Shown: positions 1 through 64,000 of the stretch, in pieces
Position numbering within the stretch: the stretch's first letter is position 1
How the letters are laid out: each line of letters opens with the position of its first letter
Virus record (IMG/VR): IMGVR_UViG_3300046170_000391
Reading direction: 5' to 3' (one strand)
DNA: 64,000 bases
Source of the DNA: a virus
Translations under genes and position numbers: made by a program
The notes under the pieces: model-generated
Database searches by the model: none
What the model was told of the DNA's origin: nothing
The model's input: only the letters and a program-made list of their open reading frames with translations

Positions 1-518
1 AGATAAAGATATTCATCACAAATAAACGGTTCTCCACCCATCACAGTAAGAGTAATTTTTTGTTTTTTAGCTTGAGATATGATCCAGTCAATTTTATCAA
101 ATTGGGGGTTAGAATGAGTTGAAGCCATACCTCTTATAGAACAAGCTTTAGGATCGTTCGCCCAAGCAGAACTATCTTCTGGATTACACATCATACATTT
201 AAAGTTACACTTGTTTGATAGTGATATAGAGATTCTATTTAAATTTTTAGAAAAATTTTTATCTAACTGTCTAACACTATTTATTTTTGCGTCTTCTGCT
301 TTCCAGCAAGCTGAACAGGAAGTAGGTTTACCTCCAATTAAAAACTCTTTTCGCAACGACTTAAGCTCCTCTGACTGCAAGTAGGAGTCAAAGGAGCCAT
401 CGTAGAAGTTATAATTAACACAGCAAGGTCCAATAGTATTAAAATGGCTATATACTTCATTCCAAGGCTTAAAACAAAAATATTTAGGTAAGTCTTTTGG
501 TAGTAATTTTTTCGTCAC
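1..518 (-). CDS. Radical SAM protein with N-terminal SPASM/twitch-like Cys region (runs off the window edge)
   Basis: Manual translation from GTG at 518: YFCFKPW..GPCC..CSACW, then radical SAM motif CNFKCMMC and in-frame GGEPF; not in the ORF track. Confidence 0.8.
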   Translation of the reverse strand, partial: MTKKLLPKDLPKYFCFKPWNEVYSHFNTIGPCCVNYNFYDGSFDSYLQSEELKSLRKEFLIGGKPTSCSACWKAEDAKINSVRQLDKNFSKNLNRISISLSNKCNFKCMMCNPEDSSAWANDPKACSIRGMASTHSNPQFDKIDWIISQAKKQKITLTVMGGEPFICDEYLY

Positions 519-1560
519 TAAATGTCTCTTCTTGTTTGATAAAGTCATAAAAACTTTGAACAGCTAGTTCTTTATGTTTGGCTTCAATATCAAAATCTGC
601 ATATTCAAGCATCGGTACATGATTTGCCATTAGATGCTCATCCCAGTAAGTTTCTGAATGAGCATTAGGTTTCATCCAGTAATCTCGATTATCGGGGTGG
701 AAGGATTGTGACTTGTGGAACAACGGGCGTACGCCTCTCCATGACTTGACAGCTTCCACGAAGTAGTCACTTGTGTGCGTGATATGATCCACGTCTCGAA
801 TTTTCCGATTGACCGTTTTCTCGCCAATTTTAACTCTCTCAGTCTCAACCATTCGATGGCAGGCATAGTGGTGTGTGTCGAGGGTGCAGCGGATAGGGAT
901 CCGTTGGGCAAGTTCAAGTGTGTGGTGGATGTCATATCCATTGGGTTTATCTTCATTTTCGACGGAGAGGCAACCCTGGGCGTAGTCTGAAAGGTAGGGG
1001 AAGTGTGTGGCAAAGCGTTTAATACCATCTTCGTGTTTTCCTCCATATAGTCCTTGTAAGTGGATGTTCATTGAAAATTCTTCAGCAGGTAAGCTCATCA
1101 ATGAACCGTATAGAGCGTGATACTCTAAGTCTTCAATAGATTTAGTTACTACGTCTGGTTTATTAGAAGCGAGAACTGTATACTGACCAGGATGCACAGA
1201 AAGACGAACAGAGTGTCGTTTTGCGGCCTCACCAGCTTGAGCCAGTATAGTTTCAATCTCCTCCCAAATTTCTTTATACCAGTCTTGAGTAAATTCAAGA
1301 GTGTAGCAAGGGAACATCTCAGAAGAGATCCGAAAGCTTCTAAGATTAAAAGGTTGAGTTGGGAAATAAGTAGTAAGAGCGTCGAGAAGTTTTTTACAGT
1401 TCTCAATAGCTTTTGTTTGAACTTTTTCTTTTCCGCCCTCTTTAAGAGCATAGGTCTTGGTAGTGGTTCCAAAGTTATACCTTTTAGCAAGTGTTTTATC
1501 ATGCCATTGGCAGCATTGCGAAATGCGCCAATCAGTTTGTTTTTGATTGAAATATTCCAT
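484..1560 (-). CDS. uvsE: UV-damage endonuclease (UvsE/UVDE family)
   Basis: Motifs FRISSEMFP, RLSVHPGQYTVLAS, SVENED, LDTHHY, HSE, DIEAKHKE. Confidence 0.9.
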   Translation of the reverse strand: MEYFNQKQTDWRISQCCQWHDKTLAKRYNFGTTTKTYALKEGGKEKVQTKAIENCKKLLDALTTYFPTQPFNLRSFRISSEMFPCYTLEFTQDWYKEIWEEIETILAQAGEAAKRHSVRLSVHPGQYTVLASNKPDVVTKSIEDLEYHALYGSLMSLPAEEFSMNIHLQGLYGGKHEDGIKRFATHFPYLSDYAQGCLSVENEDKPNGYDIHHTLELAQRIPIRCTLDTHHYACHRMVETERVKIGEKTVNRKIRDVDHITHTSDYFVEAVKSWRGVRPLFHKSQSFHPDNRDYWMKPNAHSETYWDEHLMANHVPMLEYADFDIEAKHKELAVQSFYDFIKQEETFSDEKITTKRLT

Positions 1561-1619
1561 AGAATCTCCGTTGATTTTCTATAGTATATATAAAGTAGTA
1601 AGGACTTTGCAAAGACTTA

Positions 1620-1967
1620 TTAGAGTCTTAACCTACCATAAGGTTTAATCACGCCATTATAAAATTCCTTACTGGAAAGTTTAGATAGGTTAAGCAACTC
1701 ATCGTAATCTTTAATGTGGTAAGAATTTTTAAGGTGCCGGGCAGTAAAAACGATTGTTTTAAGGGTACTAATTTTAAGTAGAATTGCAACCCTTACTCTA
1801 GTAGTTCCTAATAGACATCTACCTGTTTCATCAACAATAATTGGTTTTTCAATACCAATTTCTTTAATATTTTTATATATCTGCATTGTATAGTCATTAT
1901 TGATTGAAGTTTTCAAAATATCTATTTTAATACTTGTAGTAGGTAAATATGCTAAATAAACATACAC
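1620..1967 (-). CDS. ParB/Srx N-terminal-like domain protein
   Basis: IKEIGIEKPIIVD...LLGTTRVRVA resembles the ParB GxxR box. Confidence 0.5.
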   Translation of the reverse strand: MYVYLAYLPTTSIKIDILKTSINNDYTMQIYKNIKEIGIEKPIIVDETGRCLLGTTRVRVAILLKISTLKTIVFTARHLKNSYHIKDYDELLNLSKLSSKEFYNGVIKPYGRLRL

Positions 1968-1970
1968 AAG

Positions 1971-2297
1971 TTACTTACTTTTACCAAGGTTTTGAGTACC
2001 AAAAAAAGCAGCAACAATAGCTGCAACTGATACAAAATATACAGAGGCCATGTCTCCAAGGATTTTACTTGCTTGATCTAACCCAATAAGAACTGCCAGC
2101 ACAACAGCAAAAGGATATAGTAACATACCAAACAGGGCAAACCATGCCATTTTACGTTGTGCATCTCTCATTGCGTCTGCATCTTCTAGAGCTTTACGTT
2201 TAAATTCTAAATCCATCTCTAACTCTTCTTTAGATAAATGTCCGTCACCGTTAACATCTTTAGCGGCTACTTCTGGATCAACCGTTTTCGTTTCCAT
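1971..2297 (-). CDS. EF-hand-containing two-TM membrane protein (holin-like candidate)
   Basis: DVNGDGHLSKEE EF-hand loop followed by two hydrophobic helices. Confidence 0.55.
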   Translation of the reverse strand: METKTVDPEVAAKDVNGDGHLSKEELEMDLEFKRKALEDADAMRDAQRKMAWFALFGMLLYPFAVVLAVLIGLDQASKILGDMASVYFVSVAAIVAAFFGTQNLGKSK

Positions 2298-2574
2298 TAA
2301 TCATCTCCCAGGGAATATAATTCATAATATCCTCTTGATAAAAATACGCACCTAATACAGCAGCTACAAGCACTAGTATCCAAAGTGGTTTTTTAGAGGT
2401 TTGCGCTGAGATAGACTGAGCTACTTCATCTGCAAATTTTTCTGCTTCACGCTCTGCATGCATACGTTCCCAAAGCATTTTTTGATTTTCTATCCTACGT
2501 AGAGAAGCTCCTTTTACTTTAAGTAGTGTTTCAGCTTCTTCCCAAGTAAGAAGTATTTTAATATCTTTGTCCAT
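2278..2574 (-). CDS. Hypothetical membrane-anchored protein
   Basis: Likely start MDKDIK after AAGGA; C-terminal TM segment. Confidence 0.5.
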   Translation of the reverse strand: MDKDIKILLTWEEAETLLKVKGASLRRIENQKMLWERMHAEREAEKFADEVAQSISAQTSKKPLWILVLVAAVLGAYFYQEDIMNYIPWEMINGNENG

Positions 2575-2628
2575 TTTATCGTCCTTTAAAAGTCGATTTC
2601 TCGACCGTCTTTTTCCCAAGTGTTAAAT

Positions 2629-2910
2629 CTAGTCCTGATAGTTGCCACTTGAGTTTCTGTTAGTTGTTGTTTGTTCGAGTATTCGGATACGAGCTTCGAT
2701 ACTGTCGAGTCGTTTGGCGAGTTCGGGGAATTTAGCCATTCGCTTTCGTTCATCTGTGAGCATTTTGATTCCGTATCTTTTTGAAGCCCAAGTGTAGAGC
2801 GAATCCAATTTAGCATATGTCCATACTCCTAATTTTGTATCTCTAAACCACGATTCTGTAGCGGAACCTACAATAGAACCTGCTATAGATTTTAATAAGA
2901 AAAACCACAT
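2629..2910 (-). CDS. Hypothetical phage protein
   Basis: Likely start MWFFLLK abutting the upstream stop; packed in the operon. Confidence 0.5.
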   Translation of the reverse strand: MWFFLLKSIAGSIVGSATESWFRDTKLGVWTYAKLDSLYTWASKRYGIKMLTDERKRMAKFPELAKRLDSIEARIRILEQTTTNRNSSGNYQD

Positions 2911-3086
2911 TAATCTTTTACCGCCATATGACAATTATGTGTTGGCGTTGTCATCATTTGTTTAGTCCAGTCAAGTTCTTGAATTAATCTATTATACCAA
3001 GCTTGATCCATTGGGTCATGAGCTTTTGCCATATCTTCTTTTAATTGCCCAATTCTTACGTTAATATATTTTTCTGCCTTACTCAT
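2910..3086 (-). CDS. Hypothetical phage protein
   Basis: Likely start MSKAEK overlapping the end of the thermonuclease gene. Confidence 0.5.
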   Translation of the reverse strand: MSKAEKYINVRIGQLKEDMAKAHDPMDQAWYNRLIQELDWTKQMMTTPTHNCHMAVKD

Positions 3087-3540
3087 CGCACCAACCCTTT
3101 TTAGCCCCACCGTCATAAGGACGAGCTAAACCTTTATCAATTAAAATGTCAGAATAAAGAAGACCGTCTAGATACACATTTGAAAGTATACGTCCTCCAT
3201 ATTTATCCCATTTGAGATCTTTAAACTCAATAGTTTTCGCAGCGCGAAATAACTCGTTAGCAGTTTGTCTACCAATAAGTGCTAATTCTTTTTCTTTTTC
3301 ACATTTACCTTTTATTTCAGGAGTATCGATACCAAGTACCCTCACACTCATTTTACTTAACTTACCTGGAAGAACTGGGGCTGAAACGTAACAAGTATCA
3401 CCATCATAGCAAACATTACCTCTAAACTCTCTCATCTGCAAAAAATCAGAAGCAAAGGCTAAGTTTGCAAATAAGATTACGAATATAGCTAAAGAAAATC
3501 CAGCTAATAGTTCCAATCCAAATTTATCAATTTTCTTCAT
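3079..3540 (-). CDS. Thermonuclease (SNase-like) with N-terminal membrane anchor/signal
   Basis: YDGDT, VRVLGIDTPE, DKYGGRILS, GLARPYDGG motifs. Confidence 0.9.
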   Translation of the reverse strand: MKKIDKFGLELLAGFSLAIFVILFANLAFASDFLQMREFRGNVCYDGDTCYVSAPVLPGKLSKMSVRVLGIDTPEIKGKCEKEKELALIGRQTANELFRAAKTIEFKDLKWDKYGGRILSNVYLDGLLYSDILIDKGLARPYDGGAKKGWCDE

Positions 3541-3702
3541 AATATTACTCCTAAAATTAAATTAGCAATAATAAGCACACCTAAAATCTCTAACATTAGT
3601 TATATCTCCTTATTCATCATGTATTCTATAATACCAGTCTATCATATAGCAAATAAAAATAATTACAATCACAAGGAAAATATAGAATAAAATCTGAAGC
3701 AT

Positions 3703-3966
3703 TTATTTTCCGTTGTGGTGAAACCACTGATTATAAGGAGTTGGAGTTTTTTTAAAATATCGCTTATTTAATTTTTCTCTAACAGAAGGAGGACAACTAC
3801 TACCATACGGTATATGCATTACAGTCGGGTACCAACTCTTATGATAGTTAATTTTTGGATCCATTCGATATGAGCAAACTGTAACTAAACAACCTTTACA
3901 AATACTCCAAGAGTGTGCTGCTGAAACAGAGCTGAGAAGTACAGTTATATAGACGTACTCGACCAT
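3703..3966 (-). CDS. Hypothetical Cys-containing secreted protein
   Basis: ORF with hydrophobic N-terminus, abutting the upstream gene. Confidence 0.45.
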   Translation of the reverse strand: MVEYVYITVLLSSVSAAHSWSICKGCLVTVCSYRMDPKINYHKSWYPTVMHIPYGSSCPPSVREKLNKRYFKKTPTPYNQWFHHNGK

Positions 3967-4442
3967 TAAATGACAACCGTAAAGAGAAATATAAACAAAC
4001 CAATAGCAGCACCAACAGCACCTAAAAGTATGGCTCCATTTTTTATATTATCCATAAATTCTTTTTCTTTACGAGCCTTTTCACGTTTGATTTCTGCCAA
4101 ACGTTCCCGCTCCTCTTGTATTCTTTTTGCTCTTAGATCAACTATTTCCTGCCAAGTATTCGGACCAAAACGCAAGTTAATCATGTTTTTCATCTCTTGC
4201 ATAGATTCTGCCGCAACTTTAGCATCTATAACTTCTTGTGCAACAGTCTTTATACCTAATTGATACCCTACTCCCATACCCGCTTTTTTACTACGTTTAT
4301 GCTCAATCTCTTCTTGACCACGAAATAAGTCATCAACAGCGCCTGCAATCTCGCCTATGTCTTTAGCCGTATCAATATTTGATTTTATAAATTCCACACT
4401 TGCTTTTACAAGTGCAATTCCAGCCATTGCCTCCGCAAACAT
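3966..4442 (-). CDS. Hypothetical coiled-coil protein with C-terminal TM helix
   Basis: Likely start MFAEAM after GGGAGA; upstream promoter. Confidence 0.6.
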   Translation of the reverse strand: MFAEAMAGIALVKASVEFIKSNIDTAKDIGEIAGAVDDLFRGQEEIEHKRSKKAGMGVGYQLGIKTVAQEVIDAKVAAESMQEMKNMINLRFGPNTWQEIVDLRAKRIQEERERLAEIKREKARKEKEFMDNIKNGAILLGAVGAAIGLFIFLFTVVI

Positions 4443-4491
4443 ATCTTTCTCCCACGATTTATAAACCGTAAAACGTAATTCCCTCAACTAA

Positions 4492-4520
4492 ATTATAGCT
4501 AAAACAGAAAAGTAGTCCAA
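4492..4520 (-). promoter_or_regulatory. Sigma70-type promoter TTGGAC-N17-TATAAT
   Basis: Read directly on the minus strand upstream of 3966..4442. Confidence 0.6.
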
Positions 4521-4521
4521 T

Positions 4522-4556
4522 AGAAAAACCACACCTCAAAACAGAAGTGTGGTTTT
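4522..4556 (-). terminator. Intrinsic terminator downstream of the PiT-like gene
   Basis: AAAACCACAC...GTGTGGTTTT inverted repeat ending in a T run. Confidence 0.55.
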
Positions 4557-4574
4557 AAAAAAGTTTTAATATTT

Positions 4575-5534
4575 TTAAAGTCCGTTAGGTACGATTACAT
4601 AATGAATAGATAAGACTACTCCAACAGAAGCAGCAAGTCCGACCATCATTTTAAGAAAGTCTTTTCCTATTAGTGGAAATACAACTTTGAACTTTTCCTT
4701 GCCTGTCATAGTTGCCATAGCAAGTTCACGTCCACATAGTAACCCTACAAATACCCAGGTGGTTGACATGGGTATATCATTTAGCTCTTTAAAAAAGAAT
4801 AAGATAACCCAATATACGGCATCAATAATTGTAGCGGAGCGAACATAACGAGTATTATGCTTCTCTAAAACAATATTTTGAATTTTACCTCCACCTTCTC
4901 TAAACATGAACCAAAGTCCACCTACAAAGATAATAGAAATTGCAAACATCATATCCGCAGGAATTTGTCTTGGTAAAAAGACTGCAATATTTGCGATATC
5001 ATGGGATAACCAAGTCCACCAAAGAAAACCTGTTGTTACCCATTGTCCGATTCTCCACCAACGCTTATGTTCTTCTTTAACTGGTTTAGATTCGTCTAAA
5101 ATTTTAGTTACACCAATCCATATAGCATAGGCAGCAACAGCAGCTACAGCATATCCCATCATGGATTTCATTAACATTTTTTCTAGTACAAAAGTAGAAG
5201 CAAAGGCTGAAAGTACTAAAAAAGATGTGCTAACAGGCACACCGATCCGCGTTAGTAGAAGTAGAAGTCCAGGGGCTAACGCGTGATACCACTGAATTTC
5301 TTGGAAGGGGATTTTATTCAGTCTTCCATAGGAGATGTCTCCTCCATATGTAAACCACCCGTACCATAATGCCCATAACAAAACAGACGAAGCAGCAAGC
5401 CACATCGTCCTCCAATGAAATCGTTCGTTGTTAGAAGCAATCCAAGTACCAAGAGTTTGTACTGAGTCATTTGCTATTACTGAATACGCAGCAAATAAAA
5501 AACCAACACCCATCCAAAGAGTTAAAAGTTCCAT
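4575..5534 (-). CDS. PiT/PHO4-like inorganic phosphate transporter
   Basis: Polytopic membrane protein with duplicated PiT-type signatures ANDSVQTLGT/PVSTSF and SHDIANIA/PMSTTW; Pho box upstream. Confidence 0.75.
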   Translation of the reverse strand: MELLTLWMGVGFLFAAYSVIANDSVQTLGTWIASNNERFHWRTMWLAASSVLLWALWYGWFTYGGDISYGRLNKIPFQEIQWYHALAPGLLLLLTRIGVPVSTSFLVLSAFASTFVLEKMLMKSMMGYAVAAVAAYAIWIGVTKILDESKPVKEEHKRWWRIGQWVTTGFLWWTWLSHDIANIAVFLPRQIPADMMFAISIIFVGGLWFMFREGGGKIQNIVLEKHNTRYVRSATIIDAVYWVILFFFKELNDIPMSTTWVFVGLLCGRELAMATMTGKEKFKVVFPLIGKDFLKMMVGLAASVGVVLSIHYVIVPNGL

Positions 5535-5555
5535 TTTAATTTCTCCTTAGAAAAG

Positions 5556-5581
5556 TAATAAGAGGCTATAGCCTCTTATTA
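5556..5581. repeat. Perfect 26-bp palindrome TAATAAGAGGCTATAGCCTCTTATTA
   Basis: Exact self-reverse-complement; could be a terminator for the synthetase-tRNA transcript and/or a 5' hairpin of the PiT mRNA. Confidence 0.75.
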
Positions 5582-5583
5582 TT

Positions 5584-5617
5584 AGTATATTATAAAATTG
5601 TTACAGTTTTGTGAAAT
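5584..5617 (-). promoter_or_regulatory. Pho-box (PhoB-dependent) promoter for the PiT-like transporter
   Basis: Minus strand ATTTCAC-AAAA-CTGTAAC (5617-5600), 10-nt spacer, -10 TATACT (5589-5584), matching PhoB box geometry. Confidence 0.65.
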
Positions 5618-5632
5618 TTTAAAAATTTAAAT

Positions 5633-5717
5633 TGGCTGTGGAGGATGGAGTCGAACCATCACGCCTTTCGGCACACGAGAAACAGTCGTGCGTGTCTACC
5701 AGTTTCACCACCCCACA
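5633..5717 (-). tRNA. Atypical tRNA-Asn(GUU) with class II long variable arm, encoded CCA
   Basis: TGTGGGG TG GTG AAACTGGTAGA CAC G CACGA CTGTTTC TCGTG T GCC GAAA GGC GT GATGG TTCGACT CCATC CTCCACA G CCA; all stems pair; anticodon at 5683-5681. Confidence 0.9.
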
Positions 5718-5722
5718 ATAAA

Positions 5723-6553
5723 TTATGCTGCGAGCTGAAGCTGGGTATCAAGAGCCGCAATCATGCGAGTCATACCAATACCTCCGCCCACACGTGGGAA
5801 GAAGTCAAACTTTAAAAACTCTTCAAGTTCTGCCTCTACGCGTTCTTTACCAAACAGTTCAAACAGTAGGTTAGCGTAGGCTCCATCAGTAATTGTGTGG
5901 AAAGTGTTGCGCATCATATCAATATCGCATGAGCGTTCTGCTGAACCGATAGTTTCCATACCCCCAAGAATAACATCAATCTTTTTAGAGGTTAGTCCGT
6001 TTTCATAGCGGCTCATGTTCCAAAATGGTGAAGTAAACTCAGGGAAGTCCGTAATCATAGTAGTACTAAAATCATTAAACATTGCGATTTCATGCTCTGC
6101 CTCAAGTTCTCCGTCAACCTTATAATGCTTTTGCCATGCTTCGTAGGTCTTCTCAATCGGGCGATCAAAACCCAGATAATCTACAAGTTCATATTCCATC
6201 TTTTTAAGGTCTACAATATCACCTGGCATTTCAAATTCAAACATAGGGAAGATGATATCATGCCTACCAGGGATAGCATTAGGTTCTTGTCTGTACGAAG
6301 TTGAGACACAAAAAAAGCCCTTTTCATTGGGCTGAGAGAGTAACTCATGTTCTAACCACATCTGACCGGTTTGTGGAAGAGGCCAAACTTGACCAGCATA
6401 GTTATATGTAGCAACGTTGAAAGGATCTTCGCAAGCTGCAAGGATAGAAAGACGGTTCTGTGTGTGAACTTCTTTAAAACCTTTATCTAAAAAAAATGAC
6501 CTTAAAAGGCCAACGGTGTGAGTAAATTTTGTAGGGGAAATTAGTTGAGTCAT
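5723..6553 (-). CDS. Class IIb AsnRS-like catalytic-domain-only protein (no anticodon-binding domain), 276 aa
   Basis: Motif 1 LRSFFLDKGFKEV, QTGQMWLE, motif 2 YRQE..RH..FPMFEFE, ETIGSAER, motif 3 GGGIGMTRM; ATG at 6553 with AAGAAAGGT RBS. Confidence 0.85.
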   Translation of the reverse strand: MTQLISPTKFTHTVGLLRSFFLDKGFKEVHTQNRLSILAACEDPFNVATYNYAGQVWPLPQTGQMWLEHELLSQPNEKGFFCVSTSYRQEPNAIPGRHDIIFPMFEFEMPGDIVDLKKMEYELVDYLGFDRPIEKTYEAWQKHYKVDGELEAEHEIAMFNDFSTTMITDFPEFTSPFWNMSRYENGLTSKKIDVILGGMETIGSAERSCDIDMMRNTFHTITDGAYANLLFELFGKERVEAELEEFLKFDFFPRVGGGIGMTRMIAALDTQLQLAA

Positions 6554-6574
6554 TATTATACCTTTCTTGTATAT

Positions 6575-6603
6575 AAAAAGACGCGCAGATTTAAAACCTG
6601 CGC
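6575..6603 (-). promoter_or_regulatory. Leader hairpin GCGCAG...CTGCGC followed by a T run (terminator/attenuator-like)
   Basis: Stem 6603-6598/6588-6583 then GTCTTTTT, lying between the promoter and the RBS of the AsnRS-like gene. Confidence 0.5.
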
Positions 6604-6615
6604 TCAAATTAACCA

Positions 6616-6644
6616 ATTATATAAGAAGTATAGTAAGTATGCAA
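6616..6644 (-). promoter_or_regulatory. Sigma70-type promoter TTGCAT-N17-TATAAT for the AsnRS-like/tRNA unit
   Basis: Read directly; exact 17-nt spacer. Confidence 0.7.
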
Positions 6645-6665
6645 ACATAATTTAATTTTAAATAC

Positions 6666-7760
6666 TTACTCTGGTAGTTGATATAGTCTTATCACTTGTT
6701 TTGTAATGTACTGTATTTCATCGTCTGTTAAGTGTGGATTTATAGGAATTGAAAGAGCATGTTTTGCAAAATACTTAGAGTAAGGTAGTTCTTTTTTATC
6801 TTCAACCCATTTAAGTTCTGAAAATACATCGGGATAATGACATTCTGAATCTATGCCTACTTTTTGAAGTCTTTGATACATCTCAAACTTATCATCTACT
6901 TCAATAACATATTTATGAGTATTATTTTCAGAATACCTAGGAGAAGGACGAAATTTCACATCATGTTCATAAAACTGAGTATCATAATAGTCCCATATTT
7001 CAAGTCTTCTTTTTTGCCAAGCATCAACCCAGTTAGTAGCCGACCAAATCTGAGCAGCCTTATCTTCTTCTGGCACTGCGTTGATTCCTGACGACACCCA
7101 CTCAGATCTTCTACTATACTTGCCATGTTTACGTAAAGATAAAAGTTTAAAATATTTTGAAGTATCATTTAAGAGCACTGCTCCAAAAGTGCCTAAGCTA
7201 GGAATCGGTTTGTTTTCTGCAAAAGAAATACAAGCAATGTCACCTCTACTCATAGGTTCTTCACCTTTGTAACGACCAAGGTAGCTTTGTGAAGCATCAT
7301 TTATATGTATCAAACCATACTTATTACATATATAAGAGACTTCATCAATATCATAGGAATCTCCATATAACCCAGTACCTGTTATAGCTTTTGTTTTAGG
7401 AGTGATAAGTTTTTCAATTTTATCTGTATCAATTAAACCAAATCGATCTACATCACAAAAAATAGGAGTGGCGCCTGAATTAATGACATAGGTTAAAGAA
7501 GCCATGCAACTATAACCTGTAATAATTACTTCATCACCTGCCCCTATATCATTTACTAATAGTGCTAAATGTAATGCTTGAGAACCGCTTCTTACTAAAA
7601 GAGCGTGTTTTCTATCTGCAATTTTTTGTAAATAGTGTTCAACCTTATTAGTATAAAACCCATTAACAGTTTTTTCAGAACCAGAGATTACTTCAAGGCT
7701 ATTGAAATAGTCTTCTTTTATATCTTGAAAACGTCTTGCTAGGTTATATGTATGAATCAT
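6666..7760 (-). CDS. DegT/DnrJ/EryC1/StrS PLP-dependent sugar aminotransferase
   Basis: SGSQALHLAL, GDEVI, INDASQS, SFAENKPI (PLP Lys), LSIPINPHL. Confidence 0.9.
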   Translation of the reverse strand: MIHTYNLARRFQDIKEDYFNSLEVISGSEKTVNGFYTNKVEHYLQKIADRKHALLVRSGSQALHLALLVNDIGAGDEVIITGYSCMASLTYVINSGATPIFCDVDRFGLIDTDKIEKLITPKTKAITGTGLYGDSYDIDEVSYICNKYGLIHINDASQSYLGRYKGEEPMSRGDIACISFAENKPIPSLGTFGAVLLNDTSKYFKLLSLRKHGKYSRRSEWVSSGINAVPEEDKAAQIWSATNWVDAWQKRRLEIWDYYDTQFYEHDVKFRPSPRYSENNTHKYVIEVDDKFEMYQRLQKVGIDSECHYPDVFSELKWVEDKKELPYSKYFAKHALSIPINPHLTDDEIQYITKQVIRLYQLPE

Positions 7761-8200
7761 GCTAGTGCGCGAATACGTTCTACCAATCGATCAGCACGTT
7801 TAGTAACTTGCTTGTACCAACGAGAATCAACCATCTCATCAGCTGCTGTACTCCATTCACGAGCGTCTACTCCGCGTTTCATACCCTTAAATTTAGACAA
7901 ACGAGGTCTACCCATATTAAACATCATATTTGCAATTACTCGTTGAGCTTCTTCCGGCAAATCATCAAAGTCTGGGTATAGGGTGTGGCAGTCTGACACG
8001 ACTGTTTTGATATCTTCGTTGAAGGCCTCAACGCATCTATCGTTACTGACGGCTGTACCAACTTCCCATCCGTGTTCAGGATCAGACTCCCTAACAAGAT
8101 GACCAATGCCAAAAGTAGGCAAACCGAGATGATCCAAATAGATCTTTTCCACGTTTCCTTCATCATATTCAATCTCTTCTCTTAATTTTTCAATATTCAT
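7757..8200 (-). CDS. Endolysin, T4-lysozyme-like (GH24)
   Basis: DEG...IYLDHLGLPTFGIGHL, NMMFNMG, EMVDSRWYKQV..RA; likely start MNIEK. Confidence 0.9.
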   Translation of the reverse strand: MNIEKLREEIEYDEGNVEKIYLDHLGLPTFGIGHLVRESDPEHGWEVGTAVSNDRCVEAFNEDIKTVVSDCHTLYPDFDDLPEEAQRVIANMMFNMGRPRLSKFKGMKRGVDAREWSTAADEMVDSRWYKQVTKRADRLVERIRALA

Positions 8201-8324
8201 AAAATTTTTCCTTTTTAAATAAATTTCTGTACAAACCTGATTGATTGTAGTATTTAAATTTGTACACTTTTTAAAAATAAACAAGATTAATACACAACTC
8301 TACGTTTTACTTTTTTATTTTGTA

Positions 8325-9035
8325 TTAATCATAATTCTTTTTTACATGAGCATGATTTTTGTACCAATCTTCTCTATCTTTTTGCATTTCTGCACGTTTC
8401 TTCTTTGTTTTACGTAGCTCTTGTTTATCTAACCAAGTAACTTTAGAAGTCCAAGTATCTCTACGAACAGGTATAACCTGACATATAGGAGTGCCAGCAG
8501 GAATAATTACTTCCGGACCTCCTGCTTCTAGCATTGAATGGATAAAAGGTATATTTACTATATTATCAAAAGTATCAGTATCCACAAGCCCTGTAAGAGG
8601 AATAATAGGATTATCAAGCCTGTTTAGAGGAGGTAAAAATAGTAATGAGTAGTCTTTTGGGGTTTCAATTCGCCAAGGATTCATCCACTTGAGAACTGTA
8701 AATGATTCCATTGGAGATCCGGGTATCTGTCTCATAGGATGAGTCTCGATTGGGGGCCATTTAGAGATAAGTATTTTGTGCTTTTCATCAATGAAATCTA
8801 GCTTTAAAGACAAATCAGAAAGTTGTCTAATAACAATATCAACATGGTTGAGAAGCATATAACCAGCAGTCATTGCATCCAAAAACGGTACACATTTTTT
8901 AACTGTTTGGTCGCCATCATTCCAAGCTGGTGTTTTTTTAAACCAGTCTGGTACTGTGCGTTTAGTAGGAATTGGGGGAAGTACAATTTGATCAGGAAAA
9001 TCCTGCATTAAATGAAATTTGATTAGTTTTTTCAT
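8325..9035 (-). CDS. Conserved phage protein, DUF6065-like beta-clip fold
   Basis: TVKKCVPFLDAMTAGY, PWRIETPKDYSLLF, GLVDTD, IPAGTPICQVIP. Confidence 0.55.
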   Translation of the reverse strand: MKKLIKFHLMQDFPDQIVLPPIPTKRTVPDWFKKTPAWNDGDQTVKKCVPFLDAMTAGYMLLNHVDIVIRQLSDLSLKLDFIDEKHKILISKWPPIETHPMRQIPGSPMESFTVLKWMNPWRIETPKDYSLLFLPPLNRLDNPIIPLTGLVDTDTFDNIVNIPFIHSMLEAGGPEVIIPAGTPICQVIPVRRDTWTSKVTWLDKQELRKTKKKRAEMQKDREDWYKNHAHVKKNYD

Positions 9036-9193
9036 GCAGAAGCAACATTAGTTGGAGTAAAAAAAGTAGAAGGAACTTCCTCAGATGTAGTACCACAATC
9101 GCAAATATCACAACCACACGCACCGTTCTCGCAACAGTCCCACGCACAATGGCAGTTACATCCGCATTTCTTACAATTCTTCGTTTCGATCAT
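9032..9193 (-). CDS. Metallothionein-like Cys-rich peptide (53 aa)
   Basis: MIETKNCKKCGCNCHCAWDCCENGACGCDICDCGTTSEEVPSTFFTPTNVASA; 11 Cys plus His; ATGA overlaps with both neighbours; below the ORF-track cutoff. Confidence 0.75.
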   Translation of the reverse strand: MIETKNCKKCGCNCHCAWDCCENGACGCDICDCGTTSEEVPSTFFTPTNVASA

Positions 9194-10278
9194 GCAGCTA
9201 AACTTTCGGGTAAATGAATTAGGGGATTAGAAGGATTAACACCTAAAAACTTGCCCCATTCTGCATAATAATGACGCATACCAACTTCGTCATGAATAGT
9301 CGAATTCTCATGTCTACCATGTAGTATGTTTCTTGATTCTGTTCCCTCACGCATCGTAGTACCCTGCCCAGCAACGCCAATAAGGTCTTCGTGTAGATTA
9401 CGACCAAAAGGACCCCAGATGGAGTTGTGATGTTTTATGCGTGTTTGTCTTTCTTCTGGTGTATCTTTTCTTAGTCCATATCCACGAAACTCAATAAGAA
9501 CTTTATTAGGACCAAGGGGTGTTACCGAGTCTGAACGATATGCGCTCCCACGGAGGTTAAAATTGAATCCTGGGAAGAGGTCAACCATGTACCACTGGTT
9601 GGGCGGCAGATTGGGAAAAGATAGTTCCCCGCGATCTTCAAATCCATCATACTCTTCATAGTTAACAGTAAAGCTGCTAACATTAACATGACCATTATCA
9701 AAAGGAATATTCTTTCTAGCGAAATACTCATCGTTAAATCCTGACACTCTGTTGAAATAATGCATAAAGTCATGATAGAACTCGCTGTTAGTATCATGCC
9801 ATAATTTATAATTAGTATCTATAATAGCTTTATGATAATGAAATACTTCCATTTCTTCAGTATCAATGGCATCTGCAATACAATCAAATGCACCTGCTGT
9901 CCATTCATCTACGCTTTGTGTAGGATTAGGATCAAGTGTTACCCAAACCATTCCACCATGTTTTACTTCACAGTGTAGTTGTGGTTCGACTGTTACGATT
10001 GGTGCAGCGACTGTACCAGATGGAGAATTAAATCCATGATTACAATATGCCTTAACACCGTCTTTGGTATTTACTGCAATCACATTCTGTCCAGCAATCT
10101 GTGTGGTTCTATAGTTGCCTTCATTGTACATCTCTGAGATATGACACATAGGAACCCAAACTTTACTAAAGATCATTTCTTGTTCTGCTAGATAAACATC
10201 GTGACTATTATAACAGTCACTACTAATATATTCAATTTTCGGTAATTTAGTCCAATTGTTATGGTTTCTTGGTGCCAT
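9190..10278 (-). CDS. Ring-hydroxylating oxygenase alpha subunit, MsmA (methanesulfonate monooxygenase)-like, Rieske cluster motif missing
   Basis: EQEMIFSKVWVPMCH..YRTTQIAG N-terminus; NYKLWHDTNSEFYHDFMH mononuclear-Fe motif; LFPGFNFN; HEDL; likely start MAPRNH; MsmA subfamily call is from recall. Confidence 0.75.
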   Translation of the reverse strand: MAPRNHNNWTKLPKIEYISSDCYNSHDVYLAEQEMIFSKVWVPMCHISEMYNEGNYRTTQIAGQNVIAVNTKDGVKAYCNHGFNSPSGTVAAPIVTVEPQLHCEVKHGGMVWVTLDPNPTQSVDEWTAGAFDCIADAIDTEEMEVFHYHKAIIDTNYKLWHDTNSEFYHDFMHYFNRVSGFNDEYFARKNIPFDNGHVNVSSFTVNYEEYDGFEDRGELSFPNLPPNQWYMVDLFPGFNFNLRGSAYRSDSVTPLGPNKVLIEFRGYGLRKDTPEERQTRIKHHNSIWGPFGRNLHEDLIGVAGQGTTMREGTESRNILHGRHENSTIHDEVGMRHYYAEWGKFLGVNPSNPLIHLPESLAA

Positions 10279-10660
10279 CTTCGTTTCCTTCTTCCATTGC
10301 TGATTCATAATAAATTATGATTTCATTTTGTTGATCAATAAAACGTTTAATATCTGCTATGTTAAGTGCTAAATTTTCATAATCTTTTATAGCTAAAGCG
10401 ACATAAGCTAACTCACCATTTTCTTCTGTAAAATCTTTTACAAACTGGTCGTAGTTATCTTTATTAACCACATAAACTCTAGTATCAACTAGCTGGAGTG
10501 GTTTGGGCCTTGCTACTACTGGTACTGTTATTTTCTGAGTCTGAGTTACTACCTTGACTTCCTGTTCGGGGATCAGGCTGCAACCAGTTAGGAAGAGGCT
10601 TGCTATCACTACTGCCAGTGCTTTCCATGAAGTCTCTCCAAAGTTTAGCTGTTGCTCCAT
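10259..10660 (-). CDS. Outer-membrane spanin (Rz1-like lipoprotein)
   Basis: Lipobox LTGC, Pro-rich segment, overlaps the 3' part of the i-spanin in another frame. Confidence 0.7.
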   Translation of the reverse strand: MEQQLNFGETSWKALAVVIASLFLTGCSLIPEQEVKVVTQTQKITVPVVARPKPLQLVDTRVYVVNKDNYDQFVKDFTEENGELAYVALAIKDYENLALNIADIKRFIDQQNEIIIYYESAMEEGNEDGTKKP

Positions 10661-10976
10661 TCATTCTACCTTCTAAATTTGCAGCATCTCTAAGAGCATC
10701 TGCAAGTAAATCTAATTCTCTGAGTTTTTGACGAAGATTATCTCCGTATGCTTCGGCCTTTTGCAAATCAGTCTGAAGCTGAATAGTCAGTTGTTGATTT
10801 AGCTCTGCTTGTTGAGTAAGTGTTGCAATACTTTGCTCACTGATCATAGCAGCTGTTTCTAATTTAGCATTATTTTCAGTTAAAATACTAATGCGAGTTT
10901 GCGTGATAGTATAATACCAATAGCCCATGCCTAATATCGCTATTAAAACGCCAATTAGAACCTTACTAAGCATCAA
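10485..10976 (-). CDS. Inner-membrane spanin (Rz-like)
   Basis: N-terminal TM helix followed by long coiled coil; overlapped by a lipoprotein gene. Confidence 0.7.
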   Translation of the reverse strand: MMLSKVLIGVLIAILGMGYWYYTITQTRISILTENNAKLETAAMISEQSIATLTQQAELNQQLTIQLQTDLQKAEAYGDNLRQKLRELDLLADALRDAANLEGRMNGATAKLWRDFMESTGSSDSKPLPNWLQPDPRTGSQGSNSDSENNSTSSSKAQTTPAS

Positions 10977-11318
10977 TTAGCCTTTTCTATGTTTCTGACC
11001 TTTTGGAGGCGACTTTTTAGATCCTGAAGGTCCAGCCCAATAGACTTTATTAGCCCAGTAAGCTGCTGACATTTTTCCTTTGGCGATGTTGCGGGCGTGG
11101 CGTGCTTTAAAAGATTTTCGTGCCTCTGGAGAGTAGTTATGCCCCATTGAAGAGTCTCCAAAATGTATGACTCGCACTTTATCTCCTTCTTTTGCCAAGA
11201 CCATGCCTTTTTTCTCTGCTCTGTCTGATCTTCGTGGTTTATTGAATCCATCAAATGTCTTCCCTCTATAATTGATTTTTCCGCTAGGAGTCCGTTTTAG
11301 TCCTGGAATCTTTGCCAT
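10977..11318 (-). CDS. Basic conserved phage protein
   Basis: VIHFGD..RKSFKARH..SAAYWANKVYW pattern; very K/R rich. Confidence 0.6.
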   Translation of the reverse strand: MAKIPGLKRTPSGKINYRGKTFDGFNKPRRSDRAEKKGMVLAKEGDKVRVIHFGDSSMGHNYSPEARKSFKARHARNIAKGKMSAAYWANKVYWAGPSGSKKSPPKGQKHRKG

Positions 11319-11484
11319 CTTTATATCTCTTTTCTATATCACATACAATTTGCCATTGACGATGTGTCAGTTGTGGGTACTTTGTTTGCGCATTTACACA
11401 ACCTAATATAAAGGATTTTTCAGCATCGGTCAACGACTGATTATCTAAAAAGTCCTTTAATGGTTTCTTAATTCTTCTTGTCAT
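11284..11484 (-). CDS. Hypothetical protein
   Basis: Likely start MTRRIKK; packed in the operon. Confidence 0.5.
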   Translation of the reverse strand: MTRRIKKPLKDFLDNQSLTDAEKSFILGCVNAQTKYPQLTHRQWQIVCDIEKRYKDGKDSRTKTDS

Positions 11485-11599
11485 CGTTAGGTATATCATA
11501 TATGAAGGGATCTAATTTTATAATCTCTTTTTTCTTACGCTCAAACTCACGATTGAACTTCCATTCGTTGTATTTTTCAAGCAACCAGTTTAAGAACAT
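11468..11599 (-). CDS. Small hypothetical protein (43 aa)
   Basis: MFLNWLLEKYNEWKFNREFERKKKEIIKLDPFIYDIPNDDKKN after GGAGG RBS; fills the gap. Confidence 0.5.
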   Translation of the reverse strand: MFLNWLLEKYNEWKFNREFERKKKEIIKLDPFIYDIPNDDKKN

Positions 11600-12083
11600 G
11601 ACTATCTACCTCCGGGGTTACACATACAGTGACTCTAAAATCTTCACTTAAATTAAATATGCGGTGTTCTACACCGCTTTTTATTAAATAACTCATTCCT
11701 TGCTTATAAGTATATTTTCCGTCATCTTTAAATTCGATAAAGCTATTATCTGTTTTTATGGCTGCTATCATAGAAGAACTAAAAGTAACGGTGTCAGACT
11801 TATCTACATGCCAAGGTATACTACTTTTTGGGGCCAGAACAGAAAGATATAAAGTTTTGATGCCTCCTATCTTTAATGACTTTGACCATTTTTCGATACT
11901 CGGAAAATGTTTCATCATAGGCGATGTTTGAGAGTTATGTATGAGATCAAAAGATTTCCACTTTGGGTTGAAGTAACGTTCTGCAAATAAGTGATTTCCT
12001 AATTTATAGAAATACATCACCCGTTCAATATCAACACCTTCAAGTTTAGGTACTGGTATTTCTTTGCAGTTTGTCAAACTCAT
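11577..12083 (-). CDS. Asp/Asn beta-hydroxylase-like 2OG-Fe(II) cupin
   Basis: LSVLAPKSSIPWHVD (HxD) ... VEHRIFN...RV. Confidence 0.7.
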   Translation of the reverse strand: MSLTNCKEIPVPKLEGVDIERVMYFYKLGNHLFAERYFNPKWKSFDLIHNSQTSPMMKHFPSIEKWSKSLKIGGIKTLYLSVLAPKSSIPWHVDKSDTVTFSSSMIAAIKTDNSFIEFKDDGKYTYKQGMSYLIKSGVEHRIFNLSEDFRVTVCVTPEVDSHVLKLVA

Positions 12084-12741
12084 CTCTCCTGTTCTTTAAC
12101 AAAGGTAAAAAGGGAACAGCACTTTTTTCAAAAATAATCGGATCATCGTTTTCAACAGTCATAATAATTGCTATATCTTGAATTCCTGTACCATACATTT
12201 CATTATGTGCAACAGCGTATGCACAGCCTTGAATATAGTAGTCCGTAATTTGCTTTTGATTCTTTTTCTTTTTTGATGTTTTAAAATCAATAATTGTAGG
12301 CTTGCCTTTCCATATACCTACCATGTCTGTTCTTCCTGCATAGCGGTATTTATTAGACCATAGTACTTGTTCTTGTCCCCAAACTTCTTCAACACCTGTT
12401 TCAGTAGCTCTAATAAGATTAGCGGTCATAGATCTAACATCCAACTGTAATGTCTTGATTTCTTCCCAGACGTCTTCTCCGTTGAAGTGTCTTTCAGCAA
12501 GCTCATGAACAAGCGTGCCTCTATCCGTAGCAAGTTTAGAAATGCGTGCAGCTTCTTCTTCACCAACTTTATCCTTCCATCTTTGTAACCAAGTTTGATC
12601 TGATGTCTTACCTAGTATAGTTGTAATAGATGGGTAGGACCCATCAGGGGTATGATAAGTTCTACCAGTAGGTAATGTGTCTGTGTCTACTTCAGTTAGA
12701 TACTTGAACTTCTCTTTTGTAATCTTCCACTGTGTTAACAA
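12046..12741 (-). CDS. PD-(D/E)xK exonuclease (Cas4-like phage exonuclease)
   Basis: YPSITTIL, RGTLVH, YAGRTD, IIDFKTS, QGCAYA. Confidence 0.85.
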   Translation of the reverse strand: MLTQWKITKEKFKYLTEVDTDTLPTGRTYHTPDGSYPSITTILGKTSDQTWLQRWKDKVGEEEAARISKLATDRGTLVHELAERHFNGEDVWEEIKTLQLDVRSMTANLIRATETGVEEVWGQEQVLWSNKYRYAGRTDMVGIWKGKPTIIDFKTSKKKKNQKQITDYYIQGCAYAVAHNEMYGTGIQDIAIIMTVENDDPIIFEKSAVPFLPLLKNRRDEFDKLQRNTST

Positions 12742-14059
12742 TAGGTTTTCCTTTTGCGTTTAAACTCGTGTTTATCAGTATGGGGTATCCATATTGTCTG
12801 GTTATCTCTAGTACTTTCCAAATATAAGCATTTTTATTGCGACTAACTAGTTGAAGACGAGCTGATTTATCATGAGTAGTAAAATTACCTCCAATAATAT
12901 CAGCAACAAATAGCATATCATGACTAGGCTGATAAATCTTAAACCACGTATCAGCTTCTTCTTCTTGACAAATAGGGGCATAAGGCCTCCAGGAATCTGT
13001 ATCACGTTTCTTAATTTTGTTTAATTTTTTAATATTATCATTTGTAGGAATACAGAGCAAGCTACGATTACCTAATGCACGAGGCCCAAACTCAGCCTTT
13101 CCCTGTATAATAGGAACAATTTCTCCTTTTAGTAATCTTTCCGCCGCCTCATCTGTAGTGACATCATTAGTATCGGTTATCCCTAAATAAGCACTCTCCC
13201 ATAAAGGTCTACAAATTAATGCCGCTGCTCCTAAAGCACACCCTGCATCTCCTGCTGCAGGTTGTATCGCTACTGAATCAAATCCTGAGTGTTTTTTTAT
13301 TTTAGTATTAGCGACACAGTTTAATGCTACTCCTCCTGCATATGCTAAGTTTTTCATACCAGTTTCTTGTTGGAGCCACGTAGCCAACGCAAGAAGAACA
13401 TTTTCAGTAACTCTTTGAACTGAAGCAGCAACATCCCAATCTAAAATACCGTAACCAACACCACGTTCAAGGTTATGCAATAGAGTGTAATCTCCATCCG
13501 CATTCCAATCTATTATTTTTTGATTTATCCAAGGTAACCACTTCGGCTCTCCATGAGCAGCTGCTGCCATTACTTGAGACTCATCACAAAGAGGTTTAAG
13601 TCCCAAGAAACGAGTAGCACTAGAGTAAAATAAACCAATAGAGTTTGGATACATAAACCTTTTAATCCATTCAATTTTGCCATTTTGATAAACTCCTAAA
13701 GATGTTGAATATTTACCTCCTACGGTATCTACCACCATAACGGCACACTCATACCAATCAGTCAAAAGGACAGAGCTCATAGCATGTGCTTCATGATGAT
13801 CTACTAAAACAGGTTGAGCTTTAGTAATCTTTTTAATTTCTGATTTAAAATCGTTGTAAGTAGACTCTTCATAAAAAGCAGCAAACTCAAAGTCTTCATA
13901 TACATCTTGCAACCATTTTACTGTATTATGAGGGAAGGATTTATCATATTTTTTACGAGTAAAACGTTCCTCATGAGAAGCACCAACTATTGAAGTATCT
14001 TTTATAAATGCTGCAGCGCTATCGTGGTGATAACAGCTGACTCCTAGTATGTTCATCAA
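12692..14059 (-). CDS. Carbamoyltransferase (NodU/CmcH/TobZ family)
   Basis: HDSAAA, EERFTRKK, HHEAHA, GGVALNC, AGDAG, EFGPRALGNRS, RPYAP, NTSLN. Confidence 0.9.
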   Translation of the reverse strand: MMNILGVSCYHHDSAAAFIKDTSIVGASHEERFTRKKYDKSFPHNTVKWLQDVYEDFEFAAFYEESTYNDFKSEIKKITKAQPVLVDHHEAHAMSSVLLTDWYECAVMVVDTVGGKYSTSLGVYQNGKIEWIKRFMYPNSIGLFYSSATRFLGLKPLCDESQVMAAAAHGEPKWLPWINQKIIDWNADGDYTLLHNLERGVGYGILDWDVAASVQRVTENVLLALATWLQQETGMKNLAYAGGVALNCVANTKIKKHSGFDSVAIQPAAGDAGCALGAAALICRPLWESAYLGITDTNDVTTDEAAERLLKGEIVPIIQGKAEFGPRALGNRSLLCIPTNDNIKKLNKIKKRDTDSWRPYAPICQEEEADTWFKIYQPSHDMLFVADIIGGNFTTHDKSARLQLVSRNKNAYIWKVLEITRQYGYPILINTSLNAKGKPIVNTVEDYKREVQVSN

Positions 14060-14594
14060 AATACCTATTAAAAATTGAAGTTAAATCTTTTTTAGATTTA
14101 CTCATAAAATTTGGTTGATTTATGAAATCAACAAAAGCCCATCTATAATTATCTACTATGGGTTGAATTCTATGTACCATGAAACAAGGAAAATATAACG
14201 ATTTACCAGGTTTAGGGTATATTCTTGCTATAATTTCTTCCGGCTCTGGAGCAGAAAAATCTGTTTGAAGTACTCTAGATTTTTCAGGATTCCAAGTACC
14301 TATTTCAAAAGGTTTACCTTCTGTTAAGTAGATTATATGTGTCCAGTATCTTTGCGGTCGAGAGGTACTTAATTTACTATTTGTGTAATCTAGATTATCA
14401 AAATGCCACTCGTACCCCTCACCAGGCTTTAGAAGAATAGCTACTTTTCCTGCTACATCACATCTCCATTGATGACCGTAGTTATAAAAGTTTTTATCAC
14501 AATATTCTACAATTCTGCTTGCGCTCTTAGCGATTTTCTCGTTAAACCCAATTTCGACTGCATCTCTCCACTTACCTGCAATGAAATCTTCCAT
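14019..14594 (-). CDS. 2OG-Fe(II) oxygenase
   Basis: YEWHFD, IIYL, PKPGKSLYFP..MVHRIQPI...RW. Confidence 0.75.
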   Translation of the reverse strand: MEDFIAGKWRDAVEIGFNEKIAKSASRIVEYCDKNFYNYGHQWRCDVAGKVAILLKPGEGYEWHFDNLDYTNSKLSTSRPQRYWTHIIYLTEGKPFEIGTWNPEKSRVLQTDFSAPEPEEIIARIYPKPGKSLYFPCFMVHRIQPIVDNYRWAFVDFINQPNFMSKSKKDLTSIFNRYFDEHTRSQLLSPR

Positions 14595-15151
14595 CTTTCG
14601 TATACCTCCAAGGCTAACTCGTCACAAAAGTTATTATGCCCAAGTTGATTCATATGACCCCTACCATCTGGGTATTCTTTAACGTAGTCTCTTAAGTAGT
14701 GTCTCCAAATACAAGGATTTTGGGAAATCATGTCGTTATCAATAACATTAGGCCTATAAATAGGAATAAGTAATAAGTTATCTGGAGTGGCGTCTCCTAG
14801 CACTGCTTTTATAAACAAAGCATTAGTTCGCCAATACCAAGGCATACGAGTAATTTTTTTGAACCAAAGATCTTGAACTAGTTTACCCCACACATCTCCT
14901 TCGCCCCACTTATAGGGTAATAAATAATCTCCTGTTCCTCTAGGATCTGCTCTATGATGATGTCCAATAAGCCAAATTACACGATATTTATTGACAAGTT
15001 GGTTATTTATAATGTATTCTGCTTGTGCATCTAAGGTTACACCAGCTTTTTCCCACCTATTTTTTAGTCCTAAAATATCAAACGCGGGATAAGGGGCTTC
15101 GTCACTAGGAATAGACCATGAATTACCTACTACAAAAATTTCGCTACTCAT
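14507..15151 (-). CDS. SGNH/GDSL hydrolase-like protein
   Basis: FVVGNSWS block I; C-terminal GHMNQLGH. Confidence 0.5.
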   Translation of the reverse strand: MSSEIFVVGNSWSIPSDEAPYPAFDILGLKNRWEKAGVTLDAQAEYIINNQLVNKYRVIWLIGHHHRADPRGTGDYLLPYKWGEGDVWGKLVQDLWFKKITRMPWYWRTNALFIKAVLGDATPDNLLLIPIYRPNVIDNDMISQNPCIWRHYLRDYVKEYPDGRGHMNQLGHNNFCDELALEVYERWKISLQVSGEMQSKLGLTRKSLRAQAEL

Positions 15152-15809
15152 GCTAATAGTATCCTGTGGAGATAGTTTTACTCAAGGAGAGGGCTTAAGT
15201 TTACGAACTGAAGCTTATCCTTATCTAGTCGCTAAGAGGCTCAAAGCAAGTATTAAAAACTTATCTCAAAGTGGAGCGTCTGAATATCTTATTACATCAC
15301 AAATTGAGCAGGCTGTCAAGTTAAAACCTGATTTAATACTTATAGGTCATACGAGTGAGTATCGTTGGGAGATTTGGGATTACAGAAATAATATCAATCA
15401 AGGATTTCTTATCGCCAACCATGTATTACAAAATGAAAAATACTATAGAAATTGGATATTTTCAGAACAAATACTAGCAAACCGAAGGAGCGATGATCAA
15501 AAACACAAGGCAGCTTGGCACGCTGCAGGAATGTTATATTTTTCAGATGAAGCATTAGTTCGAAGACTATGGAGCGGTGCCGTATCAAAACAAATTCTTT
15601 TGTGCCAAAGGGCTAATATACCTGTAATTCATCACTGTTGTTTTCCTCATTTACATCCATATTTGAAGGAATTAACAGACGATTATGTAGAATTTCATCT
15701 TGATTTAGAGAAACATAAAGACTTAGCCCCTGACGGATCACATGCAGGGGCGTCTAGTCATTTTAAATTAGCAAAAATGCTTATGAACAGGCATCTACCC
15801 ACTCTTTAA
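15150..15809 (+). CDS. SGNH/GDSL hydrolase-like protein
   Basis: CGDSFTQG, NLSQSGAS, DGSHAGASSH; the only plus-strand gene called in the leftward block. Confidence 0.7.
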   Translation: MLIVSCGDSFTQGEGLSLRTEAYPYLVAKRLKASIKNLSQSGASEYLITSQIEQAVKLKPDLILIGHTSEYRWEIWDYRNNINQGFLIANHVLQNEKYYRNWIFSEQILANRRSDDQKHKAAWHAAGMLYFSDEALVRRLWSGAVSKQILLCQRANIPVIHHCCFPHLHPYLKELTDDYVEFHLDLEKHKDLAPDGSHAGASSHFKLAKMLMNRHLPTL

Positions 15810-16017
15810 TTTCATCCCATTTTTCCTCTTCTTCTTCAAGAGAATTTTTGCGAACAATAGTTGCTACCTTAGTAATAGTAGCGACAGGTAAGCCATACTC
15901 AGTTTTAATATCCTTTTTTAGTTCTGCAATAGATTCTCGGATTGATTCTGCTTGAATCATCAAGTCTACAATACGTGAAATTTCTTTTCTTACTTCTTGT
16001 TTTAGTGCTGGTTCCAT
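15781..16017 (-). CDS. GapR/DUF2312 (T4 DsbA-like) dsDNA-binding protein
   Basis: 78-aa helical protein IRESIAELKKDIKTEYGLPVATITKVATIVRK; start MEPALK after GAGGA. Confidence 0.65.
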   Translation of the reverse strand: MEPALKQEVRKEISRIVDLMIQAESIRESIAELKKDIKTEYGLPVATITKVATIVRKNSLEEEEEKWDEIKEWVDACS

Positions 16018-16018
16018 T

Positions 16019-16654
16019 TTATTCCTCATAGTTAAAAAGGTTAAAGTCACTCCAATAGTGTTCTTCTATTAGTTTTTTCTGATTTCGATTTAGCTCAACA
16101 GAAATATTAGATACGTTTGCTCGTTCAAGAGTACATCCGTGAACACTGAGAAAATGCGTTAGGCTGTGAAGAGTTGCGTCAAAGTCATATATTAGTTTAG
16201 GTATTATATTAAAATTTTGATCACATAAGAAGCGATAAATGGGTTGGAAATGGTGGTTACACTCTTCTAAATTTCGATCTTTGAGAAGATGTTCAATAAA
16301 ATAAGTTAGGTTATGAACTCTTGCTAAGTTTATTGTTGAGTCTAGCTCTAAACAACGTTCAGTATCTCGTAATGCAAAGTGTTTATATAATGCTAATATT
16401 CTAAGGTAAGGGTGTCTTATAACAGCGAAATTATGTAATCCATTCGTCTCAGCATACTCTGGAGTTATATAGGTTAAATTTATATGGTGATGAACGTAAT
16501 AATAATCAGTAGAAGATTCATCATGTATCTTCTGTTTTATCAGAGCCGCTTTTACAGCAGTACAACCACACTTAGTAACTCCCCAATAATTAAGGTTATA
16601 ATCAGGGTATTGAGTTATATTGAAAAATTTACTTTTATCATACTTAATCATCAA
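16019..16654 (-). CDS. Sulfotransferase (Sulfotransfer_2 family)
   Basis: TKCGCT PAPS loop, IRHPYLRILALY, HFQP, YWSDFNLFNY. Confidence 0.8.
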   Translation of the reverse strand: MMIKYDKSKFFNITQYPDYNLNYWGVTKCGCTAVKAALIKQKIHDESSTDYYYVHHHINLTYITPEYAETNGLHNFAVIRHPYLRILALYKHFALRDTERCLELDSTINLARVHNLTYFIEHLLKDRNLEECNHHFQPIYRFLCDQNFNIIPKLIYDFDATLHSLTHFLSVHGCTLERANVSNISVELNRNQKKLIEEHYWSDFNLFNYEE

Positions 16655-17912
16655 TAAATTGTCTCAATTTTTTAAGTCGAACTTCAAAATTACTTTGATT
16701 GTGCTCAAAAGTAGGAATACATTTCTCTTCAAGTAAGGTAAATTCTTCATCTGACATTTTGATTAATTTTACACACTCAGCAAATGCTCTCATAATTCTT
16801 TCAAAGTCACTAGTAACGTTATCATAAGCCTCATCGATTAATGGGTGAAAAGATTTGTAACCAAGTTGATGAAACCACTTTAAAGTATCTTTTTGTCCAA
16901 CAACGACAAATATTTTTTCTGATGCTATATTTCTCCAGATTTTTTCTGTGATAAGAGGCCAGTCTATTACATTATTTGAAAAATAAGCCTCAACAACTAA
17001 ATTAAATCGAGTAGTCTCATGTGCTTTTGAAATGGTAATAAAATTGTCAGTTGTATGATTTTTTGCAGTTTTTAAAGCGTCTACTCTAACTTCAGAAAAA
17101 TTAGTATCGTTACTTGTAAGTTTCAACTGGTCATATAGTTCTGGAATAGTATCACCTTGATAATCTAAACTGACTAAACCATGTTTAAGTAAATCATAGC
17201 GATCTAATAAATAAGTTATAAATACGGCTCCAAGATGCTTATCTGTTCTTTTATTAAGAAGTAGATATCTTTTTGAATCATAACCGTCAATGAGGCCTTT
17301 GACGTCAGGATGATCAGGATGTTCATAATCCATTGGAGGTTTAAATCTATAAGATTTATTTTTTTCTTCGTCTCTAAGAACAAAAGTATCATGAACATCA
17401 TACAAGTGTCTAGCACAAAAATGAATTTCTAAGAAACTTGGATGACAATGAAAATTTATATTATCTGCAAATCTTTGATCACTGATGTTGATATGTATTT
17501 TATCATTTGGGAACTGAGTACAGTCTTTTAATGCTTCTACTAATTGAGTAAAATCATAAGAGTTAACAGGCTCCATAGTAGCATCAATAACTATTCTACC
17601 TTTACCCGCACGTAATGATTCAGTGACTCGTGGATCTATAAGAGACCAGAAACCAAAGTCGTCATGATGATTAGCAATTAAAGATCTTATTTGAACGTAA
17701 GGCTCTTGCATTAAAACAGGATATATAAAAGAGTCTACTTTATCTATCTCGTGAGGAGAAATAATATTAAGATCATCGATAAATATTTGAAACATCCAAG
17801 GTATTTGACGGCCATAATCTAAACAATTATGAATATCGTTATCAAAATAGCCGGTTGATTGAGGAAACCAGACATTGGTTTTCCAAGCATGATCATACAC
17901 GAGATTTATCAT
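16644..17912 (-). CDS. Hypothetical protein, glycosyltransferase-like C-terminus
   Basis: FNLVVE..ITEKIWRNI..FVVVG..LGYKSF..IDEAYD pattern. Confidence 0.5.
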   Translation of the reverse strand: MINLVYDHAWKTNVWFPQSTGYFDNDIHNCLDYGRQIPWMFQIFIDDLNIISPHEIDKVDSFIYPVLMQEPYVQIRSLIANHHDDFGFWSLIDPRVTESLRAGKGRIVIDATMEPVNSYDFTQLVEALKDCTQFPNDKIHINISDQRFADNINFHCHPSFLEIHFCARHLYDVHDTFVLRDEEKNKSYRFKPPMDYEHPDHPDVKGLIDGYDSKRYLLLNKRTDKHLGAVFITYLLDRYDLLKHGLVSLDYQGDTIPELYDQLKLTSNDTNFSEVRVDALKTAKNHTTDNFITISKAHETTRFNLVVEAYFSNNVIDWPLITEKIWRNIASEKIFVVVGQKDTLKWFHQLGYKSFHPLIDEAYDNVTSDFERIMRAFAECVKLIKMSDEEFTLLEEKCIPTFEHNQSNFEVRLKKLRQFIDD

Positions 17913-18262
17913 TAAACTATTCTAAAGGTCTCTCTAACCTTTTCTGGACGTTTACGGATCATTTTACGTTTTTGAAGATCAGACATAACTTCATTAAATA
18001 AAGACATGCTCTCTTTACTAGTATCTGTATACTGATCAAGAGAAGTTTGTTGAATAACTAATTTTTGATGTAGCATATTGAGTGCAGTAACTAGATTAGC
18101 CGAGCCTATGACTCGGGAGCCTTCAAAGTCTCCTTCAGTGCGAGATCGCACAAGTTCCCAAGTATCATTTTCCCAGATCTCTCCAGAGTCGTCATCAAAC
18201 ACTTCTATAGGCATACCTTGAAGTATTTTCCATACAATACTTTTAGCGTCAACTAACTGCAT
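17912..18262 (-). CDS. Hypothetical protein
   Basis: Likely start MQLVDAK 7 nt after GGGAG. Confidence 0.55.
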   Translation of the reverse strand: MQLVDAKSIVWKILQGMPIEVFDDDSGEIWENDTWELVRSRTEGDFEGSRVIGSANLVTALNMLHQKLVIQQTSLDQYTDTSKESMSLFNEVMSDLQKRKMIRKRPEKVRETFRIV

Positions 18263-18311
18263 CGGCTTGCTCCCTACGGTCGCAGATTGAAGGCACACGC
18301 GTTGCGTAAAC

Positions 18312-18683
18312 CTAAGCGGCGACCCAATCATCGCGGTGCGGGTGTTGATAGAACCAGGCTAAAGCAACTCCTACATCACGGCAGACACTCTTCGAGCGTA
18401 AAGCTAAAACAAACTCACGTTTGAAGTTGAGCCACGGGTTACGACAGTTGTCAACAGGCTTCAACACAGCTATATCACGCTGGCTCCAGTGCTGACAGCG
18501 ACTTGCATATGCTGCCTCAGCGTTAAGTGAGCGCGTTGACTCGTCGAGTCTCTTTTCTAACAGTTGGAACAGCTCTTGAAAAGCTTCGCTTTTCTCGCTA
18601 TCACTCAGCTCTGAGATGCTAATGCGACGTGCGTTTCTAACTAAATCACGATATGCGTTCTTCGACACAAGCTTAAAATACAT
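18312..18683 (-). CDS. Hypothetical (probably early) protein ending in VAA
   Basis: AAAGGT RBS and own upstream promoter; visibly higher GC. Confidence 0.6.
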   Translation of the reverse strand: MYFKLVSKNAYRDLVRNARRISISELSDSEKSEAFQELFQLLEKRLDESTRSLNAEAAYASRCQHWSQRDIAVLKPVDNCRNPWLNFKREFVLALRSKSVCRDVGVALAWFYQHPHRDDWVAA

Positions 18684-18697
18684 TTTTTATACCTTTA

Positions 18698-18726
18698 TTA
18701 ATAGCATGGTTTATGGGTAAGTGCAA
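18698..18726 (-). promoter_or_regulatory. Promoter TTGCAC-N17-TATTAA
   Basis: Read on the minus strand upstream of 18683. Confidence 0.5.
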
Positions 18727-18745
18727 TCTAAAATTATTAAGATGT

Positions 18746-19060
18746 TTACTCGTCATATAATGGTTCTAACATCTTTGGCGGCATTGGAAATTTTCCCTTT
18801 GCCCAAAACTCTTTCTGGGAATAGAAGCGGGTCTTTGTAATTGACCGCCAATAAGCATTAATACGATGTACTGCACTGTTATAATCCTCATGAAAAGGTG
18901 CATCACGGATATCTAAGCGATTATAAGCTTGTTCCATCCACTCATGAGCTGTCCACGGCGACCAACGAGCAATATTTTCAGCTTCTCGTATAGTACGTCT
19001 TACACTCCAATCTACATAGCCTACGTCAGTTCCAAAAGGTACGGGTTTAGCGCGTGCCAT
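18746..19060 (-). CDS. Hypothetical protein
   Basis: ORF overlapping the upstream gene; GGAG upstream. Confidence 0.55.
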   Translation of the reverse strand: MARAKPVPFGTDVGYVDWSVRRTIREAENIARWSPWTAHEWMEQAYNRLDIRDAPFHEDYNSAVHRINAYWRSITKTRFYSQKEFWAKGKFPMPPKMLEPLYDE

Positions 19061-19238
19061 ATTTTACAGTCTCCATTACGTTATTTAAATGGTTATAGTG
19101 ATCAACAATGTCCACAATAAAACGAGCTGCAAAGAACTCGCCATGAGTATTTAGTAGGTCTCCATACTCCGTCATAATATGAGGTGCGTGTTGATTGAGA
19201 AAATTTTTAGCTTCGGGTAGGGTCGGTCTTTTATGCAT
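19047..19238 (-). CDS. Hypothetical protein
   Basis: Likely start MHKRPTL after AAAGGA; promoter upstream. Confidence 0.55.
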   Translation of the reverse strand: MHKRPTLPEAKNFLNQHAPHIMTEYGDLLNTHGEFFAARFIVDIVDHYNHLNNVMETVKYGTR

Positions 19239-19267
19239 AATGGTCCTTTGTTTAATTGTTATAAGTA

Positions 19268-19296
19268 ATAATATATAAAAATTTAGCAAATAGCAA
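19268..19296 (-). promoter_or_regulatory. Leftward promoter TTGCTA-N17-TATTAT at the transcription divergence point
   Basis: Read directly. Confidence 0.6.
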
Positions 19297-19326
19297 GGCA
19301 AAGATTAGGTTAAAATGTGAAAGTTG

Positions 19327-19355
19327 TTGACTTGTCATATAATTATTGATACAGT
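19327..19355 (+). promoter_or_regulatory. Rightward promoter TTGACT-N17-TACAGT, probably giving a leaderless mRNA
   Basis: ATG at 19362 starts 7 nt after the -10 hexamer; no SD sequence. Confidence 0.55.
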
Positions 19356-19361
19356 ATTGCT

Positions 19362-19550
19362 ATGTATGTAAATGAAAAAACACTCAAGACAGAAATAAGA
19401 GAAATGCAATCTACAGTGAACGAGGTTGCAAATGATCTAGGAGGAGATATTCGATATCTTCATCAAGAAATTACAGATCTTCGTAATGAGATAATTATGT
19501 TGCGTACAGATTTTGAAGAATTAAAGGAAAAAGTAAATGCCAAATTATAA
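19362..19550 (+). CDS. Small coiled-coil hypothetical protein
   Basis: ORF track; heptad pattern. Confidence 0.55.
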   Translation: MYVNEKTLKTEIREMQSTVNEVANDLGGDIRYLHQEITDLRNEIIMLRTDFEELKEKVNAKL

Positions 19551-19812
19551 AGTAGTACTATTTGCTAATATTGGGCAAACTACTGAAGTTCAATATTTAA
19601 ATAATCAACGTCTTGAATTGTTAGATGCTTTTCCTACAATTACTGTGGATATAAGCAACTCATCTGATACCCGCTTACTGAAATTTGCTAAAAAAGGTGT
19701 GCGTTGCCCCTGTGCTATCATATTTAAAGACGGAGCTAAAGTTACGTCTAAACACGGAAAGCTCAATAATCAAGAAGCGATTAATTGGGTAAGAACTATA
19801 ATCAGTAGCTAA
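19537..19812 (+). CDS. Thioredoxin-fold-like protein lacking CxxC
   Basis: GVRCPCAIIFKDG..KHGKL resembles the Trx cis-Pro region. Confidence 0.45.
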   Translation: MPNYKVVLFANIGQTTEVQYLNNQRLELLDAFPTITVDISNSSDTRLLKFAKKGVRCPCAIIFKDGAKVTSKHGKLNNQEAINWVRTIISS

Positions 19813-19813
19813 A

Positions 19814-20866
19814 GTGCCTTTATCAATCCCCAGTATTCCCCATAAATCAAGAATGAAGGCTCATAAACTTCAATACTTAAGAGCCATATCTGATTCTATG
19901 GATTATCCTTTTCAATCTGAAGATGGAAGAGATCCTTCTGCCTCACATCAAGAATTAACAGAAACTTGTGTTGAATATACTGACATACCTTACTGGCAGT
20001 TTACAAACTGTTGTACTGACTCACTACAAATCGCTTTTTCAATGTTGTGCAAAGTAGGAGATACAGTCATCGTACCTGCTTATGGTTGGAGAGCGGTAAC
20101 AAATGCTCCACAGTTTGTAGGTTTAAATGTTATATATTGTGATATTGATGAGACAGGTAACGTTAGTATTTCAGAGTTGCATCGTCTAATATATGAAAAT
20201 CAACCTGCTGCAATACTAATAATTCACAATTTCGGCACGGTAGTAGACGTATCAGAATTAACAGGTATTTGTGAAAAGTACGGTGTTAAAATTATTGAAG
20301 ACGCTGCCCAAGCATTTGTAATGAAAGAACCCTATGACTATAAAATTGGTTCTTGCGCTGACATAGTATGTTTTTCTTTTGATTTTACTAAATCTCCTGG
20401 TACCTTAGGTGCTGGAGGGGCAATAGCTACTTATAATCCAGATCATTTTACAAAAATTAAATCAATTTGTTCTCATATCACTAATGAGTTGGGAATTGGG
20501 ACAAAATCGTATTTAGATACTACTGCAGCAGCAGTGCTCAATTGTGATATAAAACTTATAGAGCAAATGCAGTATAGACAGCGTAGAGTCGAAGTTGCTA
20601 CTTACTATATAAACAAACTTCCTTATGAAACTCTGAGCGGAAAAAATTATATCTTTCATCGTTTTATAATTTTACCTGATAAAAGTGAAAAACAAGATCT
20701 AATTAACAAACTAAAGTCACAAAAAATTCTAGCTAAACCTGTATATAAACCTAATACAGATGCTTGTACTTATGCAAATAGATTCTACGAGAGTGCAATT
20801 GAGCTCCCTTGTCATCAGTTTATTGATGTAAATGACTTAAATTCAAGAATTGAAAAAATATTATGA
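19814..20866 (+). CDS. DegT-family aminotransferase
   Basis: GDTVIVPAY, IIEDAAQA, FSFDFTKSPGTLGAGGA, IELPCH. Confidence 0.9.
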   Translation: MPLSIPSIPHKSRMKAHKLQYLRAISDSMDYPFQSEDGRDPSASHQELTETCVEYTDIPYWQFTNCCTDSLQIAFSMLCKVGDTVIVPAYGWRAVTNAPQFVGLNVIYCDIDETGNVSISELHRLIYENQPAAILIIHNFGTVVDVSELTGICEKYGVKIIEDAAQAFVMKEPYDYKIGSCADIVCFSFDFTKSPGTLGAGGAIATYNPDHFTKIKSICSHITNELGIGTKSYLDTTAAAVLNCDIKLIEQMQYRQRRVEVATYYINKLPYETLSGKNYIFHRFIILPDKSEKQDLINKLKSQKILAKPVYKPNTDACTYANRFYESAIELPCHQFIDVNDLNSRIEKIL

Positions 20867-21795
20867 AGATACTAATAACAGGCGGAATGGGTTTTATTGG
20901 AGCACACTTAGTAGCAGAATTAGGACGCACTCATGACATAGATATTTTAGACGGTTTTGATGAAAACTACGTAGGCTACAAATATATACATAGAGGGACA
21001 AAAGGTTTACAAGAAACTAATGAGATTGAAAAACGTCATAGAAAACTAAATCTAAAGTATAGACTTGATTTAGTAAAAGGTAAATTCAATCAATACTATA
21101 GAAAATGGAGTTTTGAAGATATTCCAAGAGCAAATTATGATTTAGTACTTAACTTTGGGGCTTTATCAGAAGCTATCTTATCTCAACATTTTCCAAAATT
21201 TACTTCAGATTCTATAGTGCAAGGATTAAATCTAATTAAATTGTACCTTCCTAAGACACCTGTCTTACATATAAGTAGTAGCATGGTTTACGGCACTTGG
21301 GAAGGAGTAATTGACGAGCAGTACTCTTTAGGAGCTGTGGACCATTACGGGGACAGTAAAATAAAGGCAGAAACTATCTGCGGAGAGAATGACGTAATTT
21401 TGCGACCCATACATGTTTATGGTATGGGAGATGGTAAATTCTCAATCTGGATGAATATAGAAAGACAGATTGCAGCTGCAAAACCTGTTATGGTTGAGAG
21501 GGCAGGATGTATATACATAGACGATTTCGTTTTAGCAATCAAAAATATTTTAGACAGATGGCGTCCTGGCATTTATAATATTTCATACACATTCACTAGA
21601 AATGCTGAAGCATTAACTAATACTTATCCAGAAACTTTTGACGTTCAATATAAGTCAGGACCCACGGGTAAACCTAGAGGGCTGCTAGATAATAGCAAAC
21701 TAATAAATACATTTAATGTGAACTTTAAGTTTACAAATTATATAGATACTGTGAGAGACTATTATAGAACATATGAAAATTTTTGTAAGAAATAA
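20863..21795 (+). CDS. NAD-dependent epimerase/dehydratase (extended SDR)
   Basis: ITGGMGFIG, ISSSMVYG, YGDSK. Confidence 0.85.
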   Translation: MKILITGGMGFIGAHLVAELGRTHDIDILDGFDENYVGYKYIHRGTKGLQETNEIEKRHRKLNLKYRLDLVKGKFNQYYRKWSFEDIPRANYDLVLNFGALSEAILSQHFPKFTSDSIVQGLNLIKLYLPKTPVLHISSSMVYGTWEGVIDEQYSLGAVDHYGDSKIKAETICGENDVILRPIHVYGMGDGKFSIWMNIERQIAAAKPVMVERAGCIYIDDFVLAIKNILDRWRPGIYNISYTFTRNAEALTNTYPETFDVQYKSGPTGKPRGLLDNSKLINTFNVNFKFTNYIDTVRDYYRTYENFCKK

Positions 21796-22102
21796 TGATG
21801 TTGGAAAAGCACTTCGCATCTTAAAGAAAAAATTACACAATGAAGGTGTAATGAAAGAAGTAAGAGATAGACGTCATTTTATTTCAAAAGGCGAGCAAGA
21901 TCGTTTAGCTAAAAAAGCAGGGGTTAAACGTTGGCATAAAAAACGAGAAGAATTAGAGAAACAATTTATTCGTGAAGAACGAAATATGCTACGTAACAGC
22001 AGGAAAAATAAAAGAAATGTTCAAAGATCTAACAAAAGTTCAAATCAACAGCGAACGCAACGCTACTCTAGCGATAAGAATAAACGATCATCACGTTCAT
22101 AA
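21773..22102 (+). CDS. rpsU: Ribosomal protein bS21 with basic C-terminal extension
   Basis: VRNNDVGKALRILKKKLHNEGVMKEVRDRRHFISKGEQDRLAKKAGVKRW matches the bS21 pattern. Confidence 0.85.
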   Translation: MKIFVRNNDVGKALRILKKKLHNEGVMKEVRDRRHFISKGEQDRLAKKAGVKRWHKKREELEKQFIREERNMLRNSRKNKRNVQRSNKSSNQQRTQRYSSDKNKRSSRS

Positions 22103-22325
22103 TCTTGTGCTAAGTTTAGACAATTTTGCTTTCATTCTAAATAAGAATGTCAATTCATGGAAAGGTTTAATTCATAATAAAACATGGGAGTTCAGAAAAC
22201 TTTCTGATCGTGTTAAATTATATGATCAAAGCTATGAATATCATTACCGTTTCTCCCTTGAAGAATGGGAAACTATAAGACAACAATTTGCAGCAGCTTT
22301 ACTTGAAAGTAATCTTGCTAAGTAG
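22017..22325 (+). CDS. Hypothetical protein
   Basis: Likely start MFKDLTK; overlaps the bS21 tail by 86 nt. Confidence 0.5.
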   Translation: MFKDLTKVQINSERNATLAIRINDHHVHNLVLSLDNFAFILNKNVNSWKGLIHNKTWEFRKLSDRVKLYDQSYEYHYRFSLEEWETIRQQFAAALLESNLAK

Positions 22326-22344
22326 TTATTTACTTTTCTATAAT
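22315..22344 (+). promoter_or_regulatory. Promoter TTGCTA-N18-TATAAT
   Basis: Read directly upstream of 22368. Confidence 0.6.
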
Positions 22345-22367
22345 ACCTTATAAATATGGAGGTTTAT

Positions 22368-22616
22368 ATGAAAGCATACAAAGGTACGTTTAAAAAGAAA
22401 AATGGTGAATCACGTGATATGGTTTTTGCTAGACTATATGATTTACCGCAAAAGTTTCTTGACGAAAAAGTACAAGGAGCAGGTTCTGAGCAAAAATATC
22501 CAGAAGGTATGGAACTCGTTTGGGATCTAGAAGCAGATAACTTTAGAATTTTTAATTGGAAATCTGTAGATAACGACCCGAAAGAATTTGATATTGACGA
22601 AACTCTTTTTAGATAA
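22368..22616 (+). CDS. SH3/Sm-like beta-barrel phage protein (WYL_2/DUF2693-like)
   Basis: GTFKKKNGESRDM...VWDLEADNFRIFNW; GGAGG RBS. Confidence 0.6.
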   Translation: MKAYKGTFKKKNGESRDMVFARLYDLPQKFLDEKVQGAGSEQKYPEGMELVWDLEADNFRIFNWKSVDNDPKEFDIDETLFR

Positions 22617-22686
22617 TGAACCTTTTATTCTTGTAGAAACAGAAATTGTAAATTTTAAAGAGCTTAAAGCAGGTAATATTAACTTA

Positions 22687-22905
22687 ATGTACTACATTAT
22701 TGAAATACATAATACAGAAAATGATGAAATAGGAGTAGTGACAGAAGAGATAGATGGTGAACAGATTATCAAAAAATTTGATACCTGGTCTAAGGCAAAG
22801 GCTATGTCTGGAACACTAAATAGAGATACCCCTGAAAATCTCTCTACTCACATAGTAACCATTAATGAAACTGCTACAAAAGATAAAGAAGTGGATAACG
22901 ATTGA
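22687..22905 (+). CDS. Hypothetical protein
   Basis: Likely start MYYIIE. Confidence 0.45.
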   Translation: MYYIIEIHNTENDEIGVVTEEIDGEQIIKKFDTWSKAKAMSGTLNRDTPENLSTHIVTINETATKDKEVDND

Positions 22906-23239
22906 CCATTGTGTTGATCTTGTCGTTGATATATTGTTAATTGTATGGGAAGTTATCAGTAGTCCAATACTTATAGCTATGCGTCTTATAAGGCACTTTG
23001 TAGGTGAGTGGATAACAGATAAAATTAAAGCAGGAGTGCGTAAAATAGCACACTGGTTTGAGCATAAAAGAGAGTATAGATTAAAAAACGGATATGGAAT
23101 ATTTCGTACATATTGGTGGTTAATTATTTCAAGTCCTATAATTATATTTATCAGTATTTTTATTGTAGCTATACTGTCAGGATTACACGAAGGTTTAAAT
23201 ATAGCTTTCGAAGAAATTAGTGCTTCGTTTGAGGAGTAG
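22865..23239 (+). CDS. Hypothetical membrane protein
   Basis: Two hydrophobic segments; 3' end overlaps the tmRNA acceptor piece. Confidence 0.55.
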   Translation: MKLLQKIKKWITIDHCVDLVVDILLIVWEVISSPILIAMRLIRHFVGEWITDKIKAGVRKIAHWFEHKREYRLKNGYGIFRTYWWLIISSPIIIFISIFIVAILSGLHEGLNIAFEEISASFEE

Positions 23240-23716
23240 TATAATAGACGGACTGGACTCGGGGGCAGTACCCGACGGCTCCACCATAAACACAGGAATA
23301 ACACATGAAAGAATATATGTTAATAATCAGCATGTGGGGAAGTGATGGAAGCACAGAGCATTACATTGGTCAGATGGTTTTACAACAACCAATGAGTAAA
23401 TCTCAGTGTGAGTGGATGATTGAGGATGAACAGTGGGGTGCAAGTTTTGATAATGAGTATTACTTCTTTGCTAGACACTGTATGCCGAAAGATTGTGCTG
23501 GAAAAGATTCCTGTGACTAAACACTATTGGTGTGTTTATGATGGGGCCGAAATAGGATCGACAGACGTAATAAAAACAATGCCGAGAAGCAGGTGCGCAA
23601 GCGACCTCAACCGCAAGAAAACAAACAATTGCAAATGATAATTTCGCAATCGAGGACTACCGCATAGCGGCATAGTCTCACGGGGTATGGCTCCACCTAG
23701 CAACAGAACGGGCCTT
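23221..23716 (+). ncRNA. ssrA: Circularly permuted two-piece tmRNA (alphaproteobacterial type); outer ends approximate
   Basis: Acceptor piece ends ...TCGGGGGCAGTACCCGACGGCTCCACCA (23286); coding piece starts GGGGCCGAAATAGGATCGAC (23543); acceptor stem has G3.U70; tag 23631-23675 = ANDNFAIEDYRIAA*. Confidence 0.92.
23305..23520 (+). CDS. 71-aa hypothetical protein encoded inside the tmRNA intervening segment
   Basis: CAGGA RBS, ATG..TAA entirely within IVS 23287-23542; 4 Cys. Confidence 0.65.
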   Translation: MKEYMLIISMWGSDGSTEHYIGQMVLQQPMSKSQCEWMIEDEQWGASFDNEYYFFARHCMPKDCAGKDSCD

Positions 23717-23737
23717 TACAACTCTTATGAGGATTAA

Positions 23738-24880
23738 ATGTTTAATTTTAATACAACTCCACGTTTAGTAATCGGCGCAAATAGATTACAGTTCTTAGGC
23801 ACACTTCTTTCCGACCTTGGAATCAAAAACCCTTTAATAGTGACAGGTCCTAATCTTGCAAAATCTAAAATCATAACTGAGACACAAAAATGGTCTTGGA
23901 CTGATAATGTATTCTGTGATTTAGTACAGGATCCAACGACTCAGAATGTGTTAGACTGTGTTGAATATGGAATAAGTAAAGACGTAGATGGAGTTATTGG
24001 TATCGGGGGTGGATCATCTCTTGATGTAGCAAAAGTTGCTTCTGTGTTATTAAAACAGGAAACATCTTTAGAAAACATTTGGGGTGTAGACAATGTTTAT
24101 AGTTCAAGACTACCTTTAATTCTTATACCTACCACCTCGGGGTCAGGATCAGAAGTTACCCCAGTTTCAATTATTACAACAGGTGAGACAACAAAAATGG
24201 GAATTGTTTCTCACAGAATCATTCCAGATGCAGCAATTCTTGACCCTCTTCTTACAGTTTCTTGTAACCCTCAACTAACTGCATATAGCGCAATAGATGC
24301 GATGGTTCATGCTATCGAATCATACACTTCTATAAATCCCAATAACAATCCTTACTCAAAAATGCTTGCACTTGAAGCTTGTCGCTGGTTAGGTAAATCA
24401 ACAAAAACTGCCATCTTAGAGCCAAGTAATATCGAAGCAAGAGCTAATGTACAATATGGATCTATGTTGGCCGGGCAGGCATTTGGTAATTCGCCAGTAG
24501 CAGCAGTTCATGCATTAGCCTACCCACTAGGTGGGTACTTTAAACTGCCACATGGTTTAACAAATACTTTGGTTCTTCCTGGTGTTTTAGAGTATAATCA
24601 AGAAAATACAGACTATTCAACTCTTGCTACTGCTTTATTTCCTCATGATGAAGGAGAAATATACTACTATAAAGGTGATGTTGTTGAAGTAATGTGCAGA
24701 AATATCAAAGAATTAGCAGAGTTAGCAGGAATCGAAACTCGAATGAGTGATTATGGAATCAGTGCAGAGCATATTCCAATGTTAGCAGAAGAGGCAATGA
24801 AACAATCTAGGCTCTTGGTAAATAATCCGAGAGAAATTACAGAAGAAGTTGCAAAAGAAATTTACTGGGAAGTTCTATAA
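23738..24880 (+). CDS. Iron-containing alcohol dehydrogenase
   Basis: GIGGGSSLDVAK, IPTTSGSGSEVT, DAMVHAIESY, VHALAYPLGG..LPHG. Confidence 0.92.
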   Translation: MFNFNTTPRLVIGANRLQFLGTLLSDLGIKNPLIVTGPNLAKSKIITETQKWSWTDNVFCDLVQDPTTQNVLDCVEYGISKDVDGVIGIGGGSSLDVAKVASVLLKQETSLENIWGVDNVYSSRLPLILIPTTSGSGSEVTPVSIITTGETTKMGIVSHRIIPDAAILDPLLTVSCNPQLTAYSAIDAMVHAIESYTSINPNNNPYSKMLALEACRWLGKSTKTAILEPSNIEARANVQYGSMLAGQAFGNSPVAAVHALAYPLGGYFKLPHGLTNTLVLPGVLEYNQENTDYSTLATALFPHDEGEIYYYKGDVVEVMCRNIKELAELAGIETRMSDYGISAEHIPMLAEEAMKQSRLLVNNPREITEEVAKEIYWEVL

Positions 24881-25509
24881 TGTATAAAACTTATATTCTA
24901 GGGAATGGCGGATACGCTCAAGAATGCTTTGAACAATTTGTACTAGGCAGAGTTATAGAAGATTTCGGGGGATTTATTATCCTAAAAGAAGGTAAAGCAG
25001 TTCTTATTAACGATGAAGGTATAAATAATTTTACTTACCCTAAAGAATCTGCATTTATGCTAGGGACTGGGCACCGTAAGTGGCGTAAAGTATTTTTAGA
25101 TCATTTATTTGGTTATTATGAACAGAATATTAATCATTTTCCAAATATGATAGCTAATGAAGCACACTTATCACAAACTTCTACTCTAGGTATAGGTAAT
25201 GTACTTAATTGCTTTGCTATGACAAATGCTAATGCTAATATCGGAGATTTTAATCTTTTAAACTGTTATGCATCAGTTCATCATGACGTAACGATGGGAA
25301 GTCACAATATATTTACAACGTATGCTACCGTGCTAGGGTATTGTACAGTAGGAGATGATAACTGGTTTGGTAATGCAGTTACAGTAACATCAAAAACAAA
25401 TATCGGTAATGATAATACACTTAGTTCTGGCGAACATCTTTTTGAAGATATGAGCACTCGTCAATTCTTTAAACACGGTATTGTTACAGAGAAACCTATA
25501 AAACAATGA
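24880..25509 (+). CDS. Sugar O/N-acetyltransferase (NeuD/PglD-like hexapeptide repeat)
   Basis: ILGNGGYA N-domain, left-handed beta-helix repeats, SVHHD. Confidence 0.8.
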   Translation: MYKTYILGNGGYAQECFEQFVLGRVIEDFGGFIILKEGKAVLINDEGINNFTYPKESAFMLGTGHRKWRKVFLDHLFGYYEQNINHFPNMIANEAHLSQTSTLGIGNVLNCFAMTNANANIGDFNLLNCYASVHHDVTMGSHNIFTTYATVLGYCTVGDDNWFGNAVTVTSKTNIGNDNTLSSGEHLFEDMSTRQFFKHGIVTEKPIKQ

Positions 25510-26276
25510 TTATTTTTTTTAGAAGCTGTGAAGCAAACTTAAAAGCTGGATCTCTTGGAGACGAAGTTACGGGTGATGGTATTCGCTGGAATGGTAAACA
25601 TAAATTAGAAATTATTCGTAAATGTTATCTTTCAATTCAATCTAGCTTAGATGAGCGTGATTTAATCGTAGTAATTGATGATAGAACGACTAAAGATACC
25701 CTTAACTGGATGAGAGACAACACTAAAGCCCAATTTAGGGTACACCCCATTACCCCCTTACCTGAACTAAGAGCAAAAGATCCTTATCCTAATTATCATC
25801 CTGTTATGGCTAATTCATGTCCAGAAATCATGGAACATTTAGTGAGTGTTTCAGAAGAAAATCCTGATGAAATTATATACATCTGTGAGGACGATTATCT
25901 TCATCTACCTCAAGCAATACTTGCAATGAAAGCTTTATTTGGTCAAGGATATAGTGGGTTTTATGCCCCACAAGATTATCCTGATAGATATACCTTAGAC
26001 TCTAGTAGGGTATGTGAAGTACATGTGGGGCCTTATGGGCATCTAAGATCAATTCCAAGCTCAACACTTACTATCGCAGCAAAGGGCACTACTTGGCTTC
26101 AGTATAAGTATGAAATACTCAGAGCAGGAGCTTTTGCAGATGATACATGGACTTGGAAAGCTTTTAAACAAGTTGGCTGTCTATGTCCCCTACCAGGCCA
26201 CTCTACTCACCTACAAGAAGGGTGTATTAGCCCTTGTATAAACTGGGAACAAGTATATGAAGGCATTAGTTTATAA
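25506..26276 (+). CDS. GT-A fold glycosyltransferase-like protein
   Basis: VVIDD, IYICEDDYLH, CPLPGHSTH. Confidence 0.65.
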   Translation: MIIFFRSCEANLKAGSLGDEVTGDGIRWNGKHKLEIIRKCYLSIQSSLDERDLIVVIDDRTTKDTLNWMRDNTKAQFRVHPITPLPELRAKDPYPNYHPVMANSCPEIMEHLVSVSEENPDEIIYICEDDYLHLPQAILAMKALFGQGYSGFYAPQDYPDRYTLDSSRVCEVHVGPYGHLRSIPSSTLTIAAKGTTWLQYKYEILRAGAFADDTWTWKAFKQVGCLCPLPGHSTHLQEGCISPCINWEQVYEGISL

Positions 26277-26279
26277 TAT

Positions 26280-27260
26280 ATGAAATTTATACTTAGAAAA
26301 GACATAAAAATAGATCTTTTTGAGAGGCATCTTAGAAAGGCTAGAGCAAGTAATCAATTTTCTAATTACGGAGCTGCGGTACAAGACCTAGAATTAAAAG
26401 CTCGTGAAATGCTTAAAATTGATGATTCAAAAGCTATAATAGCTGTGAATAACGGCTCTTCATGTGTTACTACTATAGTATACGCTTTTCAGAGGGCTTT
26501 TGGTAATCATCTTAACGTGCTCACTCAAGATTTTACATTTCCCTCTAATGCACAAATCGGGGCAAGCGGCGCTCAAAAAACAGATTTTACAGACGCTTTA
26601 GATATACATTTGGACTTTCCTTATTGGGATCAAATAAAAATAGTAATTGTAACTAACATATTTGGTCACTTGCAAGACTTAAACATGATAATTAATAAAT
26701 GTAATGATTCAGATAAACTATTAATATTTGATAACGCGGCCACTCCATATTCTTTTTATGAAGGAACTAATTCGTGTAATTTAGGAACAGCTTCTTATAT
26801 TTCTCTTCACCATACTAAGCCTCTTGGTTTCGGAGAAGGAGGGTTAGTAATAATCAATAAAGAATACGAGAAAGAGGCTAGGGCAGTTATAAATTTCGGT
26901 CCGACCGAGGGCAATGAGTTTAATGAAAGAGGTAGCAATTTTAAAATGAGTGAGATTGCGGCAGCGGGAATTCTTCAGTGGTGGGATCAATTCGATATTG
27001 AAGACCTAAAAGAAAAATTCCTTAATAATTACTTTAAGAAACGTTATGAGTTAGCAAATCAAAAAGGTATTTTTTATCCAAATAAAGGAGATGATAACTT
27101 TTTTCCTTCATGTTTACCTTTTATCCACGATAATCCTACAGAAGCAAACAAAGACAATGAAGAATTTAAGTATTATAAGCCCTTAGTGGGTTTGCAAAAT
27201 TCTAAACTTGTGTATGAAAACATTATCTGTTATGGGCTAACTGAGGATTGGTATGTATAA
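26280..27260 (+). CDS. DegT-family aminotransferase
   Basis: VTNIFG, IFDNAAT, SLHHTKPLGFGEGG, NFKMSEIAAA. Confidence 0.88.
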   Translation: MKFILRKDIKIDLFERHLRKARASNQFSNYGAAVQDLELKAREMLKIDDSKAIIAVNNGSSCVTTIVYAFQRAFGNHLNVLTQDFTFPSNAQIGASGAQKTDFTDALDIHLDFPYWDQIKIVIVTNIFGHLQDLNMIINKCNDSDKLLIFDNAATPYSFYEGTNSCNLGTASYISLHHTKPLGFGEGGLVIINKEYEKEARAVINFGPTEGNEFNERGSNFKMSEIAAAGILQWWDQFDIEDLKEKFLNNYFKKRYELANQKGIFYPNKGDDNFFPSCLPFIHDNPTEANKDNEEFKYYKPLVGLQNSKLVYENIICYGLTEDWYV

Positions 27261-28230
27261 TAAATCAGCAGTAGTTACTGGATGTCTTAGCTTTATTGGG
27301 GTAGCGTTGACCGAAAAATTACTTCGCGAAGATTGGCAAGTATATGGTATAGATAAATTAACTTATGTAGCTAACACTAAATTAATTTCGTATTTTAAAA
27401 CAACTTACAAAGATAACTTTACTTTGGTCTCGGAAGATATTAAAGATGTTAAATGGCTACCTGCTTGTGATGTAGTTTTTAATATTGCAGCAGAATCAGA
27501 TGTTGATAATGGTAATAAAGATTGTTCTCAGTTTATTAGTTCAAATATTGAGGGTGTACGAAACTTACTAAGTCTTATTAATTCAAGAATTATTACTAAA
27601 GCAGATAAACCTTTATTTTTTCAAATGTCTACAGATGAAGTTTATGGAGATCTTGAAGAAGGAGTTTTTGACGAAAATGCACCTCTTAGACCATCTAATC
27701 CTTATGCCGCTACAAAAGCAAGTGCTGACCTACTTATCCAAAGCTGGGCACGTACTCACGGGTTAGAGTACCTTATAGCTAGACCTTCAAATAACTACGG
27801 ATACTATCAGTATCCAGAAAAATTAATTCCTTTAGCAGTAAAACAGTTATCAAGGGGTAAGAAAATAAAACTTCACAATGAAGGAAAACCTATTAGAAGT
27901 TGGACGCACTCAGAAGATACAGCAGAAGCAATCCTAACATTATATGACAACGCTGATAGAAATAAAGTTTATAATATTTCATCAGAATATGAGCAAACAA
28001 ATCTCGATACTGTTAAAAAAATCATAAACTCTTACTTTTTAGGAACTATAAGTAGAGAGGTGCCCAATTATACTAGTCATATAGATCTGGAGTACTCAAG
28101 GCCAGGGCAAGACGTGAGATATGCAATTTCTTGTAATCCTTTAAAAGAATTACAATGGAGACCTAAAAAAGAATTTAATCAAGAGATAGTAAAGTTAGTG
28201 GAAAATTATAAGAAAGGATGGACATGGTAA
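27253..28230 (+). CDS. rfbB: dTDP-glucose 4,6-dehydratase-like
   Basis: IDKLTY, AAESDVD, STDEVYG, PSNPYAATKA, NNYGYYQYPEKLIP, RPGQDVRYA. Confidence 0.85.
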   Translation: MYNKSAVVTGCLSFIGVALTEKLLREDWQVYGIDKLTYVANTKLISYFKTTYKDNFTLVSEDIKDVKWLPACDVVFNIAAESDVDNGNKDCSQFISSNIEGVRNLLSLINSRIITKADKPLFFQMSTDEVYGDLEEGVFDENAPLRPSNPYAATKASADLLIQSWARTHGLEYLIARPSNNYGYYQYPEKLIPLAVKQLSRGKKIKLHNEGKPIRSWTHSEDTAEAILTLYDNADRNKVYNISSEYEQTNLDTVKKIINSYFLGTISREVPNYTSHIDLEYSRPGQDVRYAISCNPLKELQWRPKKEFNQEIVKLVENYKKGWTW

Positions 28231-29231
28231 TGAGAGTATTTATTACAGGGATAGGAGGATTACTAGGTAGTAACTTAGCTAATTTCTTAATTGGACAAGG
28301 GCATGAAGTAGCGGGTATAGATAATATGATAGGGGGAGTAGATGATAATATTCCTATCGGGGCTAAATTTCATGAAGGTGATATTACAGACACAAAGTTG
28401 ATGAAAGAGATAACTGAAGGGTATGAAGTAATTTTTCATGCAGCTGCTCTCCCATACGAGGGTTTGAGTGTTTTCTCCCCAGCAGTGACAGTAAATTCAA
28501 TTGTTTCGGGAACTGTGTCAGTAGCTTCGGCAGCTCTGCACAACAAAGTAAGATTATTAATAAACTGCTCTTCTATGGCTCGATACGGAGATCAAATACC
28601 CCCGTTTACAGAAGATATGCCTACTAAGCCTGTTGATCCTTATGGACTTGCTAAAGTACAGGCTGAAGAACATTTAGAAATGTTGAGTAATATACATGGA
28701 CTAAACTATATTACTGTAGTTCCTCATAATGTTATTGGGGTAGGTCAAAGATATTATGACCCTTTTAGAAATGTGATGGGAATTATGATTAGTCGCTGCT
28801 TACAGGGTAAACCTTTAGTGATTTATGGGGATGGAGAACAACAAAGATCATTTTCTAATGTAAGTGATTGTATAAAAGCTGTTTATCAAATAATGATAAC
28901 AGATAGAGATATTTGTGGACAAGTTTATAATATCGGGCCAGATGATAATGAGATATCTATTAAACAACTTGCGTATAAAGTAGGACATCATTGCGAGAAA
29001 TACCCGTCTTTAGAGCATTACCCAGATAGGCCCCAAGAAGTAAAAAATGCTTTTTGTTCTTCAGATAAGATAAGAAAAGACTTTAACTATAATGCAGCAG
29101 TTAAATTAGACACTACTATAATTGATATGGTTTCGTGGATTAAACCACGACTCCGTGAGTTTGAGTATCATCTAGAATTAGAATTTATTACAGATAAAAC
29201 ACCTAAAACATGGACAGATAAGTTGATATAA
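28218..29231 (+). CDS. NAD-dependent epimerase/dehydratase
   Basis: ITGIGGLLG, SSMARYG, YGLAK, IYGDGEQQRSF. Confidence 0.9.
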   Translation: MDMVMRVFITGIGGLLGSNLANFLIGQGHEVAGIDNMIGGVDDNIPIGAKFHEGDITDTKLMKEITEGYEVIFHAAALPYEGLSVFSPAVTVNSIVSGTVSVASAALHNKVRLLINCSSMARYGDQIPPFTEDMPTKPVDPYGLAKVQAEEHLEMLSNIHGLNYITVVPHNVIGVGQRYYDPFRNVMGIMISRCLQGKPLVIYGDGEQQRSFSNVSDCIKAVYQIMITDRDICGQVYNIGPDDNEISIKQLAYKVGHHCEKYPSLEHYPDRPQEVKNAFCSSDKIRKDFNYNAAVKLDTTIIDMVSWIKPRLREFEYHLELEFITDKTPKTWTDKLI

Positions 29232-29232
29232 A

Positions 29233-29409
29233 ATGAAAAATAGACCAGGAAGTGTAGAACTCAATTTATTATACGCTCTTCAATGGGAGCAATACGATTT
29301 TCATGTGTCCGATCATAAAAAAAAATGGGATTTATCAGAGGAAGAAGCAAGAGCAGTTAACAAATGGATTTCAGCACGAATAAAGGATATCAAAGATAGA
29401 TGTCTGTAA
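29233..29409 (+). CDS. Small hypothetical protein (58 aa)
   Basis: MKNRPGSVELNLL...KDRCL fills the gap between coupled genes. Confidence 0.45.
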   Translation: MKNRPGSVELNLLYALQWEQYDFHVSDHKKKWDLSEEEARAVNKWISARIKDIKDRCL

Positions 29410-30140
29410 AAATAATAACTCCATATGTATTTGAGAATGAAATAAAAAAACACAAAGAAACCTTCTGGGAATATGATATTTATTATGAGCAGGATATTGC
29501 TGGTATAGGTTGCGATTTGATGTTTCAAAAAATGTGGAATCGTTTTCCTGATGATGACATATTTATTTTACACGCAGACATGGATCTTCACCATGATGGG
29601 TGGTTTGAGGAGGTGCTAGAGTATGTCGAAAAGTACCCAGAAGCAGGAATGTTTGGTTGTTTGTTATTGTACCCAGCAAAAAACGAGAGTAGCAAATATT
29701 TCATACAGTGTGCAGGAGGAAAATTCACTGACAATAGACCAGATCACTTCGGAAGTGGGCTCATACTTGAAAACGGGCAAACTTTCAAACAAGAGTTGGA
29801 AATTGATAAGGGACAATACGATACCACGCGATCCGTCGCCTGGACAACATTTGGAGGTTGTTACCTCAGAAGGGAATTTTTGGATTCCGTGGGCAACTTT
29901 GACACCACCTTTGAATGGACGTACAACAGAGATGTCGATTACTGCTTGTCTGGAAGAAAAAATGGTTTCAGCATCTATCAGATTCCTGTACGACTCTTCC
30001 ATCATGAATCAAGGGATACTAAAAGAATAAAAGATAAAAGTAAAGCAGCTATGGAGATGAGAAACCTTGAACGTTTACAGACGAAATGGGCAAACTCAAA
30101 ATTTTACAAAACGCTGGACAAGGAGATAAAAAGTGAGTAA
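29400..30140 (+). CDS. Glycosyltransferase family 2
   Basis: ILHADM, GCLLLYP, FGGCYLRR, RDVDYCL, HHES. Confidence 0.85.
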   Translation: MSVKIITPYVFENEIKKHKETFWEYDIYYEQDIAGIGCDLMFQKMWNRFPDDDIFILHADMDLHHDGWFEEVLEYVEKYPEAGMFGCLLLYPAKNESSKYFIQCAGGKFTDNRPDHFGSGLILENGQTFKQELEIDKGQYDTTRSVAWTTFGGCYLRREFLDSVGNFDTTFEWTYNRDVDYCLSGRKNGFSIYQIPVRLFHHESRDTKRIKDKSKAAMEMRNLERLQTKWANSKFYKTLDKEIKSE

Positions 30141-30354
30141 AGTATTCATAAGTAAAAAAGAATTAGAAGAAGCGGTATTACGCAAGAAAAATAAAATGAC
30201 TCCTTTCCTATTTATTTTTGTGTGGTTTTATGCAATAGTATGTTTAGTAACTTTGCTACCTGTAGCATTTATATGGTGTGCATTTACTTTAGCAGTTATT
30301 CTTGCGTATTTACCGTTTTACTTCATTGATAAAATTTTGTTTGAAAAGGAATAA
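30133..30354 (+). CDS. Small membrane protein
   Basis: Long hydrophobic stretch; AGGAG RBS. Confidence 0.55.
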   Translation: MSKVFISKKELEEAVLRKKNKMTPFLFIFVWFYAIVCLVTLLPVAFIWCAFTLAVILAYLPFYFIDKILFEKE

Positions 30355-30356
30355 AT

Positions 30357-31097
30357 ATGAGTAAACTAAATCACGCCTGGGTAAAGGCATCTTTAGAGCA
30401 GTCAGATAACGAAAGATCAAAGATATCAGAGAGAGAAAGAGAACTACACGGATTATCCTCTACACGCCTGAAATGTCTTATTAATAATCTCTGCGCAGCA
30501 GAAAAAACAAACTATTTAGAAATTGGGGTATACAAAGGATCTACCATTATATCGGCGGTTATGGGTAACGAAGTAAAAGCTATAGGTGTTGATAATTTTA
30601 TGTACGACGAGAGAGAGCCTAGAAAGTGGGCCCCGGAAGGTGATATTTGGTACAATGTAAAATCTCAAATGGAGGCAAATATCAAACGATATGATCTCCA
30701 TCCAGAAACCAAAATTCCAGGAGCAATAACTCTCATTGAAAAACCTTTTGAGGAAGTAGATTGGGTCAAGCAGCCTAAGTTTAACGTATGTTTATTTGAT
30801 ATCTCTCCTATAAATCAAAAAGTCTATGATGATTTTTTTGAAAAAGTTATAGTGTCCTTAGCACAAGAATGTGTCGTAGTATTTACCGGACAATCAAATG
30901 CTCAACATGCAGAAGAGCTTAATAAAAGTTTACTTCGCCACCAAGACAAGTTAGACATTCAGTATAGTGAACTAAGAATATCTGGAGGATTAGCTGACGC
31001 TACTAGATACTACAGCGGAATCAGAGTTATCGGCATTAAGAAAAAATCAGGGTCATTTATCAAAAAACCTGTAGCAAATACCACCCCTAAGAACTAA
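30357..31097 (+). CDS. Class I SAM-dependent methyltransferase
   Basis: YLEIGVYKGST, IGVDNF. Confidence 0.75.
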   Translation: MSKLNHAWVKASLEQSDNERSKISERERELHGLSSTRLKCLINNLCAAEKTNYLEIGVYKGSTIISAVMGNEVKAIGVDNFMYDEREPRKWAPEGDIWYNVKSQMEANIKRYDLHPETKIPGAITLIEKPFEEVDWVKQPKFNVCLFDISPINQKVYDDFFEKVIVSLAQECVVVFTGQSNAQHAEELNKSLLRHQDKLDIQYSELRISGGLADATRYYSGIRVIGIKKKSGSFIKKPVANTTPKN

Positions 31098-31106
31098 GAG
31101 GAATTA

Positions 31107-31955
31107 ATGTTAAAAAAATCTGTAATTAGTTTAATTAGTTACGACGCTAATAGGTTTCTAGCTAATAGCATTAAAACATATTATAACTATGTTGATGAGA
31201 TTATTTTAGGTCTCGATAAAAATAGAGTAACATGGAGTGGGAATCCCTTCTCTCTTGACGAAGAAACATTATGGTCAGACCTTCAAGCTATTGATGGAGA
31301 CAGTAAAATATCAATTATTGAAGAAGATTTTAAAAAATCTGATGTACCAATTGAGAATGATAATTTTGAAAGAAATTTTCTAAAAGAACAATGCTCAAAT
31401 GACTGGATCTTTTCGTTTGATGCAGATGAAGAATTACTTAATGCAAAAGAATTTTTTTATGACTACTGCCCTATTCTTGAGAAATACTATAACAAGGTAG
31501 ATATTCTTATGACTTGGTGTACTCCTTACAAAGAAATAGTAAATGATGAAGGAGAGTCTTATACTTTGATGATTGCTAATGACGATAGTTCACCATTTTT
31601 TGGAGAAAACCAAGGAGTAGTGACTTCTAAAGATAGTACATTTACTTATGCTAGATGGACCGACAAAAGTGCGCAAGGAACTAATAGAGTAACTTCTCCT
31701 CTAGTTTCTTTACATTGGAGCTTATGTAGACCTTCTGATGAACTACACGAGAAAATTCATAATATAGGTCATTCAGATATAGTAGAAAACGATCCATTTT
31801 TTCAAATATGGAAAGATGTTACGTGGGATAATTATCATGAGTTGAGAAACTTTAAAACATCAGGACTAGGATCTGCGCAATGGCCTAAATTAGAGGCTGT
31901 TCCTACACAGCACGTAAAAAATTACGTTAATCAATATTTAGCAGGAGCATACTAA
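31107..31955 (+). CDS. Glycosyltransferase (GT-A, GT2-like)
   Basis: YVDEIIL, ERNFL, WIFSFDADE. Confidence 0.7.
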   Translation: MLKKSVISLISYDANRFLANSIKTYYNYVDEIILGLDKNRVTWSGNPFSLDEETLWSDLQAIDGDSKISIIEEDFKKSDVPIENDNFERNFLKEQCSNDWIFSFDADEELLNAKEFFYDYCPILEKYYNKVDILMTWCTPYKEIVNDEGESYTLMIANDDSSPFFGENQGVVTSKDSTFTYARWTDKSAQGTNRVTSPLVSLHWSLCRPSDELHEKIHNIGHSDIVENDPFFQIWKDVTWDNYHELRNFKTSGLGSAQWPKLEAVPTQHVKNYVNQYLAGAY

Positions 31956-31956
31956 T

Positions 31957-33120
31957 ATGATAATTGAGATTATTGGTAAATTTTTCGATAACCACTCGTT
32001 ATCTATAATTAATAGAAATATAGCAATTAGATTAATGAATAATGATTCTGTTGAATTATTAATTACTCCATTAGACACTTATGACCCAGTACATAAAGTA
32101 GATAAAAACACTATCAAAAAGCTAAAAGAGCTTAATAATAAAGAAGCTTCTGATACTCCTGATATACAAGTTAGACATTGTTACCCACCTGTATGGACAT
32201 GGCCTGTTCACGAAAAAACAAAGGTTATATTTATACAGCCTTGGGAATTTTTAAAAGCACCATTTGAGTGGCAATACAAATTTGAAACTTTTGCTGACGC
32301 GCTAATCGTACCTAGTAACTATGAAGCTGATGTTTTCAAACTAGGAGGACTTAATCCTTCAAATCTTTTTGTAGTACCTAATGGCTATGATGAAAATATC
32401 TTTAATACAGAAGATACTAATAATAATCATCCGTCAGTTAATAAAGATAAATTCAATTTTATATATGTAGGTAATCCGCAATGGAGAAAAGGGCTAGATA
32501 TATTAATTAATGTATGGGGAAAAGCGTTTAAGAAATATGATAATGCGCATCTCATCATTAAGGATACTCCTCGTATATATGGAAAAAATAATATACTTAG
32601 TGAGATTATTAAAATGCAGTACAAATCGGGATGCGCTGGTATTACCTATTTAGATGATGATATGTCTGATTTAGAAATGGCAGAATTATTTAAAAGTTGT
32701 GATATTGTCGCACACCCCTATAGAGCTGAAGGATTTGGTATGCATGTACAAGAAGCTATAGCGTGCGGATGTGTCCCTATTATACCTGATCAAGGTCCTA
32801 CAAATGATTTTGTTCCCGAGGGTGCTGGTATTAAATTCAAAACTAATAAAGAAGCGATTGATATAACTAATGGACAGATCTTTGCTACTAAACCTGGAGA
32901 TGCTATGACTTTAATGAGCAGTCATACTTTTACAAATGAACCTGATGGACAAAGTGTCGAAGGTGCTTTAAAATACGTATATCATCATCATGATAAAAAA
33001 GAATTATTTAAGTGTATATCAAATGCAGAACTCAATACATGGGACTCAGTAGTAGATAAGTATATGGAGGTATTTTTAAATGTCGGACAACGTGAAAAAG
33101 CTAATAGATTCAGATATTGA
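31957..33120 (+). CDS. Glycosyltransferase family 4 (GT-B)
   Basis: VVPNGYD, RKGLDILI, PYRAEGFGMHVQEAIACG. Confidence 0.9.
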   Translation: MIIEIIGKFFDNHSLSIINRNIAIRLMNNDSVELLITPLDTYDPVHKVDKNTIKKLKELNNKEASDTPDIQVRHCYPPVWTWPVHEKTKVIFIQPWEFLKAPFEWQYKFETFADALIVPSNYEADVFKLGGLNPSNLFVVPNGYDENIFNTEDTNNNHPSVNKDKFNFIYVGNPQWRKGLDILINVWGKAFKKYDNAHLIIKDTPRIYGKNNILSEIIKMQYKSGCAGITYLDDDMSDLEMAELFKSCDIVAHPYRAEGFGMHVQEAIACGCVPIIPDQGPTNDFVPEGAGIKFKTNKEAIDITNGQIFATKPGDAMTLMSSHTFTNEPDGQSVEGALKYVYHHHDKKELFKCISNAELNTWDSVVDKYMEVFLNVGQREKANRFRY

Positions 33121-33634
33121 TAAGTTTTTCGCAGAGCTAGAAGCAGAAGCAGAAAAAAACGTAAATCAAGCGGAAGTTAGTAGATTAGCACAACAAGTGC
33201 TTAATAGGCATAACGCACATACCCCTACCTTAGAAGAAAAAGTTCTAGCAGATTTTCATGGTAATGCCCCTATTATAGAAGAAAAATATGATGGAGAGCT
33301 TCCAGGTCTTACTGCAAAAGCTAAAATCTACATACTAACTAACTTAGAACCTGGACAGATGTTCAGACTCGGGGTATCTGGTGGTGGATGTAGTGGTTTT
33401 AACTATATATTTGATGTATGTGAAGAATGGGAAGACGGTGATATCAAGTTTTGTGACGATCCTCCATCAGTAGTAGACTCTGAAAGCATAAAATTCTTAT
33501 ACGGAAGCACAATAGACTTAGTAGAAAATGGAATGAATAAACAGCTATCTGTAGAAAATCCTGGAGCAAGAGCCTCGTGTGGTTGTGGAACAAGTTTTGC
33601 TTTTGACGAAGACTTGTTAGATATGTACTCATGA
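33080..33634 (+). CDS. A-type Fe-S carrier (ErpA/IscA/HesB) with N-terminal extension
   Basis: RLGVSGGGCSGFNY and NPGARASCGCGTSF. Confidence 0.88.
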   Translation: MSDNVKKLIDSDIDKFFAELEAEAEKNVNQAEVSRLAQQVLNRHNAHTPTLEEKVLADFHGNAPIIEEKYDGELPGLTAKAKIYILTNLEPGQMFRLGVSGGGCSGFNYIFDVCEEWEDGDIKFCDDPPSVVDSESIKFLYGSTIDLVENGMNKQLSVENPGARASCGCGTSFAFDEDLLDMYS

Positions 33635-34267
33635 CTAATTATAAATGGATCATAAATGAAAGTAAACTACCCTGGTTAGATCTAGATATTGAAGTACCTC
33701 ATCTCGAAATGTTAGAAGAGGCGAAGGCCTTAAAAAACGAATTTGTAGCACACAGAGATCAAGACTATCACGGAGGGTACAGGCATGAGGGCTGGAAAAG
33801 CCTCTGTATTCATGGGATAGACGCATACAAAACAAATCACTATGATCAATACGGTTTCAAAAGTCACGAAGAAACTCCTTATACGTGGACACACATTATT
33901 GATAGGATGCCCGATTACCTATAATTATTTTAATAGTGTATTTCCATTTAAAAAATACTATAGACTGCGTTTCATGCTACTAGAACCAGGAGGTTATATC
34001 ACTCCACATGCGGATCAGGATATCAATAGATTATCTCCAGTTAATATTGCTCTTAATACTCCTAAAAATTGTTTATTTAAAATGAAAGGTCATAACGGGT
34101 TTGTACCTTTAACAGATGGTAAAGCAGTTTTATTAGATGTTGGTAATATTCACGCAGTATATAATAAGAGTGATGAAGATAGATTTCATATTATAGTTCA
34201 TGGAGTCAAAAATAAAGAATACGAGGATTTAGTAGAACGTAGTTATGCGAAAAATGGGATTGAATAA
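33631..34267 (+). CDS. Asp/Asn beta-hydroxylase-like 2OG-Fe(II) oxygenase, split by a 1-nt frameshift near 33907
   Basis: 33631..33924 (..TWTHIIDR) joins 33842..34267 (CPITYNYF..RFMLLEPGGYITPHAD..HAVYN..RFHIIVH) if one base of GATAGGATGC is removed. Confidence 0.75.
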
Positions 34268-35615
34268 AAACTATGTAGTGGGTATCTATGATGATTCTAA
34301 GTTCTTTAATCATCTCTCACGAGCAGAAAAGTTTAAAGAAATAACTGAGTTTTTTACTAGATTTAAATACTTTGGACCTATAGTTGTAGGAACTTCAGTT
34401 AATGAAGTATTAGATAAAGCGTGTGAACATAGTGTAGATTATTGCATTGTACAATCTGTAGGACATATAATCAAAGATGCTTTCTTTTTTAGGCACATTG
34501 AAAAATGGATTGAAAAGCAGAATTTTTTTATCACTGGTCATATTATGGATAAAAATTCTAAAAATATGAATAATCCAGAAGGTAAAGAAGGTTATTACGG
34601 ACTTCACAAGCAGTGTATGTTAGTGAATTTAGAATATTATAAAAAGTTTGATCGCCCAGTATTTGGCGATAAAAAATCATCAAAAGAAGAGGTGGTCGCA
34701 AAAGCAAAGCGTCATGCTAAAGATATTCATGACGATTACACTCCTTTATCTTTAATTCCTACAGAAGAATCTCTAGTATGTACCCCTTTAGTAGATGGTT
34801 GGAACTTTATAAATACTAGTCTTGAAAACGGATTAATAGTATATAATTTTCATCCAAAGATTAGAGAATCAAAACAATATTTATATCCTAATTCTAGTGC
34901 AGAAGAGTTATCAATGCAACTTAGTTGGATTATTAATATAGTTGAATATGCTCCTACATGTGTTTTTTTCTGGAACACTGAAGAGTATGTAGATTTAAAG
35001 TATGTTACTATTAAAAACCCTCTTAAAAAACTATATTCAGTAGCTGCTAGTTTTAAACCTAATATGATTCTTAATACTTATGATTTTGAAGATGATACAG
35101 AAGTTGTATTTTTTGATTATAGTAAGCAAGCTTTGGCTTTCAAAAAACTTTTACTTAATCACTGGGATGGAGAAGACTATCCAAGCTTTCTTAACTGGGC
35201 GGAGAAAAAGTATAGAATTAATGAAACAAAAGGCATTGAAACAGAAACTAATACTAGACAGGGGCTCTGGAAAAGAGAGATTAGATGGTGGGGTTCTGAG
35301 AAGATAATCAAAGAACACTGGGACAGGTATAAAAAACTAAAACACTCTTATATTCATCTTGATATATGCGATAGTCCAGAACTACTTACTTCAAAAATAA
35401 CACCAGATGCTAACTCTGCAATATGGTGGAGTAACGCTTTTCATACTGTTAATGCTCAGTACCTAAGAGGTTTACAAGGGGTAACGGAATGTTATAATAC
35501 TTGGATTGATCAAATAAATAATAAAAATCCTAACATATACATATTCGGTAAGGATCATTTAGACAGGCCAGTAGAGGGTGGGACGTTAAAGGAGTATTTA
35601 AATGGATACAGATAG
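34245..35615 (+). CDS. Hypothetical protein (456 aa)
   Basis: Long ORF in the operon; no recognised motif. Confidence 0.6.
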   Translation: MRKMGLNKNYVVGIYDDSKFFNHLSRAEKFKEITEFFTRFKYFGPIVVGTSVNEVLDKACEHSVDYCIVQSVGHIIKDAFFFRHIEKWIEKQNFFITGHIMDKNSKNMNNPEGKEGYYGLHKQCMLVNLEYYKKFDRPVFGDKKSSKEEVVAKAKRHAKDIHDDYTPLSLIPTEESLVCTPLVDGWNFINTSLENGLIVYNFHPKIRESKQYLYPNSSAEELSMQLSWIINIVEYAPTCVFFWNTEEYVDLKYVTIKNPLKKLYSVAASFKPNMILNTYDFEDDTEVVFFDYSKQALAFKKLLLNHWDGEDYPSFLNWAEKKYRINETKGIETETNTRQGLWKREIRWWGSEKIIKEHWDRYKKLKHSYIHLDICDSPELLTSKITPDANSAIWWSNAFHTVNAQYLRGLQGVTECYNTWIDQINNKNPNIYIFGKDHLDRPVEGGTLKEYLNGYR

Positions 35616-35802
35616 ACTTAAACTATTTAAAACAGAAGAAGAACTCAGGTCATATGCGAGGGTAAGTGGACATGACCAAGGAGGTGCTGATAAATTAGTA
35701 GCTCAATGGAAAGTGTTACAAAGTGGTGACCCAAAAGAAGTAAAAAAAGGATTTAAAAAATTTGGAATTATAGATCGTAATGCTTATTCGTCCAAAGACT
35801 AA
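35602..35802 (+). CDS. Hypothetical protein
   Basis: AAGGAG RBS. Confidence 0.55.
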   Translation: MDTDRLKLFKTEEELRSYARVSGHDQGGADKLVAQWKVLQSGDPKEVKKGFKKFGIIDRNAYSSKD

Positions 35803-36373
35803 ATTAGCTTTTGATAATAGCTGGCTAAATACATTAAAATTTGAAGAGCATTCAGATTGTGATTTAGCGGGTCATGTAAGTGCTATAGCTGTTAAAAGTG
35901 AGTCTGGAAAAGTATTTGATTTTTATAGGTCTGCTCCGTTAGAAATGCCTGAAGACTTTAAATATACTGCTTTGTATAGCAAGATAGAGGCAGTTAAAAA
36001 AATAACAGACTTTTTCCAAATAGAAACGACTAGAGTTAGGATACATCGACAACTACCGGGTCAAAGTATTCCTATGCATACAGATGATAATAATATTAAA
36101 GCTACTGACTCTGATCACTATAGATTAAGAATGTTAACAGCACTTTCTGAAAGTGAAGATTTTAAATACAGGTTTTCAGTAGATAATGAAATAGAAGAAT
36201 ATTCTCTTAAAAAAGGAGAAAGTATTATATTTGATCCAGATAAAGTAGCCCACGGTATGATTAATAACTCTAAAACAGATATCAGATACTGTTTTGTTCA
36301 AATTTTTAAAGCATACCCAATATCGAACTGGACAAAAAAATTTATTAACGATGAAACAACAATAGTGTTATGA
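35780..36373 (+). CDS. Asp/Asn beta-hydroxylase-like 2OG-Fe(II) oxygenase
   Basis: RVRIHRQLPGQSIPMHTD..AHGMINNS..RY. Confidence 0.75.
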   Translation: MLIRPKTKLAFDNSWLNTLKFEEHSDCDLAGHVSAIAVKSESGKVFDFYRSAPLEMPEDFKYTALYSKIEAVKKITDFFQIETTRVRIHRQLPGQSIPMHTDDNNIKATDSDHYRLRMLTALSESEDFKYRFSVDNEIEEYSLKKGESIIFDPDKVAHGMINNSKTDIRYCFVQIFKAYPISNWTKKFINDETTIVL

Positions 36374-36648
36374 ATAAAGACTTTGGAACCGCTTTTCATA
36401 AACCAAACGGTAATGCAGTAAAAGTAACTATAAATGAATTTAGAGATAAACTGTATTTACATATCAGAGAATATACAATGGACGGTGATACAGGTCAGTG
36501 GTTTCCTACAAAAACAGGGTTTTCTATACCTGCTGACGAAGTTAGCTCTCTAGTACCTTTACTAGAGGAGGCAGGGGACTTAGTAGCTAAAAAATATATA
36601 TGGAATACCCAATTAGAATTAGATTTGGAGAATGAAAATGAGTATTAA
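36370..36648 (+). CDS. PC4/p15-like ssDNA-binding protein
   Basis: VTINEFRDKLYLHIREY..WFPTKTGFSI. Confidence 0.8.
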   Translation: MNKDFGTAFHKPNGNAVKVTINEFRDKLYLHIREYTMDGDTGQWFPTKTGFSIPADEVSSLVPLLEEAGDLVAKKYIWNTQLELDLENENEY

Positions 36649-36946
36649 AGCTTGGAGCGATGACCAAGAAGTTGAACTAATAAAAATGTATAATGAAGAA
36701 AATCAAAAAGACGTACATAAATTGGCTGAACACTTCTCAAAAGGTTATAGAAGTGTTATAAGTAAGTTAGTACAACTAAAAATATACGAAAAGCCAGAGA
36801 TTTCAGAAGAAGATAAGTCTCAGACGGTTAAAGTCATGCTTAGAGAACTTGAAGATATTTTAGGTATGCAAGTTGAGGGTACTAATCTCAACAAAAAAGA
36901 AAATTTAAGTCAACTTTTAGAAGCTATTAAAAAGAGGATAGAATGA
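36632..36946 (+). CDS. Putative HTH DNA-binding protein (T5-like)
   Basis: WSDDQE..LAEHFSKGYRSVISKL. Confidence 0.6.
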   Translation: MKMSIKAWSDDQEVELIKMYNEENQKDVHKLAEHFSKGYRSVISKLVQLKIYEKPEISEEDKSQTVKVMLRELEDILGMQVEGTNLNKKENLSQLLEAIKKRIE

Positions 36947-37512
36947 GAGAAAGACACGAAGAATACATGAAACGTCGTTTACGTGAGGAAGAACAATTAG
37001 AAGATCTAGCTCATGATAGTAAGTATGTTTATGAGTCACCTGATGGGGGTAAAACTGTATACGCCCATCCTTTTGGGCAACCTCTTACCAAAGTTATAAT
37101 TAAATCTTCTCCTGAAGAGCAAAAGATATACGACTATCTTGATGTTAAGATTCCTGCTAAGTACCCGCAGCCAAAACAAAGAAAACCTAGTAAAGAGTTT
37201 AGTGAGGCTGTACAAAATTTATATTCCGACAATAAACCTAAAAATATTAAGTATAAATACAACGAAGATGTTTTACTCAAAGAGTTCAAAACATACATAG
37301 ACGCAACATATGGCGAGCATTATTCAAAAGATAAATTTCAAGCAACAGAGTTTATCATGGACGGAGGACACGGTACAGGGTTCTGTATCGGCAATGTTCT
37401 AAAGTATGCTCAAAGATATGGTAAAAAAGGAACACGTGAAGATGCGCGTAAAGACTTAATGAAAGTACTTCATTATGCACTAATGCAACTATATGTTCAT
37501 GACTCTAAATAA
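36943..37512 (+). CDS. DUF3310-like protein
   Basis: TYGEHY..GFCIGNVLKYAQRYGKK..RKDLMKVLHY. Confidence 0.7.
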   Translation: MRERHEEYMKRRLREEEQLEDLAHDSKYVYESPDGGKTVYAHPFGQPLTKVIIKSSPEEQKIYDYLDVKIPAKYPQPKQRKPSKEFSEAVQNLYSDNKPKNIKYKYNEDVLLKEFKTYIDATYGEHYSKDKFQATEFIMDGGHGTGFCIGNVLKYAQRYGKKGTREDARKDLMKVLHYALMQLYVHDSK

Positions 37513-38614
37513 TAGAATTCTTTTCTTAAATTCTACCGCAGCAGGCTCTGTGTTTATACATCATTGTTTAGTAAATCAAATACCTTTTGTAAGTATTATA
37601 GCAGATGTCAAAGTACCTAATGTAAGAAAGCTAATAACACATTCTAAAAGTTATAAAAGTATATATGAAAAAGTTTCTGAGCAAAGTTCTTATACTATAG
37701 AGTATGAAAAGTTTTACAATCTAGACTTTTTAATTAAGTTCTTAGATCAATTAGGCTTTGAACCTAATTTTATTGTAAGTCCTTCTGAATTACCAGAGAA
37801 TCTAAACATTGAAGAGAAACTTAATGCTTTTTACGCATGTAATACTTATTTCGATAAAACAGCTAAGAAATTCTTTTTAGCAAAATCATACCAAAATCAA
37901 TTATGTAAAGAAATAGGCATAAAAGTATTACCCAGTTATGGGGACTTACTATGCGTAAAAAGAGATTGCAAAAACCGTGGTTTGTCTGATGATATACCAA
38001 AATTTAGATGTGAGCCTAGTACTTACAAAGCTAAAGAAGGAGAATTCGTACAAAAGTGGGCTAAAAAAGAAGCTACATACGGTGTAAGGACTTATATAGA
38101 TGATATAGGTAATTTTTATGTACTCTCTACAGTGAAATGCTTATATGAAAAAGAGTTACCTGTAACTATTCTTGATCCTTATAAATTTGCTAAGAATGAA
38201 AATGAATTGATCCTAGACTATATTAGAAAATTATGCGGTAAAATTTACGTTAGAAATAGGTTAGTATATTGGGAATTTATAAAAGAAAAAGGTGACGAAA
38301 ATATATACCATCAAGACTTTAATTGTAGGCCGGGAGGTGATTTGCATCACCATAGGAGAGATATTACTGTGTTAGAAACAGACTTTCCTACAATACTTTT
38401 TGGAGGAGCCGAAAAAATTACACAAACTTTTAGAGTATTTAAGCAAGGAATAGTTCATTGTGTAGCAAAAAGACTAGTTGAAAGAGTTTCTGCAGAGAAA
38501 GTTAGAAAACTTATATGGTATGAAGACCCAATGATTATTGAAAATCCTAACGATCATATAACTCAAAGCTCTCCCGAAACCACTTTACTTCGACATGATG
38601 GTTTAGTCAGATAA
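37493..38614 (+). CDS. ATP-grasp-like ligase
   Basis: FVQKW, YWEF, HQDFNCRPGG resembling the ExNxRxG motif. Confidence 0.5.
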   Translation: MFMTLNNRILFLNSTAAGSVFIHHCLVNQIPFVSIIADVKVPNVRKLITHSKSYKSIYEKVSEQSSYTIEYEKFYNLDFLIKFLDQLGFEPNFIVSPSELPENLNIEEKLNAFYACNTYFDKTAKKFFLAKSYQNQLCKEIGIKVLPSYGDLLCVKRDCKNRGLSDDIPKFRCEPSTYKAKEGEFVQKWAKKEATYGVRTYIDDIGNFYVLSTVKCLYEKELPVTILDPYKFAKNENELILDYIRKLCGKIYVRNRLVYWEFIKEKGDENIYHQDFNCRPGGDLHHHRRDITVLETDFPTILFGGAEKITQTFRVFKQGIVHCVAKRLVERVSAEKVRKLIWYEDPMIIENPNDHITQSSPETTLLRHDGLVR

Positions 38615-38658
38615 AAATATAACTTTCCCAATTGTTAACTTTAAGATATTATCTTTAT

Positions 38659-40401
38659 ATGAATTACAGAGAACTCAAACAACTTATCCAAAAACACAAT
38701 CAAGCTTATTATGACAACTCAGCGTCTATGATTACAGATACTGAGTATGATCAGTTATATGATAAACTCGAAGCGATGGAAAAGGCACAAGGTTGGAGAG
38801 ACCATGATTCCCCTACTAAACATGTAGGCGGGTCTGGGGGTAAGATTACGCATCCACATAAGCTCTATTCTCTTCGAAAGGTTTACGATATTGCTGAAGT
38901 AGATGATTTTATGTCAGTCAAACTTCCTAAAATTGATGGAGCTAATCTAACTCTTATATATCGTAGAGGCAGATTGCGGATGGGATTAACTCGTGGTAAT
39001 GGTGAGCAAGGCACAGATGTAACACACCTAGTTGGTATGTTGATTGGTGCTCCCGTAAAGATTGACACAGAAGAAGATGAAGTTGTACTTAATGGTGAGT
39101 GTGTAACTGAGAATGATGTAGAAAATTATCGTAACTATGTGAGTGGCGCACTCGGACTTGATAGGCCTGGTGAGTTTGCGGAACGTAATATAAAATTTAT
39201 TGTTCATGATTGGTTAGGCGTCAATATGAACTATACAACACGTATGAAAATTGTTAAGAACATGGGATTCTATACTGTTCTTGATGATGAATCTTGGAAC
39301 TACCCACAAGACGGTGTAGTGTATCGTACAGACTCTTGGGAACAAGAGCGTAGTCTTGGTCACACTTCAAAATATCCAAAGTTTGCAGTAGCTCTAAAAG
39401 AGCGTGAAACGCAAACAGCAATAACAATGCTAAAAGCAGTACAATGGACTATTGGACGCACAGGTCAAGTTAGTCCAACAGGTATTATCGACCCTGTAAC
39501 TCTTGACGATGCAGAGATTAGGCGTGTAACTCTTCATAATATTGGAATTATTCAAGAGCACAATCTTGGTCTAGGTGACATGATTGAGATTGAACGTGCA
39601 GGCGGGGTGATTCCAAAGTTTCTAAGAGTTATAGAACACTCACTACACAATGAAAAGATTACAAAACTATCTGCTGAAAAGGCCATAGGAGCAACTACAA
39701 AGCGAGATGGTCCTAGACTAGTGGTCGCAGATAAGAATAATATAAACACATCAAAAGTTTTAGAACATTTTATCAAAACTATTGATATTAAAGGATTAGG
39801 CCCAGCCTCTGTAAAGAAGTTAGGCTTAACACACCCAGTCGATCTATTTGATGGATTTTGTGACTGGGATAAGCTTGGTGCTAACGGCATCAAAGTGGAA
39901 GCTGAGATAGAAAGAACAAAGACTAAACCTTATGAAATTGTTCTTGCATCCCTTGGCATACCTGGACTAGGAAGATCTGCTAGTAAACTTGTTATTAGTA
40001 AGATTCCCGCGTTCAGAAATCTAAGAGATATTGAAACCACTTATATAAAAGGTATTGGTCCATCGACGATAGAATCAGTACTGTCTTGGCTTGAAGAAAA
40101 CGAGGACTGGGTACTAACCTTGCCTCTCCAACTGGAACAGAATGTGACAGTTGAAGAAGTAGTTGGAACCCCTGCTCGTAAAGTATGTATTACAGGTAAG
40201 ATGGATATGACGCGAGGTCAACTGTCAGATATACTGCAAGAAAAAGGATTTAAAGTTACTTCAACAGTCACTAAAGATTGTTACGCTTTAATAACCGGCG
40301 GAGATACTACATCTTCTAAATATAAAAAAGCAGTAACTCTAGGAGTAACCATTGTGGACTATTGGTCAAGCAAAAAGGATGTGATATCTGGTGATTTTTA
40401 A
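38659..40401 (+). CDS. ligA: NAD-dependent DNA ligase
   Basis: HNQAYY..DTEYDQL, KIDG, TRGNGEQG, DGVV, GRTGQV, RAGGVIP, C-terminal BRCT; likely start MNYREL. Confidence 0.95.
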   Translation: MNYRELKQLIQKHNQAYYDNSASMITDTEYDQLYDKLEAMEKAQGWRDHDSPTKHVGGSGGKITHPHKLYSLRKVYDIAEVDDFMSVKLPKIDGANLTLIYRRGRLRMGLTRGNGEQGTDVTHLVGMLIGAPVKIDTEEDEVVLNGECVTENDVENYRNYVSGALGLDRPGEFAERNIKFIVHDWLGVNMNYTTRMKIVKNMGFYTVLDDESWNYPQDGVVYRTDSWEQERSLGHTSKYPKFAVALKERETQTAITMLKAVQWTIGRTGQVSPTGIIDPVTLDDAEIRRVTLHNIGIIQEHNLGLGDMIEIERAGGVIPKFLRVIEHSLHNEKITKLSAEKAIGATTKRDGPRLVVADKNNINTSKVLEHFIKTIDIKGLGPASVKKLGLTHPVDLFDGFCDWDKLGANGIKVEAEIERTKTKPYEIVLASLGIPGLGRSASKLVISKIPAFRNLRDIETTYIKGIGPSTIESVLSWLEENEDWVLTLPLQLEQNVTVEEVVGTPARKVCITGKMDMTRGQLSDILQEKGFKVTSTVTKDCYALITGGDTTSSKYKKAVTLGVTIVDYWSSKKDVISGDF

Positions 40402-40445
40402 TATATTTAATAATGACCACGAAAGCAGATGCTGTCACATTTCAG

Positions 40446-40474
40446 TTGCTTCTCATAAAGTTTTTCTGTAATAT
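40446..40474 (+). promoter_or_regulatory. Promoter TTGCTT-N17-TAATAT
   Basis: Upstream of the D5-like gene; followed by hairpin CAAGAGA..TCTCTTG. Confidence 0.6.
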
Positions 40475-40548
40475 CTATATATAAAGTCAAGAGAGACAGT
40501 AATCTCTTGGAAACATTCAATAACTAAATGATCGAGGGGATCAACAAT

Positions 40549-41232
40549 ATGTCAAAATTTGAATATACTGAAGATATGGTAACCCGCATGCACGATGTAG
40601 CTGCATCAGGCGTTACCGAAGAATCAATCGAAGGTCTTATGACTGAATTCGATTTTCCACGTCGTTCTGTAACTGCAAAGCTTCGTAAGCTTGGTTACGA
40701 CGTACCTAAGAAGCCGGGCGCAGCTCCTGTTTTCTCTGCTGATGAGACAGACGCACTTGCTTCATTCTTGAATGATAATTCAGGAAACATGACCGCAGAA
40801 GAAATTGCTGAAGGATTCATGAGCGGCAAATTCACTGCGCGTCAGATCAACGGTAAAGCACTTTCATTGGAAATGACTTCACATGTGAAGCCAGCTGAAA
40901 AGAAAGTAACTCCACGTACTTACTCTGAAGATGAAGAAGCTAAGATCAGTGATATGGTCGAAGGTGGTTCTTATCTTGAAGAAGTTGCAGATGCAATGGG
41001 TCGTTCAGTCAACTCAATTCGTGGTAAACTGTTGTCAATGGGTCTTAAAGCTCCACAGCGTGATAAGAAGGCTGTTAAGTCAGATCCATATGAGGGTATC
41101 GAAGATATGCTCGACCAAACTGTTGAAGAGATTGCAGAATCATTCGACAAAACAGTACGCGGTGTAAAGACTGTTCTTACACGCCGTGGACTTAGCTGTG
41201 CAGACTACACTCCGAAAGCTGCTGGCGAGTAA
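40549..41232 (+). CDS. T5 D5-like DNA-binding protein
   Basis: RSVTAKLRKLG, QINGKALSLEMT..VKP, IRGKLLS, RGVKTVLTRRGL..DY as in T5 D5; GAGGGG RBS. Confidence 0.85.
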   Translation: MSKFEYTEDMVTRMHDVAASGVTEESIEGLMTEFDFPRRSVTAKLRKLGYDVPKKPGAAPVFSADETDALASFLNDNSGNMTAEEIAEGFMSGKFTARQINGKALSLEMTSHVKPAEKKVTPRTYSEDEEAKISDMVEGGSYLEEVADAMGRSVNSIRGKLLSMGLKAPQRDKKAVKSDPYEGIEDMLDQTVEEIAESFDKTVRGVKTVLTRRGLSCADYTPKAAGE

Positions 41233-41261
41233 TTAATACTCACAATTGTGAATATTAATAG

Positions 41262-41292
41262 GGGATGGCGGTAACGTCATCCCTCATCTTTT
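41262..41292 (+). terminator. Intrinsic terminator after D5
   Basis: GGGATGGCG-GTAA-CGTCATCCC stem-loop then TCATCTTTT. Confidence 0.65.
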
Positions 41293-41604
41293 ATGACAGA
41301 AAAAACTTTTATACTTGAATCCTTACCTGACGAAGCCTTAGATGCTATACTGTCTCTTCCTCCAGAGGCCAAGGACAAGTACTTTTCAAAATTAGCATCT
41401 AAGCAATACCCAAAGATGAATAAAGACTCAGATCAGTTTAAAGACCTTGTAGAAACTTTTATTAGTTCATTTTATATTGAAAAATTGTACAGAACTAATA
41501 GATTCTTTAATGAGAAGTTTACTCCGGTTTACACACAAAGCGGACTTATCAGAAACATTATCGCTGATATTTATTTTACCGATGACGACTTAATCACCCA
41601 CTAA
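41293..41604 (+). CDS. Hypothetical protein
   Basis: ORF track. Confidence 0.5.
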   Translation: MTEKTFILESLPDEALDAILSLPPEAKDKYFSKLASKQYPKMNKDSDQFKDLVETFISSFYIEKLYRTNRFFNEKFTPVYTQSGLIRNIIADIYFTDDDLITH

Positions 41605-41619
41605 TAAACAACAATCAAT

Positions 41620-41648
41620 TTGCACTCTTCTCTGTTTTTTGTTATTAT
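41620..41648 (+). promoter_or_regulatory. Promoter TTGCAC-N17-TATTAT
   Basis: Read directly upstream of 41672. Confidence 0.6.
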
Positions 41649-41671
41649 ATACAAAATAACAGGAGATATGT

Positions 41672-42436
41672 ATGGCTGAAATCACAGAAGCAAAAATTCG
41701 CCAAGCAGTCTGGATGATCAAAGCAAAAAAGACTAAAAAGTCTATTTGTGAACATCTAGGTATTGCTTATAATACAAAGCGTTTAGATCAAATCATTACC
41801 GACTTTTTTGCTAAAGAAGAGCGCGAAAAAGAACTACGTAAAAAAGCCTCTAGAAAAATATTTACTAAAGTAGAGAAGCAAAGTATTGCTGATCACTATC
41901 TAGAAGGTGAAACTCAGTCAGCAATCGCAAAACAATACTACATTACGCCTGCACGTGTTAAAAAGTTCCTAATGGAAATGAACGTGCCTATTCGTGCGCG
42001 TGGAAAAAATAAAGAAGCACAAACAGACCATATTATACAAGATTTAGAAGTCCGTTTTAAAGAGGGAGAGCGCGTATTTCTTGCTGAGAAAAACTGTTTT
42101 GCGGAAGTTCGTGAAGTATATGATGAAGACTGGTTAGACACTCATGAAAATGGGTTTCAAAAATATGTAGAAACATACCCTTTTAAACCGGGACGTAATG
42201 GCATGGCTGGTAGATACGCTGAACCAGCACATGGAATACACTATGAAATATATTGGATGCTAGAAGGTGAAGTTTTACCTACACGTAAACTAAACGCCTT
42301 CTTGCGTCAGCGTGAAAAAGTAAGTAAAATAATTGAAGAAACGGGTAGAGAATCCTATTTAGTATATCGTAAAGATGACTACGGAGGATATATGAGCGTT
42401 ACTCGTGATAAACTATTTCCAGTCAAGGCTACTTAA
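41672..42436 (+). CDS. HTH-containing hypothetical protein
   Basis: KKSICEHLGIAYNTKRL; YLEGETQSAIAKQYYITPARVK; AGGAG RBS. Confidence 0.6.
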   Translation: MAEITEAKIRQAVWMIKAKKTKKSICEHLGIAYNTKRLDQIITDFFAKEEREKELRKKASRKIFTKVEKQSIADHYLEGETQSAIAKQYYITPARVKKFLMEMNVPIRARGKNKEAQTDHIIQDLEVRFKEGERVFLAEKNCFAEVREVYDEDWLDTHENGFQKYVETYPFKPGRNGMAGRYAEPAHGIHYEIYWMLEGEVLPTRKLNAFLRQREKVSKIIEETGRESYLVYRKDDYGGYMSVTRDKLFPVKAT

Positions 42437-43824
42437 TGGCAATTGATTTACAAAAACTGACTCTGCGTAGATTATTAGATACGCAGAGTAACGATCTATA
42501 CTCTAAATTACTGAATCAGTATTTCACAGGTATCAATTCGGTTCTATATGATAAAATCAAATCATTTTATAAAGCTAATACTCGTTTGCCTTCTACAGAC
42601 GAGATTTTAACGTTGCGTAAAGATGCAGGTCTTCAAGAATATATTGAAAATCAAATATGTGCAGAAGATAATCACAACGAGCAAATTGCAGATGAATTTC
42701 TAGTAGCGCAACTTCAGGATTATTACATCAGGGATGAGACTATTCATTTTATGGATAAGTTTATAGATCAGATGGATAATATGGAAAAAGTTGAAGTAGT
42801 AGATAAATTTCAAAATCATTTGTTACACCTAAATCAAGCTATTCCTCATGATGATGAGCTTTATGATGTAGCGGAACTTGAATTTTTTCCTAGCGAAGAC
42901 GACTTTAAAATTTATCCTTCAGGATTATCTAATGAATTCGACTCAGTTAATGGAGGATTTGCAACACAAGAGCTTGTAATGCTAGGTGGTCGACGTGGAT
43001 CAGGTAAGTCTATTATCTCTTTAAATCTTGCTTTAAATAGGTTCTTGCAAGGAAATACAGTAGCCTTTTTTACTATTGAAATGCGATATAAAGAAGTTTA
43101 TGACAGAGTACTGTCGATTATATCTGGTGTACCTTTTCTTGATATTTTTAGAAATCAGCTAACAGACGGTCAGAAGATTCAAATGGCTAAGTCTAAATTT
43201 GAAAATTTCTACAAACCATCAGATAAAATAACTGAAATGATTAGTGAGTTAGGATACACCAAAGACTTTAAGAACTTCGAGAAAAGAGTTAAAATTGAAA
43301 GACCAGAACTTAAAGATAATAGACTATTTATGATTGACGATGAATCTCTTACTCTTAATCGTATTGATCACTATTGTAATATGTTCTCATCTAAGTATCC
43401 GAACTATAATATGGCAGTAGTCGATTATGTAAATATTATTAAACATGACGATCAAAAAGATTGGAAAACACAAATTACTATTGCAGATAATCTGAAATCT
43501 TTATCAAGAAAATATGATCTCACTATGATATCGCCTTATCAGATTGATGCTTCTGGAGAAGCTAGATTTGCAAAAGGTATTCTTGATGCAGCAGATCGTA
43601 GCTTTAACTTCTTTCCTCCCCCAGAAGATTCAGATAGAGAACTAGAAAGTAAAATATCAATTCATACTACTAAGATGAGAAACGGTAAACATATGAGTTT
43701 TGATGTTCTCATGGATTGGAGTTGCGTTAAGATTAATCCAAATTCTTCTGAATTAATTAGTGAAAAACCGCACAATGCTGTAAAGTTCGGAACTGATAAG
43801 CAGGAAGGTGCGAAAGATTTATGA
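42436..43824 (+). CDS. Replicative DnaB-like helicase (T5 D6-like)
   Basis: GGRRGSGKS Walker A, FTIEM, VVDY, PYQ, RFAKGILDAAD, KMRN. Confidence 0.9.
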   Translation: MAIDLQKLTLRRLLDTQSNDLYSKLLNQYFTGINSVLYDKIKSFYKANTRLPSTDEILTLRKDAGLQEYIENQICAEDNHNEQIADEFLVAQLQDYYIRDETIHFMDKFIDQMDNMEKVEVVDKFQNHLLHLNQAIPHDDELYDVAELEFFPSEDDFKIYPSGLSNEFDSVNGGFATQELVMLGGRRGSGKSIISLNLALNRFLQGNTVAFFTIEMRYKEVYDRVLSIISGVPFLDIFRNQLTDGQKIQMAKSKFENFYKPSDKITEMISELGYTKDFKNFEKRVKIERPELKDNRLFMIDDESLTLNRIDHYCNMFSSKYPNYNMAVVDYVNIIKHDDQKDWKTQITIADNLKSLSRKYDLTMISPYQIDASGEARFAKGILDAADRSFNFFPPPEDSDRELESKISIHTTKMRNGKHMSFDVLMDWSCVKINPNSSELISEKPHNAVKFGTDKQEGAKDL

Positions 43825-44264
43825 ACGTAGTTTTGGTAACTGGAGGATTTGACCCTATACATTCCGGTCATATTGCGTATTTTAAGGCGGCACAAGAACT
43901 AGGTGATGAATTATGGGTAGGTATAAATAGTAATGAGTGGCTTATTCGTAAAAAAGGTAAGTATTTTATGCACTTACGTGAGCGAGCTATTATTATAAAA
44001 AATCTACGTATGGTTGATCGTGTCATTACGAACTTTGACGATAGTAATGATAGTGCGAGTGGAGCAATACACAAAGCATATACTTTAGGAGCGGAACACA
44101 TTATATTTGCTAATGGCGGTGATAGAGGTAATGCTAACACACCAGAACAGTATGATTTTAGATACACACCTAACATAGAATTTATATTCGGAGTAGGTGG
44201 AGAAGATAAGAAAAATTCATCAAGTAAAATATTAAGGGAGTGGGAAAATGACAGCAGCAGCTGA
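43821..44264 (+). CDS. Cytidylyltransferase-like nucleotidyltransferase
   Basis: TGGFDPIHSGH, FANGGDR, KNSSS. Confidence 0.85.
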   Translation: MNVVLVTGGFDPIHSGHIAYFKAAQELGDELWVGINSNEWLIRKKGKYFMHLRERAIIIKNLRMVDRVITNFDDSNDSASGAIHKAYTLGAEHIIFANGGDRGNANTPEQYDFRYTPNIEFIFGVGGEDKKNSSSKILREWENDSSS

Positions 44265-44475
44265 AATACGAAAAAATATACTAACCGATAGAATGGATCA
44301 GTTACAAGCCTTTATGGAAGCAAATCATCACATGAAAAATGAGGCAGGTAATCAAGAAGTTTGGGATCTAATACTTAAGTTACAAAGATTTTGGGGAGCA
44401 ATGGGTGACGAGGATAAGGATTATATAGAAGTCGCTAAAGTTGCTGTATTGGAGAGACGTTCTTGGAACTTATAG
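44248..44475 (+). CDS. Hypothetical protein
   Basis: ORF with GGGAG RBS. Confidence 0.5.
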   Translation: MTAAAEIRKNILTDRMDQLQAFMEANHHMKNEAGNQEVWDLILKLQRFWGAMGDEDKDYIEVAKVAVLERRSWNL

Positions 44476-45320
44476 AGTTATTAAATCATAGAGGGATAGA
44501 GTATAGAAAAACAAATAATCCTTCAGAGATTCTAATATCATGTACTAGTGGTGAACATATAGATAAATCTCCTAGTTTATCTTATAATTTAGATAAGAAT
44601 ATGTTTCACTGTTGGAGTTGTAATTTCAGCGGAGGCATAACTAAGTTTATGGCTTCTATTGGAGAAACTATAGTACTGGACGTTGACAGTAAACAACCGT
44701 ATAAAATTAAAAAACTTAAAGATAAATTAAGAAAGATTATCGAAATTGATGATATACACTTACCAACTGAACGCAAGATCTTTGCAGGAGAATTTAAACA
44801 AATTGATGGCAAAACCCTAAAAGAATTTCAAGCTTTTACAACAGATCAGATGGGAATGACAGATTACATTTGCTTTCCGGTCTATCAATTTGGTAAACTT
44901 AAGTTCATAGAAGGAAGATTATCAAAGAATATCAGCGGTAAACCTAAATATTATCGTCGCCCACAAGCTGCCGCTGTTGCAGATTGTTTATTTCCTTTAG
45001 ATAAAGTTAAAAACACTAATTACGTAATCTTAGTAGAAGGTATATTTGATATGCTTAATATGTGGCAACTTGGATATCATAACACTCTTTGTATATTTGG
45101 TGCTACTAATTTTGGTCGTAAGAAATTAGAAATATTAGACAGAATTGGCGTTACAAGAGTAGATATATTAATGGACCCAGATGCTCCAGGTCAAATGGCG
45201 GCAGGTAAGATAGCTGACGCACTTGATTCTAAAAACATTTTCTCTAGGAACATTAAGCTACCATTAGGTACAGACCCCGGCGATTTAAACAAGAGACAAG
45301 CGGAGAAATATTTAATATGA
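44463..45320 (+). CDS. DNA primase (Zn finger plus TOPRIM)
   Basis: C..H..PS..FHCWSC, LVEGIFD, MDPDAPG, GTDPGD. Confidence 0.9.
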   Translation: MELIELLNHRGIEYRKTNNPSEILISCTSGEHIDKSPSLSYNLDKNMFHCWSCNFSGGITKFMASIGETIVLDVDSKQPYKIKKLKDKLRKIIEIDDIHLPTERKIFAGEFKQIDGKTLKEFQAFTTDQMGMTDYICFPVYQFGKLKFIEGRLSKNISGKPKYYRRPQAAAVADCLFPLDKVKNTNYVILVEGIFDMLNMWQLGYHNTLCIFGATNFGRKKLEILDRIGVTRVDILMDPDAPGQMAAGKIADALDSKNIFSRNIKLPLGTDPGDLNKRQAEKYLI

Positions 45321-47572
45321 ATGATGTATGTTTTGTGTTCGCAAGTGCGACAGAAAAAGACCCAGAAAAACTAATTAATAAGTATCTTAAAGGTGTAGAC
45401 TATGATGTAAAGTTTCTACACTCAGGTAAGAAAGAAAAAATTCTAAAGAAAGATATCGATCTTGATTTGGAAGAATTGAAAGAGTATAAAATACTTTCTT
45501 TAGTAGGCGCAGACCCTCTTAAGTATGTTGCAGGGATGACGGGTATTCAAAAATATAATGGAGTGTTTATTGAGAAGAAATACTTACCAATTATGAACCC
45601 AAATATGGTTATTTTTAAACCACAACTTGAAGATGATATTGTAAGAGCATTTAATCAGATTCCTAAACTCTTAAGCGGTGAAGGTATTGGAGAACAGGCT
45701 GAAAAAGATTATTGTTTTATCGAAACAGAAGAACAGTTTTTACAATATAAAGAGCAATTATCAGACGCAAACACTCTTGTTGTTGATATCGAAACTACAT
45801 CTGTATCACCACATACAGGGACAATTCTAGGTATAGCTATTTCTACTCGACCCCACCAAGGTTTGTACGTATCTATCGATATAGTAGAAAAACATAAACA
45901 ATGGTTCTTTGATCTTTTTGCTGAACGTAAGTGTATTTTTCATAACTCAAAGTTTGATACTAATTATATGGAAACTGAACTTAATTTTGAATTTCCTGAT
46001 TATGAAGATACTATGTTACTTCATTATTGTTTAGAAGAAGCTGTTGGAACTCACGGTCTCAAACCTTTGGCCCTACGTTTTACTGACTTAGGTGATTATG
46101 AGCGCGAACTCGATGATTATAAAAAGTCATGGGCAAGAAAAAATAAAGTTAAGTTAGAAAACTTTAACTATGGTATGCTACCGAGTGACATTCTCGCACC
46201 TTATGCGTGTAAAGATGCTGACGCTACTTTTCAACTTTATGGTAAGTTTAAACCTTTAGTCGAGAATAGTGAAGAATTTACAAAACTGTACGAAAACATC
46301 TTAAAACCTGCGACACATGCCATGAAGCGCCTTGAAAAGAATGGTGGCCCTATTAACATTGAACAAGTTACTTGGTTAGCAGAACAGTATCAAATTGATG
46401 TTGAAGAATGTTTAGCAGAAATATCTCAACACGAAGCAGTGCAACGATTTGAGCGTGTATATGAAAAAACATTCAATCCAAATTCTACTATGCAACTTCG
46501 TGATCTATTCTTTAACATTCTCAAACTAAAACCATCTAAGAAAACAGACACAGGTGCATATTCTGTAGATAAAGAAGTCTTATCTAATCTAGGACATCCT
46601 CTGTCTGAAGCAATTTTGGAGTTACGAGAAAAATCTAAAATGGCGGGGACTTATATTAATAACATTAGAAAAGGAGTAGATAAAGATGGTAGGCTTCGTT
46701 CTGGCTTTAATATTCATGGTACTACTTCTGGGCGTCTTTCTAGCAGTGGAAACCTTAACTATCAGAATATTCCACGGGATAACAAAGACATCAAAAAATT
46801 GTTCAGAGCACGACCAGGATACAAGATAATTCAATGTGACCTAGGAACTGCCGAGGTTTATTACGCAGCTATGCTCAGTGGCGATCAATTTTTACAGAAA
46901 GCTTTTATTGATAAACTTGACTTTCACTCGTATGTAGCTAAACAAATGTTTAATCTTCCGGTAGAGGTAAATGAAGTAAAAAAACAATATGCAGCACAGA
47001 GACAGTACGCTAAAGCTATTACCTTTGGTATTATGTACCAAGCAGGCCCTGCAAAAATTGCTGAAACTGTGAATAAAGATGCTAAGGCAGGCGAAGAGAT
47101 CACGTCAAATCAATCTAAACAATTTATTCAGAAGTATTTTAATGAGGCAAAGGCTCTTAAACGCTTTATTGATTCTTCTAATAAGCAGATTGAAACTTCT
47201 GCTTACATATACTCTTTCTTTGGCCGCAAGCGTAGACTCCCAGAAGCAAAATCTCCGAACCGTGGGGTAGCCCAGCACGCAATTCGTTCAGGAGTTAATT
47301 TTCTTGTTCAGTCTGTAGCTTCTGATATTAATATTATGGGTGTGATTGACTTGGTGAAGTGGATTGAAGATAATGACTATTTAGAGGTTATCAAACCCTT
47401 TACTGTAGTTCACGATTCAATTGTGTCAGAAGTCAGAGAAGATCTTGTTGATGAATATATTAAAAATGCTAAAGAGTGTATTCAACGAGATAGAGGACTT
47501 TCTATTCCAAATTGTCCTATTAAGGTAGATTTTGAAGTTGGTCCAAGTTGGGGTGAGTTGACAGAGCTATGA
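45317..47572 (+). CDS. polA: DNA polymerase, family A (T5-like)
   Basis: Exonuclease motifs DIETT, HNSKFD, YACKD; polymerase TTSGRLSS, DLGTAE, RQYAKAITFG, VHDS. Confidence 0.95.
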   Translation: MNDVCFVFASATEKDPEKLINKYLKGVDYDVKFLHSGKKEKILKKDIDLDLEELKEYKILSLVGADPLKYVAGMTGIQKYNGVFIEKKYLPIMNPNMVIFKPQLEDDIVRAFNQIPKLLSGEGIGEQAEKDYCFIETEEQFLQYKEQLSDANTLVVDIETTSVSPHTGTILGIAISTRPHQGLYVSIDIVEKHKQWFFDLFAERKCIFHNSKFDTNYMETELNFEFPDYEDTMLLHYCLEEAVGTHGLKPLALRFTDLGDYERELDDYKKSWARKNKVKLENFNYGMLPSDILAPYACKDADATFQLYGKFKPLVENSEEFTKLYENILKPATHAMKRLEKNGGPINIEQVTWLAEQYQIDVEECLAEISQHEAVQRFERVYEKTFNPNSTMQLRDLFFNILKLKPSKKTDTGAYSVDKEVLSNLGHPLSEAILELREKSKMAGTYINNIRKGVDKDGRLRSGFNIHGTTSGRLSSSGNLNYQNIPRDNKDIKKLFRARPGYKIIQCDLGTAEVYYAAMLSGDQFLQKAFIDKLDFHSYVAKQMFNLPVEVNEVKKQYAAQRQYAKAITFGIMYQAGPAKIAETVNKDAKAGEEITSNQSKQFIQKYFNEAKALKRFIDSSNKQIETSAYIYSFFGRKRRLPEAKSPNRGVAQHAIRSGVNFLVQSVASDINIMGVIDLVKWIEDNDYLEVIKPFTVVHDSIVSEVREDLVDEYIKNAKECIQRDRGLSIPNCPIKVDFEVGPSWGELTEL

Positions 47573-47681
47573 GACACTACATCGCTTGGTTTAAAAAGTT
47601 ATATAAACAGTATGGTTTTTGGAGCGCAGTTATGTTCGCTCATTATAACGCTAAACATTATGATATAGATGGAAATTATAA

Positions 47682-48101
47682 ATGAAAGTCGGCTTTACGT
47701 GTTCTACTTTTGATTTACTTCATGCGGGGCATGTACAAATGCTACGTGAAGCAAAAGAGCATTGTGAATATTTGATATGTGGACTACAAATTGATCCGTC
47801 AGTAGATAGATCAGAAAAAAATTCACCTATACAAACAGTAGTTGAACGTTACACACAACTCAATGCAGTAGGTTATGTAGACGAAATCATACCATATAGC
47901 ACAGAAGAAGATCTCAAAGACATACTCAGTATGTACCACATAGATGTACGTATACTAGGTGAAGAGTACAGAGATAAAGAGTTTACAGGAAAAGACATTT
48001 GTCGTAAACGAGATATATCACTTTACTTTAATAAGCGTGAGCATAGATTCAGCTCAAGTGACTTAAGAAGACGAGTTACAGAGCAATGTTCGAGCACATA
48101 A
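47682..48101 (+). CDS. Glycerol-3-phosphate cytidylyltransferase-like (TagD family)
   Basis: TFDLLHAGH, VDEIIPY, RILGEEY, RFSSSDLR. Confidence 0.85.
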   Translation: MKVGFTCSTFDLLHAGHVQMLREAKEHCEYLICGLQIDPSVDRSEKNSPIQTVVERYTQLNAVGYVDEIIPYSTEEDLKDILSMYHIDVRILGEEYRDKEFTGKDICRKRDISLYFNKREHRFSSSDLRRRVTEQCSST

Positions 48102-48574
48102 AGTTTCCTTTTTTTGGGTTAAAGAAAAAACCTTACTCAGTTGAGTTTACGCTGGATAAGATTTTTGTTATCAGAACAGAAGGAAGCCACAAAGAAACTG
48201 TTGATGATAAAAATTTAGAAGGAGATTACTTTGCAAGACTTTCACAAATAGAACTTAGGTTAAATTTTGATTGTACTTGTAAAAACATACAACAACTAGT
48301 ATATGAAAGGCCTAAATGGGGAATGGATGCATGGGCTAAATCTCATGACATGTCAGAATCTTTATTTTGTAAGGCGATTAAAAGGAAGATTGTCAAGACA
48401 CATGACAATCTTGTTTGGTTTAAGTCTATATCTTACCCTTTTAGTATACCAACAGATCAAAAATTAGATCTTGACGAAGAAATGTATGGTATTCTCATCA
48501 GTATCAATAACGAATGGTTCATAAAAGAATTTACTCTTGATGAGGAACAAATTAATAGAAAAATAAGGATATAA
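48086..48574 (+). CDS. Conserved T5-like hypothetical protein
   Basis: FPFFGL..VDDKNLEGDYFARL; position downstream of the polymerase. Confidence 0.5.
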   Translation: MFEHIKFPFFGLKKKPYSVEFTLDKIFVIRTEGSHKETVDDKNLEGDYFARLSQIELRLNFDCTCKNIQQLVYERPKWGMDAWAKSHDMSESLFCKAIKRKIVKTHDNLVWFKSISYPFSIPTDQKLDLDEEMYGILISINNEWFIKEFTLDEEQINRKIRI

Positions 48575-48576
48575 AA

Positions 48577-49014
48577 ATGAAATATTTAGAAAAAACACTA
48601 CACGCACTTATTTTAAGTACTTCAATAGGATTTTGCTCTTCAATAGCTTTTGCAGACCCTATTAACGGTGATGTTACAGATCACTATAAGACCGTAATTA
48701 ATAAAACTCCCTACAATGTAGAGGTTTGTGAAAACGTATCAGTATCAGGAGATAAAACTGGTGATACTTTGATGGGGGCAATTATTGGTGGTGCTATTGG
48801 TAATAACGTTACAAAAAATGTTGATAATGGAGGAGCCGTTGGTGCTTTACTGGGAGGAATGTTAGCACATCAAAACTCGGATGCTACAGCAGGAACAAAA
48901 CGAGTTTGTAAAATGGAAACCAGATATAATGAATCATCTACACAAGTTTATTCTCACTCTGTCATCACTTTCTTTTCTAATGGTAAACAATATAGTTTGA
49001 GATTTAATAAGTGA
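48577..49014 (+). CDS. Glycine-zipper 2TM periplasmic/outer-membrane protein
   Basis: Signal peptide; GAIIGGAIGN..GAVGALLGG. Confidence 0.75.
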   Translation: MKYLEKTLHALILSTSIGFCSSIAFADPINGDVTDHYKTVINKTPYNVEVCENVSVSGDKTGDTLMGAIIGGAIGNNVTKNVDNGGAVGALLGGMLAHQNSDATAGTKRVCKMETRYNESSTQVYSHSVITFFSNGKQYSLRFNK

Positions 49015-49157
49015 AAACTTGTACTAAATGTAGTAGAGAAATAATTACTGAACTACCAGAGATTGTCTGGAGAGCTTCTTGTGCTGGTTGTAATGAACGA
49101 ATAGTTATACTGCCAAACAATGACTGTAGGCAGTATAAATATGAGGAACAAGAATGA
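49011..49157 (+). CDS. Small Zn-ribbon protein (48 aa)
   Basis: GTG start; CTKC...CAGC; 4-nt overlaps with both neighbours. Confidence 0.45.
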   Translation: MKTCTKCSREIITELPEIVWRASCAGCNERIVILPNNDCRQYKYEEQE

Positions 49158-49588
49158 AAATTTTAATATTTGGATTACCAGGCTCAGGTAAAACTACTTT
49201 AGCTAAACCTTTTGCAGAACTACTTGGGGCAGTTCACTTAAACGGTGATGATATAAGAAAAAAGTATAATGACGAAGATTTTAGTATAAAAGGTAGGCTA
49301 AGACAAAGTTTGCGAATGAGGCATTTAGCGGATGGTGTAGTTTTAGCAGGTAGAATTGTTGTGGCAGACTTTATATGTCCCACGCAATTGACAAGAGATT
49401 GGTTTGAGGCAGACTACACAATATGGATGGATACAATTGATAAAGGGCGCTACAACGACACGAATATCATATTCCAAAAACCAGAGGCAGTTAATTATCA
49501 TGTTGCTGAATGGTTTAATGATACTCATGCTCAACTAGCTGATGTCGTTAATAATTATATGCGCAAAAAGAAAGAGGAGAAGCTATGA
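49154..49588 (+). CDS. Adenylylsulfate (APS) kinase-like P-loop kinase
   Basis: GLPGSGKTT, LNGDDIR, DFSIKGR, DFICP. Confidence 0.75.
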   Translation: MKILIFGLPGSGKTTLAKPFAELLGAVHLNGDDIRKKYNDEDFSIKGRLRQSLRMRHLADGVVLAGRIVVADFICPTQLTRDWFEADYTIWMDTIDKGRYNDTNIIFQKPEAVNYHVAEWFNDTHAQLADVVNNYMRKKKEEKL

Positions 49589-50646
49589 TTAAAAGACTAC
49601 TCGCTGCAGGTGCATTAGCACTATCTGTAGTAACAACAGCCTACGCAGAACCAGTAAAAGTGGGTTTTGTATATGTCGGACCAATTGGGGACCATGGTTG
49701 GACGTATAGACATGACATTGGTCGTCAACAAGTAGAAGAAGCACACGGAGACAAAGTGGAAACATTTTATGCTGAAAGCGTATCATATGGTCCTGATGCA
49801 GAACGTGTGATCCGGCAGATGGCAAAAGAAGGTGCTGACATCATCTTTGCTACAAGTTTTGGTTATATGGAACCAATGCTAAAAGTTGCAAAAGACTTTC
49901 CAGATGTAAAGTTTGAACATGCAACAGGTTACAAACGTGCAGACAACATGAGCACATACGGCTTGCGCCTATACCAAGCACGTCATGTGCAAGGTGTTAT
50001 TGCAGGACTAATGACAAAGACAAACAAGATTTGTTATGTTGGTGCTTATCCTATTCCAGAAGTTATCCGTGAAATCAACACTTACTACATGGGCGCAAAG
50101 AGCGTAAATCCAAAAGTAGACATCGATGTCATTTGGGTTAACACTTGGTATGATCCTAGTAAAGAAGCAGATGCTGCAAACGTGATGATGGCTGAAGGTT
50201 GTGACATGATGGCACAACATACTGATTCACCTGCACCGCTACAGGCTGCTGAACTAAAAGGCAAGTTGGGTTTTGGTCAAGCAAGTGATCAGATCAAGTT
50301 TGCTCCTAAAGCACAACTCACAGCAACCATTGACAATTGGGGTCCTTACTACATTAAGAAAGTAGGACAAGTTATTGATGGCGACTGGCAAGTTGAAGAC
50401 TATTTTGGTCATATGAATGAAGATGCTGTGCAAATGGCGCCTTTCACAAATATGCCAGCAGATGTAGAAGCAAAAGCACAAGCAATTAAAGATGCTATTT
50501 CTAATGGCGAGTACTTTGCATTTACAGGTCCAATTAGAGACAACACTGGTAAACTGCAACTTGCAGACGGCGTTGTTGCTGATGATGCACACCTCAACAG
50601 CATGATGTATTATGTTGAAGGTATTGATGCGACGGTGCCTAAGTAA
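49585..50646 (+). CDS. BMP/PnrA-family purine nucleoside ABC substrate-binding protein
   Basis: Signal peptide; KVGFVYVGPIGDHGWTYRH, FATSFGY, PIPEV, WYDP, QHTDS. Confidence 0.9.
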   Translation: MIKRLLAAGALALSVVTTAYAEPVKVGFVYVGPIGDHGWTYRHDIGRQQVEEAHGDKVETFYAESVSYGPDAERVIRQMAKEGADIIFATSFGYMEPMLKVAKDFPDVKFEHATGYKRADNMSTYGLRLYQARHVQGVIAGLMTKTNKICYVGAYPIPEVIREINTYYMGAKSVNPKVDIDVIWVNTWYDPSKEADAANVMMAEGCDMMAQHTDSPAPLQAAELKGKLGFGQASDQIKFAPKAQLTATIDNWGPYYIKKVGQVIDGDWQVEDYFGHMNEDAVQMAPFTNMPADVEAKAQAIKDAISNGEYFAFTGPIRDNTGKLQLADGVVADDAHLNSMMYYVEGIDATVPK

Positions 50647-51506
50647 TGATTCCAGTAATTGATTTCAAAAGTGAATCAGTATTGGACGAGATTCGCGAGG
50701 CCTACACAACTGTAGGCTTCGCAGTCTTCACCAATGCACTTAATAAACAAGATCAAACAGATATGACTGTTTGGTGGAAACTAATGCAGGACTTTTTTGA
50801 TATTGACGCTGAAACAAAACAAAAATACAAATATCAAAAAGAAAATAATTTAGGGTACAGCATGGTTGGGGACGAAAATGTAGATCCAACTGCTCCCAAA
50901 GATATCAAAGAAAGTTTTAATTATAATAATAGTAGAATGCCTGAGGAACTGTGGCCTACTGGTATAAACGGATTTAAAGCAACTGCTCTGCAATCAATAG
51001 ATATTGCAGACAAACTAACATTAAAGATATTAGAAAAGTTTGATACAATACTAAACTGCGGCACCACACTAGTAGACGCGCACCTAAAACCTTACAATAC
51101 AACTAGGGTTATTCACTATCCTGCATCAACAGGCAAGTTAGAAGACAGACAGCTAAGGATAGGAGAACACAGTGATTATGGTACTATTACATTACTGTGG
51201 CAGATTAATGATGTTCCTGGACTTCAAGTTCAAGATCTCAAAGAAGAGTGGCACTCGGTTCCGTATGCAGATGATGGAGTAGTAGTGAATATTGGAGATT
51301 TACTACAAAGATGGACTAATGATTACTTTGTATCAACTAAACACAGAGTAGTAAATAGTCACATCCATCTTCCAAGATATTCTATGCCTCACTTTGTAGA
51401 TCCAACCCCAGGAACTATAGTTAAGAACTTAACAGATCAAGAAAATAAATATGAACCTATTGAAAGTTTAGAGTATCTAAACTGGAGATTATCACAGAGT
51501 TACTAA
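50646..51506 (+). CDS. 2OG-Fe(II) oxygenase, isopenicillin-N-synthase/DIOX family
   Basis: IPVIDF, RVIHYP, GEHSDYGTITLL, NIGDLLQRWTND..STKHRV, RYSMPHF. Confidence 0.92.
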   Translation: MIPVIDFKSESVLDEIREAYTTVGFAVFTNALNKQDQTDMTVWWKLMQDFFDIDAETKQKYKYQKENNLGYSMVGDENVDPTAPKDIKESFNYNNSRMPEELWPTGINGFKATALQSIDIADKLTLKILEKFDTILNCGTTLVDAHLKPYNTTRVIHYPASTGKLEDRQLRIGEHSDYGTITLLWQINDVPGLQVQDLKEEWHSVPYADDGVVVNIGDLLQRWTNDYFVSTKHRVVNSHIHLPRYSMPHFVDPTPGTIVKNLTDQENKYEPIESLEYLNWRLSQSY

Positions 51507-52030
51507 TGTTTAAAAAATACATCAAAAGTTATAAAGATTTCCCAGTAAACGGTATAGATTTTAAATGTACAGCCAGTCTATGTGCCTCTAAAGGTTTCAA
51601 CCCAGCTAATGAGTATCTTTATAGTGTAATTAAAGCTAGAAGTTTTGATAAAATTGTAGGAGTTGACGCAAGAGGCTTTATTTTTGCCTCTATCTTAGCC
51701 TATAGAACAGAAAAACCTTTAATTTTAGCTAGAAAAGCAGGAAAATTACCAGGAAAAACAGTATCAAAATCTTACTCTCTTGAATATGGAGAAGCTTGTA
51801 TAGAAATCAAAGAAGAAGATATTAAAAAAGGTGAAAAAATTATAATAGTTGATGACTTAATGGCAACAGGAGGTACAGTTGAAACAATCATAGATATGAT
51901 TGAAGAAAAAGAGGCTATTGTAGATTCTGTGATCTGTGTAATGGATCTTAAATTTCTTGGCGGCTCTGATAGAATCAGAACTAGAAAGATAAATTTTTTT
52001 CATGGGATATTATATAATGGATTGGACTAA
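51506..52030 (+). CDS. apt: Adenine phosphoribosyltransferase
   Basis: DFP..GI, DARGFIFA, ARKAGKLPG, YSLEYG, VDDLMATGGT. Confidence 0.9.
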   Translation: MFKKYIKSYKDFPVNGIDFKCTASLCASKGFNPANEYLYSVIKARSFDKIVGVDARGFIFASILAYRTEKPLILARKAGKLPGKTVSKSYSLEYGEACIEIKEEDIKKGEKIIIVDDLMATGGTVETIIDMIEEKEAIVDSVICVMDLKFLGGSDRIRTRKINFFHGILYNGLD

Positions 52031-52370
52031 GCCAACAGTACAATTATTAGGGAGATGGCAACCTTGGCATGAAGGGCATACAGAGTTATTCAAACGTGCT
52101 CACGCAAAAACAGGGCAAGTTGTTATAATGGTTAGGGAGAGTGATAAAAATGAAAATAACCCTCATTCTTATGCTTTAAGAGAGCTATTTATTAAACAAG
52201 CACTACAAAGAGAAGGTTACTATATTCGTAAAGATTTTATTGTGATGCCTGTTCCTAACATTATAAACATTACTTATGGACGAGATGTGGGGTATAGTAT
52301 AGAACAAGAAGTCTTAGACGAAAATATAGAAGCTATAAGTGCTACAGAGATTAGAAATGCAAATAAGTAA
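52002..52370 (+). CDS. HxGH nucleotidyltransferase (cytidylyltransferase-like)
   Basis: LGRWQPWHEGH, YGRDVGY, ISATEIR. Confidence 0.75.
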   Translation: MGYYIMDWTKPTVQLLGRWQPWHEGHTELFKRAHAKTGQVVIMVRESDKNENNPHSYALRELFIKQALQREGYYIRKDFIVMPVPNIINITYGRDVGYSIEQEVLDENIEAISATEIRNANK

Positions 52371-52680
52371 ACTAAAAGACGCAGGTAAAAATGGATGGTA
52401 TATCGGCGACTTTGACTCTGCTATAGTAAAGTCTACCGACGTAGAGGTATGTTATAACACAATAAAAAGAGGGTATACTGACCCGCATTATCATACAAAG
52501 TGTGATGAAATTCTCTTAGTTACAAAAGGTAAGGCTATAATAAATAATACAAAAGTTAAAAAGGGTGATATAATAGTTATTAGTCAGGGCGAGGTGAATG
52601 ATATCGCTGCTATAACAAAAAAATTCACTGCTGTAGGGGTGAAAATTCCTGCAGGAGGAAACGATAAGGTTAGAATATGA
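52339..52680 (+). CDS. Cupin-domain protein
   Basis: GWYIGDF, HYH..E, VKIP..NDK. Confidence 0.65.
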   Translation: MLQRLEMQISKLKDAGKNGWYIGDFDSAIVKSTDVEVCYNTIKRGYTDPHYHTKCDEILLVTKGKAIINNTKVKKGDIIVISQGEVNDIAAITKKFTAVGVKIPAGGNDKVRI

Positions 52681-52922
52681 AAATAAGATACTATAAAAAG
52701 ATTGATGGTTGGCGTTGGATTGGCTTTTTGCTTGCTATGTTAGGAGCGTTTACTTTATCAAATGCAAACGTAGAAACTCAATGGATTGGTTGGTCATTGG
52801 GGCTTGCAAGCGGCTCTATATGGATTTATATGGGGTATAAAGATGGTGACCTTCCTAGAACTTTGATGGAAGTGATGTGGTTTGCAATCGGTATTAGGGC
52901 AGTTTGGAATTGGCTACAGTGA
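52677..52922 (+). CDS. Small three-TM membrane protein
   Basis: Hydrophobic, Trp-rich. Confidence 0.55.
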   Translation: MKIRYYKKIDGWRWIGFLLAMLGAFTLSNANVETQWIGWSLGLASGSIWIYMGYKDGDLPRTLMEVMWFAIGIRAVWNWLQ

Positions 52923-54205
52923 AAAAAGCAAAAGTAAAAAAGATTACATTAGCTGAAAAAATATATATCGCTAAAGAAGATGTAGAAGATGTTGACCATC
53001 TTTTAGGTTTATATACTTATGATAACGGAGATGAGTTTTTATCTACCATAACAGAAGATGAATATCACTATATAGTACCCTCTAATTCTTATCATAAACT
53101 TGAATGGGATGAGATAGAGGATAATCGTAATTTTGAACAAACCGATGCTGATCTTACTTTTACAGGTACACTACGCTGGGAACAACAAGAGGTAGTCGAT
53201 AAGTTTTTTAGTAGAGGTAGAGCTAGATCAGGCATTTTACAAGCTCCTTGTGGTTGGGGTAAGACTTTTACTGGTTGTGAAATAATATCCAGTAATAAGA
53301 CTAAAACATTGGTATTAGTCCATACTAAACTTTTATTTAGACAATGGATTGAAGAGCTTGAAAGACAAATTCCAACAGTAAAGATAGGCCGTATCGGAGA
53401 TGGATTATTCGATATTCAAGATATTACAGTAGGTATCTATAAATCTGTATATAATCGAAGAGATGAGTTGGAAAACTCATTCTCAATGATCTTAGTTGAT
53501 GAAGCACATCTTTGCCCTGCTGAGATGTTTTCTACAGCGTTAAATTCTTTAAACGCTAAAATTAAAATTGGTATTAGCGCAACACCTAGAAGAAAAGATG
53601 GAAAACATGTATTTCTGTCCGATTATTTTTCGCCGTTTATAGTTGAAGCACGTGATCCAAGACAGTTACAAGACCCCGTAGTTCAAGTTAAACGCACAGA
53701 CTTCCGATTCCCTGTTATAGATCCAAAACGAGATTGGTCGCGCCAGCTGAACAAACTTTGCGCTAACAAAGATTACTTGAAAGCTATCGCTAATTTTGCC
53801 AAAAGTCAGATAGCCACGGGTCGTTGTCCTTTGATACTTGGGGAGCGTGTACAGATGTTAAAAGATTTACAGGAACTGATTCCTGAAAGTGTATGTTTAA
53901 TAGGAGAATCTGATGAATCAACTAGAAGTGATGTTCTTCAAAATGTTGGAGGTAAATACAAATGTGTACTCTCAACAAAGCTCTTTGATGAGGGTATTTC
54001 GTGTCATAGGCTTGATACTTTGTATCTTACTTGTCCTAGTAATAATCCTATAAAATTAGAACAAAGAGTAGGAAGAATTATACGTGAACACCCAGAGAAA
54101 CAAGTTCCTATGATTGTAGATTTTTGGTTATCAGGAGGTATTGTAGCTCGTCAACAAACAAAAAGACTTGAATGGTATAAACAGCGTGGATATTATATAC
54201 TTTAA
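52904..54205 (+). CDS. Superfamily 2 helicase (T5 D10-like)
   Basis: APCGWGKT, DEAH, SAT, EGIS, QRVGRIIR. Confidence 0.92.
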   Translation: MELATVKKAKVKKITLAEKIYIAKEDVEDVDHLLGLYTYDNGDEFLSTITEDEYHYIVPSNSYHKLEWDEIEDNRNFEQTDADLTFTGTLRWEQQEVVDKFFSRGRARSGILQAPCGWGKTFTGCEIISSNKTKTLVLVHTKLLFRQWIEELERQIPTVKIGRIGDGLFDIQDITVGIYKSVYNRRDELENSFSMILVDEAHLCPAEMFSTALNSLNAKIKIGISATPRRKDGKHVFLSDYFSPFIVEARDPRQLQDPVVQVKRTDFRFPVIDPKRDWSRQLNKLCANKDYLKAIANFAKSQIATGRCPLILGERVQMLKDLQELIPESVCLIGESDESTRSDVLQNVGGKYKCVLSTKLFDEGISCHRLDTLYLTCPSNNPIKLEQRVGRIIREHPEKQVPMIVDFWLSGGIVARQQTKRLEWYKQRGYYIL

Positions 54206-54635
54206 TTGGTACGAATTATTATCAAAGGCAAGAAAAGATCAGACAGCAATATTAATCTTGGCATTTGCGCAAACTAAATTGTATAATGCAAGAACAACTA
54301 AAGGATTAATGGGTGCATTAAAAATAAATCATATACCAATACACTTATTCACCACAGGTCTTTTAGAGCAGAAAAAAGAAAAACTTGTTTGTAATTATCA
54401 AACAGAAGAACCGATGAGTTATTTTAAGAACCCTTGGTTTTTGACACAAAATGTTTCTATAATACAAAAGACAGAATATCTTCAACTTTTATCTATGAGA
54501 AGAATCAGTGAAGAACAAGATTACATCGCTAAAAATTATATCAGAAAAGATATAAAAAATCACTTTATCTCTATTAAAGGAGATAAGATCTATTATACAC
54601 AAGAGTCCTCGGTTTCGAGGAAATCCTACACATAA
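54168..54635 (+). CDS. Hypothetical protein (T5-like position between D10 and D11)
   Basis: ORF track; synteny. Confidence 0.5.
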   Translation: MNGINSVDIIYFNWYELLSKARKDQTAILILAFAQTKLYNARTTKGLMGALKINHIPIHLFTTGLLEQKKEKLVCNYQTEEPMSYFKNPWFLTQNVSIIQKTEYLQLLSMRRISEEQDYIAKNYIRKDIKNHFISIKGDKIYYTQESSVSRKSYT

Positions 54636-54664
54636 GTTCTAACGAACAACAAAGGAGAAACAAC

Positions 54665-55321
54665 ATGGTCGCATGGGATAAAGCTAAAGGAAAGCAAACC
54701 TCAAGCAACGAACGTCGTGAAATTCAACGACTCTCACTCGGTATCGGAGATACCAAAGTACGTCTTCTTGGAGACGTAATGCCTCGCTACTGTTATTGGG
54801 TAGTAACAAAAGAAGGAAAGAAGATGCCTGTTGAGTGTCTTCAATTTTCTCGTGAAAACGAAACTTTTGATAATTCTGCTCAAGACCCTTTCAAAGAAAT
54901 TGATGAGGCTATCTATTCAGATAAACCACAATTCTCATATGTTTGCAACGTGATTGATCGTTCAGACGGACAAATTAAACTGTTCGATCTTCGCTCAACT
55001 ATATATTCTCAGATTGTAGATTATGCTACTAATCCTGATTATGGAAATCCAGCAGATAGCGAAGGTGGTTATGATATTACCATTAAAAAAGAAAAGACAG
55101 GACCTCTTCCACAAAATGTGAAATACTCCTGTCTGCCTGCTCGTAATAACTCTGCTCTTACAGATGCAGAAAAAGCTCTTGAGCTTTATGAATTATCAAA
55201 AATTTATAAACGTCAAACATATGATGAGCAAAAAGAGTGGTTGTTAAATAACACCTCTTATTTCGCAGGTGATGTATCTGACGAATTTAAACCAGCAGAA
55301 GATGTGGATGACCTAGCTTAA
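54665..55321 (+). CDS. T5 D11-like / ssDNA-binding protein
   Basis: VRLLGDVMPRYCYW, GNP..GYDITIKKEKTGP..NVKY, acidic tail; AAGGAG RBS. Confidence 0.8.
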   Translation: MVAWDKAKGKQTSSNERREIQRLSLGIGDTKVRLLGDVMPRYCYWVVTKEGKKMPVECLQFSRENETFDNSAQDPFKEIDEAIYSDKPQFSYVCNVIDRSDGQIKLFDLRSTIYSQIVDYATNPDYGNPADSEGGYDITIKKEKTGPLPQNVKYSCLPARNNSALTDAEKALELYELSKIYKRQTYDEQKEWLLNNTSYFAGDVSDEFKPAEDVDDLA

Positions 55322-56142
55322 TGAAAAAATCACTATCAGAGATGAAACCACCAAAGCCAGTAGTAGAAGGTGAGAAAAAAGTTACATCTTTTGGCGCTTT
55401 TTCACAAGTTGAAGGTGATCAAGCTACAATTGATTTGAATAAATTAAGAGAGTACAATGTATTCTTTGCAACTCCTTGTTATGGGGGCATGTTAACAGAT
55501 CAATTCTTCTTATCGATGTTTAGGATGAGCCAAGCTTTTATTCAGCATGGTATCAATTTTAGGATTACTACACTTCGTAACGAATCTCTGGTTACGCGTG
55601 CAAGGAATATCTTAACTGCGATGTTTCTTGAGTCTGACTGTACACATTTGATGTTTATTGATTCTGATATTGAATTTGACGTAGAGTCTATTCTAAGAGC
55701 CTTAGCGTATGACAAACCCATAATGGCAGCGGCATACCCTAAAAAAGCACTACCAATTCAATATGCAATTAATTTCAAGTTCGTTGATGCTGAAACTAGA
55801 AAAATTAGAATTGAAAATGGAGCTGTAGAAGTACTTGACGCATCTACTGGTTTCTTTCTTGTAAAAAGAGAGACAGTCGAAAAGATGTGTCAAGCATACC
55901 CAGAACTTCATTATCGTAATGATTCTAACATTGACGAAAAGTTCAATAAACATTGCTATGCACTATTCGATACTTGGTTAGACCCTGATGATAATCGTTA
56001 TCTTTCTGAAGACTATACTTTCTGTCGTAGATGGCAAAAGATTGGGGGAGAAATTTGGTTAGATCCAAATACGAAACTGAATCATGTTGGAAGTTACACT
56101 TTTGAGGGTGATGTCGGTATGATCATTAACAAGAAAAACTAA
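55321..56142 (+). CDS. GT-A-like (DxD) protein
   Basis: ATPCYGG, ESLVTRARN, LMFIDSDI, YLSEDYTFC, LNHVG. Confidence 0.7.
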   Translation: MKKSLSEMKPPKPVVEGEKKVTSFGAFSQVEGDQATIDLNKLREYNVFFATPCYGGMLTDQFFLSMFRMSQAFIQHGINFRITTLRNESLVTRARNILTAMFLESDCTHLMFIDSDIEFDVESILRALAYDKPIMAAAYPKKALPIQYAINFKFVDAETRKIRIENGAVEVLDASTGFFLVKRETVEKMCQAYPELHYRNDSNIDEKFNKHCYALFDTWLDPDDNRYLSEDYTFCRRWQKIGGEIWLDPNTKLNHVGSYTFEGDVGMIINKKN

Positions 56143-56285
56143 AAATAAGGCGTAGTTCTGGCGTGGCTAAGGCTATGTGGAACTACGTTCCTTGCTGCGG
56201 CACTACGTGCCGACGCTAACACACATAGGCAAGTCGTGTTCAACAGCTTTTCACCTGCCGGTGTAGCGCTGTTCACAAGCTAGTA
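56143..56285. ncRNA. Candidate structured non-coding element (about 140 nt)
   Basis: GC-rich gap with four hairpins and a potential GGCA/TGCC loop-loop pairing; minus-strand promoter adjacent. Confidence 0.5.
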
Positions 56286-56290
56286 AACAT

Positions 56291-56319
56291 AAATTAGCAT
56301 ATATTTTGAGGAGAGGCAA
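56291..56319 (-). promoter_or_regulatory. Antisense-oriented promoter TTGCCT-N17-TAATTT
   Basis: Matches the TTGC-type -35 seen elsewhere in the window; points into the structured element. Confidence 0.45.
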
Positions 56320-56325
56320 ATTCAA

Positions 56326-57288
56326 ATGACTAAGATTATCTGTTCTGCAGATTGGCACATAAATTTACACAAGAAAAAAGTACCTTACGAATGGCAAGTT
56401 AGTAGGTTTAAAGCAATGTTCCGTAAACTTATCGCACTTGAACAAAGTTGTGATGTACATATTATAGCTGGTGACATATTTGATAAAAAACCAGAACCAG
56501 ATGAAATCTGTTTGTTTCTAAGCTATATCAATTCTGTCACAATACCAACCTACATCATTCCAGGAAATCATGAAGCCACTAAAAAAGGAGAATCTTTCTT
56601 TGAACATTTTAATGAAGATAATGCCATCAAAAATGAGAACGTCAATTTATTTACTAGAAACGGACGTGCGACTGTGGGTAAAACGTCGTTTCAATTCTAC
56701 CCGTATGGCGAAATGCAGCTCGATAATCTACCAACATATGTCAACGATGATATATTGGTTACGCATATTCGTGGAGAAGTGCCTCCGCATATTACGCCGG
56801 AATATGATTTCTCCCGTCTCTCCCCTTGGGGCTTATGTCTACTTGGCGATCTACACTTTAATCATCGTTATGGCGACACTAACTGTTACTATCCTGGTTC
56901 TCCGTTAAACACTACATTTGATCGTGATGAACATCGTGAATATGGAGTAGATATTTTTAACGTAGTAGATTCACACAACTACACACGTGAGTTCTATGAC
57001 TTAAAACTACCTAAACTTATACGCCGTAAGATTGCTGTTGGAGAAGAAATGCGCCCTGCTGAGTATGACCATGTGGTATATGAAGTTACTGGATCTCTGG
57101 ATCAACTAGCTAAGATGGAAAATTCTGAGTTGCTAGATAAAAAGATGGTAGAAAAGCCAGCGGAGGAGTCCACCCTTGATCTTAAAAATAAAACAATTTA
57201 TGAAGAACTAGAGATTTATCTTAAGCATATTAAAGTTGCAGATACAGAACAAGTACTAACGGAGTTCAAATCTCTAAATGCCCTCTGA
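56326..57288 (+). CDS. SbcD/Mre11-like recombination nuclease (T5 D12)
   Basis: ADWH, AGDIFD, PGNHE, GDLH, YPGSP. Confidence 0.92.
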   Translation: MTKIICSADWHINLHKKKVPYEWQVSRFKAMFRKLIALEQSCDVHIIAGDIFDKKPEPDEICLFLSYINSVTIPTYIIPGNHEATKKGESFFEHFNEDNAIKNENVNLFTRNGRATVGKTSFQFYPYGEMQLDNLPTYVNDDILVTHIRGEVPPHITPEYDFSRLSPWGLCLLGDLHFNHRYGDTNCYYPGSPLNTTFDRDEHREYGVDIFNVVDSHNYTREFYDLKLPKLIRRKIAVGEEMRPAEYDHVVYEVTGSLDQLAKMENSELLDKKMVEKPAEESTLDLKNKTIYEELEIYLKHIKVADTEQVLTEFKSLNAL

Positions 57289-58099
57289 TTTATCTTTAAA
57301 CCGCGTTTATTGGGAATATCCCCAAAGTGGTACTTATCTTCGCCCTCAATATAATTATTGTTGTACTTCGTTTATTCCCTCACTAGGAGTTAGGGCTAAC
57401 ATACCTGAGTACTCAAAGCGTAGTTCATCTTTTAGAGAAGACCTCAAAAAGTTAGCGGTTTCTTTTGCAGAAAAATATAAAGACCATCGTTTCGTATTAG
57501 CCTTGTCAGGAGGTATAGATTCTGAGGTTACAGCAGAACAGTTTTATGAACTAAATATCCCTTTTCGTGGATTATCTCTAAGATTATTTGATGGAACTAA
57601 TGATCATGATATTTTATGTGCGGCTAAGTACTGTAGAGATAGAGAGATACCGCTAAAAATTGTGAATCTAGGATGGGATAGGATGATAGATGAAACTATA
57701 CCAGACGCAGTTGAGCGCGGACAGTTTACCCACGCATATTCACAGATTGCACTCACCCACCTATTTCAACACGTTGATGAGGATGAAATATTAATATTTT
57801 CAGGGCATAATCCTGACTTTCATAGAGGTATTGGTGTAGGTTGGTGGGAGGACTCTCCTAACATGGTTAAGTATGCTATCTCTAAAAGTAAAAAATTCTT
57901 TACTTTTACATCGCTCGAACCAATCTTTTGTCACTATGCAGCTAACTTCGATGATACACAGCCTGGAGACAAGAATAATGATTTTATTTATGAAGCATTC
58001 CCACAACTCAAACGTAGAGTCAAAATGACAGGATGGGAAAAGAATGCTAAAATTATACCAGACTTAGAAGATAGAATTAGAGAATGTTCTACACTATAG
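57278..58099 (+). CDS. Adenine nucleotide alpha-hydrolase (PP-loop) protein; 3' end may be affected by an indel
   Basis: VLALSGGIDSE PP-loop. Confidence 0.6.
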   Translation: MPSDLSLNRVYWEYPQSGTYLRPQYNYCCTSFIPSLGVRANIPEYSKRSSSFREDLKKLAVSFAEKYKDHRFVLALSGGIDSEVTAEQFYELNIPFRGLSLRLFDGTNDHDILCAAKYCRDREIPLKIVNLGWDRMIDETIPDAVERGQFTHAYSQIALTHLFQHVDEDEILIFSGHNPDFHRGIGVGWWEDSPNMVKYAISKSKKFFTFTSLEPIFCHYAANFDDTQPGDKNNDFIYEAFPQLKRRVKMTGWEKNAKIIPDLEDRIRECSTL

Positions 58100-58181
58100 A
58101 CGAGCAATCATTTATTACATGGGAAAGATTTACCTTAAATTTTATGAGAGAATTTTTATGAAAGGAAATTAAAGGATCACT

Positions 58182-60006
58182 ATGAGTAACATAGTATTAA
58201 AACATTAAAATTTTCTAATATGTTTAGTTATGGAAAAGATAATGTAATTGATTTATCATAAAATCGTATTACACAACTTACTGCACCTAATGGTAGTGGT
58301 AAATCTTCTATTGCGATGATTATTCAAGAAGCTACTATTTAATAAAAACTTAAAGGAATTAAGAAAACTGATATTCTTAATCGTTGGACAAAGATAAGTC
58401 TTGGTCTACGCTCACTTACTTTTACTAAGATCGATAATGATTATGAAGTTATAGTTACAGATCAGGGGCACAAACTAAAGTTAACTTAATTGAAAATGGT
58501 ATTGATATATCGGATCATAAAGTACTAGATACTTACAAAAAAATTGCAGATATTATAGGCACAGATTTTGAGGTATTTTCACAGCTTACATATCAATCAT
58601 CTACAGATTTACTAGAGTTCTTAAAGGCCACCGATGCTAATAGAAAGAAATTCTTAATCAATTTATTTAACCTAGAGAAGTATATTACTATTGGAGAAAA
58701 AATTAAGTCTAAGTCCACAGAAACTGATAGAGAATATAATAGGCTTATCGGTGAGCTAAAAACTATTGAAGATTTTCTTGCCCTCACCTCAATACCTACT
58801 AAGAAAACTGAGCAAGAAGTACCTGAAGTTAATGAAGCACTACAAAGACAGATAGGCGTACTACAGCAAGAATTACAAAATTACGAATCAACATGTAAAA
58901 AAATTGATCGTAATAATATGTACATAGAAGAGCGAGATACCCTAGATTTCAACCCTGGAATGACTGTCCCAGATGAGTTTTTATACTATGATGAGTATCA
59001 AACACTAAAACAAGATTTAATCATGTTACAACGAGATATGCATAAAATTAAAAGTGACATAGGTAATATAAGAGTTAACGATACCTGCCCATCTTGTGGA
59101 CAAACTATTGACACTTCTCACCTTGAAAAACTAAAAGCAGATTTAGAAGATCAGCTAAATGAAAAAACAACTCTATATTCAGAAGGAATGACCAAAGCTA
59201 CTAAATGGTCTAATGAAGTAAAAGAAATTGAAAATAAAAAACTAGAATATAATGAGAATAAAAGAAAAATTGAAAGATTCGAGCATTTGTCACAGTTAAT
59301 TGATTCTTCTATTCCAAATGAGTATCCTGATATAGGCAACATTGAAACAAGGATTAAAGATTTACAAAGTGAATATAACATTCAATCAAGAGAGTCTAAA
59401 GTAGCGCAAGAACATAATAAACAAGTCGGAATCCACAATGCGAGAGTAGACGCCCTAATTGACCAAAAAAATGATTTTACTGTTAGACAACAAAGTGTGA
59501 AAGATGATACTCTAACTAAATCAAATCAGATAAATTCTTTAAATATTCTTAAAAAAGCCTTTAGCACGTCTGGTATCGTAGCATTTAAGCTTGAGAATTT
59601 AACTAAAGAACTAGAAGTTTCGATAAATTATTATTTATCAATATTAAGTGATGGTCAATTTCAAGTAGAATTTAAACTTGATAAAGAAAAACTAAACATA
59701 TCCGTTATCAATAACGGAATCGCAACACCAATAGAAACTGTGTCAGGAGGTGAATTCTCAAGAATTCAGACCTCCATTCTTTTAGCTATTAGAAGTCTGC
59801 TATCGAAACTAGGTGGTAGTAGTGTTAACCTTCTATTCCTTGATGAGATTACTGGTGTTCTTGACGATGAAGGAAAAGAGAAACTAGTAGAGGTTCTTCA
59901 AAAAGAAGGTAATCTTAATGTATTTCTCATTTCACATGATTTTACCCATCCATTAATTGATAAAGTTTCTATCGTTAAAGACGATAATATAAGTTCTATA
60001 CAGTAA
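58182..60006 (+). CDS. SbcC/Rad50-like ATPase (T5 D13), 5' part broken by several apparent indels
   Basis: MSNIVLK..FSNMFSYG..APNGSGKSS in shifting frames 58182-58485; then an open frame with CPSCG Zn hook, VSGGE signature, LFLDE, ISH. Confidence 0.85.
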
Positions 60007-60015
60007 GGAAGTCAA

Positions 60016-62298
60016 ATGACTGAAGTTATTAAACGTGATAATACACGTGAGTCTTTAAATATTGAAAAACTACATAAAGTAGTTACTTTTGCTTGTGAAG
60101 ATATTGCCGGTGTCAGTGCAAGTGAGGTAGAGATTCATTCACAGATTCAATTCTTTGACGGTATTAAAACTGAAGATGTACAAGAAACATTAATCAAATC
60201 AGCAGCAGATTTGATCTCTGAAGAAACTCCTAATTATCAATGGGTCGCAGGACGCTTAATTAACTATCACTTACGTAAAATGGTTTACGGACAATTCGAT
60301 CCTTGGGATTTATACACGTTAGTTACAAAAAACGTTGAAAATGGATTCTATGATAAGCATATTCTTAATTCGTATACTAAAGCAGAATTTAGTAAACTAA
60401 ATAGTTATATAAAACATCAAAGAGATAATACCTTAACTTATGCAGCTATGGAACAGTTTAGAGGAAAATATCTAGTCCAAAACCGTGTCACTAAACAAAT
60501 ATTTGAAACCCCACAAATGGCTTATATGCTTATTGCTATGACACTTTTTCAAAGTTATCCTAAAGAAACAAGAATTAAGTGGGTGAAAGATTATTACGAT
60601 GCAATATCTACATTTGATTTATCGTTGCCCACTCCTGTTATGGCAGGGGTACGCACTCCACAAAGACAATTTTCTTCCTGCGTTCTTATCGAAACAGATG
60701 ATTCGCTGGATAGTATTAATGCTAGTACTAGCTCAATTGTTAAGTATGTCAGTCAAAAAGCAGGCATCGGCATCGGAGCTGGTAGAATTAGAGCCCTTGG
60801 AAGCCCAATCCGAAGTGGGGATGCTTACCATACAGGAGTTATTCCGTTCTATAAAATGTTTCAAAGTGCGACACGATCCTGCTCTCAAGGCGGTGTGCGA
60901 AATGGTGCCGCCACCTTGTACTACCCAATCTGGCATCTGGAAGTTGAAGATCTCTTGGTGTTGAAAAATAATAAAGGCACTGAAGATAATAGGGTTCGTC
61001 ACATGGACTACGGAGTTCAGTTTAATAAACTGATGTATGAAAGATTACTTTCTGGAGGAGATATCACACTATTTTCTCCAAGCGATGTTCCTGGTTTGTA
61101 TGAGGCGTTTTTTAATGATCAAGAACAGTTTAAGTATTTATATGAAAAAGCTGAAGTGCATCCTAGTATCCGTAAGAAGACTATTCCTGCAATTGAGTTA
61201 TTTTCATCTTTTATGGAAGAACGCAAAAATACAGGACGTATCTATTTGATGAACGTAGATCATGCAAACACACACTCCTCCTTTGAGGAGACTATTGCTC
61301 CCGTGCATCAATCAAATTTGTGTTGTGAAATCAACCTACCTACAAAACCTTTAAATGATTTTAATGACGAGCAAGGAGAGATTGCATTATGTACCCTTTC
61401 TGCAATTAACTGGGGTAAAATCAAAAAACCAGAAGACTTTGCAAAACCATGTGAATTAGCAGTGCGTGGTCTAGATGCCTTGCTGGACTACCAAGACTAT
61501 CCTGTGAAAGCTGCATACAATGCTACAATGAATCGTAGACCTCTTGGTGTTGGAATTATTAATCTTGCATACTGGCTAGCAAAAAATGGAACTAATTATC
61601 AGGATCCAGACTTAGAGTTAGTCAATAGATATGCAGAAGCATGGAGTTACTATCTGATCAAAGCTAGTGCAGATTTAGCACAAGAACAAGGAGCGTGCTT
61701 AAGAAGTAATGAAACTAAGTATGCCAATGGAAGACTACCTATCGATACCTATAAAACAGATATAGACGAACTGGTAGCTCCTACATATATGATGGATTGG
61801 AGTGATTTACGAGAACAAATGCAGATTCATGGTATTCGTAATTCAACCCTCATGGCTCTTATGCCTTCCGAAACATCTGCACAAATATCTAATGCTACTA
61901 ATGGTGTTGAGCCTCCTCGTTCGTTTGTGTCTGTTAAACAATCAAAAGACGGAGTATTAAAACAAGTGGTTCCAGGTATACATAAGCTAAGAAATAAATA
62001 TGACCTGTTGTGGGATCAACGTTCCCCTCAAGGATACTTAAAAATTATGGCTATTCTTCAAAAATACATTGATCAAGGAATTAGTGTTAATACTAGTTAC
62101 AATCCTACGTTTTTTGAAGATGAAAAAATACCAATGAGCACCATGATTCAAGACTTACTAATGTTTTACAAATATGGTGGAAAACAACTATATTATTTTA
62201 ATACTTTTGATGGTCAAGGCGAAATAGATATTAACAAACTTGATGACTTACCACAAGAAGAAATTGATGACGCTGACTGCGACAGTTGCGTATTATAA
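60016..62298 (+). CDS. nrdA: Ribonucleotide reductase class Ia alpha subunit
   Basis: ATP cone VIKRD, PTPVMAG, FSSC, SNLCCEI, MPSETS, C-terminal CDSC. Confidence 0.97.
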   Translation: MTEVIKRDNTRESLNIEKLHKVVTFACEDIAGVSASEVEIHSQIQFFDGIKTEDVQETLIKSAADLISEETPNYQWVAGRLINYHLRKMVYGQFDPWDLYTLVTKNVENGFYDKHILNSYTKAEFSKLNSYIKHQRDNTLTYAAMEQFRGKYLVQNRVTKQIFETPQMAYMLIAMTLFQSYPKETRIKWVKDYYDAISTFDLSLPTPVMAGVRTPQRQFSSCVLIETDDSLDSINASTSSIVKYVSQKAGIGIGAGRIRALGSPIRSGDAYHTGVIPFYKMFQSATRSCSQGGVRNGAATLYYPIWHLEVEDLLVLKNNKGTEDNRVRHMDYGVQFNKLMYERLLSGGDITLFSPSDVPGLYEAFFNDQEQFKYLYEKAEVHPSIRKKTIPAIELFSSFMEERKNTGRIYLMNVDHANTHSSFEETIAPVHQSNLCCEINLPTKPLNDFNDEQGEIALCTLSAINWGKIKKPEDFAKPCELAVRGLDALLDYQDYPVKAAYNATMNRRPLGVGIINLAYWLAKNGTNYQDPDLELVNRYAEAWSYYLIKASADLAQEQGACLRSNETKYANGRLPIDTYKTDIDELVAPTYMMDWSDLREQMQIHGIRNSTLMALMPSETSAQISNATNGVEPPRSFVSVKQSKDGVLKQVVPGIHKLRNKYDLLWDQRSPQGYLKIMAILQKYIDQGISVNTSYNPTFFEDEKIPMSTMIQDLLMFYKYGGKQLYYFNTFDGQGEIDINKLDDLPQEEIDDADCDSCVL

Positions 62299-62308
62299 GG
62301 AAAAAACA

Positions 62309-63484
62309 ATGACAGTACTAAATACAAGTTCATACGATCACACTGAATCAAAAATGTTCTTTGATGATGCACTCGGAATGCAAAGATTTGACACACTTAA
62401 ATACAGAGCCTTTGATAAACTTACAGATAAACAACTTGGTTTCTTTTGGAGACCAGAAGAAATAGATATTCTTCGTGATGCTGCGGATTTTAAAAATCTT
62501 ACAGAACATGAGCAGCACATATTCACTTCTAATCTAAAACGCCAGATCGTGTTAGACTCAGTTCAAGGACGTGCTCCCGCAGAAAGTTTTGGTTCTATCG
62601 TGTCTTTACCAGAGCTTGAAAACTGGATTATTACTTGGACATTTAGCGAAACTATTCACTCTCGCTCTTATACACATATCATACGTAATATCTACCCTAA
62701 TCCTTCAAAAATATTTGATGAGATGATGGATATTCAAGAGATTGTAGATTGTGCAGATTCAATTTCTGAACACTATGACGATTTGATAGAAATGACAAAG
62801 TGGTATCAACTATTTGGAGAAGGTAACCATGCGGTTGTAAGCCAAGAAGACTGTGATCCTGTAGACGGGATGAAGCTTGGAATTGTCCAAAGAAATAAAA
62901 GCAAATCTATTTCTTTGTATGAGTTAAAAAAGAAGCTATATCTTTGTATGGCTAGTGTTAACATCCTAGAAGGTGTACGTTTCTATGTTTCATTTGCTTG
63001 CTCCTGGGCATTTGCTGAACTTAAGAAGATGGAAGGTAATGCTAAAATTATCAAGTTGATCGCCCGTGATGAAAATGTACACCTTGGTTCTACTCAGCAG
63101 ATTCTAAAGCTACTACCACAAGATGATCCTGATTTTGCTAAAATTGCAAAAGAGTGCGAGCAAGAAGTCGTTAATATGTTCGTAGAGGCAGTTAACCAAG
63201 AAAAAGAGTGGGCTAATTATTTATTCAAAGATGGCTCAATGATCGGTCTCAATACACAACTATTGTCAGACTACATAGAATGGATTGCACACAAACGAAT
63301 GACTGCTATTGGAGTAAAGTGCCCTTATTCAGTACCGCGTGCTAACCCATTACCTTGGACACAAAAATGGATTTCAGGTGCTGAAGTTCAAGTAGCTCCA
63401 CAAGAAACAGAAATTTCCAGTTATGTAATTGGAGGAACCAAACAAGACGTATCAAAAGATACATTTAAAGGATTTTCTTTATGA
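62309..63484 (+). CDS. nrdB: Ribonucleotide reductase class Ia beta subunit
   Basis: FFWRPEE, DSVQGR, ETIHSRSY, EGVRFYVSF, RDENVH, VAPQETE; likely start MTVLN. Confidence 0.97.
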   Translation: MTVLNTSSYDHTESKMFFDDALGMQRFDTLKYRAFDKLTDKQLGFFWRPEEIDILRDAADFKNLTEHEQHIFTSNLKRQIVLDSVQGRAPAESFGSIVSLPELENWIITWTFSETIHSRSYTHIIRNIYPNPSKIFDEMMDIQEIVDCADSISEHYDDLIEMTKWYQLFGEGNHAVVSQEDCDPVDGMKLGIVQRNKSKSISLYELKKKLYLCMASVNILEGVRFYVSFACSWAFAELKKMEGNAKIIKLIARDENVHLGSTQQILKLLPQDDPDFAKIAKECEQEVVNMFVEAVNQEKEWANYLFKDGSMIGLNTQLLSDYIEWIAHKRMTAIGVKCPYSVPRANPLPWTQKWISGAEVQVAPQETEISSYVIGGTKQDVSKDTFKGFSL

Positions 63485-63879
63485 TTGATCTAAATAAATA
63501 TAAAGAGTTTGTTAGTGCTGTTACAAGTCAAGAGAGTAACAATGTTAGAAAACTTACAGATAAATTACACGAACTTGACAGAAAAATTAATATATCTTTA
63601 CTAATGACTGGAGGAATTGGTCTAGCTTCAGAAGGTGGTGAATTTAATGAGATCGTAAAAAAGTGCGTGTTTCAAGGTAAGCCTTTAGATGATGATACAA
63701 TTTTTCATATGAAGCGTGAGCTGGGAGATATTATATGGTACTGGGTAAATGCTTGTAGAGCACTAGAACTAGATCCTAATGATGTCGTAGCAGAAAATGT
63801 TAAAAAACTTGAGTCTAGATATCCTCATGGAGAATTCGATGTTCATTATTCAGAAAATCGTCAAGAAGGCGACCTATGA
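63481..63879 (+). CDS. MazG-like nucleotide pyrophosphohydrolase
   Basis: GLASEGGEFNEIVKK, RELGDIIWY, NVKKLESRY. Confidence 0.88.
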   Translation: MIDLNKYKEFVSAVTSQESNNVRKLTDKLHELDRKINISLLMTGGIGLASEGGEFNEIVKKCVFQGKPLDDDTIFHMKRELGDIIWYWVNACRALELDPNDVVAENVKKLESRYPHGEFDVHYSENRQEGDL

Positions 63880-64000
63880 TGAAAATAATAATCTGGAGTA
63901 AACCAGATTGTCCATTTTGTGTGCGGGCTAAACACGAGTGTGATAAACGTGGGATTGCTTATGATGAAAAATTAATTGGATTTAATGGTTTAACCAAAGA
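63876..64000 (+). CDS. Glutaredoxin (runs off the window edge)
   Basis: MMKIIIWSKPDCPFCVRAK. Confidence 0.85.
   Translation, partial: MMKIIIWSKPDCPFCVRAKHECDKRGIAYDEKLIGFNGLTK

Follow-up and report, generated by a model that had tools for sequence, protein, structure and literature searches.

Why would a phage keep the catalytic core of a class IIb aminoacyl-tRNA synthetase, devoid of the domain that reads an anticodon, directly in front of a tRNA gene with an asparagine anticodon? This question is raised by a locus in the window analysed here, a stretch of 64,000 nucleotides from the virus record IMGVR_UViG_3300046170_000391. The phage is an uncultured marine PolA phage, whose PolA is only ~40% identical to known phages, and a megablast search of the locus against cultured phages gave no match. 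An earlier note on this DNA, made from the sequence alone, had suggested that the enzyme activates asparagine and recognises its own tRNA, the pair providing the phage either with Asn-tRNA independent of host transamidation or with a donor of aminoacyl groups to some reaction outside the ribosome. The evidence collected below favours the second of these options over a supply of Asn-tRNA for translation.

Layout of the locus and expression signals

All elements of the module are encoded on the minus strand. The synthetase-like gene (open reading frame 6553-5726, stop codon 5725-5723, together 5723-6553) encodes a protein of 276 amino acids, P0001, and is followed, according to the sequence and the ORF and tRNA calls, by a spacer of exactly 5 nt (5718-5722) and by an 85-nt tRNA gene with the anticodon GUU (5633-5717). 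A ribosome-binding site, AAGAAAGG (6561-6568), can be read from the sequence 7 nt before the ATG, and an AAGGA-type site occupies the equivalent position in relatives. About 50 nt past the tRNA lies a strong hairpin terminator (5556-5581) with 11-13 pairs and a T run on either strand, which, being palindromic, would be able to act on both strands; terminator-like sites number 5 in the region, against 0.6 expected. Because of the 5-nt gap and this terminator, it is likely that gene and tRNA are co-transcribed.

The start of such a transcript is less clearly marked. The promoter proposed in the earlier note, TTGCAT-N17-TATAAT, does exist, as an alternative register of a sigma-70-like match TTTGCA-N18-TATAAT at 6616-6645 (10 of 12 positions matching), but it constitutes weak evidence, since promoter-like sites are no commoner in this AT-rich region than in shuffled sequences (5 versus 5.3 expected). 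Moreover, a GC-rich hairpin followed by GTCTTTTT (6583-6603; 9 pairs, 5 of them G-C, with a T run after them) sits between the promoter match and the ribosome-binding site. It belongs either to the upstream DegT-like gene, as its terminator, or to the module, as a leader attenuator; it is identical in the closest relatives, and more distant ones have in its place another small hairpin, with two T8-9 tracts. Two marine metatranscriptome studies yielded contigs that extend over the gene and across its junction with the tRNA (5453-6028, 5300-5772 and 5627-5834); such contigs reveal neither transcript, end nor strand and might stem from carried-over DNA, and we draw no conclusion on expression from them. 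The interval 6650-6900 was not covered by these contigs, an absence that carries no weight as proof.

The enzyme and its place among class IIb synthetases

P0001 matches the Pfam family tRNA-synt_2 (PF00152, comprising the D, K and N enzymes) over residues 14-268 with an E-value of 1.2e-14, and PHROG 29758, annotated as 'function unknown', with 8.6e-129. Its AlphaFold model reached a pLDDT of 96.3, and the top fold match is the AsnRS of P. horikoshii (1X54). Pfam, the AlphaFold model, the fold match and the motif alignment agree on the presence of class II motifs 1, 2 and 3; the motif 2 loop is kept at full length, and the motifs of the ATP and amino-acid sites are all intact. The N-terminal OB-fold is absent, since residue 11-14 of P0001 aligns in the profile alignments to residue ~140-170 of AsnRS chains, and relatives of P0001 are 260-300 amino acids long. 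The description of the protein as a class IIb core without OB-fold, already given in the earlier note, is thereby borne out.

The same holds for the earlier suggestion that the amino-acid pocket is closer to that of AsnRS than to those of AspRS or of the archaeal asparagine synthetase AS-AR. The pocket motif QTGQMWLE aligns column for column with QSSQLYLE and SGQL..GE of AsnRS, FPMFEFE aligns with the E-x-E that follows motif 2 in AsnRS, and the position of the aspartate-binding lysine of AspRS is taken by Leu67 in P0001 and by leucine in all family members. In profile searches the AsnRS 2XTI was matched with 7e-15 versus 1.2e-7 for the AS-AR 3P8T, which scores 34.5 bits against 58 for AsnRS. 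P0001 can thus be classified, from sequence and fold, as an AsnRS-type catalytic core rather than one of the AspRS or AS-AR type, and by alignment its side-chain pocket appears to be of the Asn rather than the Asp type. With the canonical enzymes (1X54 of P. horikoshii, 2XTI and 2XGT of B. malayi, human 8H53 and 8TC8) it shares the catalytic fold, motifs 1-3 and the pocket signature (Q..Q.LE, R-x-E, E-x-E, E...R and G-x-G-x-G-x-x-R), and these are its best profile and fold matches. It differs from them in lacking the OB-fold anticodon-binding domain and the hinge, in an identity of 18-25%, and in having relatives linked to pyrimidine genes.

P0001 belongs to a large and widespread, uncharacterised AsnRS-like family, consisting of PHROG 29758 and its cellular relatives, which in a quick tree forms one clade apart from canonical AsnRS and is parted from it by a very long branch. 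Fourteen residues are invariant across the family (Q61, Q64, L67, E68, R88, E90, R97, H98, E106, E108, E200, R207, R254 and R263), and P0001 is 55-63% identical to bacterial copies. The protein passes neither the curated asnS model TIGR00457 (22.7 bits, cut-off 342.6) nor the NCBIfam AsnA model NF005055 (20.3 bits, cut-off 389). The GenBank label 'tRNA ligase' is an inadequate description, whichever of the readings discussed below holds.

The tRNA and its linkage to the enzyme

The tRNA gene at 5717-5633 was called as Asn (GTT) by ARAGORN, scored 43.8 bits with the Rfam tRNA model (RF00005, gathering threshold 29) and 100.4 bits with our own covariance model. Its sequence shows U1-A72, G73 and an encoded CCA, an 11-nt Leu-like D loop on a D stem of 3 bp, the elbow in canonical form (G18 G19 and T-loop), and a variable arm of 13 nt (GCC-GAAA-GGC, closed by a GAAA tetraloop) that is up to ~30 nt long in relatives. 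Its anticodon loop reads C-U-G-U-U-U-C, which places a U at position 37. The earlier account of a tRNA with GUU, U1-A72 and G73 on a class II body, 5 nt past the stop codon, was accurate in each of these points. Among 46 homologous tRNAs, 99.5% of the cells are paired and 17 of the 24 pairs show compensatory changes, values reached in none of 500 shuffles; GUU, U1-A72 and G73 are invariant throughout the alignment. A chance tRNA-like fold was rejected on the strength of the covariation, and a role only as decoy or terminator on that of the invariant positions.

The phage tRNA shares GUU, G73 and U1-A72 with bacterial tRNA-Asn; it does not have the class I body with a variable loop of 4-5 nt or the purine at position 37. 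By score its body is closest to tRNA-Leu, and our own model scores phage tRNA-Leu genes above a normal phage tRNA-Asn. Of 53 distinct tRNAs, 39 have U at position 37, 9 have A and 5 have C, and one lineage carries C33. Such drift next to an invariant GUU fits an anticodon read by a protein better than one used in ribosomal decoding, and by its sequence the tRNA looks like a carrier and not a decoder.

Enzyme and tRNA form one conserved mobile phage cassette. The tRNA lies 5-130 nt downstream of the enzyme gene in 79 of 80 related phage loci, and when loci were found by the tRNA alone, the enzyme was directly upstream in 76 of 78, the other two being truncated at a contig end, so that in all 76 testable loci the tRNA was never apart from the enzyme. 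The linkage of homologs to a downstream long-arm GUU tRNA, which the earlier note had named as a check, is thus nearly absolute in phages. The cassette occurs in unrelated backbones, in the cultured T4-like cyanophages P-SSM2, P-SSM5 and P-SSM7 as well as in the PolA phage of the window. At least 598 cassette loci were found in IMG/VR, and the protein search yielded at least 8000 candidates. No conserved third gene accompanies the pair, the commonest neighbour being found in 28 of 162 loci. Arrays of phage tRNA genes were often seen near the locus.

The linkage is one-sided, as the tRNA was never seen apart from the enzyme and the enzyme is also found without the tRNA: in one locus (L085), in two huge phages, and in the fused and cellular forms described below. 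Catalysis can therefore do without the special tRNA. When the rest of the two enzyme-bearing huge phages was searched for a tRNA(GUU) with a long arm, the search returned, as best matches of the model, tRNA-Leu genes and one normal 74-nt tRNA-Asn.

Cellular relatives, pyrimidine synthesis and the possible role of the pair

P0124, which is 53% identical to P0001 and has the same motifs, is a fusion of PyrD with the enzyme and adjoins an OMP-decarboxylase gene, and P0141 is a fusion of the enzyme with PyrF that adjoins pyrE and pyrD; P0001 is 43-46% identical to the PyrF fusion. In Bacteroidota and Alphaproteobacteria the family gene stands beside UMPS/pyrD or directly 5' of pyrF, and in the quick tree no cellular members stand closer to the phage clade than the alphaproteobacterial pyrF-linked enzymes. 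No tRNA(GUU) was found beside the cellular or fused copies. PyrB was detected above the cut-off in 1 of 24 family-bearing genomes versus 14 of 14 control genomes, PyrC likewise in 1 of the 24, and GatB in 20 of them. Three family-bearing genomes of 2.6-6.7 Mb that were covered by every search possess PyrD, UMPS and AsnB, and neither PyrB nor type-I PyrC was found in them; E. coli-type PyrC was absent from these three and from two further Bacteroidota (3.0 and 6.9 Mb). The placement of the family where the first enzymes of pyrimidine synthesis are missing suggests that the pair may serve the synthesis of nucleotides rather than normal translation. The combination of pyr linkage with missing pyrB and pyrC was seen for relatives and not for the phage copies: neither pyrD nor pyrF was found in P-SSM7, P-SSM2, the two huge phages and one 101-kb contig, nor among the annotated genes of the window.

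What we propose on substrate, product, loading of the tRNA and purpose builds on the fold and motifs of the enzyme, the structure and conservation of the tRNA, the one-sided linkage and the pyrimidine context of the relatives. The reading we prefer, quite possible though short of probable, is that the enzyme activates asparagine and is tied to the supply of dihydroorotate, and that the tRNA is its dedicated asparaginyl carrier. The family derives from AsnRS, has kept the entire adenylate-forming site and has lost the anticodon-binding domain; it would bind ATP and an asparagine-shaped substrate and activate the alpha-carboxyl group. In cells, as the gene context suggests, it may stand in for the absent early pyrimidine enzymes and feed dihydroorotate dehydrogenase. 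L-Dihydroorotate corresponds to an asparagine whose two nitrogens are joined through a carbonyl. In the chemistry that we infer, asparagine and ATP would give Asn-AMP, CO2 would be captured on the alpha-amine to form a cyclic N-carboxy-anhydride, and attack of the side-chain amide on this anhydride would yield dihydroorotate.

In the phage branch the enzyme would have gained a tRNA of its own, with an acceptor end (U1-A72, G73 and CCA) that would fit an AsnRS-type core; instead of decoding, this tRNA would carry the activated asparaginyl group for the enzyme alone. We slightly favour loading by host enzymes that read GUU and G73, which would be either AsnRS or non-discriminating AspRS together with GatCAB; the phage enzyme might then reclaim the asparaginyl group as Asn-AMP, a reversal of the transfer step of a synthetase. 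By this route aspartate would be drawn into pyrimidine synthesis past the feedback-controlled first steps of the host. In the pathway of non-discriminating AspRS and GatCAB, tRNA-Asn likewise serves as a workbench on which an amino acid is made, and the bacterial GatCAB identity set, U1-A72 and no extra nucleotide between G19 and A21 (PMC1635274), is found in the phage tRNA, which has U1-A72 and no nucleotide 20A. That pathway, however, serves translation with a normal tRNA-Asn, whereas the phage tRNA is built on a class II body, varies at position 37 and is tied to an AsnRS-like enzyme. Against loading by the host, the long variable arm may block host AspRS or AsnRS, since class IIb synthetases approach their tRNA from the variable-loop side. 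Alternatively, the phage enzyme itself might load the tRNA. As the phage records checked contain neither pyrD nor pyrF, the product would need to be passed on to the pathway of the host.

In its most specific form the proposal becomes rather doubtful. It would hold that an AsnRS-derived enzyme converts activated asparagine and CO2 to dihydroorotate, replacing carbamoyl-phosphate synthetase, ATCase and dihydroorotase, and that ocean phages have coupled it to a captive non-decoding tRNA which delivers or holds the asparaginyl group, bypassing feedback control in the host. The dihydroorotate idea does not explain the many Patescibacteria that carry the family and no pyrimidine genes. One complete 716-kb Saccharibacteria chromosome with a family member was found to lack PyrB, PyrC, PyrD, PyrF, AsnB and canonical AsnRS. 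Recurrent neighbours of the gene in Patescibacteria are Dus, DnaX, SerRS, ClpP and trigger factor.

The foremost alternative, which we regard as unlikely but far from negligible, is a private AsnRS/tRNA-Asn pair for translation, in which the mini-enzyme charges its own tRNA through the acceptor stem, perhaps also the variable arm, and AAY codons are decoded; the phage would gain Asn-tRNA independent of host AsnRS or transamidation, or resistant to host anticodon nucleases. The intact AsnRS-type site with its full-length motif 2 loop speaks for it, as do the canonical elbow, G73, U1-A72, CCA and invariant GUU of the tRNA, and the fact that the tRNA was never found without the enzyme, as expected if this enzyme is its sole charger. 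Natural pairs that ignore the anticodon, such as PylRS with tRNAPyl or SerRS with the long arm of tRNA-Ser, resemble the phage locus in that an unusual tRNA is encoded next to the enzyme dedicated to it, with recognition possible through the acceptor stem or variable arm. A long variable arm could also exclude the class IIb enzymes of the host, and canonical AsnRS is missing in some family-bearing bacteria. In Bacteroidota, however, the family occurs alongside canonical AsnRS, and the near relatives, which have no adjacent tRNA-Asn, show fusion or linkage to PyrD, PyrE and PyrF. The pyrimidine found at position 37 in 44 of 53 tRNAs, the lack of conservation there and the C33 lineage would be atypical of a tRNA that decodes A/U-rich codons. 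In the whole genome of P-SSM2 the cassette tRNA is the only tRNA-like match of the tRNA model, even though P-SSM2 is AT-rich, as is its host. Of the private pair envisaged in the earlier note, the AsnRS-type core and the linkage to the tRNA thus stand, and the pyr-linked relatives, the missing PyrB and PyrC and the drift of position 37 argue against a supply for translation.

A use of the tRNA outside translation has precedents in Fem transferases and cyclodipeptide synthases, for which aminoacyl-tRNA is an activated building block. To our knowledge, none of these systems, nor PylRS or SerRS, is a class IIb core without anticodon domain, a phage-borne two-gene cassette, or linked to nucleotide synthesis.

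An improbable alternative is a metabolic enzyme that acts independently of tRNA, next to which an odd but ordinary tRNA-Asn is kept for indirect reasons, for example to offset a drain on asparagine or simply to share promoter and terminator. The many lineages that have the enzyme without the tRNA, and the phage tRNA arrays often seen near the locus, are compatible with this view. It is contradicted by the 76 of 76 testable loci in which the tRNA never leaves the enzyme, by the movement of the pair as a unit among unrelated phages, and by a tRNA body so unlike normal tRNA-Asn that its model prefers tRNA-Leu genes.

Very improbable is an AS-AR/AsnA-type asparagine synthetase, making free asparagine from aspartate, ammonia and ATP that the tRNA would then use via host AsnRS: archaeal AS-AR (Pyrococcus 'AsnRS2', 3P8T/1NNH) and bacterial AsnA are likewise stand-alone class II cores of ~290 amino acids without tRNA-binding domain, equal in length to the phage enzyme and weakly matched by it (3P8T and NF005055), and pass their adenylate to a non-tRNA acceptor, but AS-AR derives from AspRS and binds aspartate through the lysine that is leucine in every member of the family of P0001, AsnRS is nearer in sequence and fold, the AsnA score is far below its cut-off, AsnB co-occurs with the family in Bacteroidota, the family is present in genomes without AsnRS and without a translational use for free asparagine, and the pyr fusions would be left unexplained. 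We know of no tRNA partner of AS-AR. Protein acylation of the EpmA/PoxA kind was rejected, since that enzyme, also a class IIb core without anticodon domain that acylates a non-tRNA acceptor, EF-P, derives from LysRS and is matched weakly by P0001 (3A5Y/3A5Z, ~27 bits), and the general neighbour survey showed neither EF-P nor EpmB genes next to family copies.

In the literature we found no paper on the enzyme family, its pyrimidine link or the phage pair, and the cassette is not taken up in a review of jumbo phages in which P-SSM2 is mentioned. If the link of the asparagine-activating enzyme to dihydroorotate is true, the textbook pathway of pyrimidine synthesis would have, in many bacteria, an entry point that consumes ATP and has gone unrecognised, exploited by phages with a tRNA as metabolic cofactor. 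If instead the enzyme charges the tRNA, the cassette would represent a natural synthetase/tRNA pair that ignores the anticodon and uses a class II tRNA body, which would be of interest for tRNA identity rules and genetic-code engineering. The cassette is highly abundant in the ocean, and with P-SSM2, P-SSM5 and P-SSM7 available in culture experiments on it can start now.

Layout of the locus and nature of the enzyme

The enzyme gene runs on the minus strand from an ATG at 6553 to a stop codon at 5725-5723 and encodes 276 residues. Five bases beyond the stop codon lies a tRNA gene of 85 nt (5717-5633, minus strand), called as Asn (GTT) by ARAGORN and scoring 43.8 bits with the Rfam tRNA model (gathering score 29), followed by a strong palindromic terminator (5581-5556, minus strand). 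An Rfam match to 'freshwater-2 RNA' at 5532-5595 (minus strand; 24.6 bits, below the 49.9 threshold) overlaps this terminator and the ribosome-binding site of the next gene, and probably represents only the terminator and an AAGGAG site. The site described in the earlier note as the promoter of the enzyme gene is present at 6645-6616 (minus strand), but promoter-like sites around this gene are no more frequent than in shuffled sequence, which leaves its function as a promoter in doubt. Between it and the AAGAAAGG ribosome-binding site lies a terminator-like hairpin (6603-6583, minus strand) followed by a T run. Comparison of this place with that in the related loci L013, L014, L025, L029, L046 and L085 showed the hairpin to be identical in the closest relatives; more distant ones carry another small hairpin and two T8-9 tracts at this position. 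Several bacterial pyrimidine genes sense UTP via U-tract leaders; the hairpin could equally be just the terminator of the gene upstream.

The enzyme is an AsnRS-type adenylate-forming core. Its residues 14-268 match Pfam tRNA-synt_2 (Asp/Lys/Asn synthetases; 1.2e-14), and it belongs to PHROG 29758 (8.6e-129), a phage family without assigned function, while falling far under all curated NCBIfam cut-offs (asnS, 22.7 versus 342.6 bits; AsnA, 20.3 versus 389). The AlphaFold model (53-sequence alignment, pLDDT 96.3) has the catalytic domains of AsnRS and AspRS as its nearest solved folds, with P. horikoshii AsnRS (1X54) at the top. The family profile ranked eukaryote-type AsnRS first (2XTI, 7e-15), archaeal AspRS second and the archaeal asparagine synthetase AS-AR far down (3P8T, 1.2e-7). 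Since the profile alignments cover the synthetases only from about residue 140 onwards, the enzyme has no OB-fold anticodon domain, as had been proposed from the sequence. The alignment also bears out the proposal that the pocket resembles AsnRS rather than AspRS or AS-AR: nothing is missing from the ATP and amino-acid site, which is of Asn type, Q61/Q64/L67/E68 pair with QSSQLYLE, and a Leu occupies the site of the aspartate-binding Lys of AspRS. Motif 2 reads R88-x-E90...R97-H98...F102, and E106-x-E108, D193, E200, R207 and motif 3 (G-G-G-I-G-x-x-R) are invariant or nearly so across the family. Canonical AsnRS is therefore the nearest family by fold and site, although the enzyme lacks two of its defining features, the anticodon domain and a score above the model cut-off. 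AS-AR and the LysRS-like EF-P-acylating enzyme EpmA are likewise domain-less class IIb cores, yet the enzyme descends from neither. Our literature search found no published work on this family, its pyrimidine link or the phage pair.

A dedicated tRNA linked to the enzyme

The window tRNA has U1-A72, G73, an encoded CCA, a D arm of the tRNA-Leu kind (3-bp stem, 11-nt loop), a variable arm of 13 nt (GCC-GAAA-GGC) and the anticodon loop C-U-G-U-U-U-C, so that position 37 is U. Standard pairs fill 99.5% of cells in an alignment of 46 homologues and 17 of the 24 pairs show two-sided changes, values that no shuffle or slid register of the alignment approached; the tRNA is genuine and maintained by selection. 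Among the positions that never vary are U1-A72, G73, G18 G19, the T loop and G34 U35 U36. The variable arm ranges from the 13 nt of the window, with a GNRA-type loop, to about 30 nt with a stem of about 10 bp, long forms that ARAGORN misses or miscalls. Of 53 distinct tRNAs, 39 have U at position 37, 9 have A and 5 have C, and one lineage has C33. A covariance model trained on this tRNA family gives 62-69 bits to phage tRNA-Leu genes but 51 bits to a normal phage tRNA-Asn, so the body resembles tRNA-Leu and the two ends carry Asn identity. Compared with bacterial tRNA-Asn, this dedicated, structured tRNA keeps the identity at anticodon and acceptor end but has a class II body and a non-purine at position 37, a combination that we know from no bacterial tRNA-Asn.

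Relatives of the enzyme were found at no fewer than 598 IMG/VR loci. The linkage predicted in the earlier note, a long-variable-arm tRNA(GUU) directly 3' of phage homologues, was found at 79 of the best 80 of these, counting one tRNA cut by a contig end and still recognisable. Reciprocally, a search with the tRNA motif only gave 78 new loci, 76 of them with the enzyme directly upstream on the same strand; in the remaining two the contig breaks off some 65 nt 5' of the tRNA. The enzyme occurs without the tRNA at locus L085, where a terminator takes the tRNA's place; two huge phages (47% identity) and a sister group (63%) likewise encode it with no such tRNA. This implies a one-sided dependence of the tRNA on the enzyme. 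A quick maximum-likelihood tree placed the family in one clade far from canonical AsnRS and grouped the tRNA-linked phage enzymes (SH-aLRT 99); L085 is nested among them, indicating a loss, and P-SSM2/P-SSM7 are their sister (SH-aLRT 90, under the 95% star level).

The T4-like cyanophages P-SSM7, P-SSM2 and P-SSM5 also have the cassette, with its enzyme gene labelled 'tRNA ligase'. The window phage is of another kind and encodes a family A polymerase, a DnaB-type helicase and an NAD ligase. In P-SSM2 (AY939844.2), ARAGORN and the covariance model place the tRNA at 162083-162171, directly after the 'tRNA ligase' gene. The GenBank tRNA-Asn feature PSSM2_199 stands at 164094-164179, within a CDS, and its coordinates look misplaced. 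Phage-type enzymes also occur on contigs L215-L222, binned in MAGs labelled Legionellales, Flavobacteriaceae, Chloroflexota, Poseidoniia and others. Five of these carry the long-arm tRNA, and the IMG/VR viral contigs L014 and L024 turn up here again as L215 and L216; all look like phage DNA mis-binned in bacterial or archaeal genomes.

Association of the family with late pyrimidine genes

An exhaustive search gave 683 clusters at E <= 0.001, among them two fusions. One joins PyrD to an enzyme that shares 53% identity and its site motifs with the window protein, and an OMP-decarboxylase gene adjoins it on the contig; the other joins the enzyme to PyrF and adjoins pyrE and pyrD. Bacterial copies are 55-63% identical to the window protein. 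Bacteroidota copies have UMPS and pyrD nearby, and in two Alphaproteobacteria pyrF directly follows the enzyme gene; these pyrF-linked enzymes are among the nearest cellular relatives of the phage group in the tree, whose deep branches are weakly resolved.

PyrB and type-I PyrC each passed the cut-off in one of 24 family-bearing genomes (controls, 14/14 and 11/14), and E. coli-type PyrC in none of five family-bearing Bacteroidota of 2.6-6.9 Mb (controls, 1/14). PyrD passed in 14/24 and PyrF in 13/24 (controls, 14/14 for both). GatB was found in 20/24, and AsnB together with canonical AsnRS in the three of the five Bacteroidota that belong to the 24-genome set (2.6-6.7 Mb). The family is thus strongly tied, genetically, to late pyrimidine enzymes in genomes without the early ones.

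A proposed carrier for dihydroorotate synthesis or a possible pair for translation

As the best explanation, to which we grant somewhat less than an even chance, we propose an Asn-activating enzyme that supplies dihydroorotate and uses the phage tRNA as asparaginyl carrier. L-dihydroorotate is asparagine with a carbonyl bridging its alpha-amino and side-chain amide nitrogens, and would therefore fit an Asn pocket. Aminoacyl adenylates react with CO2 to N-carboxy-anhydrides; the Asn adenylate might capture CO2 in this way, and the side-chain amide would then attack the carbamate carbonyl of the anhydride to yield dihydroorotate and free the carboxylate. Such a route would account for the retention of the whole alpha-carboxyl-activating site of AsnRS, and for a family found where PyrB and PyrC are absent and AsnB, PyrD and PyrE-F present.

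The invariant GUU, G73 and U1-A72, together with the variation at position 37, suggest that the anticodon is read by a protein and not by the ribosome. AsnRS and non-discriminating AspRS, the known GUU readers, use their OB domains for this, the very domain that the phage enzyme lacks. The bacterial GatCAB identity set consists of U1-A72 and the absence of nucleotide 20A (PMC1635274). Because this set is present in the tRNA and the OB domain missing from the enzyme, we lean slightly towards host enzymes loading the tRNA, from which the phage enzyme would take the asparaginyl group back as Asn-AMP, reversing the transfer step of a synthetase; loading by the enzyme itself is nearly as likely.

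The main reading of the earlier note, a private enzyme/tRNA pair supplying Asn-tRNA for translation, appears rather unlikely to us but keeps real weight, and our estimates for both readings reflect three points. No pyrD or pyrF was found in the phages checked. Many Patescibacteria have the enzyme and no pyrimidine genes at all: the complete Saccharibacteria chromosome L252 (715,934 bp) encodes the enzyme and GatB, and gene-content searches detected no PyrB, PyrC, PyrD, PyrF, AsnB or canonical AsnRS, so that the enzyme cannot feed a genome-encoded de novo UMP pathway there. Finally, class IIb synthetases reach tRNA from the variable-loop side, and the long arm may hinder those of the host.

Patescibacterial copies lie in the order Dus-enzyme-DnaX (13 loci: L223, L224, L228, L245, L250, L252, L254, L255, L259, L260, L271, L277, L288), with Dus a tRNA-dihydrouridine synthase, or ClpP/enzyme/trigger factor (8 loci). 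The former order, conserved across several classes, hints at a tRNA-related role; a tRNA-Gln often follows 1-3 kb downstream, and SerRS at times lies upstream. No tRNA(GUU) adjoined the cellular copies examined.

A survey of 162 loci found no conserved third gene beside the pair. The commonest neighbour is a ring-hydroxylating-oxygenase alpha-like gene (28/162); a gene for a PnrA/Bmp-type nucleoside-binding lipoprotein, another nucleotide-supply gene in module-bearing phages, lies nearby in 24/162 (L102, 1493-2560, and 23 others). On related phage contigs, ARAGORN predicts tmRNA-like genes encoding tag peptides near the module and near tRNA arrays (L037, 3933-4278; L058, 1097-1478; L080 and L081, 1101-1483). 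The window itself encodes UvdE UV-endonuclease (484-1560), staphylococcal-nuclease-like (3079-3540), ring-hydroxylating-oxygenase alpha-like (9190-10308) and DUF6065 (8325-9035) proteins, and a large sugar-tailoring set (6666-7760, 12692-14059, 19814-20866, 23738-24880, 26280-27260, 31957-33120) comprising three DegT/DnrJ-type aminotransferases, a NodU/CmcH-type carbamoyltransferase, an Fe-alcohol dehydrogenase and a GT4 glycosyltransferase.

Follow-up and report, generated by a model that had tools for sequence, protein, structure and literature searches.

Why would a phage carry a tRNA that joins the anticodon and acceptor end of asparagine to a body of the leucine type, with a long variable arm and a pyrimidine directly after the anticodon? 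The question is raised by one gene in a 64,000-nt sequence of a marine phage (IMG/VR record IMGVR_UViG_3300046170_000391), the whole of which we refer to as the window. Long-arm tRNAs are restricted in bacteria to Leu, Ser, Tyr and Sec, and almost every elongator tRNA has U33 and a purine at position 37.

ARAGORN finds a single tRNA in the whole 64-kb window, at 5633-5717 with the anticodon GTT at its position 35, and places it on the minus strand, which the sequence-only reading of this locus had left unstated while describing the structure correctly. The gene matches the Rfam tRNA model (RF00005) with 43.8 bits (E = 2.7e-8, against a gathering score of 29) and the covariance model R1, built from 28 distinct tRNAs of its own family, with 102.5 bits. 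Read from the minus strand and in its minimum-energy fold, the RNA has a 7-bp acceptor stem running from U1-A72 to G7-C66, then U8 and G9, a 3-bp D stem (G10-C25, U11-A24 and G12-C23, with A13/A22 mismatched) and the D loop AAACUGGUAGA. A15/U48 is present in the core, the anticodon arm consists of a 5-bp stem and the loop C32 U33 G34 U35 U36 U37 C38, the 13-nt variable region (U-GCC-GAAA-GGC-G-U) forms a stem-loop, the T arm has a 5-bp stem and the loop UUCGACU, and G73 is followed by an encoded CCA. Every feature that had been listed from the sequence, from the cloverleaf, D arm and A15/U48 to the GCC-GAAA-GGC arm and U37, is therefore present. The Rfam model and covariation agree on a 7/5 arrangement of acceptor and T stems, and this covarying cloverleaf, together with a variable stem-loop of more than 10 nt, identifies a class II tRNA. 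The anticodon loop CUGUUUC is a minor form within the tRNA family, and the T loop of the family is canonical.

Features of the two-gene unit and its flanks (positions in the window)
Feature	Position	Strand	Basis or remark
Terminator-like hairpin, 11 bp with T-rich tail	5556..5581	-	52 nt past the tRNA 3′ end; closes the two-gene unit
Type-II tRNA, 85 nt, anticodon GUU	5633..5717	-	ARAGORN; Rfam; family model R1; covariation; fold
AsnRS-like class IIb catalytic core, 276 aa (probable start)	5723..6553	-	PF00152; phrog_29758; relatives' alignment; AF2 model; Foldseek
Terminator-like hairpin with T run	6583..6603	-	Between the upstream aminotransferase gene and the enzyme start; separates the unit from the aminotransferase gene
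Sigma-70-like site, TTTGCA-18-TATAAT	6616..6645	-	Upstream of the unit; weak (5 such sites against 4.3 expected by chance in the stretch)

Among tRNAs outside the family, phage tRNA-Leu(UAG) scores highest on the family model with 71 bits, followed by Tyr with 52 bits and others with less. Phage tRNA-Leu(UAG), for example at L055:612-695, is identical in the D arm (UGGUGAAAUUGGUAGACACG), has a variable arm that is similarly short and shows the same A15/U48 arrangement, and the remaining elements of a tRNA-Leu core (3-bp D stem, A14-A15, the placement of G18-G19, and U48) are all found in the window tRNA. The enzyme-linked tRNA differs in having G73 in place of A73, U1-A72 in place of G1-C72 and GUU in place of the Leu anticodon, so that by known rules it is not a LeuRS substrate; G73 occurs throughout the family and a Leu anticodon nowhere in it. 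The replacing features, G34-U35-U36, G73 and U1-A72, are those of bacterial tRNA-Asn and are near-invariant in the family. Bacterial tRNA-Asn, however, is of type I, with a variable loop of 5 nt and with t6A formed at A37, whereas the window tRNA has a Leu-type D arm, a 13-nt arm and U37. More generally, the enzyme-linked family combines a type-II body and a D arm of the Leu type with 5-39 nt of variable region, carries a pyrimidine at 37 in 86% of its members, has lost U33 in 21%, and unlike bacterial tRNA-Asn is always encoded beside an AsnRS-derived enzyme. The proposal that the molecule is a chimera thus holds up, with a D arm like that of phage tRNA-Leu(UAG) and the anticodon, G73 and U1-A72 of the bacterial Asn set. 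A canonical Leu anticodon in related phages, named beforehand as the observation that would speak against this, is not seen: 123 of 124 distinct tRNAs carry GUU and one (L346) carries GUC, so the gene is neither a decaying Leu gene nor a sequencing error. Our tentative view is that this is a functional tRNA in which the Asn acceptor and anticodon identity set was placed onto a phage tRNA-Leu body.

The sequence-only reading overlooked the gene 5 nt upstream, which encodes an AsnRS-like protein recognized by PF00152 and phrog_29758 and which linkage identifies as an obligate partner. Its TAA stop codon (5725-5723) ends 5 nt before the tRNA start. The reading frame is open to a TTG at 6616 (5723-6616, minus strand), and the ATG at 6553 has a Shine-Dalgarno-like AAGG; given this start and the fact that relatives align from residues 18-22 of the long reading frame, the enzyme is probably 276 aa long. 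A promoter scan around the enzyme-tRNA unit returned sites no commoner than chance (5 against 4.3 expected). The window phage is not T4-like, as it encodes a family A polymerase, a DnaB helicase, an NAD ligase and a ribonucleotide reductase; it has little nucleotide similarity to cultured phages, and its asparagine usage is ordinary (5.3%).

The association between the two genes is strict when approached from either side. Starting from the protein, in the roughly 80 phage contigs closest by enzyme similarity, a match to the tRNA model of at least 42 bits directly follows the gene in 83 of 83 loci, two of which are cut by a contig end, and all 81 complete loci have a match of at least 71 bits directly downstream. 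Starting from the tRNA, a tRNA-only sequence pattern retrieved 80 loci, with the enzyme 3-233 nt upstream in 78; the remaining two have no upstream DNA, and no enzyme-less locus was found among the 78 that could be tested. Across these 161 testable loci tRNA and enzyme are never separated, although the enzymes diverge down to 57% identity. The linkage spans unrelated phage backbones, namely the T4-like P-SSM2, P-SSM5 and P-SSM7 and the PolA-type window phage, which indicates that enzyme and tRNA move as one cassette. In these three cultured Prochlorococcus phages a 'tRNA ligase' gene is directly followed by an 85-88-nt 'tRNA-Asn'. In P-SSM2, a complete genome of 252 kb, it is the sole tRNA, and P-SSM7 has four tRNAs, of which the three besides the enzyme-linked one include no canonical Asn tRNA. 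IMG/VR contains at least 596 relatives of the protein, at least 599 viral contigs carry the enzyme, and metagenomes contribute more than 8000 clusters at 90% identity. Some phage-type enzymes (L088, L324/325, L342-344, L347 and L349-351) lack an adjacent tRNA, and these loci have lost it. The tRNA therefore depends on the enzyme, whereas the enzyme does not depend on the tRNA.

Covariation shows that the tRNA structure is maintained: among 28 distinct homologues 98.1% of stem positions form standard pairs and 16 of 23 pairs are changed on both sides, values reached in none of 500 shuffles, while slid controls are 38-60% paired. We then read conservation position by position in 124 distinct tRNAs, a sample widened by a second protein query, of which 90 had been found without preselection on the tRNA. 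Among these 90, G34, U35 and G73 are each present in 90, U36 in 89 (the exception being the GUC of L346), U1-A72 in 89 with one U-G, and an encoded CCA in 86; in the full set G73 is found in 124 of 124 and U1-A72 in 123 of 124. Position 33, on the other hand, is U in 71, A in 9, C in 8 and G in 2, that is, not U in 21%, and position 37 is U in 72, A in 11, C in 5 and G in 2, giving a pyrimidine in 86% and a purine in 14% (19 of 124 in the full set). Nearly all tRNAs that decode have U33 and a purine at 37. The tRNAs that lack U33 still score 71-92 bits on the family model and have compensated stems, and near-identical tRNAs can differ at position 37 alone, which is C in L020 and A in L044. Positions 32, 33, 37 and 38 thus vary while 34-36 are fixed, and U37, put forward earlier as a design feature, turns out to be one of four bases tolerated there. 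Because A37, in 11 of 90 (12%), mostly lies within the canonical loop CUGUUAA, some members may decode.

The fixed positions coincide with published determinants: the anticodon and G73 for bacterial Asn aminoacylation, and U1-A72 for the amidotransferase GatCAB (Giege and Eriani 2023, PMC9976931). The positions fixed in decoding tRNAs are free. Such a pattern is to be expected where a protein recognizes the anticodon and its retention does not serve codon reading, and the family is under clear purifying selection. The variable region ranges from 5 nt in L360, a type-I form, to 39 nt, with compensated stems, and the long arms have in common the loop GCAA and a 3′ strand of UAUUUA; this range in length rules out the arm as the key recognition element. 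Pair 2-71 may be G-C, C-G or U-A. Insertion of queuosine as the cause of the fixed anticodon is ruled out as well, since Tgt reads U33-G34-U35 and U33 is not fixed, and covariation together with 124 distinct conserved homologues rules out a pseudogene or a sequencing error. One locus (L089) contains a 'microhelix' in which the tRNA body is deleted and the acceptor stem and GCCA are kept; as a candidate for the acceptor stem being the functional unit on its own it is a one-off, and the closest viral relatives of its enzyme (86% identical) have a full tRNA.

The enzyme matches PF00152 with E = 1.6e-14 and phrog_29758 with 1.1e-128. A profile of its family finds AsnRS first (Brugia 2xti, 2.4e-14, then the human enzyme), with archaeal AspRS next and EpmA and archaeal asparagine synthetase A (3p8t) at only about 4e-4. 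In an AF2 model with a pLDDT of 94.7, the best fold matches by Foldseek are the AsnRS structures 1x54, 8h53 and 2xgt, led by Pyrococcus horikoshii 1x54 with a TM-score of 0.78. Motif 2 (Y87-R88-Q89-E90 ... R97-H98) and motif 3 (GGGIG..R263) are intact, and in alignments L67-E68 and E106 stand opposite K-Q and D of AspRS, respectively, positions that we take to set specificity for Asn over Asp. The protein thus has a class IIb core with an AsnRS-type pocket, as do the catalytic domains of 1x54, 2xti/2xgt and 8h53. It lacks the N-terminal OB-fold anticodon-binding domain, its 276 aa matching the catalytic part only (chain residues about 140-380), a truncation shared with archaeal AS-AR (3p8t). 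It reaches 22 bits on the asnS model TIGR00457, where the cut-off is 343, and 20 bits on the AS-A model NF005055, where it is 389, which sets it apart from those families. Membership in the EpmA/PoxA-like or AsnA/AS-AR groups was considered and rejected because scores were marginal only, and a role as AsnRS replacement was rejected because three of five carrier genomes also have a full AsnRS.

Relatives 45-64% identical to the phage enzyme are found in Bacteroidota, Patescibacteria, DPANN archaea, Chlamydiota, Babeliales and Alphaproteobacteria, including on megabase contigs, and on giant-virus contigs; in all of these the tRNA of the enzyme-linked family is absent. Several are fused to pyrimidine genes or lie next to them. 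One protein (P0124), 56% identical to the phage protein, is a fusion with dihydroorotate (DHO) dehydrogenase, another (P0141), 47% identical, is a fusion with OMP decarboxylase, a giant-virus contig has the enzyme gene followed by a PyrE/PyrF/PyrD fusion, and pyrD or pyrF adjoins the enzyme gene on the same strand in 6 of 18 loci examined. We know of no pyrD or pyrF fusion or adjacency for AsnRS or AS-AR. Aspartate carbamoyltransferase scores over cut-off in none of five genomes that carry the enzyme, as against 14 of 14 controls, and PyrC over cut-off in none of the five; the Synechococcus elongatus control genome has AsnRS. In cells and giant viruses, as judged from gene content and order, the tRNA-less relatives are wired into pyrimidine-ring synthesis upstream of DHO dehydrogenase. 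A search for late pyrimidine genes in the window found none, a weak tblastn match at 51.6 kb being adenine phosphoribosyltransferase, and DHO dehydrogenase is absent in P-SSM2 and P-SSM7.

The enzymes with and without a linked tRNA are closely similar. The two groups share about 105 identical residues and show hardly any changes specific to a clade, so that both probably catalyse the same chemistry. In the tree, the tRNA-linked enzymes form a clade of 44 and two small neighbouring groups nested among tRNA-less ones, requiring at least three changes of state. We looked for clade-specific residues or additional positive charge in the tRNA-linked enzymes and found none; their mean net charge is -19.5, against -11.9 for the tRNA-less enzymes. 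Since relatives work without a dedicated tRNA in cells, on giant-virus contigs and on phage contigs such as L088, L324 and L342, the tRNA is dispensable for catalysis.

The explanation that we favor, to which we assign a probability of about 40%, is that the tRNA is an asparagine carrier, charged by the host, that serves an asparagine-using pyrimidine enzyme. Lacking an anticodon-binding domain, the enzyme cannot be what fixes the anticodon. With an enzyme blind to the anticodon, an anticodon that is the most conserved part of the molecule, and relaxed decoding features, it is simplest to suppose that the tRNA is loaded by host enzymes able to read the anticodon and the first base pair, and the conservation pattern suggests that it is kept for loading with asparagine, codon reading not being its main job. 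Loading would be carried out by host AsnRS, or by a non-discriminating AspRS followed by the amidotransferase GatCAB; the single GUC variant (L346) fits a non-discriminating AspRS. Rather than reading codons, the loaded tRNA would mainly be a dedicated carrier or reservoir of asparagine in the service of the neighbouring enzyme, which would take the asparagine from it. Many marine hosts may make asparagine solely on tRNA; in one marine Synechococcus-like population asnB is accessory only and asnA is absent (PMC9716671). In such hosts an additional, poorly decoding acceptor could raise the supply of asparagine and leave translation undisturbed.

We speculate further on the chemistry, in which Asn-AMP or Asn-tRNA might react with CO2 to form an N-carboxyanhydride and closure onto the side-chain amide might then give dihydroorotate. 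The fuller scheme, in which a non-discriminating AspRS and GatCAB (or AsnRS) would build Asn on an essentially non-ribosomal tRNA and the enzyme would make dihydroorotate from it, bypassing carbamoyl-phosphate synthetase, aspartate carbamoyltransferase and dihydroorotase, we regard as doubtful.

Some observations run against the carrier reading. Class IIb synthetases approach tRNA from the side of the variable loop, where host AsnRS or AspRS might be obstructed by arms that reach about 12 bp. The large Leu-type D loop may hinder GatCAB, for which U20a of tRNA-Asp is reported as a D-loop antideterminant (PMC9976931). The enzyme functions elsewhere without a dedicated tRNA, the strongly negative charge of the tRNA-linked enzymes does not suggest an RNA-binding surface, and the members with A37 mostly have a canonical loop.

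The main rival to the carrier reading is a pair private to translation, in which an anticodon-blind mini-AsnRS would charge the tRNA through U1-A72, G73 and CCA, the odd body would repel host class IIb synthetases, and AAC and AAU would be read on the ribosome. The strict two-way linkage argues for such a pair, as do the retention of motifs 2 and 3 and the AsnRS-type pocket, the best sequence and fold matches to AsnRS, the invariant anticodon with canonical T loop and encoded CCA, and the status of this tRNA as the only one in P-SSM2, a phage whose G+C content is presumably close to that of its host, so that codon compensation is unlikely. Nevertheless we consider it rather unlikely, because an anticodon-blind enzyme leaves decoding as the only explanation of the fixed anticodon, yet U33 is lost in a fifth of the family and purines at 37 are scarce; moreover, close relatives of the enzyme that share its conserved residues lack a tRNA and are fusions with pyrimidine enzymes, no clade-specific change marks tRNA charging, and the protein is strongly acidic. 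More ordinary still would be a supplementary tRNA-Asn, charged by the host and active in translation, that hitch-hikes in a cassette with an unrelated metabolic gene and might offset the asparagine drain of the enzyme. The full Asn identity set (PMC9976931), the frequent location of phage tRNAs at mobile, non-syntenic spots (PMC3037559) and the 11 of 90 tRNAs with A37, mostly in the loop CUGUUAA, are what this would predict. We find it improbable, however, that a hitch-hiker would show no separation in 161 testable loci on unrelated backbones and down to 57% enzyme identity; the relaxed U33 and purine 37 and the variable region of 5-39 nt are unlike those of a decoder, and asparagine use in the window is ordinary.

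The sequence-only reading had suggested a tRNA reshaped to escape host anticodon nucleases, modification enzymes and the non-discriminating AspRS, or else a non-decoding decoy, which might soak up such enzymes. It has been proposed that altered anticodon loops let phage tRNAs evade the tRNA nucleases of the host (PMC10264068), and variation at 32, 33, 37 and 38 around a fixed 34-36 would agree with this. An anti-defence role leaves the obligate enzyme linkage unexplained, though, no defence or nuclease gene is linked to the tRNA, a rescue decoder would pay dearly for losing U33 and the purine at 37, and a decoy needs no invariant U1-A72, G73 and CCA. Nuclease escape, which accounts neither for the constant company of the enzyme nor for these fixed acceptor features, has gained no support and has in our estimate little chance of being right; escape from the non-discriminating AspRS runs counter to the data, as the conserved set is exactly what that enzyme or AsnRS reads; and the non-decoding part of the decoy idea gains support from the relaxed U33 and purine 37. 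Mischarging by host SerRS or LeuRS through the long arm and Leu-type core, with misreading of Asn codons, is the least credible of these ideas and very improbable. A long variable arm with G73 is indeed found in tRNA-Ser (PMC7609411) and the D arm is of the Leu type, but G73 is a listed antideterminant for LeuRS and TyrRS (PMC9976931). The conserved long arm and fixed pairs of tRNA-Ser, such as G2-C71, are not found in the family: pair 2-71 is variable and the arm, missing altogether in L360 (5 nt), reaches 39 nt in other members, leaving no stable Ser identity for SerRS, which makes the charging by this enzyme suggested earlier unlikely. A proteome-wide change from Asn to Ser would also be harmful.

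Three known systems offer partial parallels. Allo-tRNAs (PMC5389517, PMC7609411) likewise combine a scaffold and an anticodon of different amino acids, but have 8/4 or 9/3 acceptor/T stems, whereas the 7/5 stems of the window tRNA place it outside that class. In Streptomyces, tRNA-ProA also lies beside a dedicated synthetase homologue, ProRSx, with a mismatch between scaffold and anticodon; ProRSx, however, is a full synthetase that serves deliberate mistranslation, whereas the window enzyme lacks the anticodon domain and the acceptor and anticodon of its tRNA are both Asn. The non-proteinogenic tRNA-Gly of Staphylococcus has a non-ribosomal use, keeps its anticodon for the synthetase and has relaxed translation features. 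It is of type I, receives its glycine from the housekeeping GlyRS and serves Fem transferases in cell-wall synthesis, whereas the partner of the window tRNA is an aaRS-derived enzyme tied to pyrimidine genes, and the donor role of the tRNA is putative.

The two genes as such are on record: GenBank annotates them in P-SSM2, P-SSM5 and P-SSM7 as 'tRNA ligase' and 'tRNA-Asn', and Sullivan et al. 2010 merely list the gene as sporadic (PMC3037559). A literature search found annotations only and no paper that analyses the pair, the build of the tRNA or the pyrimidine link of the enzyme. What is new is the position-by-position pattern, with fixed identity positions and free decoding positions.

This tRNA family breaks two textbook rules, that for long arms and that for U33 and a purine at 37, and does so as a widespread natural group. 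In it, selection has separated the two jobs of an anticodon in a way that points to recognition by proteins and not to the reading of codons. The system is tractable, since P-SSM2 and P-SSM7 infect cultured Prochlorococcus, and it could reveal a natural orthogonal synthetase-tRNA pair or a tRNA employed as a carrier in metabolism. Its study also touches on a route to pyrimidines that has gone unrecognised. If both the carrier role and the dihydroorotate chemistry are true, abundant ocean phages would be carrying a way into nucleotide synthesis that depends on a tRNA.

Departures from the usual form of the odd GUU-anticodon tRNA were observed at several loci that encode relatives of the AsnRS-like enzyme. 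At L346:2068-2166, the family member carries a GUC (Asp) anticodon instead of GUU, plus G37; this 99-nt tRNA is otherwise intact and retains U1-A72 and G73, and its sister in L348 combines the GUU anticodon with G37. The tRNA at L360:2000-2077 is a type-I form of 78 nt, with a variable loop of only 5 nt (AAUAU), that keeps the Leu-type D arm of the family together with GUU, U37, U1-A72 and G73. This form shows that the long variable arm is dispensable. A much reduced form lies at L089:3865-3884, 8 nt past the enzyme stop, where TCCGGGGTCCCCCGGAGCCA comprises both halves of the acceptor stem, G73 and CCA but lacks all of positions 9-64, the tRNA body. Because the nearest viral relatives (L319-321, enzyme 86% identical) keep the full tRNA, the remnant looks like the product of a single, isolated deletion.

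A divergent enzyme relative was found at L164:5001-6107, and also in L165-L167, within a cluster of glycosyltransferase, methyltransferase and radical-SAM genes. The next ORF encodes 78 aa and has no Pfam match on record, and the arrangement could be like that of an amino-acid:carrier-protein ligase.

In the window, the cassette of enzyme gene and tRNA has three genes as neighbors (table); carbamoyltransferases are also present in the cultured Prochlorococcus phages P-SSM2 and P-SSM7 (PMC3037559). The weak 'freshwater-2' match overlaps both the ribosome-binding site of the ORF that follows (4575-5534) and the terminator hairpin, and is probably just the latter. In the 198-kb IMG/VR phage contig of another cassette locus (L213), we observed a weak DHO_dh-like match (G006:C1:175669-176274; 38 bits, 230-aa frame) ~9 kb from the cassette; P-SSM2 and P-SSM7 lack such a match.

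Features of the window outside the cassette
Feature	Position	Strand	Remarks
'freshwater-2' motif (Rfam)	5532-5595	-	weak; 24.6 bits, E = 0.088, under gathering score
DegT/DnrJ/EryC1 sugar aminotransferase	6666-7760	-	cassette neighbor
Rieske-type oxygenase alpha-subunit homologue	9190-10308	-	cassette neighbor
Nol/NodU-type carbamoyltransferase	12692-14059	-	cassette neighbor
Permuted (two-piece) tmRNA	23171-23717	+	Rfam: alpha_tmRNA 110.7 bits, tmRNA_permuted 95 bits
Replication and nucleotide block	38632-63484	+	NAD-dependent ligase, DnaB-like helicase, family A DNA polymerase, ribonucleotide reductase NrdA/NrdB
Adenine phosphoribosyltransferase	51506-52030	+	part of the block

Although the cassette is common to P-SSM2, P-SSM5 and P-SSM7, the replication and nucleotide gene set indicates that the window phage is not a T4-like cyanomyovirus. 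Its permuted tmRNA was not called by ARAGORN in the window scan; ARAGORN did call one in a related contig (L024:2445-2790), 18 nt 3′ of the odd tRNA, and the Roseobacter phage DSS3P8 shares 95% identity over a 39-nt stretch within the window element. An alphaproteobacterial-type two-piece tmRNA carried by a phage may hint at the host of the window phage.

What the first reader, a model, noticed from the sequence alone, without database searches (positions are those of the whole stretch)
23221..23716. Protein-coding gene nested in the excised intervening segment of a two-piece tmRNA
Seen: the IVS between the acceptor CCA (23286) and the coding-piece 5' G (23543) is 256 nt. It is clamped by a perfect 10-bp helix (CATAAACACA 23285-23294 with TGTGTTTATG 23531-23540, plus AATA/TATT) and holds a complete 71-aa ORF whose CAGGA RBS lies at the top of that helix. 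Established: permuted alphaproteobacterial tmRNA precursors are cut by RNase P and 3'-processing nucleases to discard a normally short non-coding IVS. Inference: tmRNA maturation releases or destroys an mRNA, which would tie expression of this protein to tmRNA processing. The IVS may also be a neutral cargo slot.
Basis: partly seen in the sequence, partly recalled or inferred. Interest (0 to 1): 0.72.

Follow-up and report, generated by a model that had tools for sequence, protein, structure and literature searches.

The report
Small protein gene inside phage tmRNA spacer
A marine phage carries its ribosome-rescue RNA (tmRNA) as a two-piece gene, and the spacer that is cut out when the RNA matures holds a real, conserved 71-codon phage gene. 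A supposedly throw-away stretch of a stable RNA precursor therefore probably also serves as a messenger.

Summary
Rfam finds a full-length alpha-type permuted tmRNA at 23171-23717 (110.7 bits). The acceptor piece ends in CCA at 23286 and the coding piece starts at G23543. The 256-nt spacer (IVS) is closed by a 10-bp helix and holds a 71-codon ORF (23305-23520) with AGGA 7 nt before the ATG.

The ORF is a real gene:
- It has homologues at 53-77% identity and about 39 family representatives, all viral.
- Synonymous sites are saturated (pS 0.66-0.95) while pN is 0.10-0.29.

The nested layout recurs in a near-identical contig (L040), in a Pacific virome fragment, and in a distant phage (L087, 53% identical protein). 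Eight other lineages of the family are free-standing. One sits just downstream of a tmRNA.

Other phage tmRNA spacers hold unrelated small ORFs. 114 bacterial tmRNA genes with the same acceptor motif have short, ORF-free spacers (median 28 nt).

My best reading is that the IVS is a length-tolerant slot, like a spacer between tRNA genes, that phages fill with small genes. Coupling of expression to tmRNA processing is plausible but untested. The protein's function is unknown.

This scan noted the same theme before on other DNA (111 notes, at least 93 genomes). I found no paper describing it.

The parts
23222..23286 (+). tmRNA acceptor piece (T-arm, 3' strand of the acceptor stem, encoded CCA at 23284-23286)
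   Evidence: Rfam RF04321 and RF01849 alignments; sequence. The 5' end overlaps the last 18 nt of the upstream ORF 22865-23239.
23287..23542 (+). Intervening segment (IVS), 256 nt, absent from the mature two-piece tmRNA
   Evidence: It lies in the insert region between the two halves of the acceptor stem in both covariance-model alignments. Length compared with 58 unique viral IVSs.
23285..23294 (+). 5' arm of the clamp helix (includes CA of CCA)
   Evidence: Perfect 10-bp pairing with 23531-23540. Compensatory changes occur at the same positions across 45 viral IVSs.
23531..23540 (+). 3' arm of the clamp helix; 2 unpaired nt (AT) follow before G23543
23294..23297 (+). Shine-Dalgarno AGGA, 7-nt spacer to the ATG, at the top of the clamp
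   Evidence: Sequence. ORF-bearing IVSs in L087, L072, L078, L029, L002 and L041 have an SD at or inside the clamp top.
23305..23520 (+). 71-aa protein gene (uncharacterised viral family with two invariant Cys, C35 and C59; predicted beta-beta-alpha-beta fold)
   Evidence: Homologues; purifying selection; alignment A3; AF2 pLDDT 86.
23507..23514 (+). 8-nt stretch in the last codons of the ORF, perfectly complementary to ACAGGAAT (23292-23299); a possible anti-SD
   Evidence: MFE fold. Not conserved in L087, so it may be chance or lineage-specific.
23543..23717 (+). tmRNA coding piece (5' strand of the acceptor stem GGGGCCG with G3-U, mRNA-like domain, 3' tail pairing with the acceptor piece)
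   Evidence: Rfam RF01849 alignment to model end 355.
23631..23675 (+). Tag reading frame ANDNFAIEDYRIAA plus stop
   Evidence: translate; aligned to the consensus tag region
22865..23239 (+). Upstream 124-aa membrane-like ORF on the same strand, ending inside the 5' end of the tmRNA
   Evidence: Homologues lie near tmRNAs in L064, L005, L022, L084 and L012.
23738..24880 (+). Downstream Fe-dependent alcohol dehydrogenase-like gene on the same strand, 21 nt after the tmRNA; no terminator in between
   Evidence: Pfam PF00465 and PF25137. The terminator scan found none on the + strand.

Best explanation
This is an intact phage-encoded alpha-type two-piece tmRNA gene whose intervening segment has been colonised by an ordinary small phage accessory gene. 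To the processing enzymes the IVS looks like a spacer between two tRNA genes, with a CCA 3' end on one side and an RNase P site on the other. A covarying clamp helix brings its two ends together, so the tRNA-like domain can fold whatever the loop length. That makes the IVS a safe slot in a gene-dense phage genome. The ORF is transcribed as part of the same, probably polycistronic, precursor and translated from its own SD. After RNase P cuts at G23543 the ORF remains as a 3' trailer on the acceptor piece until nucleases trim back to CCA. One RNA molecule is therefore either being translated or being folded and processed at any moment. The protein itself probably acts independently of tmRNA; I suggest a small host-directed accessory protein. 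Shown: the tmRNA, the IVS, the clamp covariation, the reality of the gene, the recurrence of the layout, and the phage-specificity of long ORF-bearing IVSs. Inferred: co-transcription, translation, the order of processing, and the protein's role.
For: The tmRNA is full length, with G3-U, an encoded CCA and a canonical tag. The gene is under purifying selection: pS 0.66-0.95 against pN 0.10-0.29, and dN/dS at most 0.21 where it can be computed. There are about 39 family representatives, and the nearest Atlas clusters are 100% viral. Eight lineages of the family are free-standing in arrays of overlapping small genes with no tmRNA. The window's gene is sister to a free-standing one (98/94 support). 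Only the CDS is shared, not its flanks. Other viral IVSs hold unrelated ORFs with an SD at the clamp top; 9 of the 10 unique IVSs of 139 nt or more hold one. L002 is syntenic with the window but carries an unrelated 62-aa ORF. That 62-aa family elsewhere lies between tRNA genes. The clamp covaries in 45 IVSs, with or without an ORF. In 114 bacterial tmRNA genes with the same acceptor motif the IVS median is 28 nt, the maximum 139 nt, and no ORF exceeds 15 codons. All neighbouring genes are on the same strand, with no terminator.
Against: There are no transcript, ribosome or peptide data. The association of this family with tmRNA is more frequent than a purely random slot predicts. Of 11 lineages with known context, two are in an IVS and one lies 20 nt downstream of a tmRNA. 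The SD can be sequestered by the clamp or by an 8-bp anti-SD, which hints at regulation rather than neutrality. No convincing promoter for the unit was found.
Confidence: 0.65

Rival explanations
1. The coupling is adaptive. The clamp, or the anti-SD pairing, hides the SD in the folded precursor. The protein would then be made only from a particular processing state, before folding or after RNase P cleavage or partial trimming, so its amount and timing would track tmRNA maturation. The protein might itself act on trans-translation or on proteolysis of tagged proteins.
For: The SD sits at the top of the clamp here and inside it in L002, L084 and L041. ACAGGAAT and ATTCCTGT form an 8-bp pairing over the SD in the MFE fold. 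The codons supplying the complement (D-S-C-D) differ from the E-K-C-E type endings of homologues. The stop codon lies 10 nt before the 3' arm, so a terminating ribosome would melt the clamp. The family is linked to tmRNA in three lineages: window/L040, L087 and L099.
Against: Eight of 11 lineages have no tmRNA nearby. The anti-SD is not conserved in L087. Unrelated cargos occupy the same slot in other phages, so no specific protein-tmRNA link is needed. An SD next to a helix is also the most compact way to fit a gene into a loop.
Confidence: 0.22
2. The insertion disabled the tmRNA, leaving a decaying pseudogene around a functional small gene. Alternatively, the two pieces are made from separate promoters and no common precursor exists.
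For: ARAGORN does not call the gene. Weak sigma-70-like matches occur inside the IVS at 23298-23327, 23427-23454 and 23513-23542.
Against: Both covariance models match end to end well above threshold. The acceptor stem, G3-U, T-arm, CCA and tag are intact. The tmRNA and IVS are 98-100% identical between the window and L040, while the flanking proteins fall to 56-79%. The clamp linking the IVS ends is kept at 10-14 bp in all ORF-bearing IVSs. Promoter-like hits are no more frequent than in shuffles (11 against 7.6 +/- 3.3). The TATGAT at 23537-23542 is part of the conserved clamp and sits too close to G23543 to produce a processable leader.
Confidence: 0.08
3. The ORF is a chance open frame or an RNA element, not a gene.
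For: No Pfam, PHROG or cultured-phage match.
Against: Homologues at 53-77% identity with saturated synonymous sites. 0.2% of shuffles give such an ORF. A confident, consistent fold prediction. No Rfam match inside the IVS even at E up to 1.
Confidence: 0.02

Closest known systems
Circularly permuted (two-piece) tmRNA genes of Alphaproteobacteria (Rfam RF01849 and RF04321; Keiler et al. 2000 as cited in PMC3985003)
   Same: The gene order is acceptor piece, IVS, coding piece. CCA is encoded, G3-U is present, and the tag is of the ANDNFA...AA type. The precursor is presumed to be cut by RNase P and a 3' tRNA-processing activity (PMC3985003).
   Different: Bacterial genes with the identical acceptor motif have an IVS with median 28 nt, maximum 139 nt and no ORF. 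Here the IVS is 256 nt and encodes a selected protein.
Phage-encoded two-piece tmRNAs of marine myophages (OM43 phage Melnitz, pelagimyophages; PMC9004378)
   Same: A marine phage carrying an alpha-type permuted ssrA, alongside other translation-related genes (here ribosomal protein S21).
   Different: That paper reports a glutamine riboswitch associated with ssrA and does not describe a protein gene in the IVS. This phage has a family-A DNA polymerase and is not a close relative of any cultured phage.
Unusual IVS contents listed in the 2025 tmRNA database paper (PMC11915505)
   Same: That paper recognises that the IVS of permuted tmRNA genes can carry foreign sequence: one tRNA-Ala gene and one repetitive element.
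   Different: Those are single cases called unique, and neither is protein-coding. The text holds no occurrence of 'ORF', and only 79 phage tmRNAs were in the database.
Intervening sequence of Coxiella burnetii 23S rRNA with the S23p ORF (PMC4990558)
   Same: An ORF sits inside a stem-closed segment that is excised from a stable RNA precursor without religation.
   Different: It is an rRNA, not a tmRNA. That abstract says results suggest the protein is not made naturally. Here there is a good SD and clear purifying selection.
Small ORFs between tRNA genes in phage tRNA clusters (T4 tRNA region from my own knowledge; seen here in L231-L236)
   Same: A small gene is bounded by a CCA 3' end upstream and an RNase P site downstream and is co-transcribed with stable RNAs. 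The 62-aa cargo of the L002 and L084 IVSs is found in exactly such inter-tRNA spacers elsewhere.
   Different: Here the two flanking tRNA-like halves belong to one molecule and must pair with each other across the gene.

Membership tests
Permuted two-piece tmRNA (Rfam RF04321; alpha subtype RF01849) | Covariance-model score above the gathering threshold over the whole model | tested here: met
   RF01849 110.7 bits (threshold 50), model positions 1-355. RF04321 95 bits (threshold 47), positions 1-213.
Permuted two-piece tmRNA (Rfam RF04321; alpha subtype RF01849) | Permuted order: the 3' half of the tRNA-like domain ending in CCA precedes the 5' half and the tag region | tested here: met
   CCA at 23284-23286, G1 at 23543, tag at 23631-23675.
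Permuted two-piece tmRNA (Rfam RF04321; alpha subtype RF01849) | Seven-bp acceptor stem with a G3-U pair (alanine identity) and a T-arm | tested here: met
   GGGGCCG (23543-23549) pairs with CGGCTCC (23276-23282), and G23545 pairs with T23280. The T-arm is aligned.
Permuted two-piece tmRNA (Rfam RF04321; alpha subtype RF01849) | Tag reading frame starting at an Ala resume codon and ending in hydrophobic AA plus a stop | tested here: met
   ANDNFAIEDYRIAA*.
Permuted two-piece tmRNA (Rfam RF04321; alpha subtype RF01849) | One precursor processed into two base-paired pieces; aminoacylation and trans-translation activity | not testable with these tools
   Only indirect support: the covarying clamp links the two IVS ends.
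Unnamed viral small-protein family (about 70 aa, MWG...IGNQ...QC...NEYY...C pattern) | Significant sequence similarity over the full length, with conserved W11, G12, G22, C35, W44, N50 and C59 | tested here: met
   E 1.6e-36 to 7e-28 for the nearest homologues. 39 representatives at E up to 1e-3. Invariant and near-invariant columns in A3.
Homing-endonuclease or intron-type selfish insertion in a stable RNA gene | A nuclease domain (HNH, GIY-YIG, LAGLIDADG) or a self-splicing intron structure | tested here: inconclusive
   No Pfam or PHROG family for the 71-aa protein. No Rfam intron match in the IVS at E up to 1. No fold match above noise. The absence of a hit does not exclude a novel nuclease, but 71 aa with a beta-beta-alpha-beta fold gives no support.

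The most novel reading that the evidence does not exclude
The nested gene is not passive cargo. Folding of the tmRNA precursor (clamp plus anti-SD) gates its translation, so the protein is made only from a defined processing intermediate. The protein may also act on trans-translation or on the fate of tagged proteins, which would explain why this family has become linked to tmRNA genes in three separate lineages.
Probability: 0.15. Interest if true: 0.8.

Novelty: new variant of a known kind. Interest (0 to 1): 0.6.

Why it matters
Stable RNA precursors are usually seen as non-coding, and their excised spacers as waste. Here a selected protein gene lies between the two halves of one tRNA-like domain that must pair across it. 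The same transcript must therefore serve as both mRNA and tmRNA precursor. This gives a compact natural system for asking how translation and RNase P or 3'-end processing compete on one molecule. It also matters for annotation. ARAGORN misses the tmRNA because of the long IVS. Gene callers either miss the small ORF or fuse it with tmRNA sequence, as in P0004. Finally, it shows that phages, but not the sampled bacteria, use this slot, which marks the tmRNA IVS as a place where small phage genes are gained and exchanged.

Tried and rejected
- **Function of the protein:** Pfam, PHROGs, tblastn against 50,697 cultured phage records, Foldseek against PDB, VIA-align over 48,161 chains and the ESM Atlas gave no informative match. 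The best was Z 4.7, within noise. Function stays unknown.
- **Common origin of the two cargos:** I tested whether the 62-aa L002 cargo and the 71-aa window cargo are remote homologues. hhalign gave a probability of 5%, so I rejected this. A weak BLASTP similarity of the 62-aa ORF to the gene upstream of P0002 (E 1e-4 for a single comparison) is not convincing.
- **Remnant in L087:** I tested whether the 94-nt tail after the L087 ORF is left over from a neighbouring gene. tblastn found no match in any locus.
- **Promoters:** Sigma-70-like and T4-late-like (TATAAATA) motifs are no more frequent than chance, and none is placed to drive the tmRNA. The best sigma-70-like site (22315-22344, 10 of 12) lies 0.9 kb upstream.
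- **Segment identities:** Segment-wise global DNA identities between loci were inflated by gaps and are uninformative, except for L040.
- **Riboswitch:** A glutamine riboswitch like the one reported near the Melnitz ssrA did not appear in an Rfam search at E up to 1.
- **Whole genome:** None is held for this window.
- **Primary papers:** The original two-piece tmRNA papers (PMC16621, PMC516066) are not in the library.

Full report
**Observation.** The window region 23171-23717 (+) matches the Rfam alpha_tmRNA model end to end (110.7 bits, gathering score 50). It also matches the general permuted-tmRNA model (95 bits). ARAGORN does not report it, probably because of the long insert.

- The acceptor piece ends in an encoded CCA at 23284-23286.
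- The coding piece begins at G23543.
- GGGGCCG (23543-23549) pairs with CGGCTCC (23276-23282) and includes the G3-U pair.
- The tag frame 23631-23675 reads ANDNFAIEDYRIAA*.
- The intervening segment (IVS) is therefore 23287-23542, 256 nt.
- Its ends form a perfect 10-bp helix (23285-23294 with 23531-23540), which the MFE and centroid folds recover.
- The IVS holds a complete 71-codon ORF (23305-23520), with AGGA at 23294-23297, 7 nt before the ATG.
- Only 44 of 20,000 shuffles of the IVS give a complete ORF this long.

**Context.** The window is phage-like. It encodes a family-A DNA polymerase, a DnaB-type helicase, an NAD-dependent ligase, both ribonucleotide reductase subunits, a ribosomal protein S21 gene (21773-22102) and many sugar-modifying enzymes. 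No whole genome is held. No cultured phage is close. Only about 38 nt of the T-arm match roseophage and Rhodobacter phage records. All genes from 19814 onward are on the + strand. The upstream ORF ends 18 nt inside the tmRNA, and the downstream Fe-ADH-like gene starts 21 nt after it. No terminator-like site lies between them. The tmRNA probably lies inside a polycistronic transcript.

**The ORF is a real gene.** A search of 5.8 billion proteins found homologues of 71-73 aa at 77, 65 and 63% identity. A profile search found 39 representatives. The nearest ESM Atlas clusters are 100% viral. Nei-Gojobori comparisons give saturated synonymous differences (pS 0.66-0.95) against pN 0.10-0.29. dN/dS is 0.08-0.21 wherever dS can be computed, including the pair window versus L087, where both genes are IVS-resident. 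The alignment has two invariant cysteines (C35, C59) and conserved W11, G12, G22, W44 and N50. AlphaFold2 gives a confident beta-beta-alpha-beta model (pLDDT 86). No fold or family match rises above noise, and no cultured phage carries the gene. Its function is unknown.

**Where the family lives.** The nested layout recurs in three places:
- L040, a 27.8-kb IMG/VR contig colinear with the window. It has the same IVS with one synonymous change, while flanking proteins are only 56-99% identical.
- P0004, a Pacific virome gene call. It is the same locus with a frameshift that reads on into the tmRNA coding piece.
- L087, an 83.7-kb contig of a distant relative. Its RNR subunits are 43-52% identical to the window's, its tmRNA backbone is only about 60% identical, and the tmRNA lies in a different neighbourhood. 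Its 332-nt IVS holds a 53%-identical homologue behind the same clamp and a GGAG SD.

In L099 the sister of the L087 gene (66% identical) lies 20 nt downstream of a complete tmRNA. That tmRNA's own 120-nt IVS holds yet another small ORF.

Eight other lineages (P0001, P0002, P0003, P0005, P0007, P0008/P0016, P0013, P0014) sit in arrays of small, often overlapping phage genes, with no tmRNA detectable by Rfam. In the tree the window's gene is sister to the free-standing P0001 (98/94 support) and not to L087. Only the CDS is shared, not its flanks. IVS residence therefore arose, or was lost, more than once.

**The slot is general in phages but was not seen in the sampled bacteria.** Two pattern scans of IMG/VR gave 58 unique IVSs of 13-332 nt. 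Nine of the ten that are 139 nt or longer, and several of 118-122 nt, hold a + strand ORF with an SD at or inside the top of the clamp and a stop just before or inside the 3' arm. At least six unrelated peptide families are involved:
- 62 aa in L002 and L084
- 64 aa in L041
- 35-40 aa membrane-like in L072 and L078
- about 40 aa in L069, L077 and L009
- L029
- L018

L002 is syntenic with the window (S21, then a homologue of the 22356 ORF, then the tmRNA). It has the most similar tmRNA after L040. Yet it carries the 62-aa cargo, which is unrelated to the 71-aa protein (hhalign probability 5%). That 62-aa family is large (86 clusters) and elsewhere lies between tRNA genes.

By contrast, 114 alphaproteobacterial genome loci with exactly the same acceptor motif have an IVS with median 28 nt and maximum 139 nt, and no ORF above 15 codons.

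**The clamp.** Across 45 IVSs in the same register, the helix starting at the CA of CCA keeps 10-16 pairs, with many changes on both sides. Examples are TAAACACA / TGTGTTTA, AGAGTACTG / CAGTATTCT, AATGTACATT / AATGTACATT and AAGGATATA / TGTATCTTT. It is present with or without an ORF. It is thus a generic feature of these precursors and not something built for the gene. Because it joins the two ends of the IVS, its covariation is indirect evidence that both tmRNA pieces come from one transcript.

**Mechanism (inferred).** The literature I could read says the permuted precursor is probably processed by RNase P and a 3' tRNA-processing enzyme (PMC3985003). To those enzymes the IVS is equivalent to an inter-tRNA spacer. 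With the clamp holding the ends together, loop length is free, so the IVS tolerates insertion. I propose the following:
- The ORF is translated from the precursor, or from the acceptor piece still joined to the IVS after RNase P cleavage.
- The 3' end of that intermediate is a 10-bp hairpin with a 2-nt overhang, which should slow 3' exonucleases.
- A ribosome terminating at 23518-23520, only 10 nt before the 3' arm, would open the clamp.
- Translation and processing therefore exclude each other on one molecule.

In this window the MFE fold also pairs ACAGGAAT (23292-23299, covering the SD) with ATTCCTGT (23507-23514, in the last codons). That could gate translation, but it is not conserved in L087.

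**Comparison with what is known.** Phage two-piece tmRNAs are published (Melnitz and pelagimyophages, PMC9004378). The 2025 tmRNA database paper lists a tRNA gene and a repeat element inside IVSs as singular oddities. It has no occurrence of 'ORF', and its database held only 79 phage sequences (PMC11915505). Four full-text searches for an ORF or small protein in a tmRNA intervening segment found nothing. The nearest published analogue I found is the Coxiella 23S rRNA IVS with the S23p ORF, which its authors suggest is not naturally translated (PMC4990558). ORFs between phage tRNA genes are the closest functional analogue.

This scan has already noted the same theme on other DNA (111 notes in at least 93 genomes). 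I re-tested its central claims here independently.

**Verdict.** This is a real, conserved protein gene nested in the excised segment of an intact phage two-piece tmRNA. It is best read as use of a permissive slot. The recurrent linkage of this family to tmRNA leaves room for functional coupling.

Noticed in passing
L099:83-721: Another phage contig has a complete two-piece tmRNA behind a near-consensus sigma-70 promoter (TTGACA, 17 nt, TATAAA, at 88-116). Its 120-nt IVS holds a 47-codon ORF that reads on into the coding piece. A homologue of the window's 71-aa gene lies 20 nt after the tmRNA.
   Followed up: partly
L231:700-1060, L232, L235, L225: The 62-aa protein that fills the tmRNA IVS in L002 and L084 is, in other marine phage contigs, flanked directly by tRNA genes. 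A tRNA 3' end lies about 16 nt before its ATG and a tRNA 5' end a few nt after its stop. This small gene habitually lives in stable-RNA spacers.
   Followed up: partly
window:21773-22102: A phage-encoded ribosomal protein S21 homologue (Pfam PF01165, E 5e-11) lies 1.1 kb upstream of the tmRNA. The same S21, small ORF, tmRNA order is seen in L002.
   Followed up: partly
window:23420-23638 and P0004: An out-of-frame ORF runs from the IVS into the tmRNA coding piece. A public virome gene call (P0004) is a frameshifted fusion of the real 71-aa gene with this frame. Gene callers mis-annotate the locus, and ARAGORN misses the tmRNA altogether.
   Followed up: yes
L102:339-810, L103, L104: Two paralogues of the 71-aa family (P0016-like and P0008) lie in tandem, so the family also expands by local duplication.
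   Followed up: no
L071, L096, L036: In L071 and L096 the tmRNA acceptor-piece motif has no recognisable coding piece within 1.5 kb. In L036 about 1.2 kb separates the two pieces. These could be very long IVSs, orphan pieces or prophage attachment-site fragments.
   Followed up: no
window:22865-23239; L064, L005, L022, L084, L012: The 124-aa membrane-like ORF that overlaps the 5' end of the tmRNA has homologues near tmRNA genes in five other viral contigs. The 143-aa gene after the L099 tmRNA recurs near tmRNAs in L069, L009, L031, L093, L084 and L078. Together these suggest a loosely conserved tmRNA neighbourhood.
   Followed up: no
window versus L040 (window 20863-28230): The stretch from 300 nt upstream of the acceptor piece through the tmRNA and IVS is 98-100% identical in DNA between the two contigs. 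The neighbouring proteins drop to 56-86% identity, for example the Fe-ADH-like protein at 79% and the 26280 ORF at 56%. This points to mosaic recombination around a conserved core.
   Followed up: partly
window:5633-5717 (-): A tRNA-Asn (GTT) gene is the only tRNA ARAGORN finds in the window.
   Followed up: no
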